Below, in pieces: positions 1 through 64,000 of a stretch of DNA of 64,000 bases. The DNA comes from Nanobdellota archaeon. Lineage in GTDB: Archaea > Nanobdellota > Nanobdellia > UBA10117 > ARS21. The notes beneath the pieces were generated by a model. The model saw only the letters and a program-made list of their open reading frames with translations, did no database searches and had not been told where the DNA came from. The position numbers were made by a program, and so were the translations under genes. The stretch is taken from assembly GCA_014239585.1 (NCBI GenBank), contig JAAZYP010000001.1:111421-175420 (forward strand). The letters run 5' to 3'. Each line of letters starts with the position of its first letter. Positions within the stretch are counted from its first letter, which is position 1.

Positions 1-174
1 GTCTTCACTTCGTATAGTCATTCTACCTTTATATGATGCGAATTTAATTGATTTTTTAGAAAGTTCTTTACCATAATTTTCCAAAATTTCTTTTAATTTC
101 TTTTTAAATGAATCTGAAACTCGTTCAGCACCAACTGATTTTGCAATTTTTTCTGTATCACTTAATGACACCAT
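1..174 (-). CDS. archaeal histone (histone-fold protein), 5' partial: gene starts at 174 and runs off the window start
   Basis: Minus-strand ORF starting at ATG 174..172 translates MVSLSDTEKIAKSVGAERVSDSFKKKLKEILENYGKELSKKSIKFASYKGRMTIRSED. The AERVSD...RKTI..ED pattern matches HMf-type histone fold. Not in the ORF track because truncated. Confidence 0.6.
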   Translation of the reverse strand, partial: MVSLSDTEKIAKSVGAERVSDSFKKKLKEILENYGKELSKKSIKFASYKGRMTIRSED

Positions 175-204
175 GACTATTATTTAATTACAAACTATAA
201 AAAA

Positions 205-1302
205 CTACCAATTTATTTTGTATCGAAGTATGGCTCCGATTCCACCCAATCCGTCAAGAGTTTGACCTTCGCGACTAATTGAACTGATAATTATCCATTC
301 TCCTCGCTGAGATTCAATTAAATCAGCAAATTTTTCGATTGTATCTTCATCTTTTGAATCAGAAATTAACATTAATTCTACTGCACCCATTTCTGAAGCT
401 TTTTTCACATTTTCATCACCGTATGCTGCAAGATCCGGAGTTTTACCTAAAATATTGAAAAATCGATCTGTTGCTTTTTTTTCACGAATCATAGATTCTT
501 CCGCTAAAATTTCTTTAGATTTGTCCAATACTTCAGCAATACCTTGTTCACCAGAATATCCAACGTCGACAACTGCGATAACATTCTTTTTTATATCTTG
601 ATTTAAGAAATTCTCATTATGAAATTCTTCTTTAGATGGTCCGGGACCACCAATAATAATTCCCTTTAATTTGATAACATTTGAATCAAATTCCAGGTTT
701 ACTACGTCTGCTACTTTTTGATAAAATGCTCGCGCTAAACCTTCTCGTACTCGTGCAAATCTTGCCGCAGATTGACCACCCGCCTTATATTTTCCAGGAA
801 CAGCAGAAGTTTCACTATATATAACGCTAACAGTTTTCCCTTTCAAAATTGCAACTTGTGCCTCTCGACGATCTAAGATAACAATACCGTACGCATCATA
901 AACCTCGATCATTTCAGTTAACGGTTCTAATAAAAATGTTTGATCACAACGATATTTACGTACTGACATTTTTTCAGGTGGTTCAATACCCCAAAAGTTA
1001 ACATCACTTATACCTTCTTTTCCCGATACATTTCCTGCAAACGCAGCAAGACCATTCTTAGGTGTTTTAGGATATGCTTTTAATCCTCTTAACATTTTTT
1101 CAAGAGCATTTGAAACATTTTTTCGCGTAGATGAAGATTTAATATTTCGAGATAAACTTAATTCACCAGAAAGTTGATTTATAACTTTTTGAAGATCATA
1201 ACCTTCGGGAACATAAACTGAAACCAATTCGGTATGTCTCGCTCTATATTTAGAAAGTTCTTTCAATTTTTTTCTTAAAGCGAATCGTTCTTTATCATCC
1301 AT
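205..1302 (-). CDS. prf1: peptide chain release factor aRF1
   Basis: NIKS motif (SRNIKSS) and GGQ motif (KAGGQSAARF) in a 365-aa ORF; eRF1 domain order. Confidence 0.85.
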   Translation of the reverse strand: MDDKERFALRKKLKELSKYRARHTELVSVYVPEGYDLQKVINQLSGELSLSRNIKSSSTRKNVSNALEKMLRGLKAYPKTPKNGLAAFAGNVSGKEGISDVNFWGIEPPEKMSVRKYRCDQTFLLEPLTEMIEVYDAYGIVILDRREAQVAILKGKTVSVIYSETSAVPGKYKAGGQSAARFARVREGLARAFYQKVADVVNLEFDSNVIKLKGIIIGGPGPSKEEFHNENFLNQDIKKNVIAVVDVGYSGEQGIAEVLDKSKEILAEESMIREKKATDRFFNILGKTPDLAAYGDENVKKASEMGAVELMLISDSKDEDTIEKFADLIESQRGEWIIISSISREGQTLDGLGGIGAILRYKINW

Positions 1303-1375
1303 TTATTGACTTCATAAATCGAAATTATAAGGCTTTTGTTCAAAACAATTTTATATCACACAGACCTAGTTCAAT

Positions 1376-1945
1376 ATGAGACATATTCGTTTTGAAATAT
1401 TTATCGATAAGGCTGTACCGTATGCATTAATGTTTATTTTAGCACATTTAGTCTTAACTATATTTTTTTCAGAAGTAATACACCGATACGAAGATTTAAT
1501 AATCTTTTTAGAATTTTTTCTAATTACATTTGTGCTGGGATTTGATTTAATTTTTAAATATCGAAGATCAGTAAATAAAAAATATTTTTTCAAACACCAT
1601 TGGTTGGAAATCATTGCAGTATTACCATTTATGTTAGTATTTAGATTATTTGAAGAAGCATATTTGATCTCCAGACTAGTTCCTGTTGAAACTTCAGTAG
1701 CATCAACACAAATGGTTTTACACGATATTAAAGGAATTAGCGAAGGTACGCGAATCGTAAAAGAAGCAGAACTTGCAGGAAGAGCGAGTCGAGTTGGAAG
1801 ATTTAGTAGACTTACACGTATTCCAGCATTTATTCGAGGAGCCATATTTTTTGAACACCCGTTAACTAAAAATAATAAAAAACATCATAAAATACATTAC
1901 GCTTTCTATTCAAAACATGCAAAAAAGTTCTTAAGTGGAAATTGA
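1376..1945 (+). CDS. hypothetical multi-pass membrane protein (ion-transport-like)
   Basis: 189-aa ORF with several hydrophobic helices and a basic cytoplasmic tail. Preferred over the overlapping antisense ORF 1366..1845. Confidence 0.4.
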   Translation: MRHIRFEIFIDKAVPYALMFILAHLVLTIFFSEVIHRYEDLIIFLEFFLITFVLGFDLIFKYRRSVNKKYFFKHHWLEIIAVLPFMLVFRLFEEAYLISRLVPVETSVASTQMVLHDIKGISEGTRIVKEAELAGRASRVGRFSRLTRIPAFIRGAIFFEHPLTKNNKKHHKIHYAFYSKHAKKFLSGN

Positions 1946-4291
1946 AAGTTTTCCAGTAGATAATTTTAATTCATTAACTCGTGCAGTTCGGCATATAATT
2001 TCAGACACTTTTTGAACTGTTCCTGCATTCGGATGTCTGATTTTGAGAACATCAACAAATTCGCCAAGTTTAATTTTATTTTCTTGTTTCCATTTTCTAA
2101 TTTCAGAAATTATTTGCTTTGATAAATCACCAAGTTTTTCTGAAGAATTATCATTTTTACCTAAATTTTGGAAAGTAGTTAGATGAATACTTTTTTCTTT
2201 TCCATAAATTGTTTGATAAATTTCTTCAGTTAAGAAACATAAAAATGGTGCAAATAATTGTAATGACGTAGCTAGAACTTGATTTGCAGTCCATAATGCC
2301 GCAGATTTACTTGATTTATCATCACCATAAATTCTACCTTTAATCATTTCTAAATAAAAATCGCAAAATTCCTTTAAGAAAAATTGTTCAACAACATGTA
2401 ATGAAAATTTCGGATCATATTTATCAAAATTCTTTTCATACTCTTTAAAGGTTGAATCTAATTTTGATAAAATCCATTTATCTTCGATTTCTAATGCAGT
2501 TTTTCTAGGAACTGAAGTCATATTCATTTTTAGAAATCGTGTTGTATTCCAGAGTTTGTTCATTAATTTAATTCCCGTTCGTAATTCCTTTTCTTGGAAA
2601 GGTGCATCATCGCCTAATTTTTTTGAACCTGCAAAATATCTTATTGCATCAACATTAAATTTTTCTATCATTTTTTGAGGTTCAATAACGTTACCGACAG
2701 ATTTACTCATTTTTCGACCATTTGGATCTTGAACATGTCCGGAAATGGTAGTAGTTATCCAAGGGTTTTTTCCGGAAATTAATCTACTTTTAGCAATAGT
2801 ATAAAATAACCAAAAATTAATTATGTCGTGAGCCTGAGGTCTTAAATCAAAATTGAATAATTTTCGTTTTATAGATGGACTTTTTACTAATTCTCGATAT
2901 AATTCGGGAGTACTTGAAGAAGTGAACCAAGTATCAAATACATCAGTTTCAGGAATTAATTTTTTATTCTTCGGAAATCGACGAGGTTTATCTTTTGTTG
3001 GATCTACAGGTAGATCATATTCTTTTGCCAAATAAATTTTTCCAGTTTCATCATACCAAACAGGAATTGGAACACCAAATTTTCTTTGTCGAGCAATTGA
3101 CCAATCCCAACCCAACCCAGTTATCCAATTTTTTAATCTGACCGACATATATTTCGGATACCAATTTAATTGATTCATGCCTTTCAGGAAATCTTTCTGC
3201 AGGTCTAAGTATTTAATGTACCATTGAACTGAATTAATTATTTCAATTGGCTCTTTTGATCGTTCTCCAACTTGAACGATTTGTTTTTTCTTTACTTGAT
3301 TAATTAATAATTTCAATTTTTTTAAATCTTCAATAATTTTTTTTCTTGCTTCAATTATCGTTAACCCGTTATATTTTCCAGAAGATTTATTCATCTTACC
3401 GTCTAACGTGATTACCATCTTTAACGGAAGATTGTATTCTTTGTACCATTCAATATCTGTTTGATCTCCGAAAGTACAACACATTACTAAACCAGTACCT
3501 TTAGCTGGATCAACACGTTTGTCTGCAATTATCGGAACTTTATGGTTGTAGATAGGCGTAATTGCATTTTTACCAACTAAATTTTTAGCACGTTTATCTG
3601 ACGGATTTATCATCAGAGAAACACAACCACCCAATAATTCTGGACGAGTTGTTGCAATAGTTAAATTATCACCCGATTCAGACTTGAATTTAATTTCATT
3701 AAATATTGTATTTCTTTCAACACTCTCTAATTCTGCTTGAGCTATTGCGGTTTGGAATCTAACGTCCCATAACACTGGAGATTCTTTTCGATAGGCTCTA
3801 CCTTTTTTGTACAACTCTAAAAATGTTTTTTGAGAAATTCTTCTACTGTGGTCATCAATTGAAGAAAAAGTCAAGTCAAAATCTGCACTTAATCCCATAT
3901 CTTTCCAACCCTGAACAAAATTAGGTTTAATTTCCTTTAAGGTCTTTAAACATAATTTAATATATTTTCCTCGATCTAGTTTTTTAGCAGAAACACCTTT
4001 AACTTTTTGAATTAATTTTTCCGTTGCAAGACCATTATCATCAGTTCCAAAAGGATAGAATACATTCATGCCCTTCATTCGTTTGTATCGTGCAATGAAA
4101 TCTGTTTGTGTATAGGAGAAAGCATGTCCGATATGCATCTTACCTGAAACTGTTGGAGGAGGAGTATCGATAGAATATATCGGTTTTCTAGAAGATTCAT
4201 TAAATTTGTAAATCTTATTTCGTTCCCAATATTTTTGCCACTTCTTAGTTAGTTTGTGATTATCTGGAAGTTTACCAATATCTTTACCCAT
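1931..4291 (-). CDS. valS: valyl-tRNA synthetase (class I aaRS); Leu/Ile alternative less likely
   Basis: PPPTVSGKMHIGHAF (HIGH region with ValRS-type PPP.V.G prefix), FGTDDNGLATE (ValRS GTDHAGIATQ-like), RKMSKSVGNVIEP (KMSKS). 786 aa is short for ValRS. Confidence 0.72.
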   Translation of the reverse strand: MGKDIGKLPDNHKLTKKWQKYWERNKIYKFNESSRKPIYSIDTPPPTVSGKMHIGHAFSYTQTDFIARYKRMKGMNVFYPFGTDDNGLATEKLIQKVKGVSAKKLDRGKYIKLCLKTLKEIKPNFVQGWKDMGLSADFDLTFSSIDDHSRRISQKTFLELYKKGRAYRKESPVLWDVRFQTAIAQAELESVERNTIFNEIKFKSESGDNLTIATTRPELLGGCVSLMINPSDKRAKNLVGKNAITPIYNHKVPIIADKRVDPAKGTGLVMCCTFGDQTDIEWYKEYNLPLKMVITLDGKMNKSSGKYNGLTIIEARKKIIEDLKKLKLLINQVKKKQIVQVGERSKEPIEIINSVQWYIKYLDLQKDFLKGMNQLNWYPKYMSVRLKNWITGLGWDWSIARQRKFGVPIPVWYDETGKIYLAKEYDLPVDPTKDKPRRFPKNKKLIPETDVFDTWFTSSSTPELYRELVKSPSIKRKLFNFDLRPQAHDIINFWLFYTIAKSRLISGKNPWITTTISGHVQDPNGRKMSKSVGNVIEPQKMIEKFNVDAIRYFAGSKKLGDDAPFQEKELRTGIKLMNKLWNTTRFLKMNMTSVPRKTALEIEDKWILSKLDSTFKEYEKNFDKYDPKFSLHVVEQFFLKEFCDFYLEMIKGRIYGDDKSSKSAALWTANQVLATSLQLFAPFLCFLTEEIYQTIYGKEKSIHLTTFQNLGKNDNSSEKLGDLSKQIISEIRKWKQENKIKLGEFVDVLKIRHPNAGTVQKVSEIICRTARVNELKLSTGKLSIST

Positions 4292-4322
4292 ACTGTTCTG
4301 AGTTAAATGAAATTTAAAAAGT

Positions 4323-6194
4323 CTACTTTATCTTATATCCTGAAATATGAATTGTGTCCCAGAACCAACCTTTATCGACCTCATAAGAAACATGAAAACC
4401 GTGTTTTCTAAATCTCAAAATTAAATCGTGTCGATTTCTTAACCAATCTGGCGCCCTGAATAATTTGAATACTCGATCATAATCGATGAAATAAATCCTT
4501 CCGCGATGTACAACTCGTTTACTCAGTTCATCCAATAATTTATCTGGTTCACCAGTATAACCCAATAATCCAATTGATGTTGCACCATGAATACTCTTTA
4601 TTTTTTGATGTAAATTTGTTCTATCATCCGAATCTTCTCTAATAAATTCAATATTGTTTAATCTATGTTTCATTGCGAGTTTATGTGCATTTTTTAAATC
4701 TCCTTCTGAAACATCTGTAGCCAAAATAGTTCCATTTTCGCCAACAATTTCAGCAAGTTCTTTAGCGAGTACACCGGCACTAGCACCCATGTTTAAGATC
4801 TTACGATCTCTAAAATCTCCAAAAAATGCTAAAATATGTTTGTGCGTCCGAGGTTTTACAAAAAAGTTATATGATAATTTTCTAAAACCTGAAGACCAAT
4901 TAAGCATGCCTTCCAATATTGAGGATTTACTTTCAATACTTTTCATAAGATATAATGGAATTCCAATAAATGCAAACATCGCGCCAGTCATAATTGTTGG
5001 AATTTCAATGCCGCCCATCAAAAACATTAAGGTCAATCCGACAAAGATTGGAAGAACTTTACCGAACGGAACTCTAAATTTACGTTCACGATGGGGGTCA
5101 GTAAATCTTAAGATCGATACACTCATTACGACCATCGTATACATAAAGATTGCTAGCGGAAGAATCATTTCAAGTAGCAACTCATAACTACCCGATAATA
5201 TTATCAGTCCACTTAATATTGCTTGAAGCAAGATTGCGATGTGGGGAGTTTGAAATCGAGGATGAATTTTTCCCAACGAACTAGGTAAAAGTCCGTCTCG
5301 TGCTAATGCAAAGATTAATCTCGGTGCAGTAATAATCCATGCTGCAGCACCGCCAAAAATATTCAGAAAAATTAATCCGCTAATAATTAATGCACCAGTA
5401 CTACCCATTATAACTTCTGCAACATCAGTTAAGGGTGCACTACTACTTGCTAATACATCGTGCGGAACTGCACCTAATGCGATAGAAACAACACCAATTG
5501 CTAAAACAATTACTGCAACTGTTGCAATCATCATTACTTTAGGAATTACGTTTGCAGCATCTTTTGTCTCTTCAGCAAGATTTGCAACTGTTTCCCACCC
5601 GAAAAAAGTTTCAAGAATGTATACCATTGCTATAACTATTGATACTTTTGGAAATACATCTAAGAATTGAAGTTTTGAAACATCAAAATAATAAATTCCC
5701 CAACTCATTAATGTCCAAAGACTCATAATTGTTACAATTGAAAATATTAATAGGACTTTAACCGATAAGTCGATACCTTTGAAAGAAACAAAATTTACTA
5801 AGGCTACAATCAATAACGCGAGTATAATTTTTGTAGTGTGACTCATATCTATAAATACTGCAAGATATTCTAAACATCCAATCGAAAGCATGGCTATAGT
5901 TACATTTGCAACAATCCATGAAATCCATCCAACCATAAATCCGCCAAATTCACCAAATGCTTGTTTAGTATATTCGTAAACACCACCTGATTTTGGAAAC
6001 ATGCTTACTAACTCGGCAAAACATGCTGCAACTAATAATGCTAATATTCCAACTAAAATCCAAGATATTATTGAGGCAGGTCCTGCAATTCTTGCCGCAA
6101 TACCTGGAACAAAGAAAATTCCGGTACCAATTATTGCATTTATTGCCAAAAGTACTAAAACACTGAAAGATATGGATTTCTTTAATTCGGCCAC
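4323..6194 (-). CDS. APC-family amino-acid permease fused to a C-terminal class I SAM-methyltransferase-like domain
   Basis: Residues 1-430 have about 12 TM helices typical of APC permeases. The C-terminal 190 aa carry ILNMGASAGVLAKELA (motif I-like), ILATDVSEGD (motif II-like) and GRIYFID (Rossmann MTase pattern). Confidence 0.7.
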   Translation of the reverse strand: MAELKKSISFSVLVLLAINAIIGTGIFFVPGIAARIAGPASIISWILVGILALLVAACFAELVSMFPKSGGVYEYTKQAFGEFGGFMVGWISWIVANVTIAMLSIGCLEYLAVFIDMSHTTKIILALLIVALVNFVSFKGIDLSVKVLLIFSIVTIMSLWTLMSWGIYYFDVSKLQFLDVFPKVSIVIAMVYILETFFGWETVANLAEETKDAANVIPKVMMIATVAVIVLAIGVVSIALGAVPHDVLASSSAPLTDVAEVIMGSTGALIISGLIFLNIFGGAAAWIITAPRLIFALARDGLLPSSLGKIHPRFQTPHIAILLQAILSGLIILSGSYELLLEMILPLAIFMYTMVVMSVSILRFTDPHRERKFRVPFGKVLPIFVGLTLMFLMGGIEIPTIMTGAMFAFIGIPLYLMKSIESKSSILEGMLNWSSGFRKLSYNFFVKPRTHKHILAFFGDFRDRKILNMGASAGVLAKELAEIVGENGTILATDVSEGDLKNAHKLAMKHRLNNIEFIREDSDDRTNLHQKIKSIHGATSIGLLGYTGEPDKLLDELSKRVVHRGRIYFIDYDRVFKLFRAPDWLRNRHDLILRFRKHGFHVSYEVDKGWFWDTIHISGYKIK

Positions 6195-6279
6195 AGAATA
6201 GTATCATTGCCGCGCCTTATAACGATTTTTTATTACTGCAAAGTGAAACGTTTATAATACCTAAATATTGTGTTAGATT

Positions 6280-6717
6280 ATGGCTCCAAAGGGATCATAT
6301 GTCAGTTTAACTGAATTTGCAAAATCAATTCAAAATGCAACAGCAAAAAGATTAAACCACCAAATTGATTTAGAATCGGCAGTAGGAATGGCAGATCACA
6401 TTCTTGGATTTTTCGGATATCAAGATAGAATAATAGATAATGTTCTTACTCCTGAAGATAGAAATTTATTTTATATGTTAAATGATTACGGACTAATTCG
6501 TAGCGTTAGTGAAGAAACCACTTTATGGGACGGACGCGAATGGAGAATTCATTTTTGGTCATTAGATCATAATAAAATCTACAAAATAAATAATAAGGAA
6601 ACAACTAAACCAAAACTATCTGAATCAGAAAATACATATTCTGAAATACCCAATAATTATTGGCCAGGAATCGAAGAAGAAGATGACGATGATGACTGGT
6701 TTTTGAGAAATTTATAA
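6280..6717 (+). CDS. hypothetical protein with acidic C-terminus
   Basis: 145-aa ORF, host-like codon usage, ends EEEDDDDDWFLRNL. Confidence 0.45.
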   Translation: MAPKGSYVSLTEFAKSIQNATAKRLNHQIDLESAVGMADHILGFFGYQDRIIDNVLTPEDRNLFYMLNDYGLIRSVSEETTLWDGREWRIHFWSLDHNKIYKINNKETTKPKLSESENTYSEIPNNYWPGIEEEDDDDDWFLRNL

Positions 6718-6719
6718 AA

Positions 6720-7769
6720 TTATTTAATCATACGAATATCCATTTGCGGAAACGGAATCTCAATTTTTTCCTTGTCAAATTTTAGTTTTAGTGATTTAAT
6801 AAATTCATGTATAACTTTACTTCTACTTTCCCGATTTTTGACTCTCAAACTTACTGTAAAAGTTATAGCATTATCTCCAAATTCTCTAAATCTGAATGAG
6901 GGTTCATACTCTTTAATCGTTCCTTCAACCGATTTTTGTATTTTTTTAGCCACAGAAGTTGCAATTTTTTCCACTTTAGTTAAATCAGAATTATATGCTA
7001 CTCCGCATGAAACCATTGTCGTCATTTCACGCTTAGGAGAATTGTAATTTCTAAATACAGATTCTGCAATTTTGGAATTTGGCAAAATTAAATAATTATG
7101 ATCCCAAGTTCTTAAGCGAGTAGTACGCCATCCGATATCCACAACATATCCTGCGGTTTTAGAATCAAGTTCAATATAATCACCCAATTTCATAGGTCTA
7201 TCAGCAGTGATATAAATTGCAGATAAAAAATTTGAAAGTGTATCCTTTAATGCCATTGCTACTGCAATACCTGCGATACCCAATCCTGCAAGAAGAGGAG
7301 TTATCTCAATTCCAAATTGTTTCAGTATTATTGATAATGCAACAAGATATACGGTAAAATTAATTAATTTACGTACGAAATTGAATAGTGTATCATCAAT
7401 TTTTCTATGCATCTTTTCTTTGAGTTCGTAAGTGTATATTTCAAAACCAGATTTAATAATTCGGGAAACAAGAAAAGTTATTGCGATAATCCACAAAATC
7501 GAGAATATTTGAAGTATGGTAACTGCACCAACGGAAAAATTAGGTTGATAAAATTTTACTGCTAAAAAAAACCCGAAAGTAATAATTAAAATCTGGATTG
7601 GTAATCTAATATTTTTAACCAATATTTCATCAATTTTTGTTTTTGTATTTGAAGTGAATACTGAAATGACTTTCAAAACTCGTCGCATTAATAATGCAAT
7701 AATTATTGAAGTAATACTTATTCCAATTGCAACGGATTTAGGATCAAATTGATTTAATGATTCAAACAT
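6720..7769 (-). CDS. mscS: small-conductance mechanosensitive channel (MscS family)
   Basis: Three N-terminal TM helices followed by MscS beta-domain-like region (GDYIELDSKTAGYVVDIGWRTTRLRTWD). Confidence 0.75.
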   Translation of the reverse strand: MFESLNQFDPKSVAIGISITSIIIALLMRRVLKVISVFTSNTKTKIDEILVKNIRLPIQILIITFGFFLAVKFYQPNFSVGAVTILQIFSILWIIAITFLVSRIIKSGFEIYTYELKEKMHRKIDDTLFNFVRKLINFTVYLVALSIILKQFGIEITPLLAGLGIAGIAVAMALKDTLSNFLSAIYITADRPMKLGDYIELDSKTAGYVVDIGWRTTRLRTWDHNYLILPNSKIAESVFRNYNSPKREMTTMVSCGVAYNSDLTKVEKIATSVAKKIQKSVEGTIKEYEPSFRFREFGDNAITFTVSLRVKNRESRSKVIHEFIKSLKLKFDKEKIEIPFPQMDIRMIK

Positions 7770-7820
7770 ATTATTTATTCAGAAGTAAGCGTTTAATAAA
7801 TCTTTCATTCCAAAATTGAA

Positions 7821-7894
7821 TGGTCCAGGCAGGATTTGAACCTGCGACCTCACGATTATCAGTCGTGCGCGCTACCAGACTACGCCACTGGACC
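7821..7894 (-). tRNA. tRNA-Ile (anticodon GAT)
   Basis: Reverse complement folds as a cloverleaf: acceptor GGUCCAG/CUGGACC, anticodon stem CACGA/UCGUG with loop CUGAUAA, T-arm GCAGG-UUCAAAU-CCUGC. Confidence 0.9.
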
Positions 7895-8052
7895 AGTGAA
7901 ATGGATGATTATTATTCATTTATAAGGTTTTTCTGAACGCAATTTTTATAAAAAACAACATTATTAATAAATTATGAAAAGTGGTTATCTCTTTCAGCAT
8001 ATAGAATAATTTCTAGAAATACTTATTTAAACTTTAAGGGGAACAGATTAAT

Positions 8053-9552
8053 ATGAATTTAAAGCTTCTTGCCGAGACATTACAACCCGCTGAAGTAATT
8101 TTGTTAAAAGCATTATCTAAATCTAAAGTTTTAGATTCACATAATCGAATGTCAAATGTTGCATTTATGCGTGCAGCAATGTATTTGAGCAATAAAAAGT
8201 TAGTACGGATATTAAAATCTGAAAAACAAGTCATAACTTTGATGGAGAATGGCATCGATGCAGCCAAGAAATTTCTTCCTGAATTAATTCTTGCAAATGC
8301 ACTGAAAAAAGAGAGCTTAACATTCAAACGAGGAGAAAAACTTCTTGGTTCAGATAAGTTCAGATTTGCAATAGGTTATTTAAGATCAGGAAATTATGTT
8401 CGTGTTGAAAAAGGGATAATTTATCTAACTTCCGAAGGTAAAAATCTGAAAACAACCCCTGAAATGAATTTAATAAAAAAATTAAGTAAATCTGAACTAA
8501 ATTTATCAAAACTTTCCGCTGCTGAGAAAGCATCATTTTTGGCATTATCTAAACGGAAAAGAGTTATCAGTTTAGTAAAAAGAACAGAATATAATGTGAG
8601 AATTACTCCGCGCGGAGAAGAAATTCTAACTAATTTACCTAGAATCCCCGGAATTGAATTAAATTCACCTTCGGTAATAAAATCCGGAATTTGGAAATCT
8701 AAAAAATTCAGAAGATACGATGTCGAAGCACCAGTTCCCGATACTCATCTTGGAAAAAAACAACCATATATGCAATTTTTAGATGATATCCGAACAAAAA
8801 TGGTGGAACTCGGTTTCAAAGAGATGAATGGACCTCTGATTGAAACTGAATTTCATAATTTTGATGCACTTTATCAACCACAAAATCATCCGGCAAGAAC
8901 ATTTACTGACGTTTACAAATTAAAAAATCCAAAAATGGGAAAATTACCAAATAAAAAATTTGTAGATGCAGTTAAAGCTGCACATGAAACCGGAGGAAAA
9001 ACTGGATCAAAAGGATTGCAATATTCATGGAATGATAAAATTTCAAAACAATTAATGCCTAGATCTCACACTACGCCCGTTTCTGCAAGACAAATGATGA
9101 AGGGAATAGAAGTACCTGGAAAATATTTTGGAGTGGGAAGAGTATTTCGTCCAGATGTATTGGATGCAACACATTTATTGGAATTTAATCAACTCGAAGG
9201 GATTGTTATAGATAAAGATCTAAGTTTTGCAAATCTGTTGGGCATGTTAAAAAAATTCGCAATTGAAGCCGCAGGTGCAAAAAAAGTTAGATTCTTTCCA
9301 GATTATTTCCCTTTCACCGAACCAAGTGTTCAGATGGACGTATGGTCTGAAAAATTAAATAAATGGGTTGAATTTGGAGGAGCAGGAATTTTTCGTCCAG
9401 AATTAACTGAATCATTGGGAATTAAAGAGCCAGTTATCGCATGGGGATTGGGGATAGATAGAATGTTTATGCAAAAAATAGGAAGCAGAGACATTAGAGA
9501 ATTATTTGCAGATAATATTGCTTGGTTAAGAAAGCAAGGAGCGATCGAATAA
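8053..9552 (+). CDS. pheS: phenylalanyl-tRNA synthetase alpha subunit
   Basis: Class II core motifs (FRPDVLDATHLLEFNQLEG, FFPDYFPFTEPSVQMDV) and archaeal-type N-terminal extension, 499 aa. Confidence 0.85.
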   Translation: MNLKLLAETLQPAEVILLKALSKSKVLDSHNRMSNVAFMRAAMYLSNKKLVRILKSEKQVITLMENGIDAAKKFLPELILANALKKESLTFKRGEKLLGSDKFRFAIGYLRSGNYVRVEKGIIYLTSEGKNLKTTPEMNLIKKLSKSELNLSKLSAAEKASFLALSKRKRVISLVKRTEYNVRITPRGEEILTNLPRIPGIELNSPSVIKSGIWKSKKFRRYDVEAPVPDTHLGKKQPYMQFLDDIRTKMVELGFKEMNGPLIETEFHNFDALYQPQNHPARTFTDVYKLKNPKMGKLPNKKFVDAVKAAHETGGKTGSKGLQYSWNDKISKQLMPRSHTTPVSARQMMKGIEVPGKYFGVGRVFRPDVLDATHLLEFNQLEGIVIDKDLSFANLLGMLKKFAIEAAGAKKVRFFPDYFPFTEPSVQMDVWSEKLNKWVEFGGAGIFRPELTESLGIKEPVIAWGLGIDRMFMQKIGSRDIRELFADNIAWLRKQGAIE

Positions 9553-11213
9553 TGCCAACCATAGATATACACAAACAAGATTTGGAAGAATTAACTGGGC
9601 GAAAATTTACAGTTTCAGAGTTAGCAGAAGTTGCACAATACTTCAAAGGCGAAGTTGAATCAGCTGATGGACATAATATAAAATTAGAAATAAAATCAAC
9701 AGATCGTCCAGACTTGTGGAATGTTGAAGGTATTGCAAGAGTTTTGAGGGCACATTATTCTAAAAATCAAGGAGTTCCAAAATATAAAGCAAAATCGCCA
9801 AAAACAACAATTAATGTTTCTAAAAAAGTTAAAGGAATAAGACCACACATTGCCGCAGCAATAGTTCGAAATATAAAAATTGATGATTTTAGTTTAAGAC
9901 AATTAATCCAAACTCAAGAAAAAATTGCTGGAACATTTGGAAGAAAACGAAGAGAAGTTGCAATAGGAATTTTTAATTTAGACAAATTAACAGCTCCGTT
10001 ATTATACACTGCAGAAAAACCCGACAAAATTAAATTTGAACCACTTGATTTAGGGAAAGAAATGACAATGGCAGAAGTTTTAGAAATTCATCCAAAAGGG
10101 AAAGAATTTGGACATTTAGTTAAACCATTTGCACATTATCCAATTATTATCGATGCAGACAATAAAGTGGTATCTATGCCCCCGATAATAAATTCAGAAC
10201 ATTCCGGAAAAGTTACAACGCGCAGTAAAAATTTACTGATTGAAGTAACTGGATTGGAAATGAGATATGTGGAAACTGCATTAAATATTTTAGCAATGTC
10301 TCTTGCAGATCGAGGCGGAACAATTGAACAAGTAAATATTTCTGATGCAAATGGAACTACAATAGTTACACCGACTTTCGGAGTAAAAGATATGTCGGTT
10401 CCTAAATCTCTAATAAATAGAACATTTGGAAGACATGTTTCAGATTCAGAGATTAAATCGTTATTATTGAAAAGTAGATATGATATTAATCATATTGACA
10501 AAACCAAATCGGGACATGCACACATCGAATATCCGTCTTATCGGCAAGATATAATGCATCCAATAGATGTCGTCGAAGATATGTTAATTTCATACGGATA
10601 TAATAATATTGAACCAATTTATCCAATAATGTCAACACAAGGTAAATTAAGCAAAGAAACAAATAGAAATAAAAGGATTAGAGAGTTAATGGTTGGAACG
10701 GGCGCACAGGAAATTACAACATTTATTTTAACAAATAAAACTAATCTATTTCAAAAAATGAATTTAACTGAAGATAATATTGTTGAACTAACAAATCCAG
10801 TATCCTCCAATTGGTCAACGCTTAGAAATTGGTTAGCACCGTCTTTGGTTGAATTTCTTTCTAAAAATACAAAAGTAGATTATCCGCAAAGAATTTTCGA
10901 ATTAGGTCAAGTTGTAAATTTGAATAAACGTTCAGAAACAGGAACAATTGATGAATACAAATTAGCGTACGCTGAAGCCGGATCTAAAGTAAATTTTACT
11001 CGCGCAAAATCAATATTACAATCAATTATTCGAGCTACAGGAAAATCTCCAACGTTTATTACCCAAGACTACCCAAGTTTTATTCCGGGACGTAGTGCAG
11101 AAGTTAAACTAGGTGAAAAATCAATTGGAATAATTGGAGAACTTCATCCTAAAGTATTAACTAATTGGAAAATTGAAGTGCCCGTTGTTTGTTGGGAAAT
11201 CAAATCTATTTAG
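9522..11213 (+). CDS. pheT: phenylalanyl-tRNA synthetase beta subunit
   Basis: 563-aa ORF overlapping pheS end; B3/B4 and B5 domain-like regions typical of archaeal PheT. Confidence 0.85.
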   Translation: MVKKARSDRIMPTIDIHKQDLEELTGRKFTVSELAEVAQYFKGEVESADGHNIKLEIKSTDRPDLWNVEGIARVLRAHYSKNQGVPKYKAKSPKTTINVSKKVKGIRPHIAAAIVRNIKIDDFSLRQLIQTQEKIAGTFGRKRREVAIGIFNLDKLTAPLLYTAEKPDKIKFEPLDLGKEMTMAEVLEIHPKGKEFGHLVKPFAHYPIIIDADNKVVSMPPIINSEHSGKVTTRSKNLLIEVTGLEMRYVETALNILAMSLADRGGTIEQVNISDANGTTIVTPTFGVKDMSVPKSLINRTFGRHVSDSEIKSLLLKSRYDINHIDKTKSGHAHIEYPSYRQDIMHPIDVVEDMLISYGYNNIEPIYPIMSTQGKLSKETNRNKRIRELMVGTGAQEITTFILTNKTNLFQKMNLTEDNIVELTNPVSSNWSTLRNWLAPSLVEFLSKNTKVDYPQRIFELGQVVNLNKRSETGTIDEYKLAYAEAGSKVNFTRAKSILQSIIRATGKSPTFITQDYPSFIPGRSAEVKLGEKSIGIIGELHPKVLTNWKIEVPVVCWEIKSI

Positions 11214-11215
11214 TT

Positions 11216-11821
11216 ATGTCATTAATTATCGGAATAGGTGGAGGATCGGGATCAGGAAAAACAACGCTTGCAAATGAATTTGAATCAGAAATAACAATTC
11301 TTCATCAAGACGATTTCTTCAAAAATGGTGAAAAATTTCCGCAATATAACGGATTCAAAAATATGGAACATCCTTCATGTTTAAATTTAGATTTATTTTA
11401 TGAATCACTAGATAATCTAAAGAATGGAAATCTGATCGAGATACCAATTTTTGATTTAGAGAAGAGTGTTCAAATTGGATCAAAAATTATTGAACCAACC
11501 TCTGCAATTATTGTGGAAGGTTTTAACTTATATTTAACGCCAAAACTCAGATCGTTATATGATGTTAGTTTTTTTCTAAGAACAAATTTTGAAACTCAAT
11601 ATGAACGAAGAAAATTACGCGATTTTAAATTAGATCGTAAATATTTTGATAATGTAATGGTTCCGATGTATAGGTTAAATATTTCCCCAACAATTGGATT
11701 TTGCGATTATATTTTGGATGGAGAAAAAGATAAAGAAAATATCAAAAAAGAATTTACTCAATACTTGGAGTCATATTTAACCAATAATGATCTTGAAAAT
11801 CTAATGGAATTATTTAATTGA
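11216..11821 (+). CDS. udk: uridine kinase / phosphoribulokinase-family P-loop kinase
   Basis: IIGIGGGSGSGKTT Walker A identical in pattern to Udk. Start moved to ATG 11216, just after the pheT stop; the track ORF starts upstream at 11189. Confidence 0.65.
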   Translation: MSLIIGIGGGSGSGKTTLANEFESEITILHQDDFFKNGEKFPQYNGFKNMEHPSCLNLDLFYESLDNLKNGNLIEIPIFDLEKSVQIGSKIIEPTSAIIVEGFNLYLTPKLRSLYDVSFFLRTNFETQYERRKLRDFKLDRKYFDNVMVPMYRLNISPTIGFCDYILDGEKDKENIKKEFTQYLESYLTNNDLENLMELFN

Positions 11822-13360
11822 ATTTAATAATTTTTTAACTTTAGTTCCACCTATCGCTAAAATAAAAGGTGCCAATCTAGGACCTGCATTTTTACTAATT
11901 AAAATTTGATAAATTACTGGAAAGAAAGTTTTAGCATTCAAATTATTGGCTGCCATAATGTTCGGAAATTTAGAATATAATTGTTCTTCACTTAAATCAT
12001 TAGATAATATTTTAACTAAATCTTTAATTCCAGATCGCTGATTAATTGTCAATTTTAGTTTTGGAGCTTGTTTATTTAGTGTAAATTTATATCTATCCGT
12101 CGCAAATTTATTAATCCAGTTCTTCGCACATTCTAAAACATCGGAATACCGGTCTTGATCTTGTTTAGTTTTAACACCGGTTGAAGAGAGTGCTTTTGAA
12201 ACAACTCCATAAATATTGATCAGTTCAACACAATGTTTGAAAGATGGCTGAATTGGCATTTTTTTAGGAACTTTATCTATTACGGACATTCGATAAACTC
12301 TTTCTTGCTGAGTTTGTTCCTTTTTACTAACATTTTCGTTTCCAAATGCAACTCTCTCAGTATAATAAAAATCATCATAGTGTTTGAAAATTCCTTCATC
12401 CATTGGATAAAATATTTCAGTTTTTGAAGTTCGTCCTGCAAACGTATATCTTGCAAGTTCAGGAATATAAAATTTCAAAACATCCTTTAGTGATTGTACA
12501 TTCCCCGCAGATGAAGACATTTTTCCAGTTCCACCTTTCATATTTATGAAATCATACATAACATAATCGGGCGCGACCCAATCAAATAACTCTACAATTT
12601 CTTTACCAACTGTAAATGAACTTCCCGGTGTTGAATGATCTTTACCTCCGGGTTCAAAATCAACTTTCTCATATGCCCATCGCATCGGCCAATCTGCTTT
12701 CCAAAATAGTTTTACTAAACCTTTTTTTCTAAAATCAAAAGTGTTCTTTTTTCCACATTTACAAGAATATGATATTGAAAATTTGTGGTCATAATCCAAA
12801 ATTTTAGTATTATCGCTTAAACATTTTTCACAATAAACATATCCAGGATACCAATTTTTAGATAAAGGTTCTTTGCGATATTTATCTAAAATTTTACGGA
12901 TAATATCTCGATTCCGAAATGCAGTTTTTATTCCGTTAGAATAAACGCACTTAGGATATTTTTTACCTTGATTGATGAACTCGGGATAAATACCGACTAA
13001 TTTGACGCTGTCCTCTAATTCTGCTTCTAAATATTCAGCATAAGATTTATGTTTAGTTTCAAAAACATTTGGAACTTGGATTACCGGAATACCTAAATTT
13101 TTTTTCAAAATATTTTGTTTAGGCATATTTTTGGGAATTTTTCTAAATCGATCAAAATCATCCCACGAATAAATAAATCTAACTTTTGCTCCGGCATCTT
13201 TCAATGCTCTACCGACCAGATCAGTAGTAATAATTTCTCTAAAATTACCGAAATGAATTGTTCCGGAGGGAGTTATTCCTGATGCAATTGTAAATTTATT
13301 TTTCTTTCTAGATTTAATTAATTTTTCGGCAATTTGATCAGCCCAATATTGAGACTTCAT
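11810..13360 (-). CDS. lysyl-tRNA synthetase, class I (archaeal type)
   Basis: TIASGITPSGTIHFGNFRE (class I HIGH-like HxGN) and KMSSSAGN (KMSKS-like), 516 aa. Confidence 0.85.
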   Translation of the reverse strand: MKSQYWADQIAEKLIKSRKKNKFTIASGITPSGTIHFGNFREIITTDLVGRALKDAGAKVRFIYSWDDFDRFRKIPKNMPKQNILKKNLGIPVIQVPNVFETKHKSYAEYLEAELEDSVKLVGIYPEFINQGKKYPKCVYSNGIKTAFRNRDIIRKILDKYRKEPLSKNWYPGYVYCEKCLSDNTKILDYDHKFSISYSCKCGKKNTFDFRKKGLVKLFWKADWPMRWAYEKVDFEPGGKDHSTPGSSFTVGKEIVELFDWVAPDYVMYDFINMKGGTGKMSSSAGNVQSLKDVLKFYIPELARYTFAGRTSKTEIFYPMDEGIFKHYDDFYYTERVAFGNENVSKKEQTQQERVYRMSVIDKVPKKMPIQPSFKHCVELINIYGVVSKALSSTGVKTKQDQDRYSDVLECAKNWINKFATDRYKFTLNKQAPKLKLTINQRSGIKDLVKILSNDLSEEQLYSKFPNIMAANNLNAKTFFPVIYQILISKNAGPRLAPFILAIGGTKVKKLLNSIK

Positions 13361-13391
13361 ATTTTAGTTCCTCATTCCAACTTCTTAAACT

Positions 13392-13628
13392 TTATCTCGA
13401 TATAACAATCGTCGAAGTTATAGTAACTCCTTTAATATTTCGAACAGTGTCGGAAATGAATCCATCTAATGCAGCAATTGAATCAACACCAACTTTTGCA
13501 ATTATATCCCATTCTCCAAATAATTCATAAACTGAATTAACTTCATCTAAATCGGCCAATCTACCGTATACGTTTCGTTCAAAACCAACTTCGGCTTGAA
13601 TTAATAGAAATGCTTCCACATCTGTCAT
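13392..13628 (-). CDS. stand-alone Lrp/AsnC C-terminal (RAM) domain protein
   Basis: 78 aa; the FLLIQAEVG...VYELFGEWDIIAKV pattern resembles the AsnC ligand-binding domain. Confidence 0.5.
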   Translation of the reverse strand: MTDVEAFLLIQAEVGFERNVYGRLADLDEVNSVYELFGEWDIIAKVGVDSIAALDGFISDTVRNIKGVTITSTIVISR

Positions 13629-13735
13629 TTTAAATTCTCCAAAATTCCGACTACAATAAAATTACTTAATCTTGGGATAATCAATCCTAGTAGTCATAAA
13701 TAAATATTACAGATTTAATTTAAAAAATGATGGAT

Positions 13736-13951
13736 TTACTTCTCAAGTTTCATATGGATTATTGTTCCAATTCCGAATGCAATTGACATAAGAAAAAAAG
13801 AAGCAGTATCATTAAACAAATGCTCTTCAGAAAGACCCAGAATCGGATTACTTGTTAATGCAACAATTGATGCGCCCAAAAATGCAACGATTCCAAGCAT
13901 TGCTGCGATCAAAGATATCCAATGTAAAATTGGGGACCATTTTATTGTCAT
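13736..13951 (-). CDS. small two-TM membrane protein
   Basis: 71-aa hydrophobic ORF. Confidence 0.35.
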   Translation of the reverse strand: MTIKWSPILHWISLIAAMLGIVAFLGASIVALTSNPILGLSEEHLFNDTASFFLMSIAFGIGTIIHMKLEK

Positions 13952-13985
13952 ATAATTTTAATACGAAACTTAGATAAAAGGTTAA

Positions 13986-14060
13986 CGGGCCTGACAGGAT
14001 TTGAACCCGCGACACCGAGGTTAAAAGCCTCGTGCTCTAACCAGACTGAGCTACAAGCCC
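13986..14060 (-). tRNA. tRNA-Lys (anticodon TTT)
   Basis: Reverse complement: acceptor GGGCUUG/CAGGCCC, D-arm AGCUCAGUCUGGUUAGAGC, anticodon stem CGAGG/CCUCG with loop CUUUUAA. Confidence 0.85.
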
Positions 14061-14105
14061 GCTAAGGAATATGGATAAAATTAGTTTATAAATTTGTCGA
14101 TGAAC

Positions 14106-14351
14106 TTAGGTTCGGTCTCGATTTCCGCGACCTTTAGCTGATTTTGGAGCCAATCTTTTCAGATTAATTCCTTTGAATGCTCCAAAAAATCTTTTATTTT
14201 GCCAAGAATATCTTCTGATTTTTTTAGTTGCACCAAATCCGCAAGTTGCACATTCTTTATGTTGTGCATGATAAGTGTGTCCGCCGCATCTTCTACAGAT
14301 AACGTGTGTTTTCTTACCACTTCTCTTTCCCTTAGATGGTGTTCCTTTCAT
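14106..14351 (-). CDS. rpl37e: ribosomal protein L37e
   Basis: C4 zinc ribbon CRRCGG...CATCG and basic tails typical of L37e. Confidence 0.85.
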
Positions 14352-14385
14352 GTGTCTTCAAAAGCAATTTGATTTAAAAAAGTAA

Positions 14386-14601
14386 CTAATTAGTCATACT
14401 TAAATGAACAACCATATCTCCTCGAATAAAGAGTTGGCTATGTTTATTTTTTTCACCATTTGTTTCTTCTGCATCAGATAATACCAAATTAATGTGTATA
14501 TCAAAAGCATCCAATTTTCCCTTTACGACAGAATTGTTCTTAAGTGCAACAGTGATAATTTTACCCTTTGCTTTGCTTAATGCGTCTAATGGACGTTCCA
14601 T
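14386..14601 (-). CDS. Sm-like (LSm) archaeal protein
   Basis: 71 aa with Sm1/Sm2-like motifs (VVKGKLDAFDIHINLVL, IRGDMVVHL). Confidence 0.75.
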   Translation of the reverse strand: MERPLDALSKAKGKIITVALKNNSVVKGKLDAFDIHINLVLSDAEETNGEKNKHSQLFIRGDMVVHLSMTN

Positions 14602-14648
14602 TGTAAGATCGTATAAAAGGAAATTTATATAAATGCTTTTCTTTATTC

Positions 14649-15035
14649 GTGTTTATGGCAAAATCCAAAGTAAGATCATTAAGAAAACCTTCTGGAGCAA
14701 GATACGGAAAAATGTATCGAAAGAAGAAGTTAATCGATCTAATGGGAATTCCGACATTTACACATGTTGCGGAAACTGTTCGAACTAAAATTAAAAGAGT
14801 TCGAGGCGGAAATAAAGTACATGCGTTAGTTAACGTGAGTCACGCAAATGTAACTGATGGAAAGAAAACATTTAAAGTAAAAATAAAGTCTGTTTTAGAA
14901 AATCCTGCAAGTCGACACTTTGTAAGACAAAATGTTGTAACTAAGGGAGCAATTATCGATACGGCAAAAGGTAAAGCAAGAGTAACTTCTAGACCTTCAA
15001 AACAAAATATCGTTAATGCGGTTTTGGTTAAATAA
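14649..15035 (+). CDS. rps8e: ribosomal protein S8e
   Basis: N-terminal SKVRSLRKPSGARYGK and KRVRGGN motifs characteristic of S8e. Confidence 0.8.
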   Translation: MFMAKSKVRSLRKPSGARYGKMYRKKKLIDLMGIPTFTHVAETVRTKIKRVRGGNKVHALVNVSHANVTDGKKTFKVKIKSVLENPASRHFVRQNVVTKGAIIDTAKGKARVTSRPSKQNIVNAVLVK

Positions 15036-15067
15036 AATCTTTTATAGAATATCCAAAATTTAGAGGT

Positions 15068-15619
15068 ATGACTTTGTCTGATGGTACAATTAAAGATTAT
15101 CTCGATTCTGGAAAAATATCAATTGATCCATTAGAGCTCAATCAAATACAGCCGGCATCAATCGATTTAACATTAGATAACAATTTTTTAGTTATCGATG
15201 ATTTTTTGAAAGAATCAATTTCAATGACTGATGAAATCAAATACCGTGAAATAAAATCTGACTCAATAGTTATACCGCCAAAATCATTCATTCTCGCGAC
15301 AACGAGGGAGTATGTTAAGATTCCAAACGACTTAGTTGCTTTTGTTGAAGGCAGAAGTTCAATTGGCCGAATGGGACTTTTCATACAAAATGCAGGATGG
15401 GTTGACCCAGGTTTTGAAGGTCAAATTACTCTTGAATTATTTAATGCCAATCAAGTTCCAATACGTGTTGATTCGGGCAGAAGAATTTGTCAGTTAGTTT
15501 TTTCAAAATTAGACAAACCTGTAGATAAACCTTATTCCGGTAAATATAAAGGTCAGACTGGAACAACTGGAAGTCGAGTTTATCTAGATGAAGAACTTCA
15601 ATCTGAAAAAGAAGCATAG
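15068..15619 (+). CDS. dcd: dCTP deaminase
   Basis: 183 aa; PASIDLTLDNNF and VEGRSSIGRMGLF motifs of the dCTP deaminase/dUTPase fold. Confidence 0.8.
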   Translation: MTLSDGTIKDYLDSGKISIDPLELNQIQPASIDLTLDNNFLVIDDFLKESISMTDEIKYREIKSDSIVIPPKSFILATTREYVKIPNDLVAFVEGRSSIGRMGLFIQNAGWVDPGFEGQITLELFNANQVPIRVDSGRRICQLVFSKLDKPVDKPYSGKYKGQTGTTGSRVYLDEELQSEKEA

Positions 15620-15673
15620 ATGCTTTGATAGTCACTTCGTTATTCTTTTAAAGCCCGAAAATCCGAGCAAATT

Positions 15674-16897
15674 ATGACTAAAATACAGGATAAAATTATT
15701 GATGAGAATCATTTTCGTATTCGAATAGATGCAGATAAACATAGTTTTCCAACCCATAAAAAGGGCGGAAGCGATGCATTGAATGAAATCAAAAAACAAC
15801 TTGGAGCTGAATTTGGAATAGATAATGTTAGTGCTCATCCACACCATGATAAATCTCATTTTAAAATTAAAGTTAGACGAGAAGATATACCTATCATTAA
15901 ACAAATTATTTCTAACACAAACGGATTAGAACTTACTAATCGAACATTTCAATTTCAGGGCGAGTCAATAAAATCAGAATCAGTGATAAAAGTATTATTG
16001 GGACTGGGAGACAAAGTTGAGGCATTAACTGAAAGAAATGATGATTTAATTTATCAACGAGATAAAGTTTTCGAAGACTATGCAAACAATGAGTCAAAAC
16101 TAATTGATTTAGGAGCAGATTATACGCGTGTTGAACAACAAAGAGATGAAGCTCGAGCTGCAGCAAATAATCCTCCGCGAAGACAAATAATTATTGAACC
16201 CAAGAATAAAGATGAAATCCCAAGATTACGGCGCGAAGTTTCTAGTTTAGAAGAAACCATAAAAAATACTAAAAAATTAGATAAAAATTTTATTAAATAT
16301 TTTGAATATGATGAAAAATATGATAATGCAGCAAATGAAGCCACTGCGTTATATAAACGAGCAGGAATTGAAATTCAAATTCGAGATGTTAAATATTTAT
16401 CTTCTACCGAAATACTTAATCAAAATACTAATTTTGGAAGTAGACGTAACTTGGCTAAATCCAAGAATAGTTTAGAAAATAAAATTAGAGATATAGGAAA
16501 TTTTAACCGAGACGAACAAGAAACTGAAATGGGAGATGCCGGAAGAATAAACGAATACGGTGAAGAAATAATTAGTTCTTATACGTTGGGTGAATTAATC
16601 ACTGCGGAAGAAATTCCAGATTTATTTACGCTTGGCACTGACGAATATTTGCCAACTAAAGAGAGAACAGCACAATTGAAATCTGTGTTTGGAAGAAAAG
16701 CAAAGGAAATAAACAAACGATTAACGAGACATTTTACCGCATTAAGGAAACTTAATGAAAAGGATGAACATTTTGACGACATAAAAGAACAAATCCAATA
16801 TCTGGATCGAGTTCAAAAAGCTGTACGAGTGCACGAAAACATGATTAAATATCGTTCTGAACGAGACAGATTTAAATCTCGAATTGAAAATGGATGA
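15674..16897 (+). CDS. hypothetical coiled-coil protein
   Basis: 407-aa ORF with no recognisable catalytic motif. Its stop overlaps the start of the next ORF, so the two are translationally coupled. Confidence 0.5.
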   Translation: MTKIQDKIIDENHFRIRIDADKHSFPTHKKGGSDALNEIKKQLGAEFGIDNVSAHPHHDKSHFKIKVRREDIPIIKQIISNTNGLELTNRTFQFQGESIKSESVIKVLLGLGDKVEALTERNDDLIYQRDKVFEDYANNESKLIDLGADYTRVEQQRDEARAAANNPPRRQIIIEPKNKDEIPRLRREVSSLEETIKNTKKLDKNFIKYFEYDEKYDNAANEATALYKRAGIEIQIRDVKYLSSTEILNQNTNFGSRRNLAKSKNSLENKIRDIGNFNRDEQETEMGDAGRINEYGEEIISSYTLGELITAEEIPDLFTLGTDEYLPTKERTAQLKSVFGRKAKEINKRLTRHFTALRKLNEKDEHFDDIKEQIQYLDRVQKAVRVHENMIKYRSERDRFKSRIENG

Positions 16898-17363
16898 GTT
16901 TAAAGAAAAAGCAATAGAATTGAGAAAACGATTAACAAGCAGATTAGAAACTTTCGAAAGTGATCTTAAATATTTTATTTCAGGAGAGGGAAGAGAAGAA
17001 GTAGATAATTTAATAGATTTAAGTTATCGCGCTATAATTAATCCTGCAGATTTACGAATAAGTTTAGTAGATGAAGTAATTTTCGATTTAGAACGAATAA
17101 CTTTACATCATTCCTCAAATCAAGATTTTGCAGGTGGAGAAGATATAGCGTATTCATTATGCACGGATGACGTTGGAAATCTATCTCGAGAATTAGATGT
17201 TTATTTACTATCTAATAATTGGACTGAATCATTAACATCAAATATTGACGAAGTATATAAATTTCTAAAAGCCCATAATTTTGATCCGTTAGATCTAAAA
17301 CCTGCAATTGAATCACGAATTTTGGAGATTTATTCAACGCAGTTAGGCGATTTTGAAGAGTAA
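16884..17363 (+). CDS. hypothetical acidic protein, coupled to the upstream ORF
   Basis: 159-aa ORF with a 14-nt start/stop overlap. Confidence 0.45.
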   Translation: MKMDEFKEKAIELRKRLTSRLETFESDLKYFISGEGREEVDNLIDLSYRAIINPADLRISLVDEVIFDLERITLHHSSNQDFAGGEDIAYSLCTDDVGNLSRELDVYLLSNNWTESLTSNIDEVYKFLKAHNFDPLDLKPAIESRILEIYSTQLGDFEE

Positions 17364-17389
17364 TCAACAAGTTTTTAAACGAAACTCAT

Positions 17390-17662
17390 ATGTCAATATT
17401 TATGGAAGCAATTATATCTGCATATCGAGGATCATATAAAACTCAAGTAAATAATCAAATGATTCTAATTCCGGAAGGCATAAACAGCAAAGAAGAGGCT
17501 GCAAAATTACACGGTAAAAAGGCAGTTTGGACAACTCCGTCAGGTAATAAAATTGAAGGTATAATCACAAAGCCGCACGGAAATAAAGGTGCAGTTCGAG
17601 TTAGATTCGATCAAGGCGGACTTCCAGGACAAGCTTTGGGAACAAAGATTTCTATTGAATAA
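17390..17662 (+). CDS. rpl35ae: ribosomal protein L35Ae
   Basis: 90 aa, GKKAVWTTPSGNKIEGIITKPHGNKGAVRVRF pattern of L35Ae. Confidence 0.75.
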   Translation: MSIFMEAIISAYRGSYKTQVNNQMILIPEGINSKEEAAKLHGKKAVWTTPSGNKIEGIITKPHGNKGAVRVRFDQGGLPGQALGTKISIE

Positions 17663-17729
17663 TCTTCAATAAACCTTTTATTAATTCAGAGTATAGTTAG
17701 TTGTACATCTTAGAAGTTAGTACATAGTG

Positions 17730-17745
17730 TATTCACTCGTGAATA
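17730..17745. promoter_or_regulatory. perfect inverted repeat TATTCAC-tc-GTGAATA upstream of 17792 gene
   Basis: 7-bp arms with a 2-nt spacer, 45 bp upstream of the ATG; flanked by the AGTTGTACAT / AGTTAGTACAT direct half-sites. Confidence 0.3.
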
Positions 17746-17791
17746 ATAACATCACCGTTAACCTTTTAAATAAAAACGTAATTAATTAGTT

Positions 17792-18106
17792 ATGGCTAGA
17801 AAGACAGTAAAATTTGAAGACAAGTTAGCAGTTATTCGTGTTAAAAAGACCTATGCTGCACCGTTTTTGAAGTATAAATATGTTTATGTGTCTAGAGGCG
17901 ATATTAAGGATAGAAATAAGTTCAAATCTAAGATTGATAAGATTGCTGCAAGTTGGCCACCAAGCATATATTTACTGAAACATCCGTCAGGCAAGATTTT
18001 TGCAAGATTTAGAGTATCTGAAGGTAAAATGACTTTACTTTACAAAACATCACCTTCAACCGGAAATTTATATCCAGTTTGGGAATTTTTCAAAGATTTA
18101 GCTTAA
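17792..18106 (+). CDS. hypothetical basic protein
   Basis: 104-aa ORF immediately upstream of trm1. Confidence 0.45.
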   Translation: MARKTVKFEDKLAVIRVKKTYAAPFLKYKYVYVSRGDIKDRNKFKSKIDKIAASWPPSIYLLKHPSGKIFARFRVSEGKMTLLYKTSPSTGNLYPVWEFFKDLA

Positions 18107-18135
18107 AGTTTTAAGGTTAGTCGATAATAGTTAAT

Positions 18136-19224
18136 ATGGATCTAGTCAGAGTTGTTGAAGGAACCACAAAATTTTATGTTCCTGATTCGGAAAAATATAA
18201 ACTTGATTCAAATATGCCCGTTTTTTTTAATTCAGTAATGAAATTAAATCGTGACATTGCTGTTGAAATTATTAAGAATTCCTTTAAAAAACCAAAAGTT
18301 TTGGATTTATTGGCAGGAACTGGGGCAAAGGGTCTAAGAATCGCAAATGAACTCCCGAATTCGGCAGTTGTATTAAATGATGGCAATCCTCATGCAGCTA
18401 AATTAATTAAAAAGAATGCTAAATTGAATAAATTAAGTGTTGAAGTGTTCAATATGTCGGCAAATAAATTGCTGAAAAGTAGTAGAAAAAAATATGATTT
18501 CATAGATATAGATCCGTTCGGAACCCCAATTTCATTTTTAGAAGACTCGATAAAAAAATTAAGAAAAAATGGAATTTTAGGTGTAACTGCGACAGATACG
18601 TCAGCATTAGTTGGTACTTATCCTAAGGCATGTATGCGAAAATATGGTGCCAATATTCGACGAACTAAATTTATGTTTGAAGCAGGAATTAGAATTTTAA
18701 TTAAGAAAGTTGTTGAAGAAGGAATCAAGCAAAAAATTGCGCTGGAGCCAATCTTCAGTCATAGTTCAAATCATTATTTACGTGTTTATTTGAAACGAGT
18801 TGATAAAACTTTACCAACAATCAAGAAAAAAGTTAGACCACTTTTTTATTGTCAAAATTGTGCAAATTTTAAGATAAGTGAAGTTTTTACTACAAGTAAA
18901 AAACGCTGCGCATGTGGAGGATATTTTGAACAATTAGGACCCATGTGGATAGGGAATTTGTGGGATAAGAATCTTGTAGAAAAAATTGAGGGGAATAAAA
19001 CAATTGATTTGATTAAAGAAGAATCAAAATTGAATGTTTTAGGATATTTTGATTATCATTCAATCGCAAAACTAATTGAGAATAAAAAAGATTTACCAAA
19101 AATGTCAAAATTAATTGAACTGATAAAAAAGAAAGGGTACTCTGTTTCTAAAACACATTTTTCTCCAACAGGAATTCGATCAGATATTCCTCCGCGAACC
19201 TTTTTAAAACTCCTTACAAAATAA
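18136..19224 (+). CDS. trm1: tRNA (guanine26-N2)-dimethyltransferase
   Basis: LDLLAGTGAKGLRIANE SAM motif and CQNC...CACGG zinc ribbon typical of Trm1. Confidence 0.8.
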   Translation: MDLVRVVEGTTKFYVPDSEKYKLDSNMPVFFNSVMKLNRDIAVEIIKNSFKKPKVLDLLAGTGAKGLRIANELPNSAVVLNDGNPHAAKLIKKNAKLNKLSVEVFNMSANKLLKSSRKKYDFIDIDPFGTPISFLEDSIKKLRKNGILGVTATDTSALVGTYPKACMRKYGANIRRTKFMFEAGIRILIKKVVEEGIKQKIALEPIFSHSSNHYLRVYLKRVDKTLPTIKKKVRPLFYCQNCANFKISEVFTTSKKRCACGGYFEQLGPMWIGNLWDKNLVEKIEGNKTIDLIKEESKLNVLGYFDYHSIAKLIENKKDLPKMSKLIELIKKKGYSVSKTHFSPTGIRSDIPPRTFLKLLTK

Positions 19225-19256
19225 AAATTTAAATAGTTAGGAAGATTTCTGAGTGG

Positions 19257-19661
19257 ATGAGTTATAGATTAACCCCTGAAAATGGTACCAATCCTTTAAT
19301 TATTGAAGATAAATATATTGTGAGCTGTATTTTGAAATCTGATCCATCAAATGGAAAGGTAAGAAAAATTGAACAAATACATTCTACTGGTGCCGGACTA
19401 AATCTAGATTTCAAAGTTAAAATAAATAATCAAATTTACTCTGCAAATCTAACTACGAAAGGAAGAGAGAAAGTTATAATTTATACTGATCAGGCAGACT
19501 CAATTTTAGATTATGAATTATCTGCTGGAGAAGATATTTATGGAAATCCGGTAACTTTTGAAAATTTACGAACAGAAGTGATTGATAAAATTGCTCGCGC
19601 AGGTGAAACGGAGTTAATAACTCTAGAGAAAAAGATTTTTGGGCATCAAAATAGGTTATAA
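19257..19661 (+). CDS. hypothetical protein
   Basis: 134-aa ORF, no motif recognised. Confidence 0.45.
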   Translation: MSYRLTPENGTNPLIIEDKYIVSCILKSDPSNGKVRKIEQIHSTGAGLNLDFKVKINNQIYSANLTTKGREKVIIYTDQADSILDYELSAGEDIYGNPVTFENLRTEVIDKIARAGETELITLEKKIFGHQNRL

Positions 19662-20648
19662 TTATTCTTGAATTCGAAGTTCTTGATCATCTTCTTCATC
19701 AACAGCTTTACCTAATGCAATACGCTCAGCTTCTCGTTTTTCTTTTGCGTCATTGATAAGATGATCCAAATCCAATTTTTCAATCATTTCTTTGTATCTG
19801 TTTCGAATTGTAACTTCAGTTACTCCAACAACGTCTGCAATTTCTCGTTGTGTTCTTTTTTCACCAGTAATCAAAGATGCTACATAAAGTGCGGCAGCAG
19901 CAAGTCCAGTAGGACCTCTACCTGAAGTTAATTCAGAATCTTTAGCTATTTCTAAAATCTTTTGAGCTTGAGTTTGTGTTTCTGCAGAAAAACCTAGTCG
20001 ATTTGCAAATTTAGGAATATAATCTCCTGCCGAACTAGGAAGCATTCTAATCCCTAATTCTCTTGCAATAAATCTGTAAGTCTTTCCAACATCTCGTTTA
20101 TTGTTGTTTGTTAATTGACAAACTTCGTTTAAAGATCGCGGAAGATTAAATAATCGTGATGCAATATAAATTGCTCCAACTACAACACATTCCATAGATC
20201 GTCCTCGAACTAATCCTCTTTCAACTGCCATTCTATAAATTCTAGCAGCTTCTTCTTCAATTGCTGGAGGTATTTTCAAAAGGGACGAAATTCGTTTAAG
20301 ATCTGCCAATGCATATTTTAGATTTCTTTCAAGAGAAGTTGAAGAACGATTATGCCATTTTCGCAATCTGAGATATTTTCTCCGATTTTGTACTGAAAGA
20401 GAATATACTTCTGAGCTGGATCCTACTTCAGTTCCAGTACCCATATCATGTTTTGCATAACTTGAAGGTGCTCCGGCTCTTCGTCCATCTTGACCTTCAC
20501 CAGAAAATTCTCGCCATTCTTGACCACCATCAATAATGTTATCTTCAATAATTAGACCGCAACTTTTACAAGTTACTTCTCCGCGTCGTTTATCAACTAC
20601 TAAGTCAATGCTTTTGCAATCTGGACACGAAGCTACACTTGATACCAT
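19662..20648 (-). CDS. tfb: transcription initiation factor TFB (TFIIB)
   Basis: N-terminal zinc ribbon CPDC...CKSCG and two cyclin-like repeats. Confidence 0.85.
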   Translation of the reverse strand: MVSSVASCPDCKSIDLVVDKRRGEVTCKSCGLIIEDNIIDGGQEWREFSGEGQDGRRAGAPSSYAKHDMGTGTEVGSSSEVYSLSVQNRRKYLRLRKWHNRSSTSLERNLKYALADLKRISSLLKIPPAIEEEAARIYRMAVERGLVRGRSMECVVVGAIYIASRLFNLPRSLNEVCQLTNNNKRDVGKTYRFIARELGIRMLPSSAGDYIPKFANRLGFSAETQTQAQKILEIAKDSELTSGRGPTGLAAAALYVASLITGEKRTQREIADVVGVTEVTIRNRYKEMIEKLDLDHLINDAKEKREAERIALGKAVDEEDDQELRIQE

Positions 20649-20799
20649 TTTAAATATATTATTAATCGCTTAGTGGTTAAGCAATCTTTATAAGATAAAC
20701 TGGGATTAGTTTATAAATGTTTTGAAGGGACTTAGCTTTGCAGTATCTTGAAAAATCAAAGAGTAAGTTTTATAAATACACGAGAACGAGCAATAAAAC

Positions 20800-21244
20800 A
20801 ATGGCTAACAAGTCTCGAGGACTAAACGCAGCAGTAAAATTGTCTAAACGTAGAAAGAAATTTCGGATGAATGACAAAAGACACGTGCGTAGAAAGTTCA
20901 AACTTAAGTTGAAGAGCGATCCGTTAGAAGGATCCCCTCAAGCTAGAGCAATTGTTTTAGAAAAACGACAAGTTGAAGCAAAACAACCTAACTCAGCTAT
21001 GCGAAAAGCAGCAAGAGTTCAATTAATCAAAAATAGTAAACAAATCACAGTTTTTTTACCTCGAGAAAATGCAGCAAAAGTTATTGATGAACACGATGAA
21101 GTTATCGTAGAAGGAATGGGCGGACATCAAGGAAAATCTAAAGGAGATATCCCGAATATTCGATGGCAAGTTGTTAAAGTAAATGGTCAATCATTAAATC
21201 AATTAACAAGAGGTAAGATTGAGAAGACAATCGGACGAAGATAA
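20800..21244 (+). CDS. rps12: ribosomal protein S12 (uS12)
   Basis: [15 protein letters not shown]...[18 protein letters not shown]...[10 protein letters not shown]; start placed at MANKSRGL (ATG 20800) rather than track start 20738. Confidence 0.85.
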
Positions 21245-21912
21245 TGGCAGAAGATAAAAAAGTAACAAAAAAGATTGTAAAGAAGGAAAATCAATTTGAA
21301 CAAAATATTTCAAAATTATTAACTTTCGGAAAATGGGAAACTAAAGCAATTCAAATTCAAGATCTGGGATTAAAGAGATATATTAATTTGGATCCAATTC
21401 ATGTGCCATCAACAAGTGGACGATTTACTGAAAAACAATTTTGGAAATCAAAGAAACCAATTTTGGAAAGATTAATGATCAGATTATTTGTAACTGGACA
21501 TTCCGGAAAAAAACACAAACGAACATCTGGAAGATTTTCAGGTAAAAAAGCAAATACTTACAACATTATGTTAAATGCATTAAATATTATTGAGAAAAAA
21601 ACAAAACAAAATCCGGTGGAAGTAGTTGTTCGAGCAATCGAAGCTGCATCACCTAGAGAAGGTATTACAACAATTGAATATGGAGGAGTCAGATATCCTA
21701 AAGCTGTGGATCTTTCACCGCAACGAAGAATCGATTTAGCGCTGAGATGGTTAACACAAGGTGCTTACCAAAAAACGGCAGGTTCAAAAGGTCGAAAGAA
21801 AATTCACGAAACTTTAGCAGATCAAATTATTGCAACAATGAATTTTGATCAAACATCTATTGCATTTCAAAAGAAATTTGATCTGGAAAGACAAGCTAAA
21901 TCAGCAAGATAA
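21244..21912 (+). CDS. rps7: ribosomal protein S7 (uS7)
   Basis: Follows S12 with ATAATG overlap; LLTFGKWETKAIQIQD and RAIEAASPREGITT patterns of S7. Confidence 0.85.
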   Translation: MAEDKKVTKKIVKKENQFEQNISKLLTFGKWETKAIQIQDLGLKRYINLDPIHVPSTSGRFTEKQFWKSKKPILERLMIRLFVTGHSGKKHKRTSGRFSGKKANTYNIMLNALNIIEKKTKQNPVEVVVRAIEAASPREGITTIEYGGVRYPKAVDLSPQRRIDLALRWLTQGAYQKTAGSKGRKKIHETLADQIIATMNFDQTSIAFQKKFDLERQAKSAR

Positions 21913-22391
21913 TGGCAGAATTTAAATTTTCAGTAGGCAATCCGGGAACAAAAAAGACATACAAAATCGAGAAAAAGGAGTCTGAAGCTCAAGCATTTTT
22001 TGGTATGAAAGTTGGTCAAGAATTCAACGGAGAATTACTGGGATTAAACGGATATAAATTAAAGATTACAGGTGGTAGCGATTATACTGGTGTACCAATG
22101 CGACCGGAAATTGATGGTTCTGTAAAAAAGAAAATTTTATTGAGAACGGGAGATGTTGGATTCCAAAAACGAAGATATCATAATATTCCTGGCACGGAAG
22201 GTGCAAAAAAGAAGTTAAAACAAACATATCCCGGTGAACGAAGAAGAAAATCTGTTCGAGGAAATACTATTTCAGAAGATACAATTCAAATAAATTGTAA
22301 AGTTATTTCTGCGGGAAAAGAAACGCCTGAAAAATTACTTGGTTTAGAAGTAAAAACTGAAGAAACACCAGTTGAAGCAAAAACTGAGTGA
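21912..22391 (+). CDS. rps6e: ribosomal protein S6e
   Basis: GYKLKITGGSDYTGVPMRP and GERRRKSVRGNTIS motifs of S6e. Confidence 0.75.
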   Translation: MAEFKFSVGNPGTKKTYKIEKKESEAQAFFGMKVGQEFNGELLGLNGYKLKITGGSDYTGVPMRPEIDGSVKKKILLRTGDVGFQKRRYHNIPGTEGAKKKLKQTYPGERRRKSVRGNTISEDTIQINCKVISAGKETPEKLLGLEVKTEETPVEAKTE

Positions 22392-22476
22392 GTGTAGTAA
22401 GTTACACAATTAGTTCTTAAAATCGTTTTCTGTTTTTATCAAACAAAAAATTATAAATGAATCTTTCGAAGGTATA

Positions 22477-22857
22477 TTGATGGGTGGAACCGTTAGACTG
22501 CGTAAACATCTAATAGATTATTTAAACGGGAATATCTGTAATAACTGGGTTGAAAAAGGCGTGAGACCCAGGGCCGCAGGTCCAGCAAATACTCGTGAAT
22601 TATTATACGCATATAATCGTGCAACTCGACACGGAACAAATACAAATCAACTTGGGAATATTTTAAGTAAGGACCCAAATATTGTAAAAGTTGGAACTAT
22701 TCGTGTAGGAAGAAATGATTATTCGAGTAATTATGAAATCTGTATTTGGGCAACACAAGAATATGTTGAGATGCAAATTCCTGATTTCGAAAGAGGAGAT
22801 ATTGTGTTCTTTGATGAAGAAACCAAAACTTTAGATAGATTAGTTAGAGAATGTTAA
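22477..22857 (+). CDS. hypothetical protein, lysine-poor
   Basis: 126-aa ORF with host-like codons but atypically few Lys; overlaps the aIF5B stop by 4 nt (convergent). Confidence 0.4.
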   Translation: MMGGTVRLRKHLIDYLNGNICNNWVEKGVRPRAAGPANTRELLYAYNRATRHGTNTNQLGNILSKDPNIVKVGTIRVGRNDYSSNYEICIWATQEYVEMQIPDFERGDIVFFDEETKTLDRLVREC

Positions 22858-24629
22858 ATTCCCCACGTGTCATTTTTTTCACGTTTGATTTCAGCTATTT
22901 CCTTTAAAATTCCCTTTTCATCAGCTGAAAGAAATTCCTTTTTTGATTTTAATTTTCTAAAATCATGTTCGGAAATATTCGTATAAAATTCTTCTCCGCC
23001 TTCAGCATTTCGGCCAATATTCATATTTTTTACTGAAACTGCAGATTCTTGACCTTTAGTTAATTCTTTCAATTTTTTACCTTTATCTTCGATTGATTTT
23101 ATCTGTCCAATCTTTTCACCAGATTTATTTATCAAGAAACTTCCTGAGGAAATTTTACCTGATATAACTTCTGCACCGAATATTGCAGGATTTGCTTTTC
23201 TGAAAATATATTGCGGCATTATTTTAATTTTTCCGGGCCAAGATAAATCTTCTAATTGTTCAAGTTCAAGTCTTCGCTTACGTTCCTCAAGTTTTTCCTT
23301 AAAGTCTTCAACAACTTTGTAAATAACATTATTTAGAATTACTTCAACGTTCTTTTCCTTTGCGTAATTTTCTACTTCATCATCTATTTTGACATTGAAT
23401 CCTAAAACTGCAGCATATAGACTTCCCTTTTCAGCAGAACTTTCTGCTTCAACAATATCTCGTTTAGATATGTTCCCGATTCGAGCCTGTTTAATTGGAA
23501 TTTCATGTTGAGAAAATAAGTTTGAAGCAGCTTCAATACTACCTAGCGTATCAGCCTTTAATATAATTCCATCATCTTCAGTTTGAATAAGAACATCTTC
23601 AATTTCAGATTGAATAGATTTTTTCGCAGCATTAATTTCTTCATCAGATTCAGCAGATAAAATTGGTGCACCTGCAAGCGCTTTATCCAAATCATTTGCT
23701 AATACTTTCACACCGGTGGCTGCAAAAACTTGTTTTAATTTATCAAATGAACTTTTAGAGTCTCGAATTTCGGAAAGAGCTTTCGGTTTCAAAAGTGCTT
23801 TTACTTTTGTAGTAATCGTTTCGTTCATACCGCCAACGATAATTGTATCATCTTGTTTTATATTTCCATCATAAATTATTATATCGGCAGTTGTCCCCAT
23901 ACCTTGTTCGTCCTTTATTTCCAAAATAGTTCCTTTTGCTCTTGCATTAGAATCAATTTCTAATTTACCACCTAGGAATTTTTGAGAAAGTCCAGTTAAA
24001 ATTGCTAATAACTCTGCAATCCCTTCACCAGTTTTTGCGGATACAGGAACTATTGAAACCATTTTTTTATGATCTTCAACTTTATGATATAAATTTGAAT
24101 CAAATCCTAATTCTGCTAAATCACCTAAAATTTTGTAAAATTTATCATTAAAATATTTTTTAGAATTTTCAGTTTGCTTATCAAAATTTTTGATAAAGAA
24201 ATTAGATTCGGATTTCCATCCATATATTAAATCGACTTTATTTGCAGCAATGATAAATGGAACCTTAAAATGTTTCAAAATTTCAATTGCCTCCTTAGTT
24301 TGAGGTTGTATTCCTTGATTAATATCAATTACTAAAACTGCTAAATCTGCAATCGAACCACCTCGTTTTCGGAGATTACTGAAAGCTTCATGTCCAGGAG
24401 TATCTACAAACAATAAACCAGGAATATCAAACTTAAGTTTGAAAATATCTAATAAATCTCCGCAAATATCTTTGATTGTGTCAAGAGGTATTTCTGTAGC
24501 GCCAATATGTTGTGTAATTTTGCCGGCTTCTCGATCTGCAAGAGTGCTACCTCTAATAAAGTCTAATACCGAAGTCTTGCCGTGATCTACATGGCCAAGA
24601 ACCGTAATAATTGGTTGCCGAATTGTCAT
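22854..24629 (-). CDS. infB: translation initiation factor aIF5B (IF2 homolog)
   Basis: VLGHVDHGKTS P-loop, DTPGHE, NKVD GTPase motifs; 591 aa. Confidence 0.85.
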   Translation of the reverse strand: MTIRQPIITVLGHVDHGKTSVLDFIRGSTLADREAGKITQHIGATEIPLDTIKDICGDLLDIFKLKFDIPGLLFVDTPGHEAFSNLRKRGGSIADLAVLVIDINQGIQPQTKEAIEILKHFKVPFIIAANKVDLIYGWKSESNFFIKNFDKQTENSKKYFNDKFYKILGDLAELGFDSNLYHKVEDHKKMVSIVPVSAKTGEGIAELLAILTGLSQKFLGGKLEIDSNARAKGTILEIKDEQGMGTTADIIIYDGNIKQDDTIIVGGMNETITTKVKALLKPKALSEIRDSKSSFDKLKQVFAATGVKVLANDLDKALAGAPILSAESDEEINAAKKSIQSEIEDVLIQTEDDGIILKADTLGSIEAASNLFSQHEIPIKQARIGNISKRDIVEAESSAEKGSLYAAVLGFNVKIDDEVENYAKEKNVEVILNNVIYKVVEDFKEKLEERKRRLELEQLEDLSWPGKIKIMPQYIFRKANPAIFGAEVISGKISSGSFLINKSGEKIGQIKSIEDKGKKLKELTKGQESAVSVKNMNIGRNAEGGEEFYTNISEHDFRKLKSKKEFLSADEKGILKEIAEIKREKNDTWGI

Positions 24630-24689
24630 TTTCCATCATTACCTCTAAAAAATAGCCAATTTTTTGGTTTAAAAGTCTTTAGGTTACAG

Positions 24690-25958
24690 TCATTTGAAAC
24701 CTTTTGAGATCAAAGGTAGGGAATCAACAAATCTATCGATTGGTGTGTAAAGCTTCATGAAATGGTGTCGTCTAAAATGATTTCCATATCTCCATCTAAT
24801 CTTCCGATGAAATGCAATTAATATTAAACCAATACCTATTGCAAATGAACCCGCGCCATTCATAACAAAAAATATAGATTTGGATTCAGCCAATTCAGCT
24901 ACATAGAACAGTATAATTGCAGCCAATCCCCACGAAATTGCTTCAAATAAGGCTAATGCTTTACCGTGTTTGCTATCAGGAGTCATTTCCGCTAATCTCA
25001 CATATATAGGCCTACCTATTGCAAGCAAACCGATCGAAACTCCTCCTGCCGCGATAACATAAGATAAAAAGTGAGCATAAACAAAAAATAATTTCATTGA
25101 AATCCCTAATAAAATAAATCCGGGAATAATTAACCATTTTGAATGAAATTTATCTGAAAGATGTCCGAGAGGTATTTGAAATGGAATTAAAATTAAATAT
25201 GCGCCCGTAATAACTAATCCCGCTTGCCAAAAATCGTATCCAATTATATTTTTTAAATAAATCAGAATGAAAGTATGCCAAATAAGTCCAAATGCAACTT
25301 TAATCATATGAATCAATGATAAAAAAGTAAATCCTGGCGTTATTCCAATTTTATGATAATTTTCCCAAATTTTTTCCAGTTTAGGAAGTTTATTTTTATG
25401 TTTAAATTCACTAAATAAATTGATTAAATAAATCGAATATATTCCAATTAATACGGATAAAATAAATAAGGCATTAAATCCGTAAAGATAAATGATTAAT
25501 CCTCCGATGGGAGGGGCGAGAATTAGTCCAGAATAACGATAAATTGATCGGATGGCATTATGTGTTGCAAGTTTCGTTTTTTCGGAGATATCCCAAACAT
25601 AACTCGAATATGATGGAATGAACATTGCATATGCTAGTCCAAAAATAATTCCTCGCGAAATAAAATATAATTCTGAAGTAAAAAATAATAGACTAAAATT
25701 AGTTATAGTCATTGCGATTGCACTCCAAATCATAATCTTTTTACGATTAAAATTATCTGCCAATGAACCACCATAGATTTTAGCAACATTTGTTGCAATA
25801 ACAGATAGAGCGACAATTGCACCGATGTTTACTAGATTGATGCCCAATTGAAAATAATAAAGTGGTAGGAAAATATAAATTAATGAATTTGATAAACTTC
25901 TGAATAAAGTTACTCTATTTGCAAGTTTGAAATTAGCAGAAGTTTTTAGCTTATTCAT
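24690..25958 (-). CDS. MFS-type transporter
   Basis: 422 aa, about 12 TM helices in two halves. Confidence 0.55.
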   Translation of the reverse strand: MNKLKTSANFKLANRVTLFRSLSNSLIYIFLPLYYFQLGINLVNIGAIVALSVIATNVAKIYGGSLADNFNRKKIMIWSAIAMTITNFSLLFFTSELYFISRGIIFGLAYAMFIPSYSSYVWDISEKTKLATHNAIRSIYRYSGLILAPPIGGLIIYLYGFNALFILSVLIGIYSIYLINLFSEFKHKNKLPKLEKIWENYHKIGITPGFTFLSLIHMIKVAFGLIWHTFILIYLKNIIGYDFWQAGLVITGAYLILIPFQIPLGHLSDKFHSKWLIIPGFILLGISMKLFFVYAHFLSYVIAAGGVSIGLLAIGRPIYVRLAEMTPDSKHGKALALFEAISWGLAAIILFYVAELAESKSIFFVMNGAGSFAIGIGLILIAFHRKIRWRYGNHFRRHHFMKLYTPIDRFVDSLPLISKGFK

Positions 25959-25993
25959 AAAATCTTAAATCAAATGAGATATTTAAATCTGAC

Positions 25994-26473
25994 TTAGAAT
26001 ACAATATGTTCATCTGCACGTTTATAGTTGTGCAATTCAGATTTATCAAACCAAAGTGAAACTTCCTTTTTGGCTTCTTCATCATTTCCTGAAGCATGAA
26101 TTATGTTTGCAATTGATTTACTTTTTCGATCAGCATATTCGTAAGTATGATGTGCATAATCACCACGAATTGTTCCCGGAGATGCATCTCCGGGTGCAGT
26201 AGAACCAACGATTCGTCTAATATTTCTTATTGCGTCAACACCTTCAAGAGCTATTGCGATTACTGGTCCAGATCGAATAAATTCATCTAATCCCTTAAAA
26301 AATGGTTTTGAAATATGTTCAGAATAATGTGTTTGCGATAGTTTTTCATCAACCCATACCATTTTCATACCGATAATTTTCATACCTGAATTTTCAAAAC
26401 GAGTTATTATTTTTCCAGAAATTGATCGTTGAACACCGTCCGGTTTGATTAATACAAGAGTTTGTTTGACCAT
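25994..26473 (-). CDS. ndk: nucleoside diphosphate kinase
   Basis: QTLVLIKPDGVQR, NIIHASGN (active-site His) motifs. Confidence 0.85.
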   Translation of the reverse strand: MVKQTLVLIKPDGVQRSISGKIITRFENSGMKIIGMKMVWVDEKLSQTHYSEHISKPFFKGLDEFIRSGPVIAIALEGVDAIRNIRRIVGSTAPGDASPGTIRGDYAHHTYEYADRKSKSIANIIHASGNDEEAKKEVSLWFDKSELHNYKRADEHIVF

Positions 26474-26502
26474 AATCTGGCTAATTATTCAAATTTATAA
26501 GA

Positions 26503-26775
26503 TTACCGTCTTAACTGTTTTAATAATCTAGAGATTGTCTGTTTTAATGCGACACCAAATCTCCAATCAATTCCTTCTGAACGAATTATTTTTCCTTTAG
26601 GAGTTTCTGCTTCAGCACTAAGAACATATTTTGAACGCTTACCATCTTTTTCATAACGTTTCAATCTTAAACGCAATTTAGAAAATGTTCGCGTTAATTT
26701 GCTTTTGGAAATTATTTCTTGAAATCTTCGCCGATCTTTCAAGTTAAGTTTTTTATCAGAAAATTCTACATCCAT
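26503..26775 (-). CDS. small basic hypothetical protein (possible RNA-binding)
   Basis: 90 aa, K/R-rich; family not recognised. Confidence 0.4.
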   Translation of the reverse strand: MDVEFSDKKLNLKDRRRFQEIISKSKLTRTFSKLRLRLKRYEKDGKRSKYVLSAEAETPKGKIIRSEGIDWRFGVALKQTISRLLKQLRR

Positions 26776-26805
26776 AAATTAGTTAGTGGATTAAAGTATA
26801 AATAA

Positions 26806-27258
26806 TTATTCTAAACTAGAATAATCTAAGTCCTTTAATCTGATTTCCATAACATTATCACTTGTTTTAGTAAGTCCAACTTTATCATAGAAGTCTGTTA
26901 ATTCAGTTGAACATTTCAAATAAATTTCATCAATACTTCGAGTTGAAGCAGATTCTAATCGTTCAGATAAATTATCTGAATTTGATGCGATACGTCCTTC
27001 CAAAGATTCAGTTTCGAATTCGAATTCGGATTCAGCAATATGTTGAACTACTTCGTCCATCAAAAATGAACCATACTTATTTTCATGACCTCTATACTCA
27101 TCTAATATTCGAACTCGTTCAATATATGCCATGTTTTTGATTCCATTTGATTGATACATAATCAATAAACTACCGACTAATTTTTCGTCATCATATAATG
27201 ATGCAGATTCAGTTTTACTTAATTTTCCATCGTCAATTAAATTATAATCTATTTTCAT
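26806..27258 (-). CDS. acidic hypothetical protein, weak GNAT-like pattern
   Basis: 150 aa; IERVRILDEYRGHENKYGSFLMDEV resembles a GNAT acetyl-CoA binding strand-helix. Start overlaps the glmS stop by 4 nt, so it is probably co-transcribed. Confidence 0.4.
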   Translation of the reverse strand: MKIDYNLIDDGKLSKTESASLYDDEKLVGSLLIMYQSNGIKNMAYIERVRILDEYRGHENKYGSFLMDEVVQHIAESEFEFETESLEGRIASNSDNLSERLESASTRSIDEIYLKCSTELTDFYDKVGLTKTSDNVMEIRLKDLDYSSLE

Positions 27259-28991
27259 TTTACTGTCACCGATTTAGCTAAGTTTCTCGGTTTATCCGGA
27301 TCTAATCCCTTCAGAACCGCCAAATAATAGGCAAGAATTTGAATCGGAATAGTTCGCAGTATTGGAGAATATTTATCTGGACCGATTACTTTAATCCAAA
27401 AATCAAATACATCGTGATTTTTATCTGATACACCGATAATGAATGCGCCTCTACTTTTCAATTCTTGAGCATTTGATAATATTTCAGAATTATTTTTATT
27501 TGAAACGAATACAATACACGGAGTTCCATTTTCAATCATTGCAATAGGACCATGTTTAATCTGACCACCAGCAAAACCTTCAGCATGAATATAAGATACC
27601 TCTTTTATTTTCAAAGCAGCTTCCATCGCAGTAGGGTAATCACGCTTTCGACCAATTGTGAATAAATGTTTTGTATATCTTAATAACTGAGATAATTCTT
27701 TAGTATATTTTCTTGAATTTTCGGAAGTCAAATAGTAAATTTGACGAATAATTTCAGTCAGATTCGCTTTTGAAGTTTCATAAGTATCAGTTATACATCC
27801 CGCAAGAAGCATAAGTATCGATACTGACGCAGTATATGATTTTGTAGAAAGAACACAAATTTCAGGACCTACATTCATATAGATTCGTTTATCACTCATT
27901 CGATCAAGCGTTGAACCTTGAACATTTACAATAGATACAATTTCCGCACCCGAATTTTTTATTGATTTTAATGCATCGATTAAATCAATAGTTTCGCCAG
28001 ATTGAGAGATTGCTAAAACTATTGAATTTTTATCAACAAATTTAGAATAACTTCTGAATTCATGCGCTCTTATAACTTTAGGCATAATCCCTTGTTTCAA
28101 AAATTCATATTCTGCTGCAAGTGCTGCATTATAGGATGTTCCACATGCAACCATAAATATATTTTTTGTTTTCAAGTCATTAACAATCGATGAAATGTTT
28201 TTTGAATCTTGTATCAAAACCTGATTTATTACGTCCACTTGTTCAGATATTTCTTTAAGCATAAAGTGTTCGAATTCTCCCTTTCTGGCTTTATCAATAT
28301 CCCAAGTAATTGTAGATTTTTTACGTTCAACTTCTTCGCCAGAATTAAATATTTTTACTGAATTACCTTCAATATATCCGTAATCTCCGTCTTCAAGATA
28401 TATTACTGTTTTAGTTCGATCAAAAAAGGATGTTACATCAGAAGATAAAATTTTTTCATCTTTTCCAATCCCCAAAACTAAAGGTGAATCTTTTCGAGCA
28501 AAATAAATTTTATTTTCCCCGCGTTTTAAGAATCCAATTGCATAAGTCCCTTTAAGATCAGGAAGAATTTGAGCAAAGGATGAAAGTGTATCCTCAGTTA
28601 GTTTGGATTGAATATAATTCGTTAACACTTCGCTATCGGTTTGACCTGAAAAATTAAAACCATCTAATTTGGATTTTAGTTCTTGATAATTTTCAATAAT
28701 TCCATTGTGCACTAATGAAATATTTTTGTCATTAGATAAATGAGGATGTGCATTTTCTTTAGTTACACCGCCGTGTGTCGCCCACCTAGTATGACCGAGA
28801 ATTAAATTTGATTCTCCAGGTAAATCAGTATTTTCAATCTTACCTATTTCCTTGATGAGATTTATTTTATCAGATAAATGCGAAACTCCCCATGAATCAT
28901 AACCTCGATAATCCAATGACTTAATCATCGTCATAAATTTAGCTAATTTTAGTTTTTCCTTATTTGAAATGTAACCTACAATTCCACACAT
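27255..28991 (-). CDS. glmS: glutamine--fructose-6-phosphate aminotransferase
   Basis: N-terminal MCGIVGY (Ntn Cys), two SIS domains, 578 aa. Confidence 0.85.
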   Translation of the reverse strand: MCGIVGYISNKEKLKLAKFMTMIKSLDYRGYDSWGVSHLSDKINLIKEIGKIENTDLPGESNLILGHTRWATHGGVTKENAHPHLSNDKNISLVHNGIIENYQELKSKLDGFNFSGQTDSEVLTNYIQSKLTEDTLSSFAQILPDLKGTYAIGFLKRGENKIYFARKDSPLVLGIGKDEKILSSDVTSFFDRTKTVIYLEDGDYGYIEGNSVKIFNSGEEVERKKSTITWDIDKARKGEFEHFMLKEISEQVDVINQVLIQDSKNISSIVNDLKTKNIFMVACGTSYNAALAAEYEFLKQGIMPKVIRAHEFRSYSKFVDKNSIVLAISQSGETIDLIDALKSIKNSGAEIVSIVNVQGSTLDRMSDKRIYMNVGPEICVLSTKSYTASVSILMLLAGCITDTYETSKANLTEIIRQIYYLTSENSRKYTKELSQLLRYTKHLFTIGRKRDYPTAMEAALKIKEVSYIHAEGFAGGQIKHGPIAMIENGTPCIVFVSNKNNSEILSNAQELKSRGAFIIGVSDKNHDVFDFWIKVIGPDKYSPILRTIPIQILAYYLAVLKGLDPDKPRNLAKSVTVK

Positions 28992-29668
28992 TATTCTAAA
29001 TCCTCTTTTTTGGTTAAATCGGAAAAGTCATGTTTTAGAGTATAAATCTGAAACATATTTCCTTTATCCAGACTAAGTTTTATTGAATCAGTTATATAAA
29101 TCTCGCCATTTGACCTAGGATTTGTATTTTTAATATATCTAAAAATAGATTTATTGAGAATATAACAACCTAAATTAACTGAGTTAGATTTTGGAAATTT
29201 TGGTTTTTCTTCCAAACTAATTATTCTATCACCTTCTAATTCAAAAACACCGTATTTTTTTGGATTTGTAATTTTCTGAGACATAATATAATTTTCTGGA
29301 TTTTTTAGAAAGTTTTCAATAAAATTATCCAAATCTTTTTGGTGGAAAATCATATCTCCCATTGTAATAAATTGATAATCAGTATCATTTTCCAATAAAC
29401 TAATTGCATCACCAGTTCCTCTGATATTTTCTTGTTCAATAAATTCGAATTCAATATCAGGAAAATTAAGAATCAAATGTTCAATAACTTGTGTTTTTTT
29501 ATATCCGACAATAATTTTAATTTTATTTGTATATTTTGATAAAGATTCGACAATATGTGAAATTATTGGTTTATTTTTATAAATTAACAAAGTTTTATTT
29601 GTAGTTTCAGTTAGATCACCCATTCGGGTTCCTCGTCCTGCAGCAAGTATGCTAAATATTAAATTCAT
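28991..29668 (-). CDS. sugar-1-phosphate nucleotidyltransferase (GlmU N-terminal-domain-like)
   Basis: LAAGRGTRMGDLT...NKTLL (G-x-G-T-R-x motif of NTP_transferase); stop overlaps the glmS start. Confidence 0.7.
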   Translation of the reverse strand: MNLIFSILAAGRGTRMGDLTETTNKTLLIYKNKPIISHIVESLSKYTNKIKIIVGYKKTQVIEHLILNFPDIEFEFIEQENIRGTGDAISLLENDTDYQFITMGDMIFHQKDLDNFIENFLKNPENYIMSQKITNPKKYGVFELEGDRIISLEEKPKFPKSNSVNLGCYILNKSIFRYIKNTNPRSNGEIYITDSIKLSLDKGNMFQIYTLKHDFSDLTKKEDLE

Positions 29669-29670
29669 AA

Positions 29671-30057
29671 TTATTCAGTTTTTTCTTCAGAAGATTCAGT
29701 TGAAGTATCAGTAATAATTTCAATAGGTATATCTTCGATCATCGGTTCCTCAGTCGTGGTAGTTTCAATATTTCCTGGAGAAGTTTTATCTAAATGAATA
29801 TCAATTGTTGAAACTCGAATTTGTCGACCATCTTTGTTTTTGAAATCTTCTGAACCAATTTTAACATCAGCAATTTTAACTGAATCAATTAAAAATCGAC
29901 TATTAACAATTTCAGCAACATCTACTGCACGATTAATAAATTTACCTCGAGATCGAATTACAACTCTACTTGCTCCGGAAGTTGTAAATTGCATTACTAC
30001 TGCAGTTACATAATTCATAAATGGCTTTCCGCCAACAAATACTATCTGTTCAGTCAT
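29671..30057 (-). CDS. albA: Alba DNA/RNA-binding protein with acidic C-terminal tail
   Basis: VFVGGKPFMNYVTAVVMQF...RVVIRSRGKFINRAVDVAEIV pattern of Alba. Confidence 0.7.
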   Translation of the reverse strand: MTEQIVFVGGKPFMNYVTAVVMQFTTSGASRVVIRSRGKFINRAVDVAEIVNSRFLIDSVKIADVKIGSEDFKNKDGRQIRVSTIDIHLDKTSPGNIETTTTEEPMIEDIPIEIITDTSTESSEEKTE

Positions 30058-30067
30058 TGTATATCAA

Positions 30068-30256
30068 TTAGTTCGAGAGCTTGACTTTTTTTGTTAAATA
30101 TCCTGCAAGCTGGTTTCTAACCTTTTTAGTCTTAACACTAGAAAGTTCTTGTATTTTGATTTTATTGTGATTAAAGTCATCGTTGAAAACTGATCGGTGT
30201 TTTTCAAGTAATTCATTTACCAATCTTTTCGTGAAAGAAGTTCTAATTCGACCCAT
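30068..30256 (-). CDS. rps17e: ribosomal protein S17e
   Basis: MGRIRTSFTKRLVNELLEKH...NHNKIKIQEL matches the S17e N-terminus. Confidence 0.8.
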   Translation of the reverse strand: MGRIRTSFTKRLVNELLEKHRSVFNDDFNHNKIKIQELSSVKTKKVRNQLAGYLTKKVKLSN

Positions 30257-30299
30257 AATTTACCGTCAGATGGCGATTTAAAAAGGTTATTATTGATAA

Positions 30300-31481
30300 T
30301 TATTTATCCGCAACAATTTCAATAATATCATAATTTTCGAGTTCATATTCTTTGCCAACAGTTTTTTTCGTTTTTACATTAATCGCACGTATAAATTTAT
30401 TGCCAAAATCAGTATGTAATTTATATGCGAAATCTAACGCCGTTGAACCTCGTCGCATAATAAAACAATCGGGCAAAACATTGCCTTGCGAATCTTCTAA
30501 ACTCGATACACCTCCTGGGTGCACACAAATCGAATCCAATAATTTAAATACTGAATAATTTAGTATATCTTGAACACCTGTCGTCTTGTAAGTTCTTAAA
30601 TATTCATCAATAGTATTTAGTGCAGTCGATTGTGCAGCGTTAGGTTTTCCGATTGTTTCAAATTTTGATAATCCGGGTATGTAATCTATAATTTTATGTT
30701 TTGATGCTTCGCGAAGCGCGAGTTCATATTCAGTTGAACAAGGAATAACATAACTTTTTGTACTCGATTTCAGTTTTTCTAAAATTTCAGGTGTACTTTT
30801 GTCAAATTTATTTGCAGCAATTATAATGGGTTTACTTTTTTTACGCAAAGTTGCACTAAATTTTTTAATGTCTTCATCAGTCCAAGTGGTTAGTTTATCA
30901 CTTAATTTAGTTTCATCAAAAGCTGATCTAACCATTCCAAAATTTATTTTTAATCCGGAGAAATGTTCAGCAATAGATTTTGCTATAGGTTTTCCTGAAA
31001 GTTGCAATTGACGTGCAAATTTATTCCATCCGCGTTCAAATATTTGATGAAACCAAGTATCTAATTCGGTTTCCAAAAAATTAATATCATTTACTGGATT
31101 ATATGAACCCGGAGCTACGGATTCACCACGTTCATTTGTTGATCCTGATGCATCGATCACATGAATTAATACATCTGCAGCACCTAAATCATCTAAAAAT
31201 TTATTACCCATTCCCTTACCTTCGCTCGCACCTGGAACCAACCCGGCAACATCAATTAGATCGATAGGAACAAATCTATATTTACCATGAATATAACCTT
31301 CCCGAGGAGTTGCATTTTTTCCAAATTCCAGCGCAATATCTTTAATTTTAACAAAACCAGTACCTCGATTTGGTTGAATTGTTGCAAAAGGATAATCTCC
31401 AATAAGTGCTTCAGCGAGGGTGGCAGATCTAAAGAATGTACTTTTACCAACATTTGGTTTACCAACAACACCAATTAACAT
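30300..31481 (-). CDS. Obg-like GTPase/ATPase (YchF/DRG family) with C-terminal TGS domain
   Basis: [15 protein letters not shown]-loop, YPFATIQPN (YchF-like G2), NKFD G4. Confidence 0.7.
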
Positions 31482-31518
31482 AATTAGAATTTGAACTCGA
31501 ATTTTTAAGGGTTCTTAT

Positions 31519-32262
31519 TTATGCTAAAAGTACCATCGCATAAATTCCTAATACAAAAAATAATAATTGCAATAGTGATTTAGTTGTATTTGTTTCTTTA
31601 TGGAGTTCCGGAATTAAATCAGCTGCAGCAATATAAATAAATTGTCCTGCTGCAATTGGAATTAACATATTTTCGATACCAGTGATATATACTGATGCAG
31701 TTAATGCGATAATAACTCCAAATACTGCACTTAATGCTGAAATAAAATTGAAAAATAATGCTTTACTTCGAGAAAATCCACCGTGCATCAATACTCCGAA
31801 ATCACTTATTTCTTGAGGTATTTCGTGAAGTGCAACTGCAATAGTTGTAGCTATACCTACTTGTATCGAAATTAAATAACTTGCACCGATAATTAGTCCA
31901 TCAATAAAATTATGAACACCGTCTCCAATTAAATTCATAATTGCAAAAGGTTCAACTTTATGATGTTTATGATTTTGTGTATGACAGTGATGCCAATGTA
32001 CAAATTTTTCTAAAATAAACATTAAAACAATTCCAAATAATACCCACAAGGATATAGACATAGTAAAACCTGTAATACTAACAATTTCAGGAAGAAGATG
32101 AATGAATGCATCACCGATTAATGCTCCTGCAGAAAAACTTACTAAATAAATTAATATTCGATTTAGAGTCTTTTCTTTTATTGACAGAGTGAATAATCCG
32201 ACAAATGCCAGCAAACTTATTATCAAAACACTTCCTATCGCATATGCCCAAGATTGAATCAT
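31519..32262 (-). CDS. zupT: ZIP-family zinc transporter
   Basis: His-rich loop HWHHCHTQNHKHHK, HNFIDGL and HEIPQE metal-binding motifs; 8 TM helices. Confidence 0.8.
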   Translation of the reverse strand: MIQSWAYAIGSVLIISLLAFVGLFTLSIKEKTLNRILIYLVSFSAGALIGDAFIHLLPEIVSITGFTMSISLWVLFGIVLMFILEKFVHWHHCHTQNHKHHKVEPFAIMNLIGDGVHNFIDGLIIGASYLISIQVGIATTIAVALHEIPQEISDFGVLMHGGFSRSKALFFNFISALSAVFGVIIALTASVYITGIENMLIPIAAGQFIYIAAADLIPELHKETNTTKSLLQLLFFVLGIYAMVLLA

Positions 32263-32342
32263 ATTATAATTTGAATTTTTAATTATATAATTGTTTCTTC
32301 TAGAATAAATAGATTTAAATTAAAAAGATTAATTTATCTATT

Positions 32343-32876
32343 ATGACCTCGGGAATTAGAGCAATAGATATTATGAGTCATAAAGTTGTTACAGCAAATA
32401 CAAATATGACTATTTTTGAAGCAGCCAAATTAATGAATAAACATCGGATCGGCGGATTACCCGTTTGTGACGGTGACGAATTATTAGGATTATTAACTGA
32501 ACGAGATATTATGATGAAAGTTATCGCAGCAGATAAACATCCTTCAAAAACAACAGTCAAACAAGTTATGAATTCGCCGTTAAAGGCACATGCACAAAAA
32601 TTTGAAGATATTTCTGAACTTGCTCGAAAAATGAATGAACACGATATTTCCAGAGTTCCGATATTACATGAAGGAAAGTTAGTCGGAATTGTTACAAACA
32701 AAGATATACTGGAACACGCACCTCACTTACTTGAAACGTTTTTAGAGAGAGGACGAATATCTGCAAAAGGTAAACCTGAACATCCTGAAGCATTCGGAGT
32801 CTGCGAGATGTGTAATTTATCGGGACATTTACATTATAGTTCAAATAATGGATTTATTTGTGATGAATGTTTATAA
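32343..32876 (+). CDS. CBS-pair domain protein with C-terminal zinc ribbon
   Basis: Two CBS motifs (HRIGGLPVCD, ISRVPILHEGKLVGIVTNKD) plus C-terminal CEMC...CDEC. Confidence 0.7.
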   Translation: MTSGIRAIDIMSHKVVTANTNMTIFEAAKLMNKHRIGGLPVCDGDELLGLLTERDIMMKVIAADKHPSKTTVKQVMNSPLKAHAQKFEDISELARKMNEHDISRVPILHEGKLVGIVTNKDILEHAPHLLETFLERGRISAKGKPEHPEAFGVCEMCNLSGHLHYSSNNGFICDECL

Positions 32877-33614
32877 CACATTAATTAAATTTCTTAATCC
32901 TTGCGCCAGACCCAATACAAAAATAGATATAATAATTAATTTAGATAATTTTGATTTATCCCCATTTAGATAATAAATTACAGGAATAATAATAATCAAT
33001 TTTGCAGGTATAAACGCTAAAGGTGTTCCAAAAAAATCAATTACTGCACGCGGAATAACATGTTTTTCAAATCCACCAAAGAATAACAGAATAAATCCCG
33101 TGTTTAATGCATCAAATAATTGTGCAGTTAAAGCATAATTTGAAATTTTTGAAAAATTTAATGATTTTGTCCAACTTAATAATAATTTTGAAGCAAAAAT
33201 TGTTAATACTAAAATAAAAATCAAGTATGATTTAATTGAGAAACTAATACCATAAATTAATAAAAAAGAAATTAATGAAAGTAGACCTAATTCTTTCAAT
33301 TTACCGAATAATAGTCCGATCATGAATAATGAAGCCAAAGTTAGATATAATCCTGGGCTAACTGTAAAAAATGTCTTTTCAATTAAACCTTTATCAACAT
33401 AAGATCTCATTAATGCACCAAATATAATGTAAGGTACAAGATTTCTAACAAAAATTATATCCAATTTTATTTTTTTATGTTTGATAAAATACTTGATAAA
33501 ATAAATCCCTAAAAATGCAAATAACCCATAAGTAATAGTATTAACTAAATTATATTCATATATTCCGTTGAAAGGTAAAATAAAATATTTATTTAGAAGT
33601 TCTAGAAATGCCAT
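32871..33614 (-). CDS. polytopic membrane protein (DUF63-like?)
   Basis: 247 aa, 7-8 TM helices. Confidence 0.5.
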   Translation of the reverse strand: MAFLELLNKYFILPFNGIYEYNLVNTITYGLFAFLGIYFIKYFIKHKKIKLDIIFVRNLVPYIIFGALMRSYVDKGLIEKTFFTVSPGLYLTLASLFMIGLLFGKLKELGLLSLISFLLIYGISFSIKSYLIFILVLTIFASKLLLSWTKSLNFSKISNYALTAQLFDALNTGFILLFFGGFEKHVIPRAVIDFFGTPLAFIPAKLIIIIPVIYYLNGDKSKLSKLIIISIFVLGLAQGLRNLINVL

Positions 33615-34045
33615 CCTTCATCCTCGTCTTTTTGAGTTGTTGGCGCAGGAGAAGTTTGTTCTTGAGTTTGTTGTTGTGGCGATTGATAAGGATTAAATTG
33701 TGGTTGAGTCGGTTGCGACTGAACTTGTACTGGTTTTGCCGTAGTAGAATGTTTTTGTTCAAGCGAATTAACTCGCTGAGATAATCCATCTAAACTAGAT
33801 TTCATAGTTTCTACTTTTGAAACCAATAAATTCAAAGTTGATTGAATGGAACTTAATTGAGAATTATTTTCAGTCACCGGATTGGATACAGGCATAGTTG
33901 GGCTAGAGTGTTCTGGAGTCATAATCGGTTCGGAATCAAAAGATGGTCCAGGCACAGAAGATGTTCTTGATCCCAAAGAATCACCAAATTCAGGAAAATC
34001 TTCTTTATTTTTTTTTAAAGGATTTAGTTTATCAAAAATAGCCAT
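33602..34045 (-). CDS. coiled-coil protein with Q/P/T-rich low-complexity tail
   Basis: 147 aa; stop overlaps the downstream membrane gene by 13 nt. A coiled-coil heptad segment is followed by a Q/P/T-rich tail. Confidence 0.45.
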   Translation of the reverse strand: MAIFDKLNPLKKNKEDFPEFGDSLGSRTSSVPGPSFDSEPIMTPEHSSPTMPVSNPVTENNSQLSSIQSTLNLLVSKVETMKSSLDGLSQRVNSLEQKHSTTAKPVQVQSQPTQPQFNPYQSPQQQTQEQTSPAPTTQKDEDEGWHF

Positions 34046-34104
34046 TATATAATTGACAATCAGAAGCTTATATATTTTTTGTAAGAAGAAAGATATTAAT
34101 AATA

Positions 34105-35562
34105 TTGAATGGAATTATGATTATGTCAGATCATCCTCTCGGTAAAGCTGTGTTCGAAACCGAAATTCATTACGAAAATTTTCAAGAAGGTATTGAAAAA
34201 TTTTATTTTACGGTTATAGATATAGTTGAAAACAGTTTAGGATATGAAATAAATAAAACTGAAGATCAATTTTTGACATCACCCGGTTCCGCACAATGGC
34301 AAGTTTTTGAGCAACGAAAAGCTGCTCAACAAGAAAAAGCCGCTCAATATCTTGCAAATATTGGTCGAATGACTAAAGATATGATGGTACTTTATCGCGA
34401 ATTAAAGATTCAGGATGAAAGATTGGGATTTTATAAAAAATCAAATGACGGTGATAAAGCTGCAGAAATTTCACTGAAAACACTGTATGTTGATCTTGTT
34501 CAAGGTGGTGCTAAAGATCCATCATCAGTCTTAGGTTTAGCTCAACATGTCGGATTTGTAACATTACCTGATTTATTTTTCAAGTTGGATATCAAAAAAG
34601 AAGAGGATATAGATAAAATTGTGGAAAAGGTTGAAACAAATACTCAAGTTAAGAACGTATTAAAGCGAGAATTATTCAAATATGCGCGGTGGCGGAATAG
34701 AACATACGATGAGCTGACCACACGTAGACATTTCAATATAAAGTATTTGGCTCAACATTTTAATGTCATCAAAATGTATTTAGAATGGGCAAAACCATAT
34801 TTACATAACGTAACTAACTTAACTCAAAATAGTAAAAATGAAAAATCATATCAAATTTTACAAACTTCAGAAAGTTCAATATCCGATATTGAAGTTGTAT
34901 GTAAGCGTAAAAAAATTGATGCTGCAAAGGATTTTGAATATATTTTTCCAATAATTACAGTTACATTTCATCATCGAACTCGTCCAGTTATGGCATATCA
35001 GGGACAGGAATACAGTAAGGGCGCAATTCAATTAGGGCGAATTGAATGTGAAATGAAAGGATTTAATCTAACTGAAACTGAATATAAGAATTATCTTGAT
35101 AAGAAGGAAAAGGATATACTTGAACTCTTATCTTCAGTCGATGAATCGATGAAAGTATTTTTGAATGATTCCAATTCGAAAAAAGATTTTGAGGCATATT
35201 TAGCAGAAGCACGTGAAGAAAACAAAGCTGACAAAGATAAAACCAAAAAATCAGGATCAATTTTAGATATGTTTCGATTCGGAGGCAAGAAAAAATCAAA
35301 AACTAAAGAAAAATCAGATTATACACCATTTATTGATGATTATCGAAAAGAAGATAAAAAAGCAGATAAAATTAAAAAAGAAGTAACTAGTTTTATAATT
35401 TCAAAACTTCGTAAAAAACATAAATTATCGTTAGTTAAATCTGAAAAAATTTTAAAAAAATATAATGAAGACAAGGCATTATCTAAAAATTCAGTTAAAA
35501 GTAATTTAGAAGTTCTATATGATATTATAAAAATAAATTATGGAATGATTCGAAATGAGTAG
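34105..35562 (+). CDS. hypothetical protein, first gene of 4-gene plus-strand operon
   Basis: 485 aa, no recognisable motif; stop overlaps the next ORF by 8 nt. Confidence 0.55.
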   Translation: MNGIMIMSDHPLGKAVFETEIHYENFQEGIEKFYFTVIDIVENSLGYEINKTEDQFLTSPGSAQWQVFEQRKAAQQEKAAQYLANIGRMTKDMMVLYRELKIQDERLGFYKKSNDGDKAAEISLKTLYVDLVQGGAKDPSSVLGLAQHVGFVTLPDLFFKLDIKKEEDIDKIVEKVETNTQVKNVLKRELFKYARWRNRTYDELTTRRHFNIKYLAQHFNVIKMYLEWAKPYLHNVTNLTQNSKNEKSYQILQTSESSISDIEVVCKRKKIDAAKDFEYIFPIITVTFHHRTRPVMAYQGQEYSKGAIQLGRIECEMKGFNLTETEYKNYLDKKEKDILELLSSVDESMKVFLNDSNSKKDFEAYLAEAREENKADKDKTKKSGSILDMFRFGGKKKSKTKEKSDYTPFIDDYRKEDKKADKIKKEVTSFIISKLRKKHKLSLVKSEKILKKYNEDKALSKNSVKSNLEVLYDIIKINYGMIRNE

Positions 35563-36013
35563 ATTTTTAGAATTAAAAAAACAATTAACTTTACTTGACC
35601 CATTTATTCGGTTGAAGCGAATAAAGGAAATTTTAGTTCATGTAAAATCAAAAAAAGCGCGTAAAGAATTGATTGATCTTGCAAGAATTGCAATATATCA
35701 ACTAAATCGAGTAAGAGAAGGAGAAGAACGTTCAAGTTTAGATTCAAAAATTACTGAAAATATATCTGATGATAAATTATCTGCAAAAATTGAACGAACG
35801 ATTGAAGAAATTGCTGAAGAAGAAAGTACATTAATTCAAAAATCTGAAGATCAAGAAATGAAAGGTCATGATTCACAAAAAAATGAATCTCCTGAAAATA
35901 TATATGGTCTAAATTCAAAAACTGATTCAGACGATTTTTATAAATCTACGAAATCAGATACATTTTATGCGTCTCCCGAAGAGGATAAAAAGGAGAAACG
36001 ATTATATTTCTAA
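35555..36013 (+). CDS. hypothetical acidic protein
   Basis: 152 aa; its stop abuts the ATG of the next gene with no gap. Confidence 0.45.
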   Translation: MSRFLELKKQLTLLDPFIRLKRIKEILVHVKSKKARKELIDLARIAIYQLNRVREGEERSSLDSKITENISDDKLSAKIERTIEEIAEEESTLIQKSEDQEMKGHDSQKNESPENIYGLNSKTDSDDFYKSTKSDTFYASPEEDKKEKRLYF

Positions 36014-37885
36014 ATGGGCGAAAATTGTCACGATCATGATACGCCAGAAATACCTGGATACTGGCATTCAATGGATAGCAATCCAAGTCAATATACTGGA
36101 GATAAATTTTCAGCAGGACAATTATCGATTTCCACACCTCCATTCAAAAATCAATTAGATAGTATTCGTACTCGAATTATGCAAGGTGCAACTAATGTTG
36201 AACTTGGTTTTACTGGAACTGGAAAAGGAACGGGTCAAAATTTAACTCCGGGAACACTGGGAATTCCCGAACGTATTGCAATTAAGGAGATTGCAAAAAT
36301 TAACGATGTTGGAATTAACTCAGTTCATTCTGCAATGAGTATACAAGGATTAGCAGGTTTTTCTCAAAATCAATTTAGTGAAGAAAAACGAGCAACTGAT
36401 ATAGAAGAAGTTAAGCGAACAATAGATTTTGCATCAGATGTTACTGATGGGGGTGCAATAGTTGTACATACGGGAGAGTTTCCATATAGCGTTAAACGAA
36501 AATACGGTGATAAGTTATTTACAACAAAAGACGGCAAAAAAATTGAATTATCTGAAGAGTTAGGAAGAGCAGAAACATATCCAATTCTTTTTGTAGATAA
36601 ATATGATGGAAACGTTTCAGGTGGAGTAAGACCGAATTGGACTAGTTTTAGTTTTGACGAAAAAGGTAAAGAACACACTATTAATTTAGATGATATGGAA
36701 AAACTTGCAAAATTTAATTTGGAAAAATATTCTGATAAAAATTTTATAGAAAAAAGTATCGATACATTTGGTAAACATTTGTCAGATAAACGAAAGAAAG
36801 AAATATATGAAAATAAAGAAGGATATGAAAAAACATTAGGAAATAAATATTGGTTAGCACAAGCACATGATTTAGATATATCTTCTAAAGAATCTGAGGC
36901 TAGGCGAGAAGAATATACGTTACGTGTAAATGAAGCTGCCGACAGATTAACTAAATTACATTCAGACATTGAAGCCAGAAAAAAAATAAAGAAAAATATT
37001 CCTAAAAATCGTTTTATTCCACACGATATTTCTGAAGTAAAAATTTCAGAATTGGAAGAAGATTATAAGAAATTATCATATCAGCAAAAACTTGATGAAA
37101 TGCATCGTCAAAGTTATACTTTAGCTCAAGCCGAGAAAGAAAAAAAGATATTTGATATGATTCCGATTGAAGATTATGGTAAACAACAAACTTCGAAATC
37201 TATTGCTGAATTAGCAATACATGCTCAAAAAATGACAAAAGAAAAAAACCTTAAAAAACCATTATTTGTTGCACCAGAAAATTTATGGGGAGGCGAATAT
37301 GGTGCTCACCCTGAAGATTTAAAACAGATAATAAATAATGCGCGATCACAGTTTGTTAAAAATGTGACTGATAACAAAACTATGTCTGAAAATGAAGCAA
37401 AAATTGCAGCAAAAGATCATATTAAAGCAACATTCGATATAGGTCATGCAAATATTTGGAGAAAATATTTTGGTGGGAATGATAACGAGTTCAAACAATG
37501 GTTGGGAAATGAAGTGAATAAACTAACAAAAGAAGGAATTATTGGGCATGTTCATGTTTCAGATAATTTCGGATATAATGATGAACATTTACCTCCAGGC
37601 TATGGTAATGCACCGATAAAGGAATTTATGACTCATTTGGAAAAGGGAAAATATAAAGGTGAAATAATTATCGAACCCGGACATCATGATATTCAATCCT
37701 ATAATTTGGGAATGAAACATTTAGAAACACCTATATATCGGATTCACAATAAGACCAGTACTTGGACAGATGTTGCAGGGTCTTATTTTGGAAAATCTCA
37801 TACTTATGGGTATATTACACCCCAATATCTTCCATCGCAAGATAAAAATCAAGCTTTTACTTGGTCAGAACTTCCATTGGAGTGA
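36014..37885 (+). CDS. xylose-isomerase-like TIM-barrel (AP-endonuclease-2/EndoIV family) protein with ~340-aa coiled-coil insertion
   Basis: Family motifs in order: SVHSAMS, AIVVHTGEF, then after a long coiled-coil insert FVAPENLWG (catalytic E of the lENt motif), FDIGHANIW (DxxH), GHVHVSDNFGYNDEHLPPGYGNAPI (HxxD...DxHLxPGxG), IIIEPGH (final E). Confidence 0.6.
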   Translation: MGENCHDHDTPEIPGYWHSMDSNPSQYTGDKFSAGQLSISTPPFKNQLDSIRTRIMQGATNVELGFTGTGKGTGQNLTPGTLGIPERIAIKEIAKINDVGINSVHSAMSIQGLAGFSQNQFSEEKRATDIEEVKRTIDFASDVTDGGAIVVHTGEFPYSVKRKYGDKLFTTKDGKKIELSEELGRAETYPILFVDKYDGNVSGGVRPNWTSFSFDEKGKEHTINLDDMEKLAKFNLEKYSDKNFIEKSIDTFGKHLSDKRKKEIYENKEGYEKTLGNKYWLAQAHDLDISSKESEARREEYTLRVNEAADRLTKLHSDIEARKKIKKNIPKNRFIPHDISEVKISELEEDYKKLSYQQKLDEMHRQSYTLAQAEKEKKIFDMIPIEDYGKQQTSKSIAELAIHAQKMTKEKNLKKPLFVAPENLWGGEYGAHPEDLKQIINNARSQFVKNVTDNKTMSENEAKIAAKDHIKATFDIGHANIWRKYFGGNDNEFKQWLGNEVNKLTKEGIIGHVHVSDNFGYNDEHLPPGYGNAPIKEFMTHLEKGKYKGEIIIEPGHHDIQSYNLGMKHLETPIYRIHNKTSTWTDVAGSYFGKSHTYGYITPQYLPSQDKNQAFTWSELPLE

Positions 37886-37916
37886 GCCAAAACTATTTAT
37901 ATTCTGAACTGAATAA

Positions 37917-38726
37917 TTGATTATGCGGTTTAGAGTTAATAAACGTAAGGTAAATTTTGAGTCAAAATATCCTAAACAAGACAGAGATTTAGCAAAGAAA
38001 TTTAGCAAATTAATATATAGTGAATTAGGCGATTTTATTAGCGCAGTGGTGTTATTTGGTTCTGCAGCAAAAGGAACATCAAAAAAGGAAAGTGATGTTG
38101 ATATTCTAATTATCATCGATGATGTACACATCGATTTATCAAAAGAAATAGTCGAAACATACAGAATTTTAATACAAAAAGCAGTTGCAAAAGTAAATCC
38201 AAAAAGACTTCATGTTCAATCATTAAAATTAACTGCATTTTGGGAATATACTCGTGCAGGAGATCCAGTAGCGATTAATATACTTCGAGATGGAATTGCA
38301 TTTATTGACAGAGGATTTTTTGAACCACTCCAGTTATTATTGTTGAATGGCCGGATCAGACCATCTCAGGAATCTGTTCAAACTTACATAAATATGGCAT
38401 TTTCTAGTTTAAATCGCAGTAAATCTGGAATAGATAGTGCAATTGTGGATCTATATTGGGCATGTATTGATTCAGCACATGCTGCATTAATGAGTCGAGG
38501 AGAAGTTCCAGTTTCACCAGCTCAAGTTGCAGATGAATTAGATAAAAAATTAGTTAAGAACAAACTCTTGGAAAAAAGATATGTTGATATTATGAGTCAT
38601 ATGTATGAATTATCCAAAAAACTTTTACGACGAGATATATCGAATCTATCAGGAAAAGATTACGATAAATATCTAAAATATACTGATGATTTTGTCAGTC
38701 GAATGACTAAAATAATCAAGTCTTAA
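37917..38726 (+). CDS. KNTase-like nucleotidyltransferase (Pol-beta superfamily NTase + helical HEPN-like C-domain)
   Basis: FGSAAKGTSKKESDVDILIIIDD = hG[GS]x(n)[DE]h[DE]h NTase signature. The C-terminal helical domain has R-x6-H (RYVDIMSH); 31 bp downstream of the TIM-barrel gene, same strand. Confidence 0.65.
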   Translation: MIMRFRVNKRKVNFESKYPKQDRDLAKKFSKLIYSELGDFISAVVLFGSAAKGTSKKESDVDILIIIDDVHIDLSKEIVETYRILIQKAVAKVNPKRLHVQSLKLTAFWEYTRAGDPVAINILRDGIAFIDRGFFEPLQLLLLNGRIRPSQESVQTYINMAFSSLNRSKSGIDSAIVDLYWACIDSAHAALMSRGEVPVSPAQVADELDKKLVKNKLLEKRYVDIMSHMYELSKKLLRRDISNLSGKDYDKYLKYTDDFVSRMTKIIKS

Positions 38727-39292
38727 AGACCGTGATTCAATAAGATCGTATAGGGTGTATTTGCCAATGCAGCTAAATCTGCCCGTAAATTATATTGTCT
38801 ATGTGCTCTATCTGTTAGAACACTTAATTGATTAGCAATTTGATCTCTTTCATCGGGTGTCGCAGTAGTATGATATTCATTAATATGATCTTGAACTGTA
38901 AGTAACATATCGGATCGATTTAAATTTAAAATTTGATCTGTGTTAATTCTTTGAGCTAAACCTTTTCCGTTCGATAATGCAAATGAAGCTATTCTTTCTC
39001 GTCTTGTTCGAGTATCATCAAATAATTGATCTGTACCAACTTGATACATTTGACCAATCATCGCTCGCATCGTGGATTCAACATGTGCATCTACTGCACC
39101 GTAGTCTACACCAAATCTATTATTCGCAATTCGCGCATTAAGCGTATCGATTGTAGTTGAAACATGATTGTGTGTTCTGGGCGCTACAGTTGTGAAATCT
39201 CTGATTAATCTTGTGAAATGATCATCCAACGTAGTTGTATCTTCATCTCTAATTCTTTGTGTGGTATCCAACATAAAGTTTGGTAGTGCCAT
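38723..39292 (-). CDS. hypothetical lysine-free protein (1 Lys, 0 Cys, 0 Trp in 189 aa)
   Basis: Uninterrupted 189-codon ORF with host-like AT-rich codons but composition dominated by T/R/D/N/A/L/H/Q. Convergent with the upstream NTase (4-nt overlap), divergent from the downstream NTase. Confidence 0.5.
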   Translation of the reverse strand: MALPNFMLDTTQRIRDEDTTTLDDHFTRLIRDFTTVAPRTHNHVSTTIDTLNARIANNRFGVDYGAVDAHVESTMRAMIGQMYQVGTDQLFDDTRTRRERIASFALSNGKGLAQRINTDQILNLNRSDMLLTVQDHINEYHTTATPDERDQIANQLSVLTDRAHRQYNLRADLAALANTPYTILLNHGL

Positions 39293-39383
39293 AATCCCCT
39301 CATTAATATTTTGTTTATAAGTGTTTCGTTTTCTTTAGATATGCCTGAGAAACCTTTAAATTAATGAAAAAACGACATACAAT

Positions 39384-41192
39384 ATGAGTGAACAAAATTT
39401 GCCTTCAGATAATGAAAAATTGAAAAAAATGTTTAATAAATTTCAGAAAGAAGACACGTCTAAAGTACTTGATGAAATGAATGCTAAATTAGATTCAGTT
39501 CAAAAGAAAGCTGAAAAAGTTAGAGACTCATTAATTAAAAGACATAAGGATGAAATTTTAGGTACAATTTTAGTTTACAAAAAAACTAAGGAAAATAATG
39601 TTCCCAGATTATTAGTAATCTCGGATATTAAAAAGAAAAATAATAAATTAAAAATTGAACATATTTTGAAAATTGAAAAGGAAGGAAATGCATTATCGAA
39701 AAATGATTTCAAAGTATCCTCCTATTTACTGGAAGAAATTTGGGATTCTGCAGCACGCGGACAGTACGGATTACTTCAAAGCATAGTCTCGGGAAGAATA
39801 TTATATGATCGAGGAGATTGGATCAAATCACTAAAGGCAGTAGAACTTCATAAATTCAGAATGCTTAGAAAATTTGAAAAATATGTTATTTCATATGTTA
39901 TTGCGGGGTCATTAATTCGAGGTGAAGCAAATGAAAATTCAGATGTTGATGTTTCATTAATTATCGATGATACTGATGTTACTCGAACTACTTCTGCAGA
40001 ATTAAAAGCTAGATTGAGAGATATTGCGTTGAAAGAAGCAAGAGATGCAGAACGTGATGCCGGAATTAAAGGAAAGTTAAATGTTCAAGTATGGATTTTA
40101 ACTGATTATTGGATGGGGTTAAGACGTGCTGAACCGATATTTTATACAACTTTGAGAGACGGAATTTCATTATATGATCGGGGAATGTTTGCACCATGGA
40201 AATTAATGCTTAAGAAAGGTATGTTGATTCCGAGTCCAGAATCAATTCGAAGATATATTGATGACGGTAAAAAACATGTGGAACGATTTAATTATAAGTT
40301 TAAATCAATGGCCATGGAAGATTTTTTTTGGGCGTGTATTTATCCAGCTCAAGGTTTATTAATGCTTCAAGGTATTCCGCCCGGTGCACCGAGTCAAGTT
40401 GCACCTCAGATGAAAGCAAATTTAGTAAAAAAAGGCATTTTGGATATTAAATATGTTAAAATTTTTGAGAAGTTACATAAAATTCGTAAAGATTTAGAAT
40501 ATGGTAAAATAAAATCAGTTTCTCCTGAAGAAATTGTGAATATGGCAAGATCTGCACAAGCGTTTGTTGAAGCGGTAGAAAAAGCTTACAATTCTTTAGA
40601 AAAGCGTAAAGTAAAATCTAAAATTGATGAACTAAAAGATCGAACAAAAAAAGATGTTAAGTTAGTGTTGAAAGTTGCAGGGATTAAATCAAATAAGAAA
40701 AATGTGCGTTCCGCACTTCAGAGTGAACTGATAGATAAAGGTCTTGCACGATCAAAATATACTGAATTAATTGAAAAACTAGAGGGATTAGATAAAGAAT
40801 TAACTCCCTTATCCATGATGGATAGTTTAGAATATAATTTGGATACAATTAGAGATGAAACAATAAATATCATAAATTCTGAAAAAGGATTGAATAAAGA
40901 TAAACATCGTTTGACATTAAAATATGGCGCGAAAGATAAACAAAAAATCGCATCAATTTGGCTGTTAAAGAGTATGGCATTTATGATTAAAGATTTATCA
41001 AATCAACAAGCACCAGTTTACAAATATTCCTTCGACGGTACAGGTAGACTATTCGATGAACAAAAATCTTCATTAAAAGTTCTTGAAAATAAACTTGCAA
41101 CTTATTCTGGAGGAAAGGCTAGAATTACTGCAAAAACAATAAATCAATTAAAGGAAATGTTAGATAAAAATTTGCAATTATTAATTGGCTAA
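39384..41192 (+). CDS. KNTase-like nucleotidyltransferase paralog with N- and C-terminal coiled-coil extensions
   Basis: IAGSLIRGEANENSDVDVSLIIDD NTase signature at about residue 175. The core aligns with the 269-aa paralog (LRDGISLYDRGMFAP vs LRDGIAFIDRGFFEP; FWACIYPAQGLLMLQGIPPGAPSQVAPQM vs YWACIDSAHAALMSRGEVPVSPAQVADEL). Confidence 0.65.
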   Translation: MSEQNLPSDNEKLKKMFNKFQKEDTSKVLDEMNAKLDSVQKKAEKVRDSLIKRHKDEILGTILVYKKTKENNVPRLLVISDIKKKNNKLKIEHILKIEKEGNALSKNDFKVSSYLLEEIWDSAARGQYGLLQSIVSGRILYDRGDWIKSLKAVELHKFRMLRKFEKYVISYVIAGSLIRGEANENSDVDVSLIIDDTDVTRTTSAELKARLRDIALKEARDAERDAGIKGKLNVQVWILTDYWMGLRRAEPIFYTTLRDGISLYDRGMFAPWKLMLKKGMLIPSPESIRRYIDDGKKHVERFNYKFKSMAMEDFFWACIYPAQGLLMLQGIPPGAPSQVAPQMKANLVKKGILDIKYVKIFEKLHKIRKDLEYGKIKSVSPEEIVNMARSAQAFVEAVEKAYNSLEKRKVKSKIDELKDRTKKDVKLVLKVAGIKSNKKNVRSALQSELIDKGLARSKYTELIEKLEGLDKELTPLSMMDSLEYNLDTIRDETINIINSEKGLNKDKHRLTLKYGAKDKQKIASIWLLKSMAFMIKDLSNQQAPVYKYSFDGTGRLFDEQKSSLKVLENKLATYSGGKARITAKTINQLKEMLDKNLQLLIG

Positions 41193-41605
41193 AGTAATTT
41201 AATATCTTTAATATTTTGATGATATACATTAATTACTTCTTTTAATTGTTTCAAAGTAGTTTGACCGTTACCTAATAATTTTCGTCGATCATTTGGATTA
41301 GCTAATAGCATTGCTAATACTCTACGATGAATTTTTGATGAATTTAATTTAATCGGATATATAAAATTTTTAATTGTTTCATCTAAACTTTCACCTTTCT
41401 CAAATATTTTAATATCCTTTTTGAATTGGTTTCTTAAATATTTAACATTCAATGCATCTCTTCCGATAGCTTTTCTTACCAAACCTTTATCTACCAAAAA
41501 TATAATTGATTTTTTTGTAACTATACAATTAAGCGGAGATACATTAGTCTTTTCTTTAAAAAATGCCATTGTTCGAAGGGCATAATTGTCTATTGTTATT
41601 GTCAT
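41189..41605 (-). CDS. nusA: archaeal NusA-like KH-domain protein
   Basis: 138 aa with two KH-like GxxG regions, located immediately downstream of L30e and rpoA2 as in archaeal RNAP operons. Confidence 0.65.
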   Translation of the reverse strand: MTITIDNYALRTMAFFKEKTNVSPLNCIVTKKSIIFLVDKGLVRKAIGRDALNVKYLRNQFKKDIKIFEKGESLDETIKNFIYPIKLNSSKIHRRVLAMLLANPNDRRKLLGNGQTTLKQLKEVINVYHQNIKDIKLL

Positions 41606-41847
41606 TATTTTTTAATACCAATTACTGAAATTAAAAATGGTTTTCGAAGTAAAGTTCCTAACTCTTCGCTATTTTGTTTAACTTGCTCTATTTCAACTTT
41701 ACCTAATTTTTTTGTTATACTTTCTTTCATATCAGCAGGATAATTTGAAGATAAAAATACCTTCACTAATAATTTTGAATTTTTGATTATTTTAGCGGTT
41801 CCATAAAGAATTTTATCTTTATTTTTTAGTGCATCAGTTAATTTCAT
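41605..41847 (-). CDS. rpl30e: ribosomal protein L30e
   Basis: 80 aa; [26 protein letters not shown] pattern and operon position. Confidence 0.8.
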
Positions 41848-42935
41848 TTTTTCTTAAGCTCCTTACCCATTTTTATAAATAGTTCAGGTAATCCGGTTCC
41901 GATAGGAACAGGTTGATTAATCATAACATTTTCCACAACCGAAGTAAGATTATCTACTTCACCCTTAACACTGGCTTCAATTAAGTGTGTTATTGGTACT
42001 TCGAATGCAGCTCGAGCAAGAACAGACTCTTTTTCTTTAGTGATACCGTGTCGAGTTACTCCTTTAATTGTACCGTCTCGAGTCATAATATCTGCCATTA
42101 GAGATATATGTCTTCGATCTACCAACATACCTTCTTTATCTAAGATTTCCATTGTTTCCTCAACAATAGCCTTCCTTGCAGCTTCGATGCCCAATGCATC
42201 TTCAATTTCGTAAAAATTATTTGTTTTTGTTCGAGTGAAATCAACTTCAGGAATATTTAATACTGATCTTAAATTTGAACCAAAAGTTTGAATAATAAAT
42301 TCATTTCCACTCTTATACGCCATTACGTCATCAATTCCATTAACTCCTGAAACAAATGTATCTTTTAATTTTTCTTTTAGTTTGTAAAGTTTTTTGATAT
42401 CTTTTTCCTTTTCTAAAATAGATAAACTTGATGTTTTCTTAATAACTTCGAAAGTTTTCAAAGTTTTCTTTAATTGATTATATACTGCGTCAATATCCAC
42501 CGATCTTCGGACCATTTCTTCTTTATTTAATAGAACATTAACTTCACCTTTTGCCAAATCCATTACGAATTCTTTTGCAATATCTTTCAATACAGTTTGT
42601 TTCAATCGTTGAGCAATTTGATCAGATTTAATTTTACTTTTATTGTGCGGTGATTTCAAATAAATGTGCATTGTAGGAGTTGAAGGTATTTTTCGAGCAT
42701 CTAATATTTCAATAATCCGAGGTAATCCTAATGTAACTGATAATTCTGCTCCTACGAAGTGGAACGATCTCATTGTAAGTTGAGTACCTGGTTCACCCAG
42801 AGATTGTGCAGAAATAACTCCAACAGCTTCACCTGGATCTACTTGCATTTCAGGATATCTAGTTTTAGCTAATTTATCGTTCTTAAATTTCATACCTTTC
42901 GGTAAATCTTGTTTAATCCATTTACGTTCCGCCAT
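41844..42935 (-). CDS. rpoA2: DNA-directed RNA polymerase subunit A''
   Basis: 363 aa, homolog of Rpb1 C-terminal third; operon position after A'. Confidence 0.85.
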
Positions 42936-45514
42936 TATTCGTTTATGATCTGTCCTCCGTCAGATTTAGCAACATCTATACCGTCGCCTCCAAATGCGAA
43001 TTGAATAATTCTTCGGCTTCCGTCTCTAACAGTTCCATCATATGCAACTCTTAAGTCTTGTAATGCATTAGTTAATCTTCTTTGTAAATATCCCGATTTA
43101 GGAGTTCTCATAGCAGTATCCATAAAGTTGTCTCTACCTGTTATCGATTCGAAGAATACTTCATGTGCATTTAATCCGTTAGCATAATTACTTGAAATAA
43201 ATCCGTGTGCATCTGGTCCTAAATCTCCCTTTTCAAAGTGAGCAATAGTTCGACCATCATAACCAAAATTAATTCGCTCTCCTCTAAGGTCTGTTTGTCC
43301 TTTAAACCCACTCATAAGGACAATATTTCGAGTTTTATCACCCGCACCAGCTTTAGCAGAATTAACTAAATGAGTAGTTTCTTTAACTTCATTATCAATT
43401 AATTCACCAAGTACCGATCGAGGATTAGATAATAATCCCTGCATTTTGGTTTCAAATGTTTCAGTCACCGTTTTACCAGGATAAGGTTCTATTTTACCAG
43501 CTTTATAATTTTTAATCAATTTTTCAGCTTTCTTATTAGTATCATCCAATAATTCGTTAATCCTTTTCTTTACTGAATCTGAAATATCAAAATCATTAAA
43601 ACTCATGGTTAATCCAACATTTTTTGCAACAGCAAGTCCTAAATGAATTACATAATTTACGAATTCTGATGCAATATCTGAACCATAATCTAAATATAAT
43701 TTATGAATTAATAGTCCACCTTCTGAACCAATTAACGAGTTATCAATCAGTCCTTGAACTAATTCACCCCCTTTAATTATAACTTTACCTTTTACAGTTT
43801 TACCGTTCTTGAATTCTTTCCCCTTTGTTTCAAAATCAAGATCTTTAGGTAATAGTAAAGAGAATATTTGACTACCTGACCATAATTCAATTTTACCATC
43901 CTTTTTTTCTGGTTTAGGCAAAGTTGTATCTAATCCGATACTTGTAATTAATTCTGAAGCTTCAGCTTTAGTAAAGAATCTATTTTTAGTTAAATAATAA
44001 CATCCTAATACGCTGTCTTCATGTGCACCAATAATACTTAATCCATATCTGGGCGTAACAATTTGATTTTGAAGCAATAATAATGTTTCAGCTTCAGCTC
44101 TGGCTTCTTCTGTTTGTGGAACGTGTAAATTCATTTCGTCTCCGTCGAAGTCTGCATTATAAGGTATAGTTACAGCAGGATTAATTCTCAAAGTTTCACC
44201 TGGAACTACTTTTACTCGATGCCCCATCATTGACATTCGATGTAACGAAGGTTGTCTATTGAATAGAACTATATCACCATCTATTAATGTTCTATCTGCC
44301 AAATAACCAGGTTCTAATTCTTCTAAAATTGATTCAACTGATTCATCAGTTATCTTTTTTCTACCACCCTCGTTAGTTGTAATATATCTAACTGCAGGAT
44401 ATCCGTTTACATTTTTAATTAATTCTGAAATCCATTTAATATTCCATTCAGTAACTCTTTCCGGAACAGTAATTTCTCTTGCAATTCTGGTTGGAACTCC
44501 AACCTCATTAATATCAATATGTGAATCTGGAGAAATAACCGATCTTGCACAGAAATTTACTCGTTTACCTGATAGATTTTGCCGGAAAATACCTTGTTTT
44601 CCCTTCAATCGTTGTGCTAATGTTTTCAATTGTCTTCGGGTTCGATGTCGTGCAGGCGGTATACCTGAGATATTATTATTAAAATAAGTTGTTACATGAT
44701 ATTGTAATAGATCCCATAAATCTTCAATGATTATTTCTGGCGCCCCAGCATTAATATTTTCTAATAATCTTTGATTAACTCTAACTACATCCGATAATTT
44801 ATGTGTTAAATCGTCTTCAGATCGTTCACCTGTTTCGAGAGTTATAGATGGTCTTACTCTGATCGGAGGTACTAATAATTCAGTTAATATCATCCATTCT
44901 GGACGAGCATGATCTGGATCAACTCCAAAAATTCTGACATCTTCATCAGGTATTTTTTCAAGACGTTCTCTAATTTCAGTTGGCCAAAGTCTTCTACTTT
45001 CGCTCTTTTTCAAACCTTCAGTATAAGTTTGAGGTTTTACAAAATTTAATTTAATACGCGGGTGTGCACAATGTGGACAAACTTTAGGTGTGGCTGCAGC
45101 TTTAATAATATCTCTTGTTACTTTCTTGTAAGTATTTGGATTTTTTTCTTGTTTAGCTAATTTTAATTTTGCTTTAAATTTCGCCTTTTTCTTTTCGTCT
45201 AATGCGATTCTTCCACATTCACTACATGTTCCTCTTAAGAAACTGTAAACGTGTGTTCGATAAAGAATATGAACAATCGGTCTAGATAATCGAATACATC
45301 CGTATCCTCCAGCACCTAATTTGAATCGTTTTATACCCATTCCTGGGTCAAGTACACCCATCTCTGGATCCATTAATCCATTTCTTACAGGATATCCGTC
45401 AGAATCATATATTTCAGGAGTTTTGACAATTACTTTACTTAATCTTTTGATATCTGAAGGATTCATTAATCCAAATTTAATACTTCCAACTTCTTTAGTT
45501 ACAAAATTTCGCAT
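42935..45514 (-). CDS. rpoA1: DNA-directed RNA polymerase subunit A'
   Basis: 859 aa; [10 protein letters not shown] catalytic Asp triad loop; zinc motifs CSECG, CPHCAH. Confidence 0.9.
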
Positions 45515-47319
45515 TATTGAACCTCCTTAAACTTACTTTTTAATTTAACATATGGTCGAATACCCATAGATTTCAATTGTTCCAATAATAATTTAAATCC
45601 GTATGCTATTCTGACTCTAGATACATTTTCTTGCGGCTCAAGTACACTTTCAAATTTGTCTGAAACCGGATTATATTCTGCAAGATCTCCTGTTTTTTCA
45701 CCAATATATACTGAATCAATATCTGAATCAAACCTTTCTTTCAATAATAATGATGCACCGTGTGCAATTAATGTATCTTTTTCCATGTCTCCAAATCTAA
45801 GTCCACCCTCCATAGCCTTACCTGCAGTAGGTTGACGAGTTAATAGTGCAACTCGTCCTCTTGCTCTAGATTGAATCTTATCTGCAACTTGATGTTTTAA
45901 TCTTAAATAATAAATATTACCAACGAAGATTTTTGCTTCATATTCTTTCCCAGTTCGTCCATCATATAGCGTTTCAGTTCCGTTTTCTCTAAAGCCTGCT
46001 TCTTCTAATTCTTTTCGAATATCTTCAGTTTTTTCTCCAGAAAAAGGTGTTCCGTCAACATATCTTCCATTTAATGCTCCAACTTTTGCTCCAAGCGATT
46101 CGATTAGGTGAGAGACAGTCATACGTCTCATTCCAAATGGACTGAATATTACATCGGGAACCGTTCCTGAAGAACTAAAAGGCATATCTTCTGGATTTGC
46201 AAGATATCCTACAACTCCCTTTTGACCGTGTCTAGACGATACTTTATCTCCAATTGCAATAGGTCTAGTTTCTCGAACTTCAACATTAACTAATTGATTT
46301 CCATTTTGAGATTCAGTTAAAATAACTTTTGATACAATACCATTTTCTCCGAATTTAACTCGAGTAGAGGTATCTTTTCTAATATTTGCTGCAGTACTAA
46401 ATGATTCTAATTTTGATAAAAATCTAGGTGGTGAAGTTTTACCCACTAATACTTCTCCGCCAGCTACAGATGTTTCAGGATTTACTAACCCGTCGCTATC
46501 TAAATATTTGTAATCTTCTTCCAGAGTATAACCTTGCACTTCTTTATCTGGAATCATTATTCGATCAGTTTGACCTGCCGAATATCTTAATCTTTCAGTT
46601 GAATAGGGTCTAAAATGTGATACTCTACAAAGTCCTCTATCAACTGATGCTCGATTAAATACGATACCATCAGACATATTATAACCATCATAATTCAAAA
46701 TTGCAATTACTACATTTTGTCCACCAGTGATATGATCTCCAAATAAATCTTGAGTATAACTTTTAACAATCGGTTTTTGAGTATAATGAAGAACATTTAC
46801 ATTGGTGTCTAATCGATTCAAATAATTTGTTGTATATAATGAAGTTCCTTGCATTTGATTTTTTTGACCTCTAAGAAGTCTAGTAGATGGATCGTGATTT
46901 GCAAAAGGAATCATTGTGGTATTCATACCAAAAATAACTAATGGATCAACTTCCAAATGAGTATGTTTTTTTGTTAATTTATCTTCATCCATCGCGATTA
47001 AAACTGATTCCTCTTCTAATGCATCTAATTCTTCAATAATTCCTGTTTCAATTAGATTCGCCCATGATAGTTTCCCCGAATCAATATCATCAATGTGCTT
47101 TTGGGTTAATAGTGATTTTCCGTCCCGTACAATAATTAAAGGTCGTCTTAATCGATTTTTATCAAATTGCACAAAAACAATATCTTCCTTTTCACTAAAT
47201 GCAACATTTGTATTTTTTGTTAATTTTCCTTCACGTCTTGCAGAAACAATTTTTTCAATAAATTTCTTTCCGTCTTTAACGGTTCCATATAATGTTCCAT
47301 CAACAAAAATATCAGTCAT
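45514..47319 (-). CDS. rpoB1: DNA-directed RNA polymerase subunit B' (C-terminal part of split RpoB)
   Basis: 601 aa; SRHGQKGV and GGLRFGDMEKD motifs of the Rpb2 C-terminal half. Confidence 0.9.
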   Translation of the reverse strand: MTDIFVDGTLYGTVKDGKKFIEKIVSARREGKLTKNTNVAFSEKEDIVFVQFDKNRLRRPLIIVRDGKSLLTQKHIDDIDSGKLSWANLIETGIIEELDALEEESVLIAMDEDKLTKKHTHLEVDPLVIFGMNTTMIPFANHDPSTRLLRGQKNQMQGTSLYTTNYLNRLDTNVNVLHYTQKPIVKSYTQDLFGDHITGGQNVVIAILNYDGYNMSDGIVFNRASVDRGLCRVSHFRPYSTERLRYSAGQTDRIMIPDKEVQGYTLEEDYKYLDSDGLVNPETSVAGGEVLVGKTSPPRFLSKLESFSTAANIRKDTSTRVKFGENGIVSKVILTESQNGNQLVNVEVRETRPIAIGDKVSSRHGQKGVVGYLANPEDMPFSSSGTVPDVIFSPFGMRRMTVSHLIESLGAKVGALNGRYVDGTPFSGEKTEDIRKELEEAGFRENGTETLYDGRTGKEYEAKIFVGNIYYLRLKHQVADKIQSRARGRVALLTRQPTAGKAMEGGLRFGDMEKDTLIAHGASLLLKERFDSDIDSVYIGEKTGDLAEYNPVSDKFESVLEPQENVSRVRIAYGFKLLLEQLKSMGIRPYVKLKSKFKEVQ

Positions 47320-48803
47320 TTGTATTTTTCCGCCCCTAATTTATCAAGTAATTTTAAATTTTTATTATAATCTTTTTCTTCTAATTCAGTTGTAATTGTT
47401 GCCATCAGTGCTAAAGCCTTTCTAAGTCCGATGTTTTTACCCTCAGGAGACTCAATCGCACCCAATCTACCCCAATGTGTAGGATGTAATTCTCTTGCTT
47501 TGAAACTTTCTCGATTTGAATCCAATAACGAAGTAACTCTTCTTAACTGAGAAATTGCAGCAATAGGATTATCTCGTTCAAGTCTTTGTGATACTCCTTG
47601 CCTATTTCCCGTCCAATTTCCTGTAGCCATTGCTGATTTAATTTTATCGGTCATAAATTTTGCTCGAACTAACGATGCAATCGGGATAACTTTTCCTCGT
47701 CTAACTCCACGAGTAAAAATATAGATTATATCATTTTTTAATCCCTTGAAATTTGTTCTGAATAAATCTTCTAATAAATCTCCAGACATTCTAATTCGTT
47801 TATTCATATAGTGATCTTTATCATCTAACTTAATTTCCTCATTTTTCAAAAGTAAAATCTTCTTAACCATTTTAGCTAAAAATCTTGCTTTTGAAGTTCT
47901 ATCTTTTTTTGATGTTCCGATATGTGGAAGTAAAACTGTATCTAAAATTGATTCAACTTTCTGCAATTTACGTTCTTTAGGTAGTGCCAATAACATAGAT
48001 TTTGCAACTGCTTCTTTAGCTTCTCCTTCATCTTTCAATTCCATATGTTCAATTAAATTAATATATAATTCTTCAGGTAATTCTTTAAATCCAACAAAAT
48101 CTGCGATTTCTTGATCTCTAATTATTCCTAATGCTTTCATAAGAACTACAAATGGAATTTTTTGAATATTACTAAAATTAACTAAAAATAATCCTTCCTT
48201 GGTTCGATTAACTGAATGTGAAATTTTGTAAGTATCAATTGCAGAAAAAACTTTTGCAGTATGCGTTATTGGACTTTTTCCTTCTTCAATTAAAATTCGA
48301 TTTGGTGCTAAATCTTCCAATAGAACTAATGCTCTTTCAGTTCCATTAATAACAAAATATCCTCCCGGATCAAGTGGATCTTCGCCATGTTCCACCATTT
48401 CTTTTTTGGATAATGAATTTAAATAACATAATTTGGATCCAATCATAACTGGAATCTGTGCAATTTGTACTTCTGCTCTATCTCTTTCTTTTCCATCAAT
48501 AACTAACGATACTTCAAGAGCTACAGGTGCAGCATAAGTTAAATTTCTCATTCTTGCTTCATTAGGATATAGTGGTCTTTCTGACCCATCTGCCTCTAAA
48601 ATCATAGGTTTACCTACTGAAATATTACCAAATACAAATTTTACTTCTTCAGCATCAACTGGGATAACTGCAGGCATTAATTCCTTTTCAGCATCAATAA
48701 TATTTTGCATTCGCCAATCAATAAATGAATTGTATGATTCAATATTGCTCCGAACAAAACCATTCTCTTCAATGAATTTTTTTACTAATGCTCTTTTGTT
48801 CAT
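47316..48803 (-). CDS. rpoB2: DNA-directed RNA polymerase subunit B'' (N-terminal part of split RpoB)
   Basis: 495 aa, Rpb2 N-terminal domains; overlaps B' by 4 nt. Confidence 0.9.
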   Translation of the reverse strand: MNKRALVKKFIEENGFVRSNIESYNSFIDWRMQNIIDAEKELMPAVIPVDAEEVKFVFGNISVGKPMILEADGSERPLYPNEARMRNLTYAAPVALEVSLVIDGKERDRAEVQIAQIPVMIGSKLCYLNSLSKKEMVEHGEDPLDPGGYFVINGTERALVLLEDLAPNRILIEEGKSPITHTAKVFSAIDTYKISHSVNRTKEGLFLVNFSNIQKIPFVVLMKALGIIRDQEIADFVGFKELPEELYINLIEHMELKDEGEAKEAVAKSMLLALPKERKLQKVESILDTVLLPHIGTSKKDRTSKARFLAKMVKKILLLKNEEIKLDDKDHYMNKRIRMSGDLLEDLFRTNFKGLKNDIIYIFTRGVRRGKVIPIASLVRAKFMTDKIKSAMATGNWTGNRQGVSQRLERDNPIAAISQLRRVTSLLDSNRESFKARELHPTHWGRLGAIESPEGKNIGLRKALALMATITTELEEKDYNKNLKLLDKLGAEKYK

Positions 48804-49051
48804 TCTACAATTCTCCGATAATATTTATATTCTCCAGCATGCGGTGATTTCCGAATTATTTCTAAGATAGAATTTGGTTCAGCATCTAGTTTAACAATAA
48901 CTGGATCTTTGATACTAATTGAAGGTAATTGGGAACGGGAAATATTGTAAGTTTTAAGAAGTGTTTCAGTTTCATCCTCGTTTAGAATTTTTTGTTTTGG
49001 AACAAAAATGTGTTTTGAAATGTCAACAGTAATTTCTTTTTTCTTAGCCAA
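48800..49051 (-). CDS. rpoH: DNA-directed RNA polymerase subunit H (Rpb5 homolog)
   Basis: 83 aa; first gene of the rpoH-B''-B'-A'-A'' operon. Confidence 0.8.
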   Translation of the reverse strand: MAKKKEITVDISKHIFVPKQKILNEDETETLLKTYNISRSQLPSISIKDPVIVKLDAEPNSILEIIRKSPHAGEYKYYRRIVE

Positions 49052-49268
49052 ATTAGCACCCCGGAGTACGGTATTTTCTGAAAGATTATCCTTATAAACT
49101 TATCGAAAAACAATCACGCAAACCTTATTTCTTAGAAATATATGTTTCATTTAAAAACATGTCGATTAATTTAAATATTTATACAAAATTACTCCAAAAA
49201 TAAGATATTTAATCGGTTTTGTTAAAATTACAATTGTCCAAAACTTCTTACTTTTCAAAAGTCGTCTA

Positions 49269-49412
49269 TTAAACTGGTCCAATCGTCGGAGCTTGTCTTC
49301 CATGGCAATTATGATTCTGGAAGCATTCTGGACAAAAGTTTTGACCGCACGCAGAACATGTTCTTTGAATATCAGCACCAGTACATTGAGAGCAAACACC
49401 CATTACTTCCAT
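49269..49412 (-). CDS. small treble-clef zinc-finger protein (HIT/AN1-like spacing), 47 aa
   Basis: Not in the ORF track (under 60 aa). Reverse complement translates MEVMGVCSQCTGADIQRTCSACGQNFCPECFQNHNCHGRQAPTIGPV, i.e. C-x2-C-x8-C-x2-C-x4-C-x2-C-x3-H-x-C-H. The alternative 77-aa track ORF 49166..49399 in another frame has no features. Confidence 0.45.
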   Translation of the reverse strand: MEVMGVCSQCTGADIQRTCSACGQNFCPECFQNHNCHGRQAPTIGPV

Positions 49413-49434
49413 GCTCTTTTCTAAAAATTGATAC

Positions 49435-50382
49435 TTATATTACTACCGAATTAACTTTGTATATTAAATATCCCACATACATACTTAACATCAAAATTGC
49501 ACTATTTTTGCTTAATTTATGATCTTTTTGGAATAATAACAATAAAATTGCGGATGTTACAAACCAAAATGGAATATCAAAATCAATAATTGTTTTTGAA
49601 ATGGGATTGTCTACGATCATCGCGCCAATCCCCATTCCCATCATTGGATTAGTTATATTTGATCCAATTAGTACTCCGAGTGATACTTCTTTTGCTTTTT
49701 TCATTACACCCATCAATGCAGTTGTAAATTCAGGTAAACCCGTTGCAACACCAATTATTAGCAGTCCAAAAAAACTTTGTTCAATACCTAATATTTCTGA
49801 AAATTTCAACGCGCCACTAACAACAATATTCGCACTCAAACTTAATACAAAAATTCCAGATAAAAGTAAACCAATATGATGTGTAATCTTCAGTTGATTA
49901 ATTAAAGGAGTATATTTATGTTTCAATCTTTTTTCAGTTTTGTAAAGATAATATAAATACGCCAAATATAATCCTAACAAAATTGCACCCTCAATTTGGC
50001 TAATTATTCCGTTTTGACCAAATAAATACACGATTACAATTGATCCTAACATTACTAATCCGTCTCGTTTTTGGATACTTTTTGATGACTTAATTACAGA
50101 TAATAACCCTAATACTCCGATAATAAACGTTATTTGAAATATATTTGAACCAATATTTGTTCCGATAGCAATATTTGATGCTGCAATTCCGTTCAATTCG
50201 TTTAAACTAGAAATTATATGTGTAAATATTTCAGGTAAAGACGTTCCAATAGATAATACTGTTAGCCCAACAAATAGTTTTGATATTTTTAATCTATCTG
50301 CGATAATTAATGCTTGATCTACTGCAAGATGTGCTCCAAACCAAATTCCAATTAATCCAAGTAAAAAGGATAATGCTTCCAC
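49435..50382 (-). CDS. Na+/Ca2+ exchanger (CaCA family, YrbG-like)
   Basis: Two alpha-repeat signatures GTSLPE and ATGLPE in a 10-TM, 315-aa protein. Confidence 0.8.
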   Translation of the reverse strand: MEALSFLLGLIGIWFGAHLAVDQALIIADRLKISKLFVGLTVLSIGTSLPEIFTHIISSLNELNGIAASNIAIGTNIGSNIFQITFIIGVLGLLSVIKSSKSIQKRDGLVMLGSIVIVYLFGQNGIISQIEGAILLGLYLAYLYYLYKTEKRLKHKYTPLINQLKITHHIGLLLSGIFVLSLSANIVVSGALKFSEILGIEQSFFGLLIIGVATGLPEFTTALMGVMKKAKEVSLGVLIGSNITNPMMGMGIGAMIVDNPISKTIIDFDIPFWFVTSAILLLLFQKDHKLSKNSAILMLSMYVGYLIYKVNSVVI

Positions 50383-50459
50383 ATTAGATATTGATCTTTC
50401 ATTTAATAAAAAACTGCTCTAGAAAGACTTTTAAATGAAATAATTAACAAAATGATTAT

Positions 50460-50536
50460 GCCCACGTGGTGTAGTTTGGTCTATCATACAAGCTTGTCAC
50501 GCTTGTGACCCGTGTTCAAATCACGGCGTGGGCGCC
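50460..50536 (+). tRNA. tRNA-Asp (anticodon GTC), genomically encoded CCA
   Basis: Acceptor GCCCACG/CGUGGGC, anticodon stem CAAGC/GCUUG with loop UUGUCAC, T-arm CCGUG-UUCAAAU-CACGG, then G-CCA. Confidence 0.9.
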
Positions 50537-50557
50537 ATATTCAGTTAGTTTTAATTT

Positions 50558-51121
50558 TTAATTAAACGATAATTTTTTTATTATATTCTCTAGTCTCAGA
50601 TATAAATTTTCAATATCTTTATTTTTATTTTTATGAATATGTTTAGTTAATTTTTCAAAAAATAAATTGTAGAACCATCTTTGATATTTTTTATTTCCCA
50701 TATATTTATTAAAAAATTCATCTCCGATTTCATTAGTTGCACGACCAATATCTTCCAAATTATCAATTTTGTCTGCCATTGAGATCACAATACTCTCGAT
50801 AGGTGAGTCTTTAGAAAATAATCTTTCAATATATTTTTCTTTTCTTTCTTTCCATGGAAGACTTTTATCTTCTGAAACAAAATCTACATATTTGGCAATA
50901 TCTTTGCCATAATTTTTTTCAATAAATTCTAATTCGTATTCAGTGTCTTCAACTAAATCATGTAAAAGGCCCGCAATTACAACTCGTTTATCAAAATTAT
51001 TTTCTGATAAAATATTTGCAACTCGAAATAGATGAGTGTAATACGGTGTATTTTTAGGGTATTTTCTCAATTGAGGATGGTGTGCTTTCTTAACAAATTT
51101 TTTAATTTCAATTATCTTCAT
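50558..51121 (-). CDS. HD-domain metal-dependent phosphohydrolase
   Basis: HLFRV...LLHDLVEDT (H...HD...D motif), 187 aa. Confidence 0.6.
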   Translation of the reverse strand: MKIIEIKKFVKKAHHPQLRKYPKNTPYYTHLFRVANILSENNFDKRVVIAGLLHDLVEDTEYELEFIEKNYGKDIAKYVDFVSEDKSLPWKERKEKYIERLFSKDSPIESIVISMADKIDNLEDIGRATNEIGDEFFNKYMGNKKYQRWFYNLFFEKLTKHIHKNKNKDIENLYLRLENIIKKLSFN

Positions 51122-51291
51122 TTTATTTTGTTCTTAAGAAGATAAAGTATTTAACAATATTTTCTTACTACTGAATTTTAAACACAACACTTATAAACCC
51201 CGTAATGAGGTACTGATTAGAGACAGAAGTAGAAGTTCAGAAAGTTACGATACAACCGCAACATAAGTTCATTTTATTTCAGTATTAACCA

Positions 51292-52521
51292 ATGGAAAAT
51301 AAAACATTCAAACAATTAGGAATAAACGATAATATAATCAAAGCTCTTTCCGAATGCGGAATTAAAGAGCCAACAGATATTCAATCGCAATCAATTCCGA
51401 TAATTAAATCGGGAAAAGATATAATTGGAAAATCAAAAACTGGTTCAGGAAAAACTGCAGCTTTTGGAATTCCACTATTAGATTCATTAAAACATTCTTC
51501 TCGTGTTCAAGCATTAATTCTTGCACCGACTCGAGAACTTGCACTTCAAATTTCAGGTGAACTTGAAAAATTTGGAAAACATACTGAATTACAATTTGCA
51601 ACAGTATTCGGTGGAGTGTCTATGCATCATCAAATTCGAAAAATTAGAACTGCAGATATTGTAATTGGTACACCCGGTAGAATTTTAGATCACTTAAATC
51701 AAAAAACTTTGAAATTATCTGGATTAACTCATTTTATCTTAGATGAAGCGGATCAAATGGTTGATATGGGATTCATTCGAGACATTGAACGAATTCTAAA
51801 ATATACTCCTAAAAAGAAGCAAATGATATTATTCGGTGCAACTTTATCTGGCGAAATTGGTTTAATTCGTGAAAAATATATGAATAGACCGATTGTTGCT
51901 GAATCTGAAGTTCATGTTACTGAAGATTATCTCGAGCAATATTACTATAATGTTCAAAAACATAAAAAATTCTCATTATTAGTTCATTTATTGAAAACTG
52001 AAAAAGCAAATCAAATAATTGTTTTCTGCTCAAATATTCGAACAGTCGAAGTTGTTTCTAAAAATTTAAAATCTCAAGGAATTAAAGCCGGAATGATTCA
52101 CGGTAAAATGAATCAAAATAAACGAATTCGATCGATAAAAGAATTCAATAATGGTAACCAATCTATTCTTGTAGCATCTCCGGTTGCGGCAAGAGGTCTT
52201 GACATCAAAGATGTATCTCATATTTTCAATTATGATCTTTCACAAGACCCGCAAGAATATGTTCATCGAGTTGGACGGACTGCAAGAGCAGGTGAATCAG
52301 GTAAAGCATTTACATTATTAAGTGCACGAGATCATCCTGCATTTGGACAAATCCTTCAAAATTATGATCTAAACATTCAAGAATTACAAATTGATAATTT
52401 TCCAATAGTTAAATTTGAAGTTGGTGAATCTAGACAAAGAGGAAATGGTAGATTCCGAGGTCACCGATCAAGATCACGGAGTGGTCCTAGACGAGGCAGA
52501 GTTAGATCAAGATCACGTTAA
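51292..52521 (+). CDS. DEAD-box ATP-dependent RNA helicase with C-terminal RG/RS-rich tail
   Basis: Q-motif, GSGKT (motif I), PTRELA, DEAD (FILDEADQM), SAT-like GAT, HRVGRTAR (motif VI); C-terminus RGNGRFRGHRSRSRSGPRRGRVRSRSR. Confidence 0.85.
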   Translation: MENKTFKQLGINDNIIKALSECGIKEPTDIQSQSIPIIKSGKDIIGKSKTGSGKTAAFGIPLLDSLKHSSRVQALILAPTRELALQISGELEKFGKHTELQFATVFGGVSMHHQIRKIRTADIVIGTPGRILDHLNQKTLKLSGLTHFILDEADQMVDMGFIRDIERILKYTPKKKQMILFGATLSGEIGLIREKYMNRPIVAESEVHVTEDYLEQYYYNVQKHKKFSLLVHLLKTEKANQIIVFCSNIRTVEVVSKNLKSQGIKAGMIHGKMNQNKRIRSIKEFNNGNQSILVASPVAARGLDIKDVSHIFNYDLSQDPQEYVHRVGRTARAGESGKAFTLLSARDHPAFGQILQNYDLNIQELQIDNFPIVKFEVGESRQRGNGRFRGHRSRSRSGPRRGRVRSRSR

Positions 52522-54596
52522 TATCCAAACAGTGGCCCTTGTTTTTTTCGTTGAATAAGTTCTTTTAATTTTAGATCAATATCATGTTCTACTTTATCAT
52601 ATGTTTTTTCATCAATTGAATTTAATGAAAAGCATTCTCTCAATGTTTCGATAACAATTGCTTGAACATTTTTAGTTATTTTTAATTCAGATATATCTTT
52701 TTGATATTTAGTTAAAAATTCATTAATAATTTCTTTTTTCAAATGTTCTTCTAAATTACGTGGTGCAAAATCTGAATCTTTAATTGATGAGATTAACTCC
52801 TTAGTTTTATTAAATTCTTTAAAATCATCTTTAGTAAGTGTAAATGCAAGTGAATGATCTGCAAAATCGATATCACCATAAGTTGTTGATACTTCAAAAA
52901 GATCTTGATAAACTGGATTTCTTGGAGGTAAACCGACGAGAATTATCTGTTTTTTAGAACGTCCCAATACAACATTTAATTTTTTACTATCATTAAACAA
53001 AAAGTCAGCATTGCTAGTGAAATCAAATATTATTGCATCTCTTTCTTGTCCTTGAAATTTATTTATTGTATTTATATTCAAATTATTTAATAAATAAAAT
53101 CCTAATTTTGTTTTATCTAATTCATCCTTATATTTTTTATCTAAAACATATTCGGGAAAACGTATAATAAATTCTCGAATTAATGCTACTTGTGCATTAA
53201 ATGGTGCAATAACTCCGATTTCTTTGGGAGAATATATTTTTAATAATCGCTTTAACATCGAAATTATCAAAATCAAATTTCCATAATTAAAATAAGAATT
53301 TCTAAACCCTTTTGTAGTTCTTACTGGTTCAAATATTCCTCTATTTTCGGAATCTAAATCTGAACCGTGTGGGACTATCCAAGTTATCTCATCAGCTTTT
53401 GCAATGTCTCCTAAGGACTTAGCTTTCTCCTTTTTGAATTCTTTCCCTGATTTGAAAAACATTTTTTCATCATAAAAATGTTCATTTATGAACTCAAATA
53501 CTTGTTTTGAATTTCTAAAATTATCTCTTAAATATAATGTGTTCTCTTTCCACTGTTTGGAAATTAATTCGAAAGGTGATTTTTGTAAAATATTTATTTT
53601 TTCATCAATCATTGATGATCTCAAAATTTCCAGAATTTGAAAATCAATAAACGATGATAATTGTTGTGTATCTCCGCAAATTACTACTCGTTTACTCTTA
53701 AGTAATGCAATTAATAACCGCGGTAATTCTACCGTTGATGCTTCATCGATAACTACTAAATCAAATTTTTCATTTTTTAAGTAAATTCCTGTTGAATCGA
53801 TAGTTGCACCAATAATTTTGGAGTTACTAATTAACTCATCATAATTAGAATTATTCTTTAATCTATTTCGTATTGAAAATTTCTTTACATTTTGTAAAGT
53901 AATGGATGTGTCTGAACCGATCCTAAGAACATCTTTTTCATCAGACAATTTGTTCAACACATTATCTATCGCCAAATTAGTGGCAGAGCAAACTAAAACT
54001 CGTTTATTTAGTTTAATTGCTTGTTTACAAATTTCAGCAATGCATTCAGTTTTACCGCTTCCTCCCGGACCTTCTACGGGAATTATTCCTTGTTCAGAAT
54101 TCAATAAATTTATTGTAGTTGAAATAACGGTATTCTGACTTTCAGTAAATATCTTTCCTGCGGGTTTTTCGGATTTAATTACCTTCCAATCATTTATCAA
54201 TTCATTATTGTACAAATTAGAAACTAATTTTGAATATTGTTCGGAATTCTCAATAGATTCTAAATTTGTTAACATATTTTCTACTAAAAATACTAAATCT
54301 GATGTTGAACTAACTAACACTTTAGACTTTTCTTTAATTCCTGAATCTGGCCTTATTCTAAAATAATATTTTCCCTTTTGATAATGTTCAACTATACCTT
54401 CAATCTCATCAATTAATACTCTCTCAGATGATTGAAATCGTATATTTCGATCATCCAATCTAACTGAAATAATCAAATAATTACCAAAATCTTGAATATC
54501 TGCTATCTCTCCTTGACTACTTCTTCCTGAATTTTTTGAAGAATAATGATCTCGTAAAATTTCTAAATATGATTTAAAGATTGGAAATACTTTCAT
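52518..54596 (-). CDS. superfamily-1B helicase, Upf1/Dna2/Sen1-like (AAA_11/AAA_12), with uncharacterised N-terminal domain
   Basis: GPGGSGKT (I), VVIDEAS (II), ICGDTQQL (III), TINKFQGQERD (V). The N-terminal roughly 160 aa match nothing recognisable. Confidence 0.75.
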   Translation of the reverse strand: MKVFPIFKSYLEILRDHYSSKNSGRSSQGEIADIQDFGNYLIISVRLDDRNIRFQSSERVLIDEIEGIVEHYQKGKYYFRIRPDSGIKEKSKVLVSSTSDLVFLVENMLTNLESIENSEQYSKLVSNLYNNELINDWKVIKSEKPAGKIFTESQNTVISTTINLLNSEQGIIPVEGPGGSGKTECIAEICKQAIKLNKRVLVCSATNLAIDNVLNKLSDEKDVLRIGSDTSITLQNVKKFSIRNRLKNNSNYDELISNSKIIGATIDSTGIYLKNEKFDLVVIDEASTVELPRLLIALLKSKRVVICGDTQQLSSFIDFQILEILRSSMIDEKINILQKSPFELISKQWKENTLYLRDNFRNSKQVFEFINEHFYDEKMFFKSGKEFKKEKAKSLGDIAKADEITWIVPHGSDLDSENRGIFEPVRTTKGFRNSYFNYGNLILIISMLKRLLKIYSPKEIGVIAPFNAQVALIREFIIRFPEYVLDKKYKDELDKTKLGFYLLNNLNINTINKFQGQERDAIIFDFTSNADFLFNDSKKLNVVLGRSKKQIILVGLPPRNPVYQDLFEVSTTYGDIDFADHSLAFTLTKDDFKEFNKTKELISSIKDSDFAPRNLEEHLKKEIINEFLTKYQKDISELKITKNVQAIVIETLRECFSLNSIDEKTYDKVEHDIDLKLKELIQRKKQGPLFGY

Positions 54597-54631
54597 AACT
54601 TCATTCTTATGAGGTTATTTATAATGATTTA

Positions 54632-54706
54632 CGGACTCGAAGGGATTTGAACCCTCGACCCCTTCCTTAGGAGGGAAGTGCTCTATCCAAACTGAGCTAC
54701 GAGTCC
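54632..54706 (-). tRNA. tRNA-Arg (anticodon CCT)
   Basis: Reverse complement: acceptor GGACUCG/CGAGUCC, D-arm AGCUCAGUUUGGAUAGAGC, anticodon stem CUUCC/GGAAG with loop CUCCUAA, T-arm GUCGAGGGUUCAAAUCCCUUC. Confidence 0.85.
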
Positions 54707-54744
54707 GTGTAAAGTTTAATATATTCCAATTATATACTTAACCT

Positions 54745-54876
54745 ATGGACGATTTACACAAAAAGAAATGTATTTTATGTGGCTGTAATAACCATTGGTT
54801 AATCGGTTGTGTTAAACATCTCAGTAAAAATTGCTCATGTCAACGTTTATCTTCTAAATCAGATAAAAATTTATAA
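54745..54876 (+). CDS. Cys-rich mini-protein, 43 aa (6 Cys)
   Basis: MDDLHKKKCILCGCNNHWLIGCVKHLSKNCSCQRLSSKSDKNL; not in the track (under 60 aa). Speculative. Confidence 0.3.
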   Translation: MDDLHKKKCILCGCNNHWLIGCVKHLSKNCSCQRLSSKSDKNL

Positions 54877-54904
54877 ATCAAGTTTTTTATGATAAAATTA
54901 GCAA

Positions 54905-54992
54905 CAGGAAAACTTCGGTTGGAACGTTTCTACGAGTTGTCTTCGGACAATTCATTCGTGAGACGAGAAGGGCACTCCGGTGCTCCCTCGAC
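54905..54992 (+). ncRNA. candidate structured small RNA (GC-rich island with three stable tetraloop hairpins)
   Basis: AAC-UUCG-GUU (54911-54920), UUGUC-UUCG-GACAA (54937-54950), GGGCAC-UCCG-GUGCUC (54970-54987) within 90 nt. Local GC is far above the genome background. Strand and extent are uncertain. Confidence 0.25.
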
Positions 54993-55042
54993 TTGCATTT
55001 TACCAAGTTTTTTAACATTAGCCTCCTTACTTGTTTTGCGAT

Positions 55043-55409
55043 GGTGAAAAACCGAAGATCAATTTACGCAAGAAAAATTATTAAAGAAATTTTATATGAA
55101 CGGCCTTATACCGCTCAACAACTAGTTAATAAAATAAAAAATCACTTCAAAAATAGTAAATCTTCTAGAGAAATTGCAATGATTTGTACCACTGATTCAG
55201 AAATTCAATTAATGTATCCTGACGGTAATGCTGCAAGATGGAGTCTAAGATCTACGATTTTAGATAAATGGGGCGATGATAAATATTTTTTAGAAAAAGA
55301 AGTGAGCTATCTGACTATGCGTGCTGTCGCAGATGATATTCATCCGTCTCGAAAAAGTGAATTCGAGTTTTTTAAATCTTTACGCGATATTATTAATGAG
55401 GAAGAATAA
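55043..55409 (+). CDS. hypothetical protein
   Basis: ORF MVKNRRSIYARKII... The track start 54993 probably over-extends into the structured upstream region. Confidence 0.4.
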
Positions 55410-55648
55410 TTCTACCAATTATTTTCTCTTTGTTGTTGCTGTGCTACTTCGTTCATTAATTCGTTTTCACCACGATAAAATAACGTGACAAGTTCTTGAA
55501 AGTTCTTTGAATCCTGCAAATGATTTGTCATACTTATCAATGGAGAAGGTTGATTATATATCTGTGTGACTCAACAAATCAGTACACTTTATTTTCCAAA
55601 AAAGTGATAAGATACTTTTATAAATTGCTTCAGAAATGAAACAGTGAA

Positions 55649-56020
55649 ATGGTTGAAGATTTAATAACTGAAGAAAGATACGCGAATCTCACTCGCAATA
55701 TGCGATGGAAACCAATAATCTCAAAATATCGTGAAGAAAATAATCTTGAATCCGATATTTTTATGGCTGAAGATGAATTTAGTCGATTAGACAATGTTTT
55801 CGAAGTTAGAGATTATACGCATAAATATCTTCGAAATTTAGCTATGCACGGAGTAATGAGTGCAACACTTTTTTTTAAGCATGAAATTGATCGAAAAATG
55901 TTTTTCCGTTCAAGAGATTCGTTAACTGAATTAAATATTTTAACTAATCAGCGAAATCCATCTTTAAGTAGTCTTGGCAAAGCATATGTATTGGAATGGG
56001 GTCGAAGACACTACGAATAA
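55649..56020 (+). CDS. hypothetical protein
   Basis: 123-aa ORF; its end overlaps the HNH gene end by 10 nt (convergent). Confidence 0.4.
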   Translation: MVEDLITEERYANLTRNMRWKPIISKYREENNLESDIFMAEDEFSRLDNVFEVRDYTHKYLRNLAMHGVMSATLFFKHEIDRKMFFRSRDSLTELNILTNQRNPSLSSLGKAYVLEWGRRHYE

Positions 56021-56418
56021 TCTGCTTCGAATTTTAATTCTTTTTTTAACCGATTCATTTCTTCTAAATTAAAACTTACGGGAAATTTTTTCTTTTGAAG
56101 CACGGCTTCTAAATTTTGATAATTTTCTCGGCTATAATTTATTCCGAATTTTTGGATATATTTCTTAAATATTACATCTCGTGTATCTTCTTTATCAAAA
56201 TCAATTTCCTTTTTGAAATCTTCAATAATTTTTGGAGATAATAACTCCAAATTTGAGGGTTTATTGTTTCTTTTGTTTCCATCACGATGCCGAATAATAC
56301 ACTTTGAATAAGGAATATTCAGCTCTGCCGAATATTGCTTTTTACCAATAATCCGATGTAATAATTCATGAGATTTTTTCAATCTAACAAATCCTTGTTT
56401 ATCGACGTAATTTTCCAT
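56011..56418 (-). CDS. HNH endonuclease
   Basis: IIRHRDGNKRNNKPSNLELL = canonical HNH core (H-x-D-x-N...N-L), 135 aa. Confidence 0.65.
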   Translation of the reverse strand: MENYVDKQGFVRLKKSHELLHRIIGKKQYSAELNIPYSKCIIRHRDGNKRNNKPSNLELLSPKIIEDFKKEIDFDKEDTRDVIFKKYIQKFGINYSRENYQNLEAVLQKKKFPVSFNLEEMNRLKKELKFEADYS

Positions 56419-56454
56419 AATAATATTTTTATATGATAGTTTAATAATTTATTT

Positions 56455-56712
56455 ATGTATCCGGAATATCTGTTTGAAGGTGCTACGCTCAATATGCTAA
56501 TCGTTTATCTGATAATTGGACTATCTATTCTATTATTCAAGGCTTTAGCGCTTTGGCATTCAGCAAGACACTCACAGAAATGGTGGTTTGCTGCAGTTTT
56601 AATCTTAAACACCTTAGGAATTTTACCTTTAGTATATCTATTTTTCTTTAGACCGGATAGAAAAAAGACGAATATCTTTGGACGAAAATTGAAAAGAAAA
56701 ATAAAGAAATAA
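56455..56712 (+). CDS. small two-TM membrane protein
   Basis: 85-aa ORF; its 3' end overlaps the convergent PAP2 ORF by 65 nt, so one of the two may be spurious. Confidence 0.3.
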   Translation: MYPEYLFEGATLNMLIVYLIIGLSILLFKALALWHSARHSQKWWFAAVLILNTLGILPLVYLFFFRPDRKKTNIFGRKLKRKIKK

Positions 56713-57025
56713 TTGCACCGAAAATAATATCTACCCATCTATGCCTTCTTAATTTAAATCTCGATATTGCAATTAGTCCTGACCACAAATAAATAACTAT
56801 ATCTCCGGACATCATTGCCATCAATAAGCTTAGCGCAGTATGATTGCTCGGGAAGGATTCATCATCAGATCCGTCTGGCCTTTTTGATTTGACCACATAT
56901 TTTATACATTCATTCATTACCGATAATATAACTCCTGCAAAAAATAATGGAAAAGCTGATGTACCAAGTTTTATGAATAAATAAGGAAAAATTAATATTA
57001 TTGAATCAGAAATTGGTCTCCACAT
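56648..57025 (-). CDS. minimal PAP2-family phosphatase (membrane)
   Basis: Three PAP2 motifs in order: KSKRPDG (KxxxxxxRP), PSNH (PSGH-like), SRFKLRRHRWVD (SRx5Hx3D); 125 aa. Confidence 0.55.
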   Translation of the reverse strand: MWRPISDSIILIFPYLFIKLGTSAFPLFFAGVILSVMNECIKYVVKSKRPDGSDDESFPSNHTALSLLMAMMSGDIVIYLWSGLIAISRFKLRRHRWVDIIFGAIISLFFFSIFVQRYSSFFYPV

Positions 57026-57098
57026 GCTTAGAGTATACTCTTTCTTTTTTTATGCTTAACGTTAACTTTAAAAGTCATATAATAATTCACATTCTATT

Positions 57099-57182
57099 GT
57101 AGGCGTTCCAGAGCGGTCAAATGGGATGGACTTAAGATCCATTGGCTTAGTGCCTTCGCAGGTTCGAATCCTGCCGCCTACA
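57099..57182 (+). tRNA. tRNA-Leu (anticodon TAA), long variable arm
   Basis: Acceptor GUAGGCG/CGCCUAC, anticodon stem AUGGA/UCCAU with loop CUUAAGA, variable arm about 14 nt, T-arm GCAGG-UUCGAAU-CCUGC. Confidence 0.85.
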
Positions 57183-57184
57183 TA
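57171..57184. repeat. attL-like copy of direct repeat CTGCCGCCTACATA (tRNA-Leu 3' end)
   Basis: Exact 14-mer repeated at 59708..59721; the match extends to 18/20 bp. Confidence 0.5.
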
Positions 57185-57283
57185 CCTTACTTAGTTTTAG
57201 TTTAGTAGTATATTAAATGACATATGGTTATAAATTCGGAGAGAAATAATCATATGAATTTATTGGGTCGTTTGGAAAGATAA

Positions 57284-57619
57284 ATGAAAGACCATTATAA
57301 CATGAATAAAAGGGAGCAATCCCTTATCGATTATTGGAATAGCCAAGCCAAGAAAGGCAATAAAAATGCAAAGGACGTATTAGATTTTAGAGACTATCTA
57401 AAGGAAAGGGAATCTCGTATTGTTGGACTATCTAGAAGAGTTTGTTTGATGTTGATAGTGTCAAGACCTATATCAACGAGAGACCATCAGGTTCAGCCAA
57501 GTCCGAACATATGCTGGGTGTTAATGGGAGGGAAGATGCTAAAAAATAATATTATTTCCTTCTTGCGAGGCTATTTGAGGTATTTGAGAGGTAAATTAAA
57601 TGAAATTAGAAGGAGATAA
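57284..57619 (+). CDS. hypothetical protein (contains a GC-rich patch)
   Basis: 111-aa ORF; the central GC-rich segment could alternatively be non-coding. Confidence 0.3.
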   Translation: MKDHYNMNKREQSLIDYWNSQAKKGNKNAKDVLDFRDYLKERESRIVGLSRRVCLMLIVSRPISTRDHQVQPSPNICWVLMGGKMLKNNIISFLRGYLRYLRGKLNEIRRR

Positions 57620-57752
57620 GTGTGCTATTAGTAAATCAGTTAGAATAATTTCTCCTGATGGACATCTAATTAATGAAACAGAGGTTTCAATCATCGGTGA
57701 TACCTTAGAAGAATGTTATCGAAAGTATTTGCTAGTGAAAAAGAATGACTAA
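57600..57752 (+). CDS. small hypothetical protein, 50 aa
   Basis: MKLEGDKCAISKSVRIISPDGHLINETEVSIIGDTLEECYRKYLLVKKND; not in the track. Confidence 0.25.
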   Translation: MKLEGDKCAISKSVRIISPDGHLINETEVSIIGDTLEECYRKYLLVKKND

Positions 57753-57808
57753 TTTATTAGATTAGGTTTATTTTTTTGACTTTACTCTTCTTCGTCGTTT
57801 AGGGCGTT

Positions 57809-57883
57809 TTATTTTCCACAATCGCAATTATCGCATTTACAATCCGAACATTTACAATCTTTATTATTACAAGTAGTTTCCAT
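57809..57883 (-). CDS. metallothionein-like Cys-rich mini-ORF, 24 aa (7 Cys)
   Basis: METTCNNKDCKCSDCKCDNCDCGK, read from the reverse complement. Confidence 0.3.
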   Translation of the reverse strand: METTCNNKDCKCSDCKCDNCDCGK

Positions 57884-58086
57884 ACTTAATTAATGGAGAA
57901 ATCCATTTATATGATCTTCTAAAAGTTCTGGACGAGTTTGCCAGAAACCTCTTCCTCTTGGACTACCTTTCCGACCACCAATCCGACCACCTTTACTTTT
58001 TCCCTTATTTTTTTGACTAATTTATTAAAATAAAATGGGAGGTCATTTCTGACCCCATAATTAATTCTGCTTTGCCCACAGAGCTA

Positions 58087-58106
58087 ATTCAAAACCTTGA
58101 TAAATA
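58087..58106 (+). promoter_or_regulatory. repeated promoter motif ATTCAAAACCTTGATAAATA (copy 1), 19 bp upstream of ATG 58126
   Basis: BRE/TATA-like GATAAATA; spacing implies a leaderless transcript. Confidence 0.45.
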
Positions 58107-58125
58107 TTAGAGTAGTAATTTTGTT

Positions 58126-58581
58126 ATGAGTAAGACAATGTATCATGGATCTCCAAAAAGATTAACTAAATTATCTTCAGGAAAAAGAGGACTATTTCTT
58201 TCCCCATTAAAAGGAATTGCTTCAATTTTTGCAATAGATGAAGTAAAGGAATTTTCAAAAAGCAAAACTTTCAGCTTTAATATGAATTATGATGAATGGA
58301 CGCTTCCTGATTCAAAATTAAAAAATTCCCTAAAAAATATTCATATTCGTCACAATGTCCCAAACACTAAAAAAATTTCAGGAACTTCAACAGGCTATAT
58401 TTATACTATTGACGCAACTAATCTGAAACTTGAAGACTTTAAAGATAATCCAAATTCAAAACGCGAATTAGTTTATTTTGGACCGAAGATTGATTATGTT
58501 TCTATCGAGAAGATAAAAATAAATTGGACTGCTGAGTATTCGAAAGATCAGGAAAATAAATATGGATGTGGTAGATTCTAG
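58126..58581 (+). CDS. hypothetical protein
   Basis: 151-aa ORF driven by motif copy 1. Confidence 0.45.
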   Translation: MSKTMYHGSPKRLTKLSSGKRGLFLSPLKGIASIFAIDEVKEFSKSKTFSFNMNYDEWTLPDSKLKNSLKNIHIRHNVPNTKKISGTSTGYIYTIDATNLKLEDFKDNPNSKRELVYFGPKIDYVSIEKIKINWTAEYSKDQENKYGCGRF

Positions 58582-58600
58582 TCTTAGGATACTAATCTAA

Positions 58601-58684
58601 TAATCACTTAAACATCTCTAATTCAAAACCTTCGATAAAAAAGTAATCACTTAAACATCGCTAATTCAAAACATTGATAAACAG
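58601..58684 (+). repeat. tandem duplication (about 43 bp x2) TAATCACTTAAACATC[T/G]CTAATTCAAAAC[C/A]TT[C]GATAAA containing promoter motif copies 2 and 3
   Basis: 58601-58643 and 58644-58684; copy 3 (58664..58683) sits 19 bp upstream of ATG 58703. A partial third copy TAATCACTTAAACATCTCT lies at 59087..59105. Confidence 0.5.
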
Positions 58685-58702
58685 TTAATTTTTAGATTTA
58701 TT

Positions 58703-59089
58703 ATGGGTTACAGAGGCGAATTATGGGTTAACGATACGCAAGTTAGTGCCGACTGGAAGGTTAACGTAGGAAGAAATTTTATGATATTGGATAAAATGAT
58801 AAAATTAGGAATACTCTCTAAAAAGGAATTTGATAAATTTGAACATACTCCTGAAGAACAATTTAACGCTTCGATTGAGCTTACAAAAAAGGACACAGCT
58901 AAATTGATAGACGATATTTTAGAACCTATTGTAAAAAAATTAAAAGAGCAGAGAACTGCTGAAGATTTAGATTTAAAAAAGTGGGAATATGAAACAACTG
59001 ACTTAGCTTATTTTACTCGTATAATTCGTCTACTCCGAACGGCAATGAAACGTAAAGGAAAAATCAATCTTTTTTTTTGTCACGGTTAA
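58703..59089 (+). CDS. hypothetical protein
   Basis: 128-aa ORF flanked on both sides by TAATCACTTAAACATC repeats. Confidence 0.45.
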   Translation: MGYRGELWVNDTQVSADWKVNVGRNFMILDKMIKLGILSKKEFDKFEHTPEEQFNASIELTKKDTAKLIDDILEPIVKKLKEQRTAEDLDLKKWEYETTDLAYFTRIIRLLRTAMKRKGKINLFFCHG

Positions 59090-59131
59090 TCACTTAAACA
59101 TCTCTCCAAAAAGGATAGTTTAATTAGAAAA

Positions 59132-59437
59132 TTATTTTAAAGTTATCGCCCAACCACTTTTAGCAGCATAGTTTCCTAACTCTCGACTTGGTCCATGAGA
59201 TCCTAAAAATGAAGATAAAGTCCAGTTATGTAGGTTTGTCATAATTTCCTTGTATCGTGCATTATTAATTTCAAACATCACTGGTGCACCCAGAGATTCT
59301 ACAATTACGTAATCTTTGTTTCCAAGGTCAATGATCCCACCATATGCAGAATTAAATCTAACTGGGTAAGACCAACCGCCTCTTCGTTTATTGGCATTGG
59401 CTTTCTCTTGAGTCCAAGTTTTAAATTCATTTGCCAT
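59132..59437 (-). CDS. hypothetical protein
   Basis: 101-aa ORF. Confidence 0.45.
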   Translation of the reverse strand: MANEFKTWTQEKANANKRRGGWSYPVRFNSAYGGIIDLGNKDYVIVESLGAPVMFEINNARYKEIMTNLHNWTLSSFLGSHGPSRELGNYAAKSGWAITLK

Positions 59438-59458
59438 TTTACTAAAAGTTCATTCATA

Positions 59459-59560
59459 CTATAAAATATTATCTCTCCATTTAGTTTTTTCAGTTAGATA
59501 TTTTCCTAAGACATAACCCATTATTGCTGACAAAATTATCAAAAAGATCGTAAACTCCAT
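59459..59560 (-). CDS. single-TM micro-protein, 33 aa
   Basis: MEFTIFLIILSAIMGYVLGKYLTEKTKWRDNIL, directly upstream of and co-oriented with 59132..59437. Confidence 0.25.
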   Translation of the reverse strand: MEFTIFLIILSAIMGYVLGKYLTEKTKWRDNIL

Positions 59561-59618
59561 GTTTTTAATATATGCTTGAACTTAAAATAAGTTATGTATT
59601 CGGAAACTTTGTAAGAAG

Positions 59619-59646
59619 ATAAACTATAAATATAGATATAGTTTAT
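59619..59646. promoter_or_regulatory. inverted repeat ATAAACTATA-(8)-TATAGTTTAT
   Basis: 10-bp perfect arms, about 60 bp upstream of the att-like repeat and of the minus-strand micro-ORF. Confidence 0.3.
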
Positions 59647-59707
59647 GATATAATACGACTGAATAAACACCTAATATACTTTGATACAAAAACTAAGTCA
59701 GGCAATT

Positions 59708-59721
59708 CTGCCGCCTACATA
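59708..59721. repeat. attR-like copy of CTGCCGCCTACATA
   Basis: Matches the tRNA-Leu 3' end at 57171..57184. Confidence 0.5.
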
Positions 59722-59723
59722 TC

Positions 59724-59781
59724 ACTTTTAGGAAAAGTGATGTCAAAAACTCAAACTTTTAGGAAAAGTGATGTCAAAAAC
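59724..59781. promoter_or_regulatory. two 27-bp direct repeats ACTTTTAGGAAAAGTGATGTCAAAAAC, each containing palindrome TCACTTTT-agg-AAAAGTGA (putative paired operators)
   Basis: Copies at 59724-59750 and 59755-59781, immediately upstream of the gene at 59811. Confidence 0.5.
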
Positions 59782-59810
59782 ATTTTATTCTAGAATTGAT
59801 TTCTTTCTGT

Positions 59811-60401
59811 ATGAATTCCGAAATTATTGTACTTGCAGGCGCATCGCTTGGAGCAATTGCGATTTCTGCAATAAGTGCCGGTTTAGTTAAAAAATATGAT
59901 CCGAATCAAATTTTATATTGGCATTTGAATCGAAAAGGTGATGTAGAGGGATATGAAAATGCAGCCAGAGAATCAAGAATATTATTATCAGGTAAACATG
60001 ATCGATACGGTAAAGGCATGGTTACTGGAATTTTGGCGAGAGGAACATTAAAAGAAATTAAGGATAAATTAACTGAATATATTCATCGTGAAAGGTTGAT
60101 TTTAAGAGTAAAACGTTCTGGAGAAGATTCAATTCAGATAAATATTATTGATTCACGAATAAGTAGATTAAATGAAAATGAATTAAGTTCTGCTGAACAA
60201 GAAAGATATATTCGAGTTTATCAGCAAGTAATAACTGAAAGTCAAGAAGTATTACATGGATTACAGTATGATGCTGAAGTAGGTAATGTATCAAGTTATC
60301 ATTCTCGAGTACGACGAATCATTCGTGAAGGTATAATTTCGGGAAAATCTGACCACGAAATTATTTTATTTTGTAGAAAAACACAATTTGCTAATTATTA
60401 G
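59811..60401 (+). CDS. hypothetical protein with N-terminal TM helix
   Basis: ATG 59811 (MNSEIIVLAG...); the track ORF begins at an upstream TTG at 59796. Confidence 0.5.
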   Translation: MNSEIIVLAGASLGAIAISAISAGLVKKYDPNQILYWHLNRKGDVEGYENAARESRILLSGKHDRYGKGMVTGILARGTLKEIKDKLTEYIHRERLILRVKRSGEDSIQINIIDSRISRLNENELSSAEQERYIRVYQQVITESQEVLHGLQYDAEVGNVSSYHSRVRRIIREGIISGKSDHEIILFCRKTQFANY

Positions 60402-60443
60402 TCACTTAGTTAGCTTTTTAAATAAAAATAAAAACAGCGAATT

Positions 60444-60608
60444 ATGGTAGAACAAAAAGACAATCACTTTGTATGTAACTTGTGTAAATACAAATATCCT
60501 GCAAAAGAACACGCAGAAACATGTGAAGATAATTGCCGATCTGGAACTTTTGATCCGGAACTTGAAAGTTGGGGGATACCCCCTGAACAAGAGCAAGCTT
60601 TAAATTAA
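60444..60608 (+). CDS. small zinc-ribbon protein, 54 aa
   Basis: MVEQKDNHFVCNLCKYKYPAKEHAETCEDNCRSG...; CxxC...CxxxC. Confidence 0.35.
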   Translation: MVEQKDNHFVCNLCKYKYPAKEHAETCEDNCRSGTFDPELESWGIPPEQEQALN

Positions 60609-60627
60609 AATTGCTCAATTATTAACC

Positions 60628-60900
60628 ATGAAAATAAAAAAGAAGACTCTAATTTACATACTTTTAGTTATGGCAATTGGATTTTTGGCATCAAATTATG
60701 AACCCGCTCCTGAAGTTACAAGCATAATAATAACTGCTGAAACTGAGATTATTGACAATAAAGTCTTACAACGATATCAAGTCGGAAATAATGAAATCTG
60801 TCAAACTGATTGTAAACTTTACTCAACGCAAAATGATGTTGAATATGTTACCGCAATCGTCAGAGTCTGGGGACAATGTAATTGTCGGGTGATTGGATGA
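60628..60900 (+). CDS. small secreted/membrane-anchored Cys-containing protein
   Basis: N-terminal hydrophobic signal/anchor, then CQTDC...CNC. Confidence 0.4.
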   Translation: MKIKKKTLIYILLVMAIGFLASNYEPAPEVTSIIITAETEIIDNKVLQRYQVGNNEICQTDCKLYSTQNDVEYVTAIVRVWGQCNCRVIG

Positions 60901-61301
60901 GAAAACCGAAATCAATGTCTGAATTAATTTATTTTACTCGTAGAAATGATGAATTTGGTCAATTGAAAGTCTACGTTTTCAAAGAAAAATGTTCTGAATG
61001 TGGCAAAGTCAATATGGGTAAACCGATAAATCCAAAAACTGGTAAAGTAAAATCTCGATCAAAGGAATATGTTTGTTCTGAATGCGAACATAGTGTCGAA
61101 AAGGAAGAATACGAGGATTCTTTGACTGCATCAATTGAATATACTTGTCCTGAAGGACATTCTGGTGAAATTGAAATTCCTTTTGAACGGAAAAGACTTC
61201 CTATTCGAAATTTGAAAACTGGAAAAAACAAATACAAACCTGGAGTTAAATTCAATTGTCCTACTTGCGATTTTGAAATTAAAATTGTCAAACTTAAGTA
61301 A
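60897..61301 (+). CDS. multi-CxxC zinc-ribbon protein
   Basis: Four CxxC pairs (CSECG, CSECE, CPEGH, CPTCD); ATG 60897 is in frame with track ORF 60882..61301. Confidence 0.5.
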   Translation: MRKPKSMSELIYFTRRNDEFGQLKVYVFKEKCSECGKVNMGKPINPKTGKVKSRSKEYVCSECEHSVEKEEYEDSLTASIEYTCPEGHSGEIEIPFERKRLPIRNLKTGKNKYKPGVKFNCPTCDFEIKIVKLK

Positions 61302-61336
61302 GATTTAAAAACCTAAATTCTACATAACATTAATAT

Positions 61337-61447
61337 GCCTCGGTAGCTCAGTTTGGTAGAGCGCTGCATTGGTAACGCAAAGAATCCTTCGCGGATTGGC
61401 TTGCGCCAATAATGCAGAGGCCGCGAGTTCAAATCCCGCCTGGGGCA
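61337..61447 (+). tRNA. tRNA-Thr (anticodon GGT) with 37-nt intron at canonical 37/38 position
   Basis: Acceptor GCCUCGG/CUGGGGC (two G-U pairs), D-arm AGCUCAGUUUGGUAGAGC, anticodon stem CUGCA...UGCAG interrupted by intron 61375..61411, T-loop UUCAAAU. Confidence 0.7.
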
Positions 61448-61448
61448 T
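61438..61448. repeat. GCCTGGGGCAT (tRNA-Thr 3' end), repeated exactly at 62492..62502
   Basis: 11-bp GC-rich direct repeat bracketing a 1.05-kb segment that carries only the FkbM methyltransferase gene. Confidence 0.4.
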
Positions 61449-61532
61449 CCATCGAACAGTACACATTACTAACCTCTTTTAAGTTTTTACAAACTTAGAA
61501 GCATACTTGGTTTTAGTCTTACCTAAAAAAAA

Positions 61533-62429
61533 ATGAAAAAGTTTGTTTGTTTGTTTGAGGATTTTTCGAAAAAATATTTTTCGAAAAAGATAATACTCCT
61601 TCTCGGGTTAATTCCTCGAACTTATTTTAAAATTAATAAACTTATTTCAGATTATAAATTAAGCGAAATATATTCTCCAATATATCAAAAAATTGAGTAT
61701 GGTGGTAAATTTTTTTACATATTATTAGATAAAACTAATGGCGGAGTGGATAGAGATATCTTACTGAATGGAGTTTATGAAGCGGATATTATGAAAATTT
61801 TAGATGAAAATTTGAAAGTAGGAATGAATTTTGTAGATATTGGATCAAATATTGGGTATCATTCCCTGTTTGTTTCTAAAATTATTGGTCCGAAAGGGAA
61901 AATTTTTTCATTTGAGCCAATTAAACGAGTCTATAATCAGTTCGAAAAATCTATTTCGAAAAATAAATTTAAAAATATATACGCATATAATTTTGCCATA
62001 GGGACTAGAAATAAAATATCAAAAATATATATCAATGAAAATAATGTTGGGGGGTCATCACTCATTAACAAAACTAAAACTTTTGAATCTATTAAAACTA
62101 AAACTCCGGATAAACTATTATCTGACCATAAAATTGATTTTATAAAAATTGATGTTGAAGGTTATGAATATTATGTGTTGAAAAGTTTGGAAAAAATAAT
62201 TACTGCCGATTTACCCAACATGTTGATAGAATATAGTCCGATTTTTTATGATAAAATCAACATAGATATGAAGAAGAATCTTATTAAATTATTAAAAAAA
62301 TGGAATTATGTTTTATTTGATGTTGATGCAGATAAATTAATCTCTGATTCAGAAAAGTTTGTTGTTAATTTTAAACGAAATCAGACAAATTTATTTTGTA
62401 TGATAGAGCCTAGAGAAAAGCAAAAGTAA
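61533..62429 (+). CDS. FkbM-family SAM-dependent methyltransferase
   Basis: FVDIGSNIGYHSLF (FkbM motif I), 298 aa. Confidence 0.6.
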   Translation: MKKFVCLFEDFSKKYFSKKIILLLGLIPRTYFKINKLISDYKLSEIYSPIYQKIEYGGKFFYILLDKTNGGVDRDILLNGVYEADIMKILDENLKVGMNFVDIGSNIGYHSLFVSKIIGPKGKIFSFEPIKRVYNQFEKSISKNKFKNIYAYNFAIGTRNKISKIYINENNVGGSSLINKTKTFESIKTKTPDKLLSDHKIDFIKIDVEGYEYYVLKSLEKIITADLPNMLIEYSPIFYDKINIDMKKNLIKLLKKWNYVLFDVDADKLISDSEKFVVNFKRNQTNLFCMIEPREKQK

Positions 62430-62491
62430 TAGTTACTACGTAAGACTCACCAAACATATGGTAGTGATGTGTACTCTTTGAGGCATGCTTG

Positions 62492-62520
62492 CCTGGGGCA
62501 TTCAAAACCTTGATAAATAC
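62492..62520 (+). promoter_or_regulatory. att-like repeat GCCTGGGGCAT immediately followed by promoter motif copy 4 ATTCAAAACCTTGATAAATA
   Basis: Motif copy 4 at 62501..62520, 18 bp upstream of ATG 62539. Confidence 0.45.
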
Positions 62521-62538
62521 TTATCGATATACTTACTG

Positions 62539-62652
62539 ATGGAATGTAAAACACCATTATGTAGTGGAAATTGCCATTGCAATAAGGATCAAGGACACGA
62601 AGGGTTACATTATTGTCCTACTTGCAAAGGTGAAAGAAAAGCATCTAACTAA
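62539..62652 (+). CDS. Cys/His-rich mini-protein, 37 aa
   Basis: MECKTPLCSGNCHCNKDQGHEGLHYCPTCKGERKASN, downstream of motif copy 4 with leaderless spacing. Confidence 0.35.
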   Translation: MECKTPLCSGNCHCNKDQGHEGLHYCPTCKGERKASN

Positions 62653-62783
62653 ATTAGAGTTCTGATTAACTATTCTTTAAAAAAAATAAAAATGGATTGA
62701 ACACTTTCTGTTCAAATCCTACGTTGCAATTTTAGACTAGTCTAAAACTACTTTTACTACTAATATGAGATTTCTCCCTAATA

Positions 62784-62921
62784 TTATCTTCGTTGTTTGG
62801 AGAAACAATCTCTACAAAAAACATCTCTTCCTTCAGTAGGTTTGAATGGTACTTCGCATTCTTCCTTACATCCGCTACAAGTTGTCTTGTGCATTGTTCT
62901 CTCAGATCTAAAATCTGCCAT
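62784..62921 (-). CDS. zinc-ribbon mini-protein, 45 aa
   Basis: MADFRSERTMHKTTCSGCKEECEVPFKPTEGRDVFCRDCFSKQRR (CxxC...CxxC). Preferred over the antisense track ORF 62793..63008. Confidence 0.35.
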   Translation of the reverse strand: MADFRSERTMHKTTCSGCKEECEVPFKPTEGRDVFCRDCFSKQRR

Positions 62922-63026
62922 GGCTTTCTCCGTAAATCACCCTATATAAGGCTTACCTTTTTGAAACATCCTTGTTGTATATCGAATTATCAAAGCTTTA
63001 TATATTAGCAATGCCTAAAAACGGGT

Positions 63027-63410
63027 GTGGGCGGTACATTTTTTAGAAAAGCTAATTTGGAAGAACGATTGAATGAAACAGTAACTGATGTTCCGTTGAC
63101 GGATTCTGTTCCAAATGAGACTCCAACCTTGAAGGAAATTTATATTGAGATTGGCAAAGACATGCGTTCTGATTTTTATGCTTCAGATTTCGGTAAAAAA
63201 TGGAATAATCTATATGAACGATTAGATCTTAATGAGTATCTGGATCTCATTAGCGTTGATAATCTATATTCTGCACTCAATAACTGGGGAAATAAAATTT
63301 TAGGAGAATTAGATTGGCAACAATTTATGGAATATGGCGCAACTCCAATTGCTTCTGCCAGTGCATTTACGGCAGGAAGTTTACTTTGCTACGTAACTAA
63401 TTTAAAATAA
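63027..63410 (+). CDS. hypothetical protein
   Basis: 127-aa ORF; the track start is a GTG. Confidence 0.35.
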   Translation: MGGTFFRKANLEERLNETVTDVPLTDSVPNETPTLKEIYIEIGKDMRSDFYASDFGKKWNNLYERLDLNEYLDLISVDNLYSALNNWGNKILGELDWQQFMEYGATPIASASAFTAGSLLCYVTNLK

Positions 63411-63427
63411 CAGGGTTATACAACTAA

Positions 63428-63964
63428 ATGAAAGTTATCGGTATCACAGGTAAAATGGGTTCTGGAAAAGATACTGTTGCAAAATATCTGGTCAAAAATA
63501 AAGGTTACAAATCAATAAGCATTAGCAATTTTATTCGGAAGGAAGCCAAAAAATCTAAATTAACTCTTACTCGATCAAATCTCTCTAAAATTTCTAAAAA
63601 ATTTACTGATAAATTTGGTAAAACATATTGGTCAGAGTGTGCATTAAAGACACTAAACCGAATGAAAGGAGATAAATTTGTTATTACTGGAATTAGACGA
63701 TTAGAAGATTATGATGCAATAAAGTCTTCAGTCAAAGCTTTCAAACTTTATTCTTTAATTACTGCTCCTGCTTTGAGATTTGAACGAATCAAAGAACGCT
63801 CTCGACCCGGAAATCCTGAAACATATATCCGATTTAAAATTCAAGAAGAAGAGGAATTAGAATTATATCAAAATTTTGAAGAAACTATGGAATTGTCTAA
63901 AAGTAAAATTGAAAATAATGAATCTCTTGAAGAATTGTATCAACTCTTAGATAAATTATTTTAG
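63428..63964 (+). CDS. P-loop kinase resembling phage-type deoxynucleoside-monophosphate kinase
   Basis: N-terminal MKVIGITGKMGSGKDT resembles the T4 Dnk-like G-x-x-GSGKDT Walker A; 178 aa. Confidence 0.45.
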   Translation: MKVIGITGKMGSGKDTVAKYLVKNKGYKSISISNFIRKEAKKSKLTLTRSNLSKISKKFTDKFGKTYWSECALKTLNRMKGDKFVITGIRRLEDYDAIKSSVKAFKLYSLITAPALRFERIKERSRPGNPETYIRFKIQEEEELELYQNFEETMELSKSKIENNESLEELYQLLDKLF

Positions 63965-64000
63965 AAGAAATCTTTATATTGCTTGACCAGTAATCTAATT

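Follow-up and report, generated by a model that had tools for sequence, protein, structure and literature searches.

The question raised by this locus is whether its genes form a single functional module and, if so, what such a module would do. The Woesearchaeota and Pacearchaeota are abundant, uncultivated and host-dependent archaea with genomes of ~1 Mb, in which many retained genes have no known function. In the window (the whole stretch of 64 000 nucleotides that was analysed) the initial annotation had proposed a six-gene module, and all six of its ORFs were recovered at the same coordinates. Our study found the conserved unit to be a three-gene operon, g485, g152 and g623, which is specific to Nanoarchaeia (Woese-/Pacearchaeota, DPANN). 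We tentatively propose, with the chances slightly below even, that this operon encodes a multi-subunit metallo-phosphoesterase with a facultative nucleotidyltransferase (NTase) partner. The chemistry would be metal-activated phosphate-ester hydrolysis, because g623 keeps all nine residues at the trinuclear-cluster positions of endonuclease IV.

Conservation and genomic context

The g485 family was found in at least 355 species genomes of Woese-, Pace- and Nanoarchaeota. In the window, g485 (34105-35562, plus strand) overlaps g152 (35555-36013, plus) by 8 bp, and g623 (36014-37885, plus), the TIM-barrel gene, follows g152 with no gap. Among 69 informative loci, defined by 1.5 kb or more of downstream sequence, a TIM-barrel gene followed g485 on the same strand in 63, and 6/69 had none nearby. 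The gaps between g485 and the small-protein gene, and between the latter and the TIM gene, were mostly −8 to +10 bp. The operon is single-copy and occupies stable chromosomal positions beside housekeeping genes, with flanking genes that vary by lineage (the RNAP operon, an Na/H exchanger, signal peptidase II and others). Three loci have a permuted gene order, which points to a functional linkage and not to an inherited one.

Downstream of g623, after a gap of 31 bp, lies g269 (37917-38726, plus), a short NTase of the Pol-beta superfamily with a helical C-terminal domain. Of the 57 loci with enough downstream sequence for this count, 39 have a same-strand NTase of this type downstream of the TIM gene, adjacent to it in 20, and 18 have no nearby NTase. 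The tight packing from which co-transcription of the first four genes had been suggested holds for g485, g152 and g623, which are co-directional and translationally coupled in many contexts, but g269 is facultative. Likewise, the conserved core and the frequent same-strand NTase neighbour of the six-gene proposal were retained, but the six genes are not one unit: g602 adjoins the operon in nine loci (five of the 57 scan loci, the window, L001, L002 and L008), and g189 is confined to a narrow clade (8 proteins, ≥57 % identity). Besides the window, g602 orthologues lie near the operon only in L001, L002, L008, L011, L012, L013, L049 and L072. The initial annotation also left out a 147-aa gene (33602-34045, minus) between the DUF63 gene and g485.

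Within the Woesearchaeales, a CRM/YhbY gene was directly upstream in 15 loci, TYW3 followed the NTase in 5-7 loci and a class-I methyltransferase-like gene followed the TIM gene; these RNA-related neighbours may simply be syntenic in a single order. No structured RNAs turned up in Rfam and tRNA scans of the 34-41 kb interval, and the composition of the locus is native to the host genome.

The operon takes up ~1,260 codons, or ~1,530 with the NTase, and is probably important to the organisms that carry it, since it has been retained in hundreds of species. Homology searches assigned its genes to no characterized housekeeping families. The searchable literature gave no description of the cluster, in agreement with the earlier remark that no described system of this composition was known, and contained nothing on Woesearchaeota and endonuclease IV, nor on DPANN archaea with a xylose-isomerase-like barrel and an NTase.

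The two orphan proteins

Orthologues of g485 begin MSDH or MIMSDH, so its true start is probably ATG 34123 or 34117 (479-481 aa); the former, giving 479 aa, is the probable start rather than the annotated TTG. The protein consists of a split alpha/beta domain, a long helical hairpin predicted at residues 58-108/174-233 in the structure model, and a Lys-rich basic C-terminal tail with a charge of +16. The helical tip of the hairpin is highly conserved and carries the motif VEGGxKNPxSVxGLAxQVGFVTLPDLFF. The domain arrangement is uncertain because the model pTM is 0.53. No match to g485 was found in Pfam, NCBIfam, PHROGs or PADLOC, or among PDB sequences using its profile, and 32 homologues scanned against domain families at E≤1 returned scattered noise only. 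An exhaustive profile search resolved the family into 688 clusters (50 % identity) but offered no hint of function, as neither fusions nor differing architectures were present among the best 150 of the 688.

The second protein, g152, has a basic N-terminal helix (LxPxxRLKRLKE motif; charge +8.6 over residues 1-55) and then an acidic low-complexity tail (−11 over residues 56-152). In ~52 loci g485 and the TIM gene are separated by an ORF of 140-240 aa that bears KKLSPEERIKRLKELEE, or a variant of it, as its N-terminal motif; in three loci this ORF comes after the TIM gene. These ORFs group as clusters f3 (39 loci) and f19 (7 loci). Searches of Pfam, NCBIfam, PHROGs and PADLOC with g152 found nothing. 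Both proteins had been described as having no recognizable motifs, and indeed neither has Pfam or solved-structure relatives.

The basic tail of g485 bears upon a different reading, in which the complex handles phospholipids, for example host-derived ones; g485 would serve as a scaffold that binds membranes or lipids, the barrel with its trinuclear metal site would cleave head groups as phospholipase C does, and the NTase would re-activate the phosphate with a nucleotide. The tail could bind acidic membranes, but the fold matches of g485 are short and weak and also include the RNA-binding KA1 domains of METTL16 and TUT1. The operon occurs solely in a host-dependent lineage, whose members are thought to be without lipid synthesis and would hence have to take up lipids from the host; however, neither a transmembrane segment nor a signal peptide nor a lipid-enzyme neighbour was consistently linked to it. 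Trinuclear zinc sites are also present in phospholipase C, yet we know of no phospholipase with the xylose-isomerase fold, and of no lipid-activating enzyme among the MNT/KNTase-class Pol-beta-type NTases. We consider a role in lipid handling distinctly unlikely.

The TIM-barrel protein

g623 has the xylose-isomerase-like TIM-barrel fold (PF01261, E 3e-16, the match being split in two stretches). An insert of ~260 aa (residues 157-415) follows directly on the VHTGE strand and comes out of the loop after the fourth barrel strand. In the AF2 model the insert is formed by a beta subdomain (191-224), helices and a helical hairpin (278-328/341-381), with a pLDDT of 80-97, and so differs from the single coiled coil of ~340 aa that the initial annotation had placed within the barrel. 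All 120 homologues among the matches listed (>90 % query coverage; 558-672 aa) have the insert.

The metal site was compared with that of E. coli endonuclease IV (Nfo) at H69, H109, E145, D179, H182, H216, D229, H231 and E261. The nine candidate ligands of g623 (H105, H152, E422, D475, H478, H514, D523, H525 and E554) were invariant in 24 homologues, whose identity to g623 is 33-68 %. For the five C-terminal ligands there is a residue-by-residue alignment with Nfo (H182/H478, H216/H514, D229/D523, H231/H525 and E261/E554). H105 and H152 align with two His motifs of the archaeal protein MJ1311, and E422 and D475 were placed according to the strand order of the AF2 model, whose motif strands run in the same order as in endonuclease IV. 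These four N-terminal equivalences rest on motif and strand order because the global pairwise alignment to Nfo failed for the N-terminal half. Similarity at the family level was not detected: NCBIfam gave no match to an Nfo model and sub-threshold sugar epimerase/isomerase matches only, the g623 profile found no endonuclease IV in the PDB at E≤1, and hhalign against Nfo was not significant overall (probability 0.1). The earlier label of an 'EndoIV/xylose-isomerase-like' barrel is right as to the fold, but the nearest solved relative is the uncharacterized MJ1311 and not a proven endonuclease IV.

The same barrel could instead be a sugar(-phosphate) isomerase or epimerase, that is, a carbohydrate enzyme beside unrelated structural and regulatory proteins. 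Source annotations do read 'sugar phosphate isomerase/epimerase', but the NCBIfam matches in this direction are weak, at 18.6 bits against a cut-off of 305 for fructoselysine 3-epimerase and 14.2 against 353 for hydroxypyruvate isomerase. The E-D-H-E tetrad of the family is present (E422, D475, H512 or H514, E554); however, five more invariant residues (H105, H152, H478, D523 and H525) sit at endonuclease IV ligand positions, and a single-metal epimerase has no need for residues equivalent to H105, H152, D523 and H525. An enzyme tightly coupled to an NTase and to two large coiled-coil proteins that are not enzymes does not fit the pattern of a carbohydrate operon either, and no sugar kinase, transporter or aldolase was consistently linked. 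These observations make a carbohydrate enzyme quite improbable.

The nucleotidyltransferases and the lysine-poor protein

The identification of g269 as a nucleotidyltransferase was borne out by an NTP_transf_2 match of 38.5 bits (cut-off 21) and by the invariance of G48, S49, D60, D62, D68 and D69, the GS...DxD...DD signature being constant in 22 orthologues. As orthologues begin MRF, its true start is probably ATG 37923 (267 aa). A TATA-like box at 37893-37903 suggests that g269 has a promoter of its own. The paralogy claimed for g602 (39384-41192, plus), the long NTase, likewise held (31.5 % identity with g269 over 238 aa, E 4e-32); it scores 20.8 bits against NTP_transf_2, just under the cut-off, but keeps the GS, DxD and DD residues. 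Its N-terminal (~160 aa) and C-terminal (~200 aa) extensions have no Pfam match, and its net charge is +32. Profile searches of the PDB with the NTase returned only generic MNT, KNTase and HalB similarity. A HEPN-like R-x6-H motif had been reported in the C-terminal domain of g269, where no Pfam HEPN match was found; the motif (RYVDIMSH; RYSDIMKH in L002) is not kept in other orthologues (KYSHTVDK in L004, KSAQTMRK in L008) or in g602 (KYVKIFEK). The NTase is the best-conserved protein of the set, at 47-66 % identity compared to 37-50 % for g485, which suits a housekeeping function better than one in defence.

Between the two NTase genes lies g189 (38723-39292, minus), an acidic protein with a 4-bp convergent overlap with g269. 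As the initial annotation had stated, it contains a single lysine and has host codon usage: one Lys in 189 residues (0.5 %) is the lowest value of the 58 ORFs in the window (median 9.5 %), and its GC3 of 0.205 is host-like. Eight homologues (57-100 % identity) have 0-8 Lys each, and all of those with readable context occupy the same slot between two NTase genes. In L002, L011-L013, L049 and L072 this slot holds other acidic, Lys-poor ORFs of 193-312 aa, which we treated as non-homologous to g189 or diverged past detection, because unfiltered BLAST and hmmsearch comparisons gave no E value below 0.025. Pfam, NCBIfam, PHROGs, PADLOC, phage genomes and IMG/VR contained nothing similar to g189. 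The protein is a lineage-specific, fast-turnover local accessory outside the conserved core. A viral or mobile origin of the locus was considered and rejected, as g485 and g189 are unmatched in phage genomes and IMG/VR and the composition is native.

A defence or toxin-antitoxin-like system, in which the NTases and the fast-evolving small ORF would make up a conflict system of the MNT type and the TIM barrel would be its effector nuclease, is very improbable: the slot between the NTase genes does turn over rapidly and the PADLOC PDC-S09 and PDC-M05A models, MntA and HalB match the NTase domain, but these matches cover the generic domain only and fall under their cut-offs (MntA 31.8 against 60 bits; HalB 23.3 against 190), there is no HEPN or toxin partner, and the operon is near-universal across at least 355 species in a housekeeping context.

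Proposed function

Returning to the metallo-phosphoesterase, g623 would be the catalytic subunit of a hetero-oligomeric enzyme, with the long helical hairpin of its insert arm docking onto that of g485; we infer such a complex from gene coupling and shared coiled coils, while the linkage of the genes, the barrel fold and the conserved ligands are observed. The basic helix and acidic tail of g152 would suit an adaptor or regulator. The MNT/KNTase-type g269 is a frequent partner, separable from the core, and g602 is its duplicated, extended paralog in one sub-lineage. For the substrate our best guess, which we consider less likely than not, is damaged or blocked nucleic-acid ends; the esterase would strip phosphate groups or abasic residues that block the 3' end, after which nucleotides would be added by the NTase. 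A role in repair or modification, as had been speculated, is plausible. A bolder version, which we think rather unlikely, is that the operon encodes a lineage-defining machine: a trinuclear-metal phosphoesterase scaffolded by coiled coils, comprising two subunits of orphan fold and a nucleotidyltransferase dedicated to it, processing host-derived nucleic acids or phospholipids for symbiosis and not generic base-excision repair.

The operon offers a clonable target, comprising an enzyme with a predictable metal site and an unusual insert and two partner families without known relatives. Its activity, once solved, would also open the archaeal MJ1311 group of endonuclease IV-like barrels to functional interpretation for the first time.

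Comparison with known systems

The NTases g269 and g602 resemble the minimal MNT/KNTase-type nucleotidyltransferases (MntA, ANT(4')/KNTase, AadA and HalB) in having a GS-x(10)-DxD Pol-beta core and then a helical domain. For g269 this likeness is confined to approximately the first 100 residues; unlike these enzymes, it has a C-terminal domain that matches no family and in which no HEPN motif is conserved. Unlike MNT systems, g269 is chromosomal, highly conserved and linked to a TIM-barrel operon, and has no toxin partner.

Nfo is a trinuclear-zinc AP endonuclease and 3'-diesterase. g623 has invariant residues at all nine of its metal-ligand positions (PDB 1QTW), five of them aligned directly, without a family-level sequence match. 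Nfo has no large insert and functions as a monomer with no partner proteins of its own, whereas g623 has both an insert and operon partners.

By sequence and by structure the closest solved relative of g623 is MJ1311 of Methanocaldococcus jannaschii (PDB 3WQO), an uncharacterized 'D-tagatose 3-epimerase-like' TIM barrel. The loop after the fourth barrel strand, from which the insert of g623 emerges, reportedly caps the neighbouring active site in the MJ1311 dimer, and MJ1311 is said not to have the DNA-binding groove of endonuclease IV. The one mention of MJ1311 in the searchable literature was as the predicted endonuclease IV homologue of M. jannaschii, tabulated in a 2009 survey (PMC2770678). 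The match transfers no activity to g623, since MJ1311 has no known function, and g623 has no other homologue that is characterized. The two proteins have in common the motifs TFDIGHAN and HVHxxDNxGYxDEHLxxGxGxxxF and both N-terminal His motifs; however, MJ1311 is compact (~290 aa), whereas g623 carries the beta subdomain and helical hairpin of its ~260-aa insert and, unlike MJ1311, sits in an operon with two orphan proteins.

A conserved three-gene operon

Comparison of homologous loci revealed that only part of the proposed six-gene module holds together: the linkage of the orphan genes g485 and g152 (genes are named by product length in aa) to g623, which encodes an MJ1311/endonuclease IV-like TIM barrel, is kept across lineages, whereas the lysine-poor ORF g189 and the long nucleotidyltransferase (NTase) g602 are lineage-limited and the short NTase g269 is separable. 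ORFs were called in 80 g485 loci and in nine loci from an exact protein look-up, and scored by per-family HMMs. Where the sequence ran on for at least 1.5 kb beyond g485 (69 loci), the TIM gene came next on the same strand in 63, and an ORF of 140-240 aa with the N-terminal motif KKLSPEERIKRLKELEE (LLDPFIRLKRIKEIL in g152) lay between the two in ~52 loci. The gaps on either side of this small gene were mostly −8 to +10 bp, and in three loci (L043, L047 and L059) it followed the TIM gene instead of preceding it. The surroundings of the operon varied by lineage and included the RNA polymerase operon, a Na+/H+ exchanger with Carb_kinase and a CRM protein, and signal peptidase II. Same-strand linkage, short gaps, varying flanks and the permuted small gene together mark the operon as functionally coupled and not as a gene order kept by descent. 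No TIM-barrel gene was found within 1.7-9.8 kb downstream of g485 in L031, L033, L046, L058, L076 and L086, where it may lie elsewhere in the genome or have been lost. Some ten further loci (e.g. L004, L039, L051, L070 and L088) lack a recognizable small-protein gene.

A pattern scan using one genome per species identified at least 355 g485-encoding loci, almost all from genome records named as Woese-, Pace- or Nanoarchaeota, and an exhaustive profile search placed the g485 family in 688 clusters at 50 % identity. Lengths among the best 150 of these 688 clusters were mostly 450-560 aa, the shorter entries being apparently truncated, and extra domains were seen in none of the 150. For g623, more than 229 homologues were full-length (557-672 aa), all with the insert, and the source names, where given, were Woesearchaeota, Pacearchaeota, Nanoarchaeota or DHVE6. 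Otherwise restricted to Woese-/Pacearchaeota, the operon was also seen in genome records bearing the name 'uncultured Methanosarcinales archaeon' or 'Candidatus Aminicenantes bacterium' (L019, L022, L029, L031, L033, L034, L045, L046, L048 and others), probably MAGs that are contaminated or carry the wrong taxonomic label.

Organization of the locus in the window

ORF calling recovered all six genes of the initial annotation at their coordinates, together with the tight packing described for g485, g152, g623 and g269 (an 8-bp overlap, no gap and a 31-bp gap). g189 is convergent on g269, which it overlaps by 4 bp, and divergent from g602, 91 bp away. Comparison with orthologues places the true start of g485 probably at the ATG at 34123 (479 aa), and that of g269 probably at the ATG at 37923 (267 aa). 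The GC content is ~31 % along the whole window and composition is unbroken at the locus, with the GC3 of the six genes (0.12-0.21) matching that of the RNA polymerase and GTPase genes that flank it. The flanks are archaeal, encoding a CBS protein, a DUF63 membrane protein, a NusA-like KH protein and RpoA''/RpoA'; they also hold an 80-aa ORF (41605-41847).

The DUF63 gene (Pfam now AliA_AliB; 32871-33614, minus strand) overlaps by 13 bp the gene for a 147-aa coiled-coil protein rich in Q, P and S (33602-34045, minus strand), and this pair (families f14 and f16) was seen again in ~10 related loci. The 147-aa gene, which had been left out of the initial annotation, is outside the conserved module. 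Elsewhere in the window, a tRNA of 111 nt at 61337-61447 (plus strand; Rfam 53.8 bits, no ARAGORN call) is probably an intron-containing archaeal tRNA.

TATA-like boxes were read by eye at 34069-34080, ~40-50 nt upstream of g485, and at 37893-37903, ~25 nt upstream of the g269 ATG; two more, each ~22-27 nt upstream of the respective ATG, precede g602 (39352-39363) and g189 (39311-39319). Their positions suggest that the accessory genes g269, g602 and g189 may be under separate promoters, possibly with leaderless transcripts.

The NTases and the slot between them

Of the 57 loci with enough downstream sequence, 39 have the short NTase downstream of the core in the same orientation, directly adjacent in 20 (gaps 8-151 bp) and never on the opposite strand in the loci compared. 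No other protein of the set is as well conserved (47-66 % identity versus 37-50 % for g485). Because it was not found within 10 kb in the remaining 18 loci and has a TATA-like box of its own, g269 is treated as a frequent but separable partner of the core. By comparison, g602 was found close to the operon in the window and in just eight loci (L001, L002, L008, L011-L013, L049 and L072). Both NTase families keep the GS-x10-DxD motif and the DD pair, and neither resembles MntA, KNTase, AadA or HalB beyond the catalytic domain, with scores under the family cut-offs. An HEPN-like R-x6-H domain had been claimed for g269, but the motif varies among relatives and an HEPN RNase is therefore without support.

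Other neighbours were seen repeatedly in Woesearchaeales-type loci (L014-L086; e.g. L062 9510-9788). In 15 loci the gene immediately before g485, in the same orientation, encodes a CRS1/YhbY (CRM) RNA-binding protein and is itself preceded by Na+/H+ exchanger-TrkA and Carb_kinase genes. A class-I methyltransferase-like gene of 180 aa, of a family that occurs in 14 loci, comes after the TIM gene in 6, and TYW3 follows the NTase in 5-7.

The lysine depletion reported for g189 (38723-39292, minus strand) is real and clearly non-random, at 0.5 % against a median of 9.5 % and the lowest of 58 ORFs. Just eight homologues were found (57-100 % identity, 0-8 lysines each), all in the same slot where the context was readable. 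In six other lineages the order short NTase, convergent ORF, long NTase recurs with an ORF of 193-312 aa that has no detectable similarity to g189, and slot ORFs (189-312 aa) of different lineages likewise share no detectable similarity. Convergent, acidic and lysine-poor ORFs occupy the slot in L002 (12809-13435), L011 (14624-15349), L012 (14792-15460), L013 (14612-15271), L049 (6352-6933) and L072 (15163-16101). In all eight such loci, the window and L001 included, the slot ORF is acidic (pI 4.4-5.9) and in the lowest third of its own locus for lysine content. This is either an extremely fast-evolving gene or the result of repeated replacements, and g189 is a fast-turnover accessory gene outside the conserved system.

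Putative function of the operon

Nine residues of g623 are invariant (H105, H152, E422, D475, H478, H514, D523, H525 and E554), located at the ends of strands 3-8 in the order of the trinuclear zinc ligands of endonuclease IV (Nfo). Five align directly with Nfo H182, H216, D229, H231 and E261; the other four were assigned from the MJ1311 alignment and strand order. MJ1311 of Methanocaldococcus jannaschii was listed as a predicted endonuclease IV homologue in a 2009 survey (PMC2770678). Curated models place g623 in neither the Nfo family nor any sugar isomerase family. The MJ1311 structure (PDB 3WQO) reportedly keeps all nine endonuclease IV ligands and lacks the DNA groove. No domain match was found for g485; its predicted structure (pLDDT 75.8, pTM 0.53) comprises an alpha/beta domain formed by the N-terminus together with residues 252-317, a pair of helices 50-60 residues long on either side of a small helical tip carrying the most conserved sequence of the family, a basic, lysine-rich tail and a conserved C-terminal helix.

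The best-supported reading is that g623, g485 and g152 would build a hetero-oligomeric metallo-phosphoesterase, which g269 would join facultatively. The invariant endonuclease IV-type ligand set points to phosphoesterase chemistry, and translational coupling and the paired helical hairpins of g623 (residues 278-381) and g485 suggest complex formation. Nucleic-acid ends are the favoured candidate substrate, on the grounds of the endonuclease IV-type site, the NTase partner and, in Woesearchaeales, RNA-related neighbours. The rivals are a phospholipid role, a sugar epimerase role and a defence role. Defence ranks lowest, since the operon is near-universal, single-copy and distributed like a housekeeping system, and relatives of g485 or g189 were found in neither phage genomes nor IMG/VR.

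As the initial annotation had supposed, no description of this gene cluster was found in the literature searched, and no family models cover g485, g152, g189 or the g602 extensions. The operon represents well-delimited, lineage-wide and testable DPANN dark matter, with a surprising mechanism not yet apparent. Its catalytic domains belong to known superfamilies and the operon is not demonstrably a system of a new kind; its novelty lies in an MJ1311/endonuclease IV-type barrel that has an unprecedented insert and partners dedicated to it.

Follow-up and report, generated by a model that had tools for sequence, protein, structure and literature searches.

A gene was identified in the window, a stretch of 64,000 nucleotides of Nanobdellota DNA, whose 623-aa product is predicted to be a xylose-isomerase-like (PF01261) TIM-barrel metalloenzyme with a complete, MJ1311-like barrel. 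This barrel is split by a large insertion in the β4-α4 loop, and a long helical hairpin, here called the tower, is part of the insertion. The best explanation overall, to which we assign a probability of about 0.45, is that the protein acts as a tri-metal phosphoesterase and that the tower docks partner proteins; we infer both the chemistry and the docking.

The gene had been placed in this fold in an earlier note, made from the sequence alone, and all motifs listed there (SVHS, AIVVHTGEF, APENLWG, FDIGHANIW, GHVHVSDN..DEHLPPGYG and IIIEPGH) were found in the correct order. A search of the 623-aa protein with PF01261 resulted in a match with an E-value of 3.1e-16 and 60.2 bits, compared to a gathering cut-off of 31.1. 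The match consisted of two stretches with the insert between them, the best of which covered residues 464-567. N- and C-terminal parts of the model were matched in the correct order, and a structure predicted with AF2 (pLDDT 87, pTM 0.84) closed a complete (β/α)8 barrel around the insert, with strands at residues 37-40, 61-65, 100-105 and 147-152 before it and at 417-422, 472-475, 510-515 and 551-553 after it. The proposal of a single EndoIV/xylose-isomerase-like barrel was thereby borne out. When the model was compared with known structures using Foldseek, whole compact barrels of 267-289 residues could be aligned across the gap, with TM scores normalised to the target (TMt) of 0.63-0.75. PF01261 is carried by all listed relatives of the protein as well.

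The large insertion that the earlier note had described is indeed present, located by the AF2 model in the β4-α4 loop, but it is shorter than the ~340 residues given there. The ENL strand, which had been claimed near residue 495, was found at residues 422-424. E155 and E422 are 266 aa apart, and after subtraction of the normal α4 helix (385-410) an insertion of ~230 aa (157-385) is obtained. The insert had also been described as a lysine/glutamate-rich coiled coil. Its enrichment in these residues was confirmed (15.3% K and 11.4% E, compared to 8.1% K and 7.4% E in the barrel), but it is not one long coiled coil. In the AF2 model it is composed of a β-rich subdomain (~170-224), short helices (225-273) and a long antiparallel helical hairpin (278-328 and 341-381), which accounts for ~105 of the ~230 residues; pLDDT values across the tower residue blocks are 89-97. 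The β4-α4 loop is on the catalytic face of the modelled barrel, and the two-helix tower protrudes from it over a length of ~50 residues. In a crude Fourier test for a 3.5-residue hydrophobic periodicity in the two long helices a heptad signal was not clearly detectable, and therefore “helical hairpin” or “tower” is a safer term than canonical coiled coil.

All 51 aligned family members contain an insert between β4 and α4, and the span corresponding to E155-E422 ranges from 195 to 310 aa. The tower is 65-137 aa long and its sequence is poorly conserved across the family, while the helical stretch 241-280 is missing from ~60% of the members. The β-rich subdomain is moderately conserved overall and includes strands 191-224, a conserved YLVD..TG motif and the invariant G199. 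A profile of this subdomain built from 31 sequences identified no relative in the PDB (best E 0.9), and no additional Pfam domain was found in unusually long family members. The C-terminal tail is modelled with low confidence, but W584, Y591, G593 and W617 are conserved across the family and the protein ends in a nearly invariant x-(L/I/F/M)-E-COOH motif, with a terminal E in 77 of 79 proteins.

That the split is an artefact, i.e. an assembly chimera, a frameshift-fused gene pair or two unrelated domains, has a negligible probability. The identical 623-aa protein is encoded on contigs assembled independently from two samples. Full-length relatives are numerous: over 200 were identified at 30-68% identity, at least 469 species genomes carry one, and at the cluster level (50% identity, E<=1e-30) they make up 594 clusters. 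The two halves, for which an origin from unrelated families had been considered in the earlier note together with a chimeric assembly, both belong to PF01261, where they match the corresponding parts of one model, and AF2 folds them into one barrel. Based on the Pfam order, the AF2 barrel, the independent assemblies and the broad conservation, a chimera or a pair of unrelated halves was rejected.

The named source organisms of the relatives are without exception DPANN archaea, namely Woesearchaeota, Pacearchaeota or Nanoarchaeota. The best 150 representatives are 477-773 aa long, and in the few shorter than ~550 aa the profile match is truncated at the N-terminus. When orthologs without the insertion were searched for among representatives, the best 150 matches all carried the insert, and therefore the boundary of the family lies beyond them. 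Public databases label the members as “TIM barrel protein”, “sugar phosphate isomerase/epimerase” (JGI, several members) or “hypothetical”.

The nine positions that bind the three zinc ions in EndoIV probably correspond in this protein to the candidate ligands H105, H152, E422, D475, H478, H514, D523, H525 and E554. All nine are invariant in 51 diverse members, and in an independent check with 79 proteins from GTDB genomes only H525 deviated (conserved in 78/79). In the AF2 model they sit where the barrel strands end C-terminally, in the order of the EndoIV ligands and on the equivalent structural elements, a geometry judged from strand positions alone. Within this set the E-D-H-E core (E422, D475, H514 and E554) is found at the ends of strands β5 to β8 and is invariant in the 51 + 79 sequences. 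Further invariant residues on the active face are E63, E155 and D517, so that the invariant residues comprise E63, H105, H152 and E155 in the N-terminal barrel half and E422, D475, H478, H514, D517, D523, H525 and E554 in the C-terminal half. The mean column identity of the family alignment is 33%.

The barrel gene is part of a conserved module with the order 480-aa protein, small charged helical protein, barrel protein and Pol-beta-type nucleotidyltransferase (Table 1). The 480-aa partner is encoded upstream, on the same strand as the barrel gene, in 52 of 68 testable loci, and its homologues have pairwise identities of 33-51%. Its AF2 model (pLDDT 73) contains long helices (65-114 and 180-239) and a long β-hairpin sheet. 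No match to the protein was found in Pfam, NCBIfam, PADLOC, PHROG or PDB sequences, and a Foldseek search of the model against PDB and BFVD gave no significant match. The ORF of the small protein begins before the partner gene has ended, with an overlap of 8 nt at the stop, and it is followed without a gap by the ATG of the barrel gene. At this position a same-strand ORF of 138-293 aa is present in at least 37 of 55 loci; these positional homologues have an N-terminal motif in common, and their HMM matches the protein of the window with an E-value of 9e-17. The nucleotidyltransferase gene begins 31 nt after the barrel gene. Of 70 testable loci, 46 have it as the next gene downstream and 56 have it somewhere in the locus, with identities of 45-90%.

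Table 1. Features of the split-barrel locus (positions in the window).
Feature	Position	Strand	Basis or remark
Upstream partner gene, 485-aa ORF (~480-aa protein)	34105..35562	+	Gene callers start 4-6 codons later
Small highly charged helical protein, 152 aa	35555..36013	+	ORF between partner and barrel genes
Split TIM-barrel protein gene (PF01261) with tower insertion	36014..37885	+	623-aa ORF, Pfam match, AF2 model
N-terminal barrel half (residues 30-156, β1 to β4)	36101..36481	+	AF2 secondary structure, invariant columns
Insertion, first part (residues 157-277)	36482..36844	+	β-rich subdomain and short helices 225-273
Tower, predicted long antiparallel helical hairpin (helices 278-328 and 341-381)	36845..37156	+	AF2 model
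C-terminal barrel half (residues 386-580, α4, β5 to β8)	37169..37753	+	AF2, invariant columns, MJ1311 alignment
C-terminal tail (residues 581-623)	37754..37882	+	AF2 pLDDT 49-60 (low), conserved residues
Pol-beta-type nucleotidyltransferase (NTP_transf_2), 269 aa	37917..38726	+	Pfam E 1.6e-9

A known defence or phage system was considered for the module and rejected, as neither PADLOC nor PHROG gave a match for the barrel protein, its 480-aa partner or the small protein. Only the nucleotidyltransferases match models in these searches, namely as a generic candidate-system NTase. The gene context consists of housekeeping and information processing genes, and sugar-metabolism genes are absent from the conserved module.

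According to the proposed mechanism, the barrel enzyme would cleave or trim a phosphoester, most probably at a nucleic-acid end or lesion, with AP-site cleavage, 3'-phosphatase and 3'-diesterase as candidate activities. Two further steps are proposed with less weight: the β-subdomain may reshape the substrate site, and the tower may serve as a docking arm with an architecture like that of the LSD1 tower, to which CoREST binds. Through this arm the enzyme would be kept in a complex with the 480-aa helical protein, the small charged helical protein or both, after which the downstream Pol-beta-type nucleotidyltransferase might act on the processed end. The earlier note had suggested that the insert works as a scaffold or as an arm for oligomerisation and might couple the enzyme to a partner, which is plausible and is indirectly supported by the conserved operon with two helical proteins. 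A more ambitious version, in which all four module products assemble into an as yet undescribed machine found only in Nanoarchaeota (Woese/Pace lineages), with a tower-held EndoIV-like phosphoesterase that passes ends to the nucleotidyltransferase, is considered speculative and rather unlikely.

The chemistry is contested by a reading of the protein as a sugar or sugar-phosphate epimerase/isomerase of the ketose 3-epimerase or UlaE type, with a single metal on the E-D-H-E core and an insert that modulates oligomerisation or substrate access. After MJ1311, the top Foldseek matches are UlaE and the D-tagatose, psicose and allulose 3-epimerases, and by sequence as well as by Foldseek rank the epimerases score equal to or higher than EndoIV. 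Epimerase chains are also listed in the PDB profile search, although marginally (E 0.045-0.37), where EndoIV is missing, and the JGI name of several members points in the same direction. The NCBIfam fructoselysine 3-epimerase model matches weakly, but its 18.6 bits are far below the cut-off of 305. Ketose 3-epimerases and UlaE use one metal in a four-ligand E-D-H-E site, for which the five extra invariant positions H105, H152, H478, D523 and H525 would be superfluous. Moreover, a nucleotidyltransferase and helical proteins are conserved next to the gene instead of kinases, transporters or other sugar enzymes, and sugar metabolism is very reduced in DPANN genomes of this type, which also counts against an epimerase. 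The barrel protein is probably not a sugar epimerase, and we regard this assignment as unlikely.

For the tower, the same chemistry could be combined with a different role, in which the hairpins of several subunits form a helical bundle as a homo-oligomerisation device and the operon partners are linked functionally but not docked. Both the dimeric state of MJ1311 and the common occurrence of four-helix bundles built from antiparallel hairpins would fit. Tower length, compared as a proxy for docking, showed no correlation with the length of the small ORF or of the partner (Spearman 0.13 and 0.14), which counts against the docking arm, and a poorly conserved tower sequence is in line with a generic packing surface. 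However, homo-oligomerisation does not explain why two helical proteins are so tightly conserved directly upstream, and it is judged an improbable account, to about the same degree as the epimerase. Far less probable is a catalytically dead protein in which an old enzyme fold is reused as a scaffold. A structural assembly might be read from the large helical additions and from the helical proteins that regularly accompany the gene, but the candidate ligands and E63, E155 and D517 are invariant despite the mean identity of 33%, a pattern expected of an active enzyme. The tri-metal phosphoesterase with a docking tower is the preferred reading.

The gene is kept in at least 469 species genomes, always with the large insertion and in most cases together with its three neighbours, although these genomes are very small, and it is therefore likely to be important. 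If the tri-metal reading is true, these archaea would have built an EndoIV-like phosphoesterase into a multi-protein assembly through a tower, an arrangement which to our knowledge has not been described for the TIM-barrel fold of the EndoIV type. It would also provide the first handle on the families of the 480-aa partner and the small charged protein, which are without recognisable relatives. A four-protein machine, if it exists, would represent a lineage-specific repair, end-healing or nucleic-acid-salvage complex in minimal-genome organisms. If the protein were an ordinary sugar epimerase with a decorative insertion, it would be a structural curiosity only.

Among known systems, MJ1311 from Methanocaldococcus jannaschii (PDB 3WQO, “D-tagatose 3-epimerase-like protein”), a protein of uncharacterised activity, has the closest structure solved so far. 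No other PDB chain is significantly similar in sequence (for MJ1311, E 2.9e-6 with the single sequence and 2.4e-10 with the family profile), and MJ1311 is also the top Foldseek match to the barrel model (E 4e-8, TMt 0.69-0.73). It reportedly keeps the nine EndoIV residues and has no obvious DNA-binding groove. The motifs TFDIGHAN and HVH..DN.GY.DEHL..G.GN are common to both proteins, and eight of the nine EndoIV-type ligand positions of the barrel protein align to MJ1311. The significant similarity is limited to the C-terminal third (469-556), and strands β3 and β4 align weakly. Unlike the barrel protein, MJ1311 is a compact protein of ~290 aa with an uninterrupted barrel, and it lacks the β4-α4 insertion, the ~35-aa N-terminal extension and the ~45-aa conserved C-terminal tail. 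In the only paper found to mention MJ1311, it is given as a predicted EndoIV homologue.

Endonuclease IV itself belongs to the same TIM-barrel superfamily (S. aureus, 8EDD; Foldseek E 7e-4, TMt 0.65). The EndoIV-like H-x2-D...D-x-H...G-x-G-N motif after β7 is present in the barrel protein. With hhalign, E. coli Nfo (b2159) could be aligned at low confidence, and in this alignment the Nfo residues H109, E145, D179, H182, H216, D229, H231 and E261 match invariant residues in order and spacing, while the ninth ligand, H69, is not aligned to H105. The insert separates the two proteins, with 36 aa between H109 and E145 in Nfo compared to 270 aa between H152 and E422. Sequence similarity to Nfo was not significant in hhalign with the insert kept or removed (E 0.16-0.2), the NCBIfam nfo model gave no match at E<=0.01, and the PDB profile search with the family retrieved no EndoIV chain at E<=1. 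A literature search found no paper on DPANN together with endonuclease IV.

The ketose 3-epimerases and the L-xylulose-5-phosphate 3-epimerase UlaE (2HK0, 2OU4, 3CQJ) have the same fold (TMt 0.63-0.75; 0.74 for UlaE) and have the E-D-H-E core in common with the barrel protein. They are compact (~290 aa) and lack both the insert and the extra invariant His and Asp residues, whereas the barrel protein, at 623 aa, is extended at its N-terminus, carries a 230-aa insert and ends in a C-terminal tail. For the tower, LSD1/KDM1A offers an architectural analogue only: there, too, a long antiparallel two-helix hairpin projects outward from the middle of a catalytic domain, but that domain is an unrelated amine oxidase fold without homology to the barrel protein. 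LSD1-CoREST structures were found as low-probability Foldseek matches of the barrel model (ranks 29-50), presumably via the tower. In LSD1 it is the tower on which the partner CoREST docks.

In the AlphaFold2 model of the 623-aa barrel protein, calculated from an alignment of 51 diverse relatives (A1; mean pLDDT 87, pTM 0.84), the chain exits the TIM barrel after β4 (VVHTGEF, H152/E155) and re-enters it through helix 385-410, which precedes β5 (APEN, E422). When the model was compared with the PDB using Foldseek, compact barrels aligned as a whole and spanned the insertion gap. These were MJ1311 of M. jannaschii (3WQO; E 4e-8, TM normalised to the target 0.69-0.73), UlaE (E 1e-5 to 1e-4, TM 0.71-0.75), S. 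aureus endonuclease IV (EndoIV; E 7e-4, TM 0.65) and ketose 3-epimerases (TM 0.63-0.67). Therefore, the barrel is predicted to close around the insertion, and the structural interpretation of the earlier note, a barrel split by an insertion, is supported. All motifs quoted there were found in the ORF in the same order, and PF01261 (Pfam, xylose-isomerase-like TIM barrel) was matched with 60.2 bits against a curated threshold of 31.1 bits (E 3.1e-16); the match falls into two parts, as the model is interrupted. It is concluded that the protein is a new architectural variant on an already known enzyme fold.

The observation of an insertion is real in substance, but its coordinates were corrected: the ENL motif is located at residue 422 and not at ~495, and the insertion comprises ~230 aa instead of ~340. 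It contains more lysine and glutamate than the barrel, as had been noticed. Of the proposed long coiled coil, a long helical hairpin could be identified, formed by only ~105 residues; the remainder is not hairpin. Since no clear heptad signal was obtained in a crude periodicity test, the hairpin is named a helical tower and not a proven coiled coil. The model places the insertion on the catalytic face of the barrel. The span E155-E422 measures 195-310 aa in 51 of 51 aligned members, whereas the equivalent span H109-E145 of E. coli EndoIV (Nfo) is 36 aa. Stretch 241-280 is missing from ~60% of the relatives. In unusually long family members the extra length falls within the insertion, and no additional Pfam domain was found in them.

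Features of the barrel protein, its module and the surrounding window
Feature	Window positions	Strand	Residues	Remarks
Partner	34105-35562	+	485 aa	First of four genes
Small protein	35555-36013	+	152 aa	Overlaps partner stop by 8 nt; own stop abuts barrel ATG
Barrel gene	36014-37885	+	623 aa	Third of four genes; uninterrupted
Eight barrel strands			37-40, 61-65, 100-105, 147-152, 417-422, 472-475, 510-515, 551-553	AlphaFold2 model
Insertion, beta-rich subdomain			strands between ~170 and 224	YLVD..TG conserved, G199 invariant
Insertion, short helices			225-273	AlphaFold2 model
Insertion, tower (two long antiparallel helices)			278-328, 341-381	Block pLDDT 89-97
C-terminal tail	37754-37882	+	581-623	Low model confidence yet conserved
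Nucleotidyltransferase	37917-38726	+	269 aa	Begins 31 nt past barrel gene; Pol-beta-type NTP_transf_2 domain (Pfam)
ORF	38723-39292	-	189 aa	No family match
Second nucleotidyltransferase	39384-41192	+	602 aa	Pol-beta-type
DUF63 membrane protein and Q/S/P-rich protein	32871-34045	-	147 aa (Q/S/P-rich protein)	Divergent, upstream of module; Q/S/P-rich protein with helical core
Permease-methyltransferase	4323-6194	-	623 aa; 9-416, 463-573	Amino-acid permease, C-terminal SAM-methyltransferase domain
tRNA	61337-61447	+		Rfam match, 111 nt

Nine residues of the barrel protein (H105, H152, E422, D475, H478, H514, D523, H525 and E554) are invariant in A1. The same holds for 79 proteins taken independently from GTDB loci, where only H525 deviates (78/79). 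In the model, each lies at the C-terminal end of a strand or in the loop following β7. The MJ1311-like barrel is intact and carries an invariant nine-residue His/Asp/Glu constellation. In the tail, W584, G593 and W617 are strongly conserved, and 77 of 79 family members end with x-(L/I/F/M)-Glu-COOH. The tail may fold back onto the active site as a plug or bind a partner as a docking peptide.

An assembly artefact was rejected, as two samples that were assembled independently both yielded contigs encoding the identical protein. A word-indexed search yielded 229 relatives, and among the 120 listed nearly all are 560-670 aa long, with 94-100% query coverage and 31-68% identity. In a full HMMER scan of 1.84 billion representatives, 594 clusters passed a cut-off of E<=1e-30 and 1235 passed E<=1e-3; the 150 best-matching representatives comprise 477-773 aa and most matched end to end. 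With one genome per GTDB species, 469 genomes encode a relative. The best 80 of these are mostly labelled Woesearchaeota, Pacearchaeota or Nanoarchaeota, some merely 'archaeon', and the few odd labels are probably binning errors. Among family-bearing loci L016, L045, L077, L078, L083, L085 and L087, some are labelled 'Marinoscillum sp.' (1.8-kb contig) or 'uncultured Methanosarcinales'. Because the distribution is otherwise exclusively Woese-, Pace- and Nanoarchaeota, such labels seem to reflect errors of binning or labelling and not true hosts.

The four module genes are tightly packed on one strand, and their order was found again in distant relatives. Of the testable loci among 80 from GTDB, 52/68 had the partner in the same orientation and at most 2.5 kb upstream of the barrel gene, and in 46/70 the nucleotidyltransferase started within 600 nt downstream (56/70 at any place in the locus). 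Between the partner and barrel genes, at least 37 of 55 loci contain an ORF of 138-293 aa in the same orientation. These small ORFs are fast-evolving, highly charged and helical, and have a motif at the N-terminus in common, roughly L..L..L.P.ER...LKELL. Some loci lack the small ORF; elsewhere a longer partner ORF (up to ~527 aa) extends as far as the barrel gene, which might reflect a fusion. Conservation is higher in the 269-aa nucleotidyltransferase than in the barrel protein: it shows 45-57% identity in comparisons in which the latter has ~34%. The four-gene module is conserved, and the barrel proteins are a large uncharacterised DPANN family within it. The second nucleotidyltransferase and the divergently oriented 189-aa ORF between the two co-occur only in closer relatives, and the DUF63/147-aa pair is likewise kept in closer relatives (loci L001, L009-L013), not family-wide.

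At two distant loci, the proteins encoded in the same position share 51% and 33% identity with the partner, in whose family many residues are invariant, e.g., LPDLFF and W228..PY. No match was found in Pfam, NCBIfam, PADLOC, PHROGs or PDB sequences. Two helices of 50-60 residues (65-114, 180-239), a long beta-hairpin sheet (280-323) and a conserved C-terminal helix are seen in its AlphaFold2 model (pLDDT 73), for which Foldseek gave nothing significant in either PDB or BFVD. The module holds two families without recognisable relatives.

The window (~31% G+C) also encodes a split RNA polymerase subunit A, TFB, an eRF1-type factor, ribosomal proteins and aminoacyl-tRNA synthetases, and is therefore a housekeeping stretch of archaeal chromosome. 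The tRNA was not reported by ARAGORN (bacterial settings), and its length suggests that it is an intron-containing archaeal tRNA. The permease-methyltransferase is an unusual transporter-enzyme fusion, to which the barrel protein is unrelated despite equal length.

The barrel protein would perform three-metal phosphoester hydrolysis, probably at a nucleic-acid lesion or end; the EndoIV-type ligand set, the neighbouring nucleotidyltransferase gene and the lack of sugar-metabolism genes nearby are consistent with this activity. Fold ranking by Foldseek and weak profile matches instead favor a sugar epimerase, the main rival reading, which however leaves five extra invariant putative ligands and the gene context unexplained. 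The conserved beta-subdomain could extend the substrate site, and the variable-length tower could be a docking or oligomerisation arm, by analogy with the tower architecture of LSD1; LSD1-CoREST structures were among the weak Foldseek matches. Docking is the weakest step of this reading; tower length did not covary with partner or small-ORF length. The earlier proposal of an arm coupling a metal-dependent enzyme to a partner is plausible but unproven. If the module is a distinct nucleic-acid processing complex, the significance of the barrel family would be greater.

In order and spacing, the nine invariant residues match the trinuclear zinc ligands of EndoIV (H69, H109, E145, D179, H182, H216, D229, H231 and E261). 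When an insert-deleted family profile was aligned with E. coli Nfo by permissive hhalign, eight ligands were paired exactly and the pairing of H69 with H105 was not obtained; default settings gave one stretch only (H216/D229/H231/E261 with H514/D523/H525/E554), and neither alignment was significant (E 0.16-0.2). No nfo model was matched in NCBIfam and no EndoIV chain in a PDB profile search; therefore, the protein is not filed as an Nfo family member. Chemically it would work like Nfo, as a putative three-metal phosphoesterase. The sole solved relative by sequence is MJ1311; a search with the single sequence gave E 2.9e-6 and one with the family profile E 2.4e-10, with similarity concentrated in TFDIGHAN and HVH..DN.GY.DEHL..G.GN. 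In its structure, described by Uechi et al. in Acta Cryst F 2014, the nine EndoIV residues are reportedly conserved and a DNA groove is not evident. One study (PMC2770678) lists MJ1311 as the EndoIV homologue predicted for M. jannaschii and demonstrates AP endonuclease activity of PF0258, an archaeal homologue of comparable divergence.

Follow-up and report, generated by a model that had tools for sequence, protein, structure and literature searches.

What do two neighboring genes for nucleotidyltransferase (NTase)-like proteins do at positions 37,917 to 41,192 of the window, the whole 64,000-nucleotide stretch of Nanobdellota DNA that was analyzed? An earlier note on this DNA had described their products as paralogous KNTase-like NTases, each fused to a HEPN-like domain, and had framed them as a toxin-antitoxin or AMPylation module. 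The observation was confirmed in part and the interpretation was supported in part; the fold stood and the functional framing did not. Both of the claimed open reading frames (ORFs) exist:

37917 to 38726, plus strand: short NTase gene, 269 amino acids (aa) from a TTG at 37917, recognized from its ORF, a PF01909 match, homologues and an AlphaFold model.
39384 to 41192, plus strand: long NTase gene, 602 aa, recognized from its ORF, homologues and an AlphaFold model.

The short gene probably starts at ATG 37923, which would give 267 aa, rather than at TTG 37917; the N termini of short-form homologues begin with MKF or MRF. A TATA-like element, ATTTATAT, is located upstream at 37895 to 37902 and may be the gene's own. 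Homologues of the short form numbered 1237, the AlphaFold model of the protein had a pLDDT of 85.4, and two domains were delimited:

37959 to 38321, plus strand: MNT-type catalytic NTase domain of the short form, about aa 15 to 135, with G48-S49, D60xD62 and D68-D69.
38322 to 38723, plus strand: HEPN-fold helical domain of the short form, about aa 136 to 269, from a match to AF_0298 (2hsb).

The short form scored 38.5 bits with PF01909, for which the cut-off is 21, and the same family was matched at an E value of 1 or less in 37 of 37 homologues. Moreover, the MNT-only PADLOC model PDC-S09 matched aa 23 to 128 with an E value of 2e-12. The GS, DxD and DD residues were invariant or nearly so among 118 sequences (S49 in 116 of them). 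The helical domain is marked by an invariant GRIRPS linker and a DLYWAxIDxAHAALM block, and 42 invariant residues are distributed across both domains.

Homologues of the long form, about 600 aa in length, were found throughout Woese- and Pacearchaeota, and its AlphaFold model had a pLDDT of 85.1. The PF01909 score of the long form was 20.8 bits, barely below the cut-off of 21, and 46 of 47 long-form homologues matched the family at an E value of 1 or less. The signature claimed earlier, GS-x(9-11)-SD[VI]D[IV], was found within the PF01909 match of each protein, the short form reading GS-x9-SDVDI and the long form GS-x9-SDVDV. BLASTP aligned residues 40 to 269 of the short form with residues 167 to 404 of the long form at 32% identity over 238 aa (E value of 2e-33), an alignment that upheld the claim of paralogy. 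The C-domain motif said to be shared was also recovered, as YWACI...GEVPVSPAQVA and FWACI...GIPPGAPSQVA, inside a strongly conserved block. In a midpoint-rooted neighbor-joining tree, 31 short sequences split cleanly from 29 long ones, and identity was 24 to 35% between the groups, at least 48% within the short group and at least 40% within the long group. From these sequence comparisons, we infer that the short and long genes are products of an ancient duplication and encode paralogous sister enzymes.

The additional segments of the 602-aa protein, which amount to about 330 residues, had been taken for large coiled-coil extensions. They proved instead to be a degenerate copy of the NTase domain, an incomplete repeat of the HEPN helices and a domain rich in beta strands, so that the long form is laid out as follows:

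39456 to 39818, plus strand: degenerate (dead) N-terminal NTase domain, about aa 25 to 145, from hhalign, secondary structure and degenerate catalytic columns.
39819 to 40193, plus strand: active NTase domain, about aa 146 to 270, with G175-S176, D187xD189 and D196xD198.
40194 to 40679, plus strand: HEPN-fold domain, about aa 271 to 432, with a relic R368-x4-H373 that is Y373 in the window protein.
40680 to 40907, plus strand: partial second copy of the last helices of the HEPN-like domain, about aa 433 to 508, from hhalign.
40908 to 41189, plus strand: C-terminal beta-rich domain, about aa 509 to 602, from secondary structure.

The N-terminal domain retains W and LYDRG motifs, and its GS and DxD are gone. 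It was aligned by hhalign with the long form's own active NTase domain at 97.4% probability (E value of 1e-11) and with the short-form NTase domain at 95.6%. Moreover, the order of secondary-structure elements is identical in the dead and active domains, a duplicated pattern, and LYDRG occurs twice in the protein, at aa 140 to 144 and aa 263 to 267. The GS, DxD and DDxD residues of the active domain were invariant or nearly so among 112 sequences, and hhalign probabilities against the corresponding short-form domains were 99.2% for the active NTase domain and 99.8% for the HEPN-fold domain. The partial helix repeat was aligned with the HEPN-like domain of the long form itself at 95.0% (E value of 3.6e-8) and with that of the short form at 89.8%. 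The beta-rich domain was present in all 47 aligned long homologues, its position kept and its sequence weakly conserved, and had no match in PDB or Pfam. We conclude that the domain order of the long form is dead NTase, NTase, HEPN, partial HEPN and beta, an order that looks like a KNTase-type dimer within one chain, as judged from domain order and not from coordinates.

The fusion of a KNTase-like NTase to a HEPN-like domain was borne out by agreement between PF01909 and Foldseek searches with predicted structures, the latter matching AF_0298 and ANT(4'). The two-domain NTase-plus-helical fold gave TM-scores of 0.51 to 0.54 to 1kny, 6nmk, 5lpa and 6xz0, and MNT-HEPN complexes were matched as well; sequence matches to solved NTases extend little beyond the hairpin. 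The C-domain has the fold of the HEPN up-down helical bundle and matched AF_0298 (2hsb) with a target-normalized TM-score of 0.82 and an rmsd of 2.3 Å. JGI labels the homologues UPF0332, and 7 and 3 of the 47 long members had weak matches to HEPN families in Pfam. The Rx4-6H RNase motif was not conserved in the short family, in which Ser, Phe or Tyr occupies the Arg position and 77 of 118 sequences have the His, nor was it invariant in the long family, in which 69 of 112 sequences have R368, 68 of 112 have H373 and the window protein has Tyr373. An R/K-x6-H element proposed earlier fared no better, as its His was found in 42 of 118 short sequences (His228) and 28 of 112 long ones (His365). We conclude that the helical domains of both proteins are HEPN folds without the RNase dyad.

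Both proteins are predicted to be catalytically competent NTases, with the GS...DxD metal- and NTP-binding hairpin intact in each, in agreement with the hG[GS] turn and [DE]x[DE] pattern that mark MNT-type members of the Pol-beta superfamily (PF01909, PF18765). In ANT enzymes, the catalytic Glu or Asp sits on strand beta3. When strand beta3 was placed by secondary structure, without superposition, the short form had His99/Gln101 on it and the long form Asn/Gln235, and the chemistry may therefore differ from that of ANT enzymes. Candidate stand-ins for the third catalytic carboxylate are the invariant D68/D69, E110 and D131.

At least 568 species genomes contain the short form and at least 556 metagenome loci the long form, the pair being carried by Woese-, Pace- and Nanoarchaeota. 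Identity between the window and a related locus, L005, was 88.8% for the short form and 85.7% for the long form, compared to 88.5% for RpoA′ and 90.8% for RpoA″. In a second locus, L006, identity to the window was 69.7% for the short form and 70 to 71% for RpoA′/A″. These identities place the conservation of the short form at the level of RpoA′/A″. Neighbors in related loci included genes for ribosomal proteins, RNA polymerase (RNAP) subunits, TFIIB and Trm1, an informational setting and not that of a defense island. No defense, phage or viral relatives were found apart from the generic NTase core, and none of the neighbors matched a defense model in PADLOC.

The duplicated genes flank an ORF in the window as the earlier note described, but the short-ORF-long layout is not general, as it was found in 10 of 59 testable loci. 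That layout and RNAP adjacency (7 of 49 loci) are restricted to one subclade, and since the short-long adjacency is clade specific, the paralogues need not act together. The note had also named, as grounds for abandoning its reading, membership in a housekeeping family with synteny next to RNAP operons; the behavior of the genes is that of housekeeping genes, but none of the known housekeeping families claims them and RNAP adjacency is limited to the loci just mentioned. We conclude, with moderate confidence, that the genes encode an uncharacterized, phylum-wide housekeeping NTase pair of ancient duplication and vertical inheritance and not a toxin-antitoxin, defense or resistance module. Occurrence in hundreds of species together with RNAP-like conservation points to a housekeeping role, and toxin-antitoxin, defense, antibiotic-resistance and CCA-adding roles are all disfavored.

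Upstream of the short gene, the window contains a block of three further genes:

34105 to 35562, plus strand: 485-aa protein, Nanoarchaeota specific by its homologue annotations, first gene of the block.
35555 to 36013, plus strand: 152-aa acidic helical protein, overlapping or abutting its neighbors, in the conserved block and weakly conserved.
36014 to 37885, plus strand: 623-aa xylose-isomerase-like/AP-endonuclease-2 TIM-barrel protein (PF01261, E value of 3e-16).

The 485-aa protein had no Pfam or PDB match, its homologues are all annotated as hypothetical and belong to Nanoarchaeota, and its gene precedes that of the short NTase in 42 of 57 loci. The TIM-barrel gene is the most constant neighbor; in 48 of 64 loci it comes before the short NTase gene in the same orientation. 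The short gene thus usually stands right behind these two. In the window, the genes for the 485-aa protein, the TIM-barrel protein and the short NTase belong to a block whose members abut or overlap, an arrangement that need not imply functional coupling in streamlined genomes. A helical insertion, about 250 aa long, splits the TIM barrel. Seven invariant residues of the barrel protein (E422, D475, H478, H514, D523, H525 and E554) align with residues taken as the metal ligands of endonuclease IV (Endo IV; Nfo). H105 and H152 are invariant too, and presumably pair with Nfo H69 and H109, as matched by eye. The alignment of the TIM barrel with Nfo by hhalign had a probability of 0.2% and is statistically unsupported. 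The best solved relative was MJ1311 (3wqo; E value of 2e-10), which is listed for M. jannaschii as its predicted homologue of Endo IV (PMC2770678). The TIM-barrel protein may carry Endo IV-like metal ligands and may be metal dependent.

If the pair works like ANT(4'), AadA, MntA and HalB, the hairpin would bind Mg2+-NTP, an acceptor hydroxyl would lie in the cleft between the NTase and helical domains, and NMP would be transferred to it. The short form would probably be a KNTase-like homodimer, a geometry taken from domain order and not from coordinates, and the long form would mimic that dimer within a single chain that has one live active site. Its beta-rich domain would serve to bring in substrate or a partner. 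What the acceptor might be is the part of the proposal that we hold with the least certainty. A macromolecular hydroxyl would be favored over a small molecule, the leading candidate being a 3'-OH on nucleic acid that the TIM-barrel partner, possibly an Endo IV-like enzyme, would generate or clean up and the alternative candidate being a protein tyrosine. There is precedent in the clade for macromolecular acceptors, as HalB is a homotetramer that carries out tyrosine-primed poly-dA synthesis on its own tyrosine (PMC13434031) and MntA AMPylates HepT, according to the title of PDB entry 7ae9.

One way in which the acceptor could be small is if the proteins are O-nucleotidyltransferases of the ANT/Lnu type that modify an aminoglycoside- or sugar-like molecule, either a metabolite or an antibiotic, with the TIM-barrel protein serving as an isomerase or epimerase in the same pathway. 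ANT(4') and ANT(9)/AadA likewise consist of a Pol-beta/MNT NTase domain, with its GS...DxD hairpin, followed by a HEPN-like helical domain of about 130 aa, and the whole-chain fold matched ANT(9), AadA and ANT(4') (TM-score of about 0.53) as well as LinB. Moreover, the TIM barrel matched D-tagatose 3-epimerase and 3-keto-glucoside epimerase at E values of about 1e-3, and its HMM matches favor sugar epimerases over Endo IV. However, identity to the ANT enzymes was 10 to 16%, and every ANT family cut-off in NCBIfam was missed about tenfold or more: 29.9 bits against 340 for ANT(9), 12.5 against 350 for ANT(4')-I and 17.5 against 375 for AadA. No curated cut-off was reached for MntA, ANT(9), HalB or ANT(4'). 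Resistance enzymes are sporadic and mobile, whereas the pair is phylum-wide and conserved to the grade of RNAP, and the catalytic-base position, as placed from secondary structure, appears to be different. The 42 invariant residues over both domains of the short form and the extra domains of the long form suggest large interaction surfaces, the partner proteins are themselves large with long helical inserts, and we know of no ANT enzyme with the single-chain pseudo-dimer layout of the long paralogue. We therefore regard a small-molecule role as unlikely.

We consider it improbable, too, that the pair performs HalB-like protein-primed, template-independent oligonucleotide synthesis, the product being a constitutive nucleotide signal read by, for example, a CBS-pair/Zn-ribbon protein or the 485-aa protein. 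HalB, which serves the Hailong anti-phage system as its NTase (9dbh/9dbi/9dbj), was the best solved match in both sequence (E value of 2e-4) and fold (Foldseek E value of 4e-6), both domains are collinear, and the helical domain shares W...G-x-I-x-x-S-P. HalB primes on its own tyrosine, and the invariant residues of the short form include Tyr82, Tyr111, Tyr157 and Tyr180, candidates at most for a counterpart. A CBS-pair protein is a typical adenine-nucleotide sensor, and a CBS-pair gene follows the long gene in 25 loci; such a protein, separate and with a Zn ribbon, is also encoded in the wider cluster of the window. Against this proposal, the HalB score was 23.3 bits, far under the cut-off of 190, identity was about 20% with the match mainly in the hairpin, and no HalA-like membrane effector or other membrane protein adjoined the pair in related loci. 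Whereas the context of HalB is defense, that of the pair is housekeeping. We note that DUF294-type NTases (COG2905) are fused to CBS and cNMP-binding domains. They resemble the pair in combining an NTase and a helical substrate-binding domain with a CBS pair but differ in that the CBS domain here belongs to the separate Zn-ribbon protein. PF03445 was matched recurrently but weakly, far below significance, by 10 of the 37 short members and 15 of the 47 long ones.

It is very doubtful that the genes are a non-orthologous substitute for a universal NTase of RNA 3' ends, for example a split CC-adding/A-adding pair for tRNA maturation. Of the six tRNA genes in the window, five do not encode CCA, the two paralogous NTases recall split CCA systems, and the surroundings are rich in ribosomal genes, with L35Ae after the long form in 16 of 75 loci (directly downstream within 400 bp in 7). 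Most loci lack the L35Ae linkage, however, and no member matched the neck, body or tail of CCA enzymes or PF09249 in a Pfam search. Moreover, a 2026 preprint names canonical CCA enzymes of class 1 as the working enzymes in DPANN and those of class 2 in a Pacearchaeota clade, and these groups also carry the NTase pair.

The least probable reading, and one to which we give hardly any weight, is the fused, duplicated type VII-like toxin-antitoxin, AMPylation or anti-phage module in which the NTase silences a HEPN RNase: the pair shares with MntA-HepT an MNT-type NTase core (MntA was the top NCBIfam match, with an E value of 1e-7), a HEPN fold and, in the long family, a partial R-x4-H relic with R368 and H373 each in about 60% of sequences, but the MntA scores of 31.8 bits (short) and 20.1 bits (long) fall under the cut-off of 60, the two parts are separate genes there and one chain here, the dyad is unconserved, MntA-HepT is patchy and mobile whereas the pair, neither patchy nor multi-copy, keeps conserved synteny across the phylum among informational neighbors, and RNAP-grade conservation makes a toxin role implausible.

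Between the two NTase genes lies one further, convergent ORF:

38723 to 39292, minus strand: 189-aa acidic ORF, recognized from composition and codon-position GC.

The flanked protein had been called lysine free and is nearly so, with one lysine in its 189 residues. GC content by codon position was 0.47/0.40/0.21, and a GAGGGG stands closely upstream of the ATG. A search of 1.84 billion representative proteins gave only five matches, of which one is probably compositional, and the window and L005 copies were 54% identical where the short NTase was 89% identical. We conclude that the 189-aa ORF is a real gene and a fast-evolving ORFan.

Seven ORFs make up the cluster, in a window with a GC content of 31%, and two of them encode nucleotidyltransferases (NTases), a short form of 269 aa and a long form of 602 aa. 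Judged by its genes and their closest matches, the window belongs to the Woesearchaeota/'DHVE6' part of the Nanoarchaeota. Beyond the long NTase gene lie the genes for NusA-KH, L30e, RpoA'' and RpoA', in convergent orientation.

ORFs of the cluster
33602-34045, minus strand: ORF, 147 aa
34105-35562, plus strand: ORF, 485 aa
35555-36013, plus strand: ORF, 152 aa
36014-37885, plus strand: ORF, 623 aa, TIM barrel
37917-38726, plus strand: ORF, 269 aa, short NTase
38723-39292, minus strand: ORF, 189 aa, lysine-poor
39384-41192, plus strand: ORF, 602 aa, long NTase

Homologues of the short form begin with MKF or MRF, and a TATA-like element, ATTTATAT, lies within 37895-37923, about 21 nt 5′ of an ATG at 37923; together they make that ATG the probable start rather than the TTG at 37917. 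The transcript is possibly leaderless.

BLASTP aligned residues 40 to 269 of the short form with residues 167 to 404 of the long form (32% identity over 238 aa, E = 2e-33), and the reported Pol-beta signature, GS-x9-SD[V]D[IV], was found in both. PF01909 scored 38.5 bits in the short form (cut-off, 21) and a borderline 20.8 bits in the long form, 46 of 47 homologues of which match the family. When AlphaFold models (pLDDT of 85.4 for the short and 85.1 for the long form) were compared with the PDB by Foldseek, the top structural match was HalB (E = 4e-6), with further matches to ANT(9), AadA, ANT(4')/KNTase (TM about 0.53), LinB and MNT-HEPN complexes. The C-terminal domain alone matched the HEPN protein AF_0298 (target-normalised TM-score of 0.82, rmsd of 2.3 Å). 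The PDB was searched by sequence and by profile, starting from each protein and from each family alignment, and nothing beyond a hairpin of about 30 residues matched. When the products of all seven ORFs were compared with Pfam, NCBIfam, PADLOC and PHROGs, only NTase and TIM-barrel domains were recognised; the PADLOC matches were confined to the NTase core and to MNT-only models. PHROGs and BFVD comparisons gave no specific relative. From BLASTP, the motif, PF01909, AlphaFold and Foldseek, we conclude that the earlier note was correct in describing two paralogous KNTase-like NTases with a HEPN-like domain.

The NTase residues are retained and those of the HEPN motif are not. GS, DxD, and then DD in the short form or DDxD in the long form are invariant or nearly so among 118 short and 112 long sequences. 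The R/K-x6-H element that had been likened to HEPN is unconserved, its His being present in 42 of the 118 short and 28 of the 112 long sequences. Where a genuine HEPN Rx4-6H motif would be expected, the Arg is replaced by Ser, Phe or Tyr in the short family; in the long family R368 is found in 69/112 and H373 in 68/112 sequences, with Tyr373 in the long form of the window. The remnant in the long family is a relic rather than a conserved RNase site. We conclude that both proteins are predicted catalytically intact MNT-type NTases fused to a HEPN-fold domain that, on the same residues, would be inert.

The long form was said to carry large coiled-coil extensions, which are instead a degenerate NTase copy (N*), a partial HEPN repeat (H*) and a beta-rich domain. 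In the AlphaFold model, residues 25 to 145 (approximately) have the same order of secondary structure as the NTase domain, and hhalign matched them to the protein's own active NTase domain (probability of 97.4%, E = 1e-11) and to that of the short form (95.6%). GS and DxD are gone from this copy, 'ENNVPRLLVISD' standing opposite 'ENSDVDVSLIID' in the alignment. The W and LYDRG motifs are retained, which is why LYDRG occurs twice in the long form, at residues 140 to 144 and 263 to 267. Residues 433 to 508 duplicate the final helices of the HEPN-like domain (hhalign, 95.0%, E = 3.6e-8), and residues 509 to 602 form the beta-rich domain, for which a separate profile found no relative in the PDB or Pfam. 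The order N*-N-H-H*-beta was present in 47/47 aligned homologues. Known KNTase-type enzymes are dimers in which each active site combines the NTase domain of one subunit with the helical domain of the other, and the long-form layout can therefore be read, from domain order rather than coordinates, as a putative one-chain equivalent of a KNTase-type dimer, only one of whose sites is live. The domain architecture is new; the fold class is known.

Database searches found 1237 short-form homologues of 50 to 69% identity across Woese-, Pace- and Nanoarchaeota, and the short form has relatives in no fewer than 568 species-representative genomes. The long form is about 600 aa throughout the same groups and was found at no fewer than 556 metagenome loci. 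A tree built on the core that both forms share (31 short and 29 long sequences) and rooted at its midpoint split cleanly into a short and a long clade, with identities of 24 to 35% between them, at least 48% within the short and at least 40% within the long clade. The clean split and low identity between clades imply a duplication older than the sampled radiation. Comparison of the window with two related loci, L005 and L006, indicates that evolution of the short form is as slow as that of RNA polymerase. This conservation pattern is the reverse of that of toxin-antitoxin, defence or resistance genes. We conclude that the NTase pair is real, ancient and phylum-wide, with an unexpected housekeeping character.

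Protein identity of the window to loci L005 and L006
Short NTase: 88.8% to L005; 69.7% to L006
Long NTase: 85.7% to L005; 55% to L006
RpoA': 88.5% to L005; 70% to L006
RpoA'': 90.8% to L005; 71% to L006
485-aa protein: 65% to L005; 47% to L006
623-aa protein: 65% to L005; 47% to L006
189-aa ORF: 54% to L005; not detected in L006

Neighbourhoods of the short gene were counted at 81 loci centred on it, with testable loci as denominators. The 623-aa TIM-barrel gene lay 5′ of the short gene on the same strand at 48/64 loci, in 31 of them within less than 400 bp, and the 485-aa gene lay 5′ at 42/57. The short form is thus linked to the TIM-barrel and 485-aa genes. Two NTases flanking an ORF did not hold up as a general layout, the long gene being directly downstream of the short at 10/59 loci and the short gene being 5′ of the long at 8/54 long-centred loci. 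Synteny with an RNA polymerase operon was likewise rejected as a general feature (rpoA'' at just 7/49 short-gene loci). The L35Ae gene was 3′ of the long gene at 16/75 loci, directly downstream and less than 400 bp away at 7, which rules out a universal linkage. At many loci of Woese- and Pacearchaeota (L084, L085, L086 and L092-L100) it follows the long gene on the same strand, 2 to 110 bp away; the window's clade has the convergent NusA-L30e-RpoA'' genes in place of this link. At 25 loci (within L102-L166) the long gene is followed on the same strand, at a median gap of about 200 bp, by a gene whose product, about 180 aa long, combines a CBS pair with a C-terminal Zn ribbon. The window homologue of that gene (32343-32876, plus strand) precedes the short NTase by about 5 kb and adjoins a DUF63 membrane protein. 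Both sets of neighbourhoods are made up entirely of core genes, informational or other.

The 623-aa protein is a xylose-isomerase-like/AP-endonuclease-2 TIM barrel (AP_endonuc_2, PF01261, E = 3e-16) into which a helical segment of about 250 aa is inserted. Its closest solved relative is MJ1311 (E = 2e-10), listed for M. jannaschii as its predicted homologue of Endo IV (PMC2770678). Sugar epimerases ranked above Endo IV among its HMM matches, and hhalign against E. coli Nfo was not significant (probability of 0.2%). In that alignment seven invariant residues (E422, D475, H478, H514, D523, H525 and E554) stand opposite metal ligands of Endo IV, and H105 and H152, also invariant, may match the two that remain; the nine would then resemble the nine-ligand trinuclear metal site of Endo IV. 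The predicted likeness to Endo IV is a lead only. The 147-aa (minus strand), 485-aa and 152-aa (both plus strand) genes form a conserved block at 33602-36013, and their products have no relative outside the phylum and no Pfam or PDB match. For the 485-aa protein, a PDB profile search, Pfam (22 members) and a profile search of 5.8 billion proteins returned only hypothetical Nanoarchaeota proteins. The three have conserved aromatic C-termini (…GWHF, …GMLxW and …YF), possibly a docking motif common to all.

In the proposed reaction, the hairpin would bind Mg-NTP, the acceptor hydroxyl would be placed in the cleft between the NTase and helical domains, and NMP would be transferred to it, as in ANT(4'), AadA, MntA and HalB. 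The acceptor favoured is a macromolecule rather than a small molecule, because 42 invariant residues are distributed over both domains, the long form has extra domains, the 623-aa partner may be Endo IV-like, and the nearest solved relatives, HalB and MntA, act on macromolecules. ANT enzymes have a catalytic carboxylate at beta3, and in the modelled pair this position appears to hold His/Gln or Asn/Gln, which counts against that acceptor. HalB uses a tyrosine of its own as the primer for poly-dA (PMC13434031), and MntA AMPylates HepT (PDB 7ae9 title). Tentatively, and with well under even confidence, we suggest that the two NTases could form, with the 485-aa protein and the possibly Endo IV-like TIM barrel, a Nanoarchaeota-specific essential machine that nucleotidylates a macromolecular end, in nucleic-acid 3′-end processing or repair or in protein-primed oligonucleotide synthesis. 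Such a machine would be without a described counterpart in other archaea, and in its long form it would include the first KNTase-fold enzyme to make a pseudo-dimer from a single chain, one active site being live and the other dead.

Among other readings, ANT-like modification of a small molecule is possible; it fits the conservation poorly, and every ANT family cut-off was missed by about tenfold or more. HalB-like signalling with the CBS-pair protein as partner is improbable. A toxin-antitoxin or defence module, the framing from which the analysis started, is disfavoured by RNA polymerase-grade conservation and phylum-wide spread, an unconserved HEPN motif, core-gene neighbourhoods and PADLOC matches to MNT-only models. 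Replacement of the CCA-adding enzyme, which the lack of an encoded CCA in 5/6 window tRNA genes would favour, is disfavoured by a 2026 preprint that finds DPANN, Pacearchaeota among them, to have canonical CCA1 or CCA2 enzymes, and by the absence of CCA-specific domains from the pair. The tRNA genes lie at 7821, 13986, 50460, 54632, 57099 and 61337, with a 3′ CCA encoded only after tRNA-Asp; the last, a 111-nt Rfam match uncalled by ARAGORN (61337-61447, plus strand), is probably a tRNA gene with an intron.

Woese- and Pacearchaeota have tiny genomes and mostly proteins of unknown function, and an enzyme pair confined to the lineage and conserved like RNA polymerase offers an assayable way into their core biology. 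The MNT-HEPN/KNTase scaffold, best known from toxin-antitoxin, defence and resistance systems, appears to have been recruited here for a stable housekeeping role and to be able to evolve into a one-chain pseudo-dimer. Annotation pipelines should be cautious, as an NTase-plus-HEPN pair is not always a toxin-antitoxin module. A literature search found no paper on this family. Castelle et al. 2021 described a module of 51 families, mostly unannotated, specific to Woese- and Pacearchaeota, which may include the NTase pair; in the accessible part of that text, no terms matching the cluster families were found for 'module 98'.

The ORF between the two NTase genes had been called lysine-free, which is right as to near-absence (1 Lys in 189 residues, 0.5%, against 10 to 14% in neighbouring genes) and wrong as to complete absence. 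Its product is acidic, and its codon-position GC of 0.47/0.40/0.21 is coding-like; with no Rfam match either, the idea that a GC-rich RNA gene had produced a spurious frame was rejected, and the codon-position GC indicates a real coding sequence. Membership in a conserved family was also rejected, since just 5 matches were found among 1.84 billion representatives, one of them probably compositional. The ORF is an ORFan evolving much faster than its neighbours. Homology among convergent ORFs was not detectable across clades. Lysine content is ordinary in those of most loci, and lysine-poor convergent ORFs recur 3′ of the short NTase at the unrelated loci L021 (1/149), L072 (2/103) and L005 (3/188).

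Follow-up and report, generated by a model that had tools for sequence, protein, structure and literature searches.

An insert of 2,537 bp at the 3' end of a tRNA-Leu gene is a precise presence/absence polymorphism within one archaeal population. It holds four or five small gene cassettes with promoters of their own and encodes no recombinase, and we consider it somewhat probable that positions 57185-59721 of the window (the whole 64-kb stretch of DNA that was analysed) form an integrative cassette element that is non-autonomous and relies on a site-specific recombinase acting in trans. To our knowledge, the mobile elements of DPANN archaea have barely been described. Surveys of integrated elements usually take an integrase or Cas1 gene as their starting point and so are blind to elements without a recombinase. 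The locus offers a natural filled/empty polymorphism, conserved ends, copies in other species, and a 28-nt marker that can be searched for; how archaea with tiny genomes exchange accessory genes, and which enzyme moves recombinase-less elements, are questions that can be tested in existing metagenomes. The features are listed in Table 1.

Table 1. Features of the tRNA-Leu insert and of a second, smaller insert at tRNA-Thr, in window positions
Feature	Position	Strand	Remarks
tRNA-Leu(TAA), integration target	57099..57182	+	ARAGORN; Rfam 55 bits; attB in its 3' end
Left direct repeat (attL core)	57171..57184	+	Last 12 nt of tRNA-Leu plus 2 nt
Left terminal inverted repeat CCTTACTTAGTTTTAGTTTAGTAGTATATTA	57185..57215	+	31 nt, 81% complementary to right copy
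111-aa ORF, possibly frame-shifted	57284..57619	+	No family match; segment absent from L019 variant
50-aa ORF	57600..57752	+	No family match; mostly absent from L019 variant
3'-end remnant of '...DEEE*' gene	57771..57800	-	100% shared with L019
Cys-rich mini-ORF (METTCNNKDCKCSDCKCDNCDCGK)	57809..57883	-	Cassette shared with L041 and L065
Fragment without start codon, encoding a GGRIGGRKG repeat	57893..58018	-	
Promoter half of repeat module (AATTCAAAACCTTGATAAATA)	58084..58106	+	Upstream of 151-aa gene
151-aa gene	58126..58581	+	Widespread domain, often inside giant multidomain proteins
Two tandem 28-nt repeat + promoter modules	58601..58683	+	58601-58639 and 58644-58683; cassette boundary
128-aa gene	58703..59089	+	Internally deleted copy of 198-aa protein
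Third 28-nt repeat copy, truncated	59087..59105	+	Downstream cassette boundary
101-aa gene	59132..59437	-	Rare family, three other clusters
33-aa ORF	59459..59560	-	Upstream of 101-aa gene
Right terminal inverted repeat	59672..59702	-	Followed by CAATT (59703-59707), then direct repeat
Right direct repeat (attR core)	59708..59721	+	
Second mini-element, ~1.05 kb, at tRNA-Thr	61337..62501	+	
tRNA-Thr(GGT), intron-containing	61337-61447	+	3' end GCCTGGGGCAT repeated at 62491-62501
FkbM-type methyltransferase gene in tRNA-Thr mini-element	61533-62429		

The 14-mer CTGCCGCCTACATA, which begins in the T-stem of tRNA-Leu and has 12 of its 14 nt within the tRNA, occurs exactly twice in the window (57171-57184 and 59708-59721); allowing one mismatch adds no further copy, and two matches were seen in none of 100 shuffles. 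The original prediction of a 14-bp repeat of the tRNA-Leu 3' end at the distal position was confirmed, as an exact pair that is unique in the window. The longer match that it claimed, 18 of 20 bp, came to 17 of 20 (CGAATCCTGCC... versus GCAATTCTGCC...), and the five extra bases carry little weight alone. A metagenome contig from the same population and the same study (L003, BUSC20-1) is an exact empty site, reading tRNA-Leu...CTGCCGCCTACATA|TCGCTTTTAGG..., with one copy of the 14-mer and exactly 2,537 bp missing. Its alignments cover window positions 56480-57184 at 99.9% identity and 59704-60905 at 98.9%, with 18 nt common to both. The filled left junction is present on L001 and L004, while L002 stops exactly at 57184. 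Between the empty and filled contigs, flanks are 99-100% identical; judging by the right flank (98.9%), filled and empty alleles belong to slightly different strains. The tRNA-Leu gene is intact in both. This comparison, which had been named as a check, restores a single tRNA-Leu 3' end, and the repeats and the empty allele together bear out an insertion at that end bounded by direct repeats. In sister species (L011-L020), the order of PAP2 gene, tRNA-Leu, and 196-aa gene was observed without the insert. The exact 22-mer of the tRNA-Leu 3' end had zero matches in the GTDB species representatives. A G/A polymorphism in tRNA-Leu was considered as an excision scar and rejected, a compensatory stem change being the simpler explanation.

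Just inside the direct repeats lies a pair of imperfect terminal inverted repeats; in 20,000 random pairs or shuffles, their score was never reached. The left copy abuts the direct repeat, and the right one ends 5 nt short of it. The ends of the element occur once in the window. Elsewhere, the flank of a tRNA-Thr on contig L019 matches positions 57189-57220 at 100% identity, and ACTTAGTTT ends are also found after tRNA-Leu on L039, L049, and L065. The spacer between the tRNA and a conserved ACTTAG is 4-6 nt long and variable among copies (CCTT, TAATTG, GTATAG, GTAGTG). On the right, the arm and that of a diverged 'element 2' (L066-L073, L077) are homologous. A terminal palindrome (TCACTTTTAGGAAAAGTGA) that had been counted as part of the element is chromosomal flank, found at the empty site too; the palindrome region, outside the element, includes a 27-nt tandem repeat at 59724-59781. 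The terminal inverted repeats and the cassette/repeat structure had been overlooked.

In the insert, gene cassettes, each with a promoter, form a mosaic. The cassettes are separated by a 28-nt repeat, AATCACTTAAACATCTCTAATTCAAAAC, which has no dyad symmetry and is followed by a TATA-like box and, ~22 nt further on, an ATG. This repeat is exact in 41 marine contigs, often less than 100 nt from a tRNA 3' end, and both it and the attL junction are absent from IMG/VR. Within the window, the repeat module is found only inside the element and beside the tRNA-Thr insert. DNA homology to four related contigs (L022, L023, L024, L041) begins exactly at 58644, positions 57750-57924 are 97-99% identical to L041 and L065, and one cassette recurs in different arrays on related contigs. 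Such exchange exactly at identical 28-nt repeats would be feasible by ordinary homologous recombination, and the orf1 segment is flanked by a 9-nt microhomology, ATTAAATGA; both observations suit an origin without dedicated mobility, in which the DNA was acquired through homology or microhomology and the 14-nt repeat is incidental. We regard that origin, already disfavoured, as highly improbable. Beyond the two junction copies, the 14-mer has no further match in 64 kb; the junctions are exact, other elements and other species use this tRNA position too, and the inverted repeats at both ends would be left unexplained.

The ORFs of the bracketed 2.5 kb had been described as small ORFans and Cys-rich mini-ORFs, yet the 151-, 128-, and 101-aa genes have homologues. 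The 151-aa protein matched 159 cluster representatives at E<=1e-3, and fusion partners of its domain include GNAT, LigD, ligase, SNF2, and NUDIX domains. Its AF2 model (pLDDT 94.5) had no significant match in the PDB (Foldseek) or in BFVD, where the matches were weak (E>=0.01) and a few were named ART-PolyVal or polyvalent protein. Assignment as an H-Y-E ADP-ribosyltransferase was set aside as unproven, given that the His varies within the family alignment and that Foldseek against the PDB came back empty. The 128-aa gene has lost ~70 aa relative to the 198-aa protein, a form present in at least four other genomic contexts. A homologue of the 101-aa protein adjoins tRNA-Met in another archaeon (L007), where an att-like repeat was looked for and none was found. 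The 33-aa ORF looks like a single transmembrane helix, and gene calling on contig L006 included the 50-aa ORF. The GGRIGGRKG fragment, with 30-nt matches in related loci, appears to be what is left of a member of the repeat-rich '...DEEE' protein family encoded there. Searches of the element's proteins against IMG/VR and a phage collection, and of its DNA against plasmids, found nothing.

Related inserts were observed both at this tRNA and at others. In two other species, the tRNA-Leu site is filled by element 2, with a direct repeat of at least 11 nt, and both species also have empty alleles (L066-L073 versus L071; L077 versus L074 and L076). In a further species, a deletion variant of the tRNA-Leu element adjoins tRNA-Thr (L019), at 97-100% identity over three segments; the protein flanking this variant is only 71% identical to its counterpart, which points to recent horizontal movement. 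Inserts at tRNA-Thr have direct repeats of 10-11 nt, and the mini-element there in the window has 20-nt terminal inverted repeats of its own and the promoter half of the repeat module at 62500-62519. Three species have recombinase-less mini-inserts at tRNA-Leu; at tRNA-Thr such inserts come in three forms, and others lie beside tRNAs for Asp, Asn, Glu, and Thr. The cargo of related arrays includes methyltransferases and GNAT acetyltransferases.

The original prediction had offered two histories, a decayed provirus remnant or a cargo element mobilised in trans, and the second fits better because of the same-site element 2, the L019 variant at tRNA-Thr, the similar mini-inserts, and the lack of a recombinase among the ORFs scanned on related contigs. 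Under the first, a larger virus or plasmid encoding an integrase would have entered tRNA-Leu; subsequent deletion of its integrase and replication genes would have left an immobile relic like a bacterial CIME (cis-mobilizable element), with the empty allele as the ancestral state in other strains. There is debris that would suit this history (the ~70-aa loss in the 128-aa gene, the start-less fragment, the '...DEEE*' remnant, the possibly frame-shifted ORF), the L019 variant differs through deletions, and CIMEs, in which attL and attR at the 3' end of a tRNA or gene persist without genes for integration and transfer, are a recognised decay outcome (PMC5704250). We nevertheless think a relic quite unlikely. 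Decay would have had to repeat itself independently at each of the tRNA sites listed above, and no full-length parent was found in the 41 repeat-bearing contigs (134.5 kb in total). Segments that are 97-100% identical are shared by species with ~75% identical flanking DNA, which speaks for the small form itself having been transferred recently. The CIMEs of Firmicutes resemble the element in keeping attL and attR while integration and transfer genes are missing. They are, however, decay products of ICEs or IMEs that move by joining an incoming ICE, whereas the element has no known parent and its small form is found in several species at two different tRNAs.

The absence of an integrase from the element, as predicted, was upheld by Pfam, PHROGs, and PADLOC, all without a match, and a six-frame reading gave no long ORF. 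Neither the element, nor 40 ORFs of the window, nor 30 singly scanned ORFs of related contigs yielded an integrase, Cas1, or transposase, and the same window and related-contig ORFs gave no PolB. A set scan of 101 ORFs from related contigs showed no recombinase among the families listed, the 25 commonest of 91, so that a lone match could have escaped notice. Altogether, the ORFs scanned from ~60 related contigs included no recombinase, these contigs being short (about 1-14 kb), so that linked recombinase genes could lie outside them. No tandem partner of the element was found in the related contigs, nor any circular junction or virus or plasmid bearing attP; matches in IMG/VR to the tRNA end and to attP-like sequence were chance matches in high-GC phage genes.

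Inverted repeats immediately inside direct repeats are more typical of transposons, which speaks against an integrase. As a non-autonomous transposon, the element would owe its 14-nt repeat to target-site duplication at a staggered cut, and its 31-nt inverted repeats would bind a transposase acting in trans, either a casposase (Cas1) that targets tRNA ends or another transposase. We judge this unlikely. The highly significant inverted repeats lie where a transposon would have them, the tRNA-Thr mini-element shares that layout, and the presence of one element end on two tRNA 3' ends would be natural if the repeat derives from the target; an integrase model, having one left end joined to two tRNA 3' ends, needs a swap of the attP core. 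A length of 14 bp is also that of the target-site duplication of Methanosarcina mazei casposons, likewise at tRNA-Leu (PMC4779613; PMC6977970). There, however, the duplication takes in the last 4 bp of the tRNA and 10 bp downstream (PMC6977970), while the repeat here spans 12 nt of the tRNA. The 5-nt gap at the right end only, the variable 4-6 nt before ACTTAG where transposon termini are normally most conserved, the scan results for Cas1, PolB, and transposase, and the absence of the Nitrosopumilus family-1 casposon signals (target-site duplication ATTGATAAAGAGT; inverted repeat ending TTCTA) also weigh against a transposon. Repeat lengths spread over 10-14 nt across the family (14 here, at least 11 in element 2, 10-11 at tRNA-Thr), and such variation is easier to reconcile with homology cores than with a fixed staggered cut. 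A casposon encodes a Cas1-family casposase, usually together with a family-B DNA polymerase. The element resembles family-2 casposons (Methanosarcina mazei, Aciduliprofundum boonei) in its inverted repeats, its ~14-bp direct repeat, its site at a tRNA 3' end, which is that of tRNA-Leu in M. mazei, and its presence/absence polymorphism among strains. The element differs from them in lacking Cas1 and PolB, in its 2.5-kb size, in the 12 rather than 4 tRNA nt within the repeat, in the 5-nt offset of one inverted repeat, and in the variable repeat length of its family.

The reading we prefer, integration by a recombinase acting in trans, would run through a circular form carrying an attP, with a 14-bp core of the same sequence as the tRNA 3' end. 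The core would lie between the inverted arms (...AAAACTAAGTCAGG-CAATT-core-CCTTACTTAGTTTT...), and the expected circular junction is …GTCAGGCAATT-CTGCCGCCTACATA-CCTTACTTAG…. A recombinase from a co-resident virus, plasmid, or larger island, or from the host, would join this core with the tRNA, regenerating an intact gene and leaving attL and attR, and cassettes would be swapped between elements at the conserved 28-nt repeat and promoter module. A tyrosine integrase is the likeliest enzyme, its class being assigned by analogy, as the recombinase search was negative everywhere. Directly observed are the exact insertion with its empty allele, the direct and inverted repeats, the mosaic of cassettes, and the reuse of site and ends in other species and at another tRNA; inferred are the circular intermediate and what kind of recombinase acts and where it comes from. 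The element may still be mobile today, and its insertion at tRNA-Leu may have been integrase-mediated, as originally proposed. The position of the direct repeat inside the tRNA (12 of 14 nt, from the T-stem) matches characterised archaeal tyrosine-integrase att cores. In SNJ2, the 14-bp att core is the 3' part of tRNA-Met (PMC5861418), and the att sites of Thaumarchaea, 8 to about 25 bp long with a median of 17 bp, lie nearly all at tRNA 3' ends (PMC6563490). Cryptic integrated elements (CIEs) of archaea with tyrosine integrases share with the element a short att core formed by the 3'-distal part of a tRNA, the regenerated tRNA, and empty sites in relatives. With its 2.5 kb, the element is also near the smallest described one in size. 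Those CIEs, even the thaumarchaeal NitUzo-E2 (2.6 kb), encode their own integrase, however, whereas the tRNA-Leu element encodes none, and the element further differs from thaumarchaeal CIEs and SNJ2 in its DPANN host, its 31-nt inverted arms, and its internal boundaries of 28-nt repeat and promoter.

The cassette arrays also invite comparison with other mobile gene systems. Integrons consist of an IntI integrase, an attI site, and attC sites with dyad symmetry, and their cassettes are usually promoterless. Like integron arrays, the element and its relatives have single small accessory genes between conserved repeats, cassettes that are reused, and cargo such as methyltransferases or GNAT acetyltransferases; unlike in integrons, there is no IntI, the 28-nt repeat shows no attC-like dyad, each cassette has a promoter, and the arrays are anchored at tRNA 3' ends. 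A MITE or other miniature non-autonomous transposon is short and non-coding, has inverted repeats and a target-site duplication, and is repeated many times in a genome, whereas the element is 2.5 kb long and coding and its ends occur once in the 64-kb window. An IMEX (integrative mobile element exploiting Xer) such as CTXphi integrates at dif through the host Xer recombinase and has no recombinase of its own. The element shares that lack, but it sits at a tRNA and no dif-like site was identified at it, and the link is conceptual only. A broader possibility, which we hold to be unlikely, is that these loci represent a previously undescribed gene-cassette system of marine Woesearchaeota, integron-like in function and built from unrelated parts, with promoter-bearing cassettes and the 28-nt repeat, small recombinase-less islands with inverted terminal arms, and a dedicated host or helper recombinase inserting them at the 3' ends of Leu, Thr, Asp, Asn, and Glu tRNAs. 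Were the recombinase host-encoded or of a new type, this would be a new tRNA-anchored route of gene-cassette traffic.

Finally, marker genes in the window identify the host as a marine Woesearchaeota-like DPANN archaeon rather than a thaumarchaeon. Both rpoA and rpoB are split, and the nearest named relative, the only genome match, is a 'Candidatus Woesearchaeota' MAG. A thaumarchaeal host or a family-1 casposon was rejected on these two grounds and on the absence of the target-site duplication and inverted-repeat motifs of N. koreensis. The same split genes and MAG match fit poorly with the SSV-type framing of the original prediction.

With the neighbouring PAP2 protein as query, we retrieved five short metagenome contigs, all from one study. 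One contig of this population (L003, study BUSC20-1) carries an empty site, ...TTCGAATCCTGCCGCCTACATA|TCGCTTTTAGGAAAAGTGATG..., and aligns to window positions 56480–57184 (99.9%) and 59704–60905 (98.9%), with 18 nt of the contig common to both alignments. The filled left junction is present in two other contigs of the same population (L001 and L004), while L002 ends exactly at window position 57184, and L006, from another sample, is a piece from inside the insert. Given that L003 is empty and L001 and L004 are filled, this is a precise 2,537-bp presence/absence polymorphism within one natural population. The comparison with strains or metagenomes lacking the insert, proposed in the original prediction, therefore returned a single-copy empty site. 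In the sister species, the gene order is PAP2, tRNA-Leu, and genes for proteins of 196, 54, and 90 aa, and PAP2 and the 196-aa gene are only ~290 nt apart; this flanking 196-aa protein is ~72% identical to that of the window.

The features of the insert and its surroundings are collected in the table. The direct repeat was found, as predicted, at the tRNA end and again at the right boundary, and at just these two sites in the 64-kb window, even when one mismatch was allowed; two matches were seen in 0 of 100 shuffles. It comprises the final 12 nt of the tRNA (4 nt of the T-stem, 7 nt of the acceptor strand, and the discriminator), followed by 2 nt outside. An extension of the match to 18 of 20 bp did not hold up, as we counted 17 of 20, which adds little. 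In 20,000 random window pairs or shuffles, no score was as high as that of the 31-nt inverted repeat. Its left arm touches the direct repeat, and CAATT stands between its right arm and the other copy. Among the window, L011–L020, L071, and L074, one acceptor-stem pair of tRNA-Leu was variable, both from species to species and within a species: it is C-G in the window, and relatives have T-A or T·G. Potential target sites therefore show a one-base difference in the att core (CTGCCGCC vs CTGCCACC).

Coordinates of the insert, its repeats and genes, and a neighbouring mini-element in the window
Feature	Position	Strand	Remark
tRNA-Leu(TAA)	57099–57182		ARAGORN and Rfam
Direct repeat, 14-mer	57171–57184 and 59708–59721		CTGCCGCCTACATA
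Insert	57185–59721		2,537 bp
Terminal inverted repeat, 31 nt	57185–57215 and 59672–59702		imperfect, 81% complementary; directly inside direct repeats
Two small ORFs	57284–57752	plus
Cys-rich mini-ORF and two gene fragments	57771–58018	minus
151-aa gene	58126–58581
128-aa gene			in insert
101-aa gene and 33-aa ORF		minus
Repeat/module sites	58084–58106, 58601–58683, 59087–59105, 62500–62519
Second mini-element	61337–62519		tRNA-Thr(GGT) 3' end GCCTGGGGCAT again at 62491–62501

A palindrome had also been assigned to the element. This palindrome and a 27-nt tandem repeat (59724–59781) turned out to be chromosomal, as they are found at the empty site too. The flank directly past tRNA-Leu (window 59721–59781; empty sites L003 and L011) holds the hairpin-forming palindrome TCACTTTTAGGAAAAGTGA within the 27-nt tandem duplication, and the sister species has a different palindrome at the same position. 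The palindrome could act as a terminator of the tRNA or belong to attB.

Related arrangements were observed in other lineages and at a second tRNA. In another lineage (L039, L049, and L065), 6 variable nt come after tRNA-Leu(TAA), then ACTTAGTTT... and an inverted copy of the repeat, an arrangement similar to those at the two ends of the window element. A diverged element with a homologous right arm, 'element 2', occupies the same tRNA-Leu site in two other species. In the species marked by protein P0017, seven contigs are filled (L066–L070, L072, and L073; ...GATATACAAACGAAGCTTACCAATCA|TGCCACCTACA|CTCTACC...), and in L071 the same flank is joined to an intact tRNA. In the species marked by protein P0009, L077 has the same right end as the filled contigs, while L074 and L076 are empty. 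The right arm of 'element 2' (...CGAAGCTTACCAATCA|TGCCACCTACA) can be aligned with that of the window element. Contig breaks are frequent here, in keeping with a population that is heterogeneous at the site. Inside 'element 2', a 79-aa partial ORF (L072 3–239, minus strand; MSNRKGKVYLAKTPLYPFDLKIGFTEKRNP...) resembles by eye the N-terminus of a putative GIY-YIG or T5orf172-type nuclease; it had no match in PADLOC.

At tRNA-Thr(GGT) of a further species, the 96 nt that follow the gene (L019 9687–9782) consist of TAATTG and three segments matching window positions 57189–57220 (100%), 57595–57632 (97%), and 57771–57800 (100%). This copy is the window element with deletions, next to a different tRNA and in a different species. 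A flanking protein of that species is 71% identical to the window's, against 97–100% for the segments, which points to the element having moved between species recently and to tRNA-Thr as a second target. The tRNA-Thr mini-element of the window holds only one gene between its repeats, for an FkbM-type methyltransferase (61533–62429), together with a 20-nt inverted repeat of its own, the score of which was reached by 5 of 5,000 random pairs. At the same tRNA-Thr, the insert of L011–L018 is another one, 0.6 kb long and with GCCTGGGGCA as its repeat, and the site is empty in L066–L075. An immobile, decayed relic would fit the gene debris in the window element, but small forms recur across sites and species and 97–100% identical segments are common to diverged hosts, which makes this explanation improbable.

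We lean towards insertion by site-specific recombination with a recombinase supplied in trans, because the repeat lies inside the 3' part of the tRNA, its length is variable (10–14 nt across the family), and the bases closest to the junction vary while the arms farther in are conserved. The 14-bp core of SNJ2 (PMC5861418) and the repeats of thaumarchaeal integrated elements (PMC6563490) also lie inside the tRNA 3' part, and the 14-bp duplication of the M. mazei casposon takes in just the last 4 bp of tRNA-Leu (PMC6977970). A transposon or casposon-like mechanism would suit inverted repeats that sit tight against the direct repeats and a single element end at two different tRNAs. The window element is like casposons in its inverted repeats and repeat length but has neither Cas1 nor PolB, and we consider this mechanism rather unlikely. 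Under site-specific recombination, the circle junction is predicted to read ...AAAACTAAGTCAGGCAATT-CTGCCGCCTACATA-CCTTACTTAGTTTTAG..., and the attP arm of the element would be ACTTAGTTTT....

The element was correctly described as having no recognisable integrase: no ORF of the insert matched Pfam, PHROGs, or PADLOC, and none of its reading frames could hold a recombinase. Integrase, Cas1, and transposase domains were absent from 40 window ORFs and from 30 singly scanned ORFs of repeat-bearing contigs, nor were they among the families listed for a 101-ORF set, the 25 commonest of 91. The recognisable cargo of these contigs consists of methyltransferases, GNAT, GrpB, and a DUF2268 protease, alongside many unknowns. 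Searching IMG/VR with attP-like strings gave no relevant matches. In att geometry, the window element follows archaeal tRNA-integrating elements but lacks the encoded integrase that defines them; functionally, it resembles CIMEs or integrative elements of the satellite type.

Within the insert, we observed a cassette organisation. The motif TAATCACTTAAACATCTCT has three copies in the window, each within the insert, and forms a ~40-nt module with the following AATTCAAAAC[C/A]TTGATAAA, with a TATA-like box ~22 nt upstream of an ATG. The 28-nt repeat, AATCACTTAAACATCTCTAATTCAAAAC, also seen across loci L022–L065, usually has a TATA-like box and then an ATG downstream. In four contigs (L022, L023, L024, and L041) with mutually unrelated flanks, DNA homology (96.6–99.2%) sets in precisely with the module at 58644 and stops precisely at the copy that follows (59087–59105). 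The cassette at 58644 encodes a 198-aa protein in other contexts, ~70 internal residues of which are missing from the window copy. A Cys-rich cassette is common to the window, L041, and L065 (97–99%), and the 101-aa gene to the window and L008 (87%). The exact 23-nt repeat core led to 41 marine contigs, its 42 copies having 34 distinct downstream sequences, and in many contigs the repeat lies ~100 nt or less from a tRNA 3' end (Asp, Asn, Glu, Thr, or Leu). Profile matches to the module were confined to the insert and position 62500 in the window, to the stretch directly past tRNA-Thr in L011, and to that directly past tRNA-Asp in L026; therefore, we rejected the module as a general host promoter. 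Integron arrays have a similar cassette organisation, but the window element lacks IntI and attC. In the literature searched, such elements were not described for DPANN archaea. We consider it rather improbable that tRNA-anchored cassettes bounded by repeats form a categorically new system.

The family of the 151-aa protein, with 159 cluster representatives, is that of a widespread domain, which is often found within multidomain proteins of 400–2,400 aa with GNAT, LigD, ligase, SNF2, or NUDIX domains. There is no Pfam model for the domain. Its AF2 model (pLDDT 94.5) had no significant structural match in PDB or BFVD, and a likeness to ADP-ribosyltransferases is a weak lead. A recurrent cargo family of 190–284 aa, without a Pfam match, is marked by GRKGG(L/R)IGGRKG repeats and, at the C-terminus, by the conserved ...AY..NKD.L.DEEE. 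It was located in L026 (10878–11597), L038, L045, L049, L054, L055, and L067; the window element has only fragments of such a gene (57771–58018).

The window is chromosomal, with genes for eRF1, TFB, S7, RNA polymerase, and aminoacyl-tRNA synthetases. Three sizeable ORFs of its conserved chromosomal part, of 407, 485, and 189 aa (15674–16897, 34105–35562, and 38723–39292), had no Pfam match. The host is a low-GC DPANN archaeon, since rpoA and rpoB are each split, one tRNA has an intron, a search of species representatives with the flanking gene hit only a 'Candidatus Woesearchaeota archaeon' MAG, and the related contigs come from marine metagenomes. The split rpoA and rpoB and the Woesearchaeota match led us to reject a thaumarchaeon as host. 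The intron-containing tRNA-Thr (61337–61447) was found by Rfam and missed by ARAGORN, and its counterpart in L066–L075 is intron-less.
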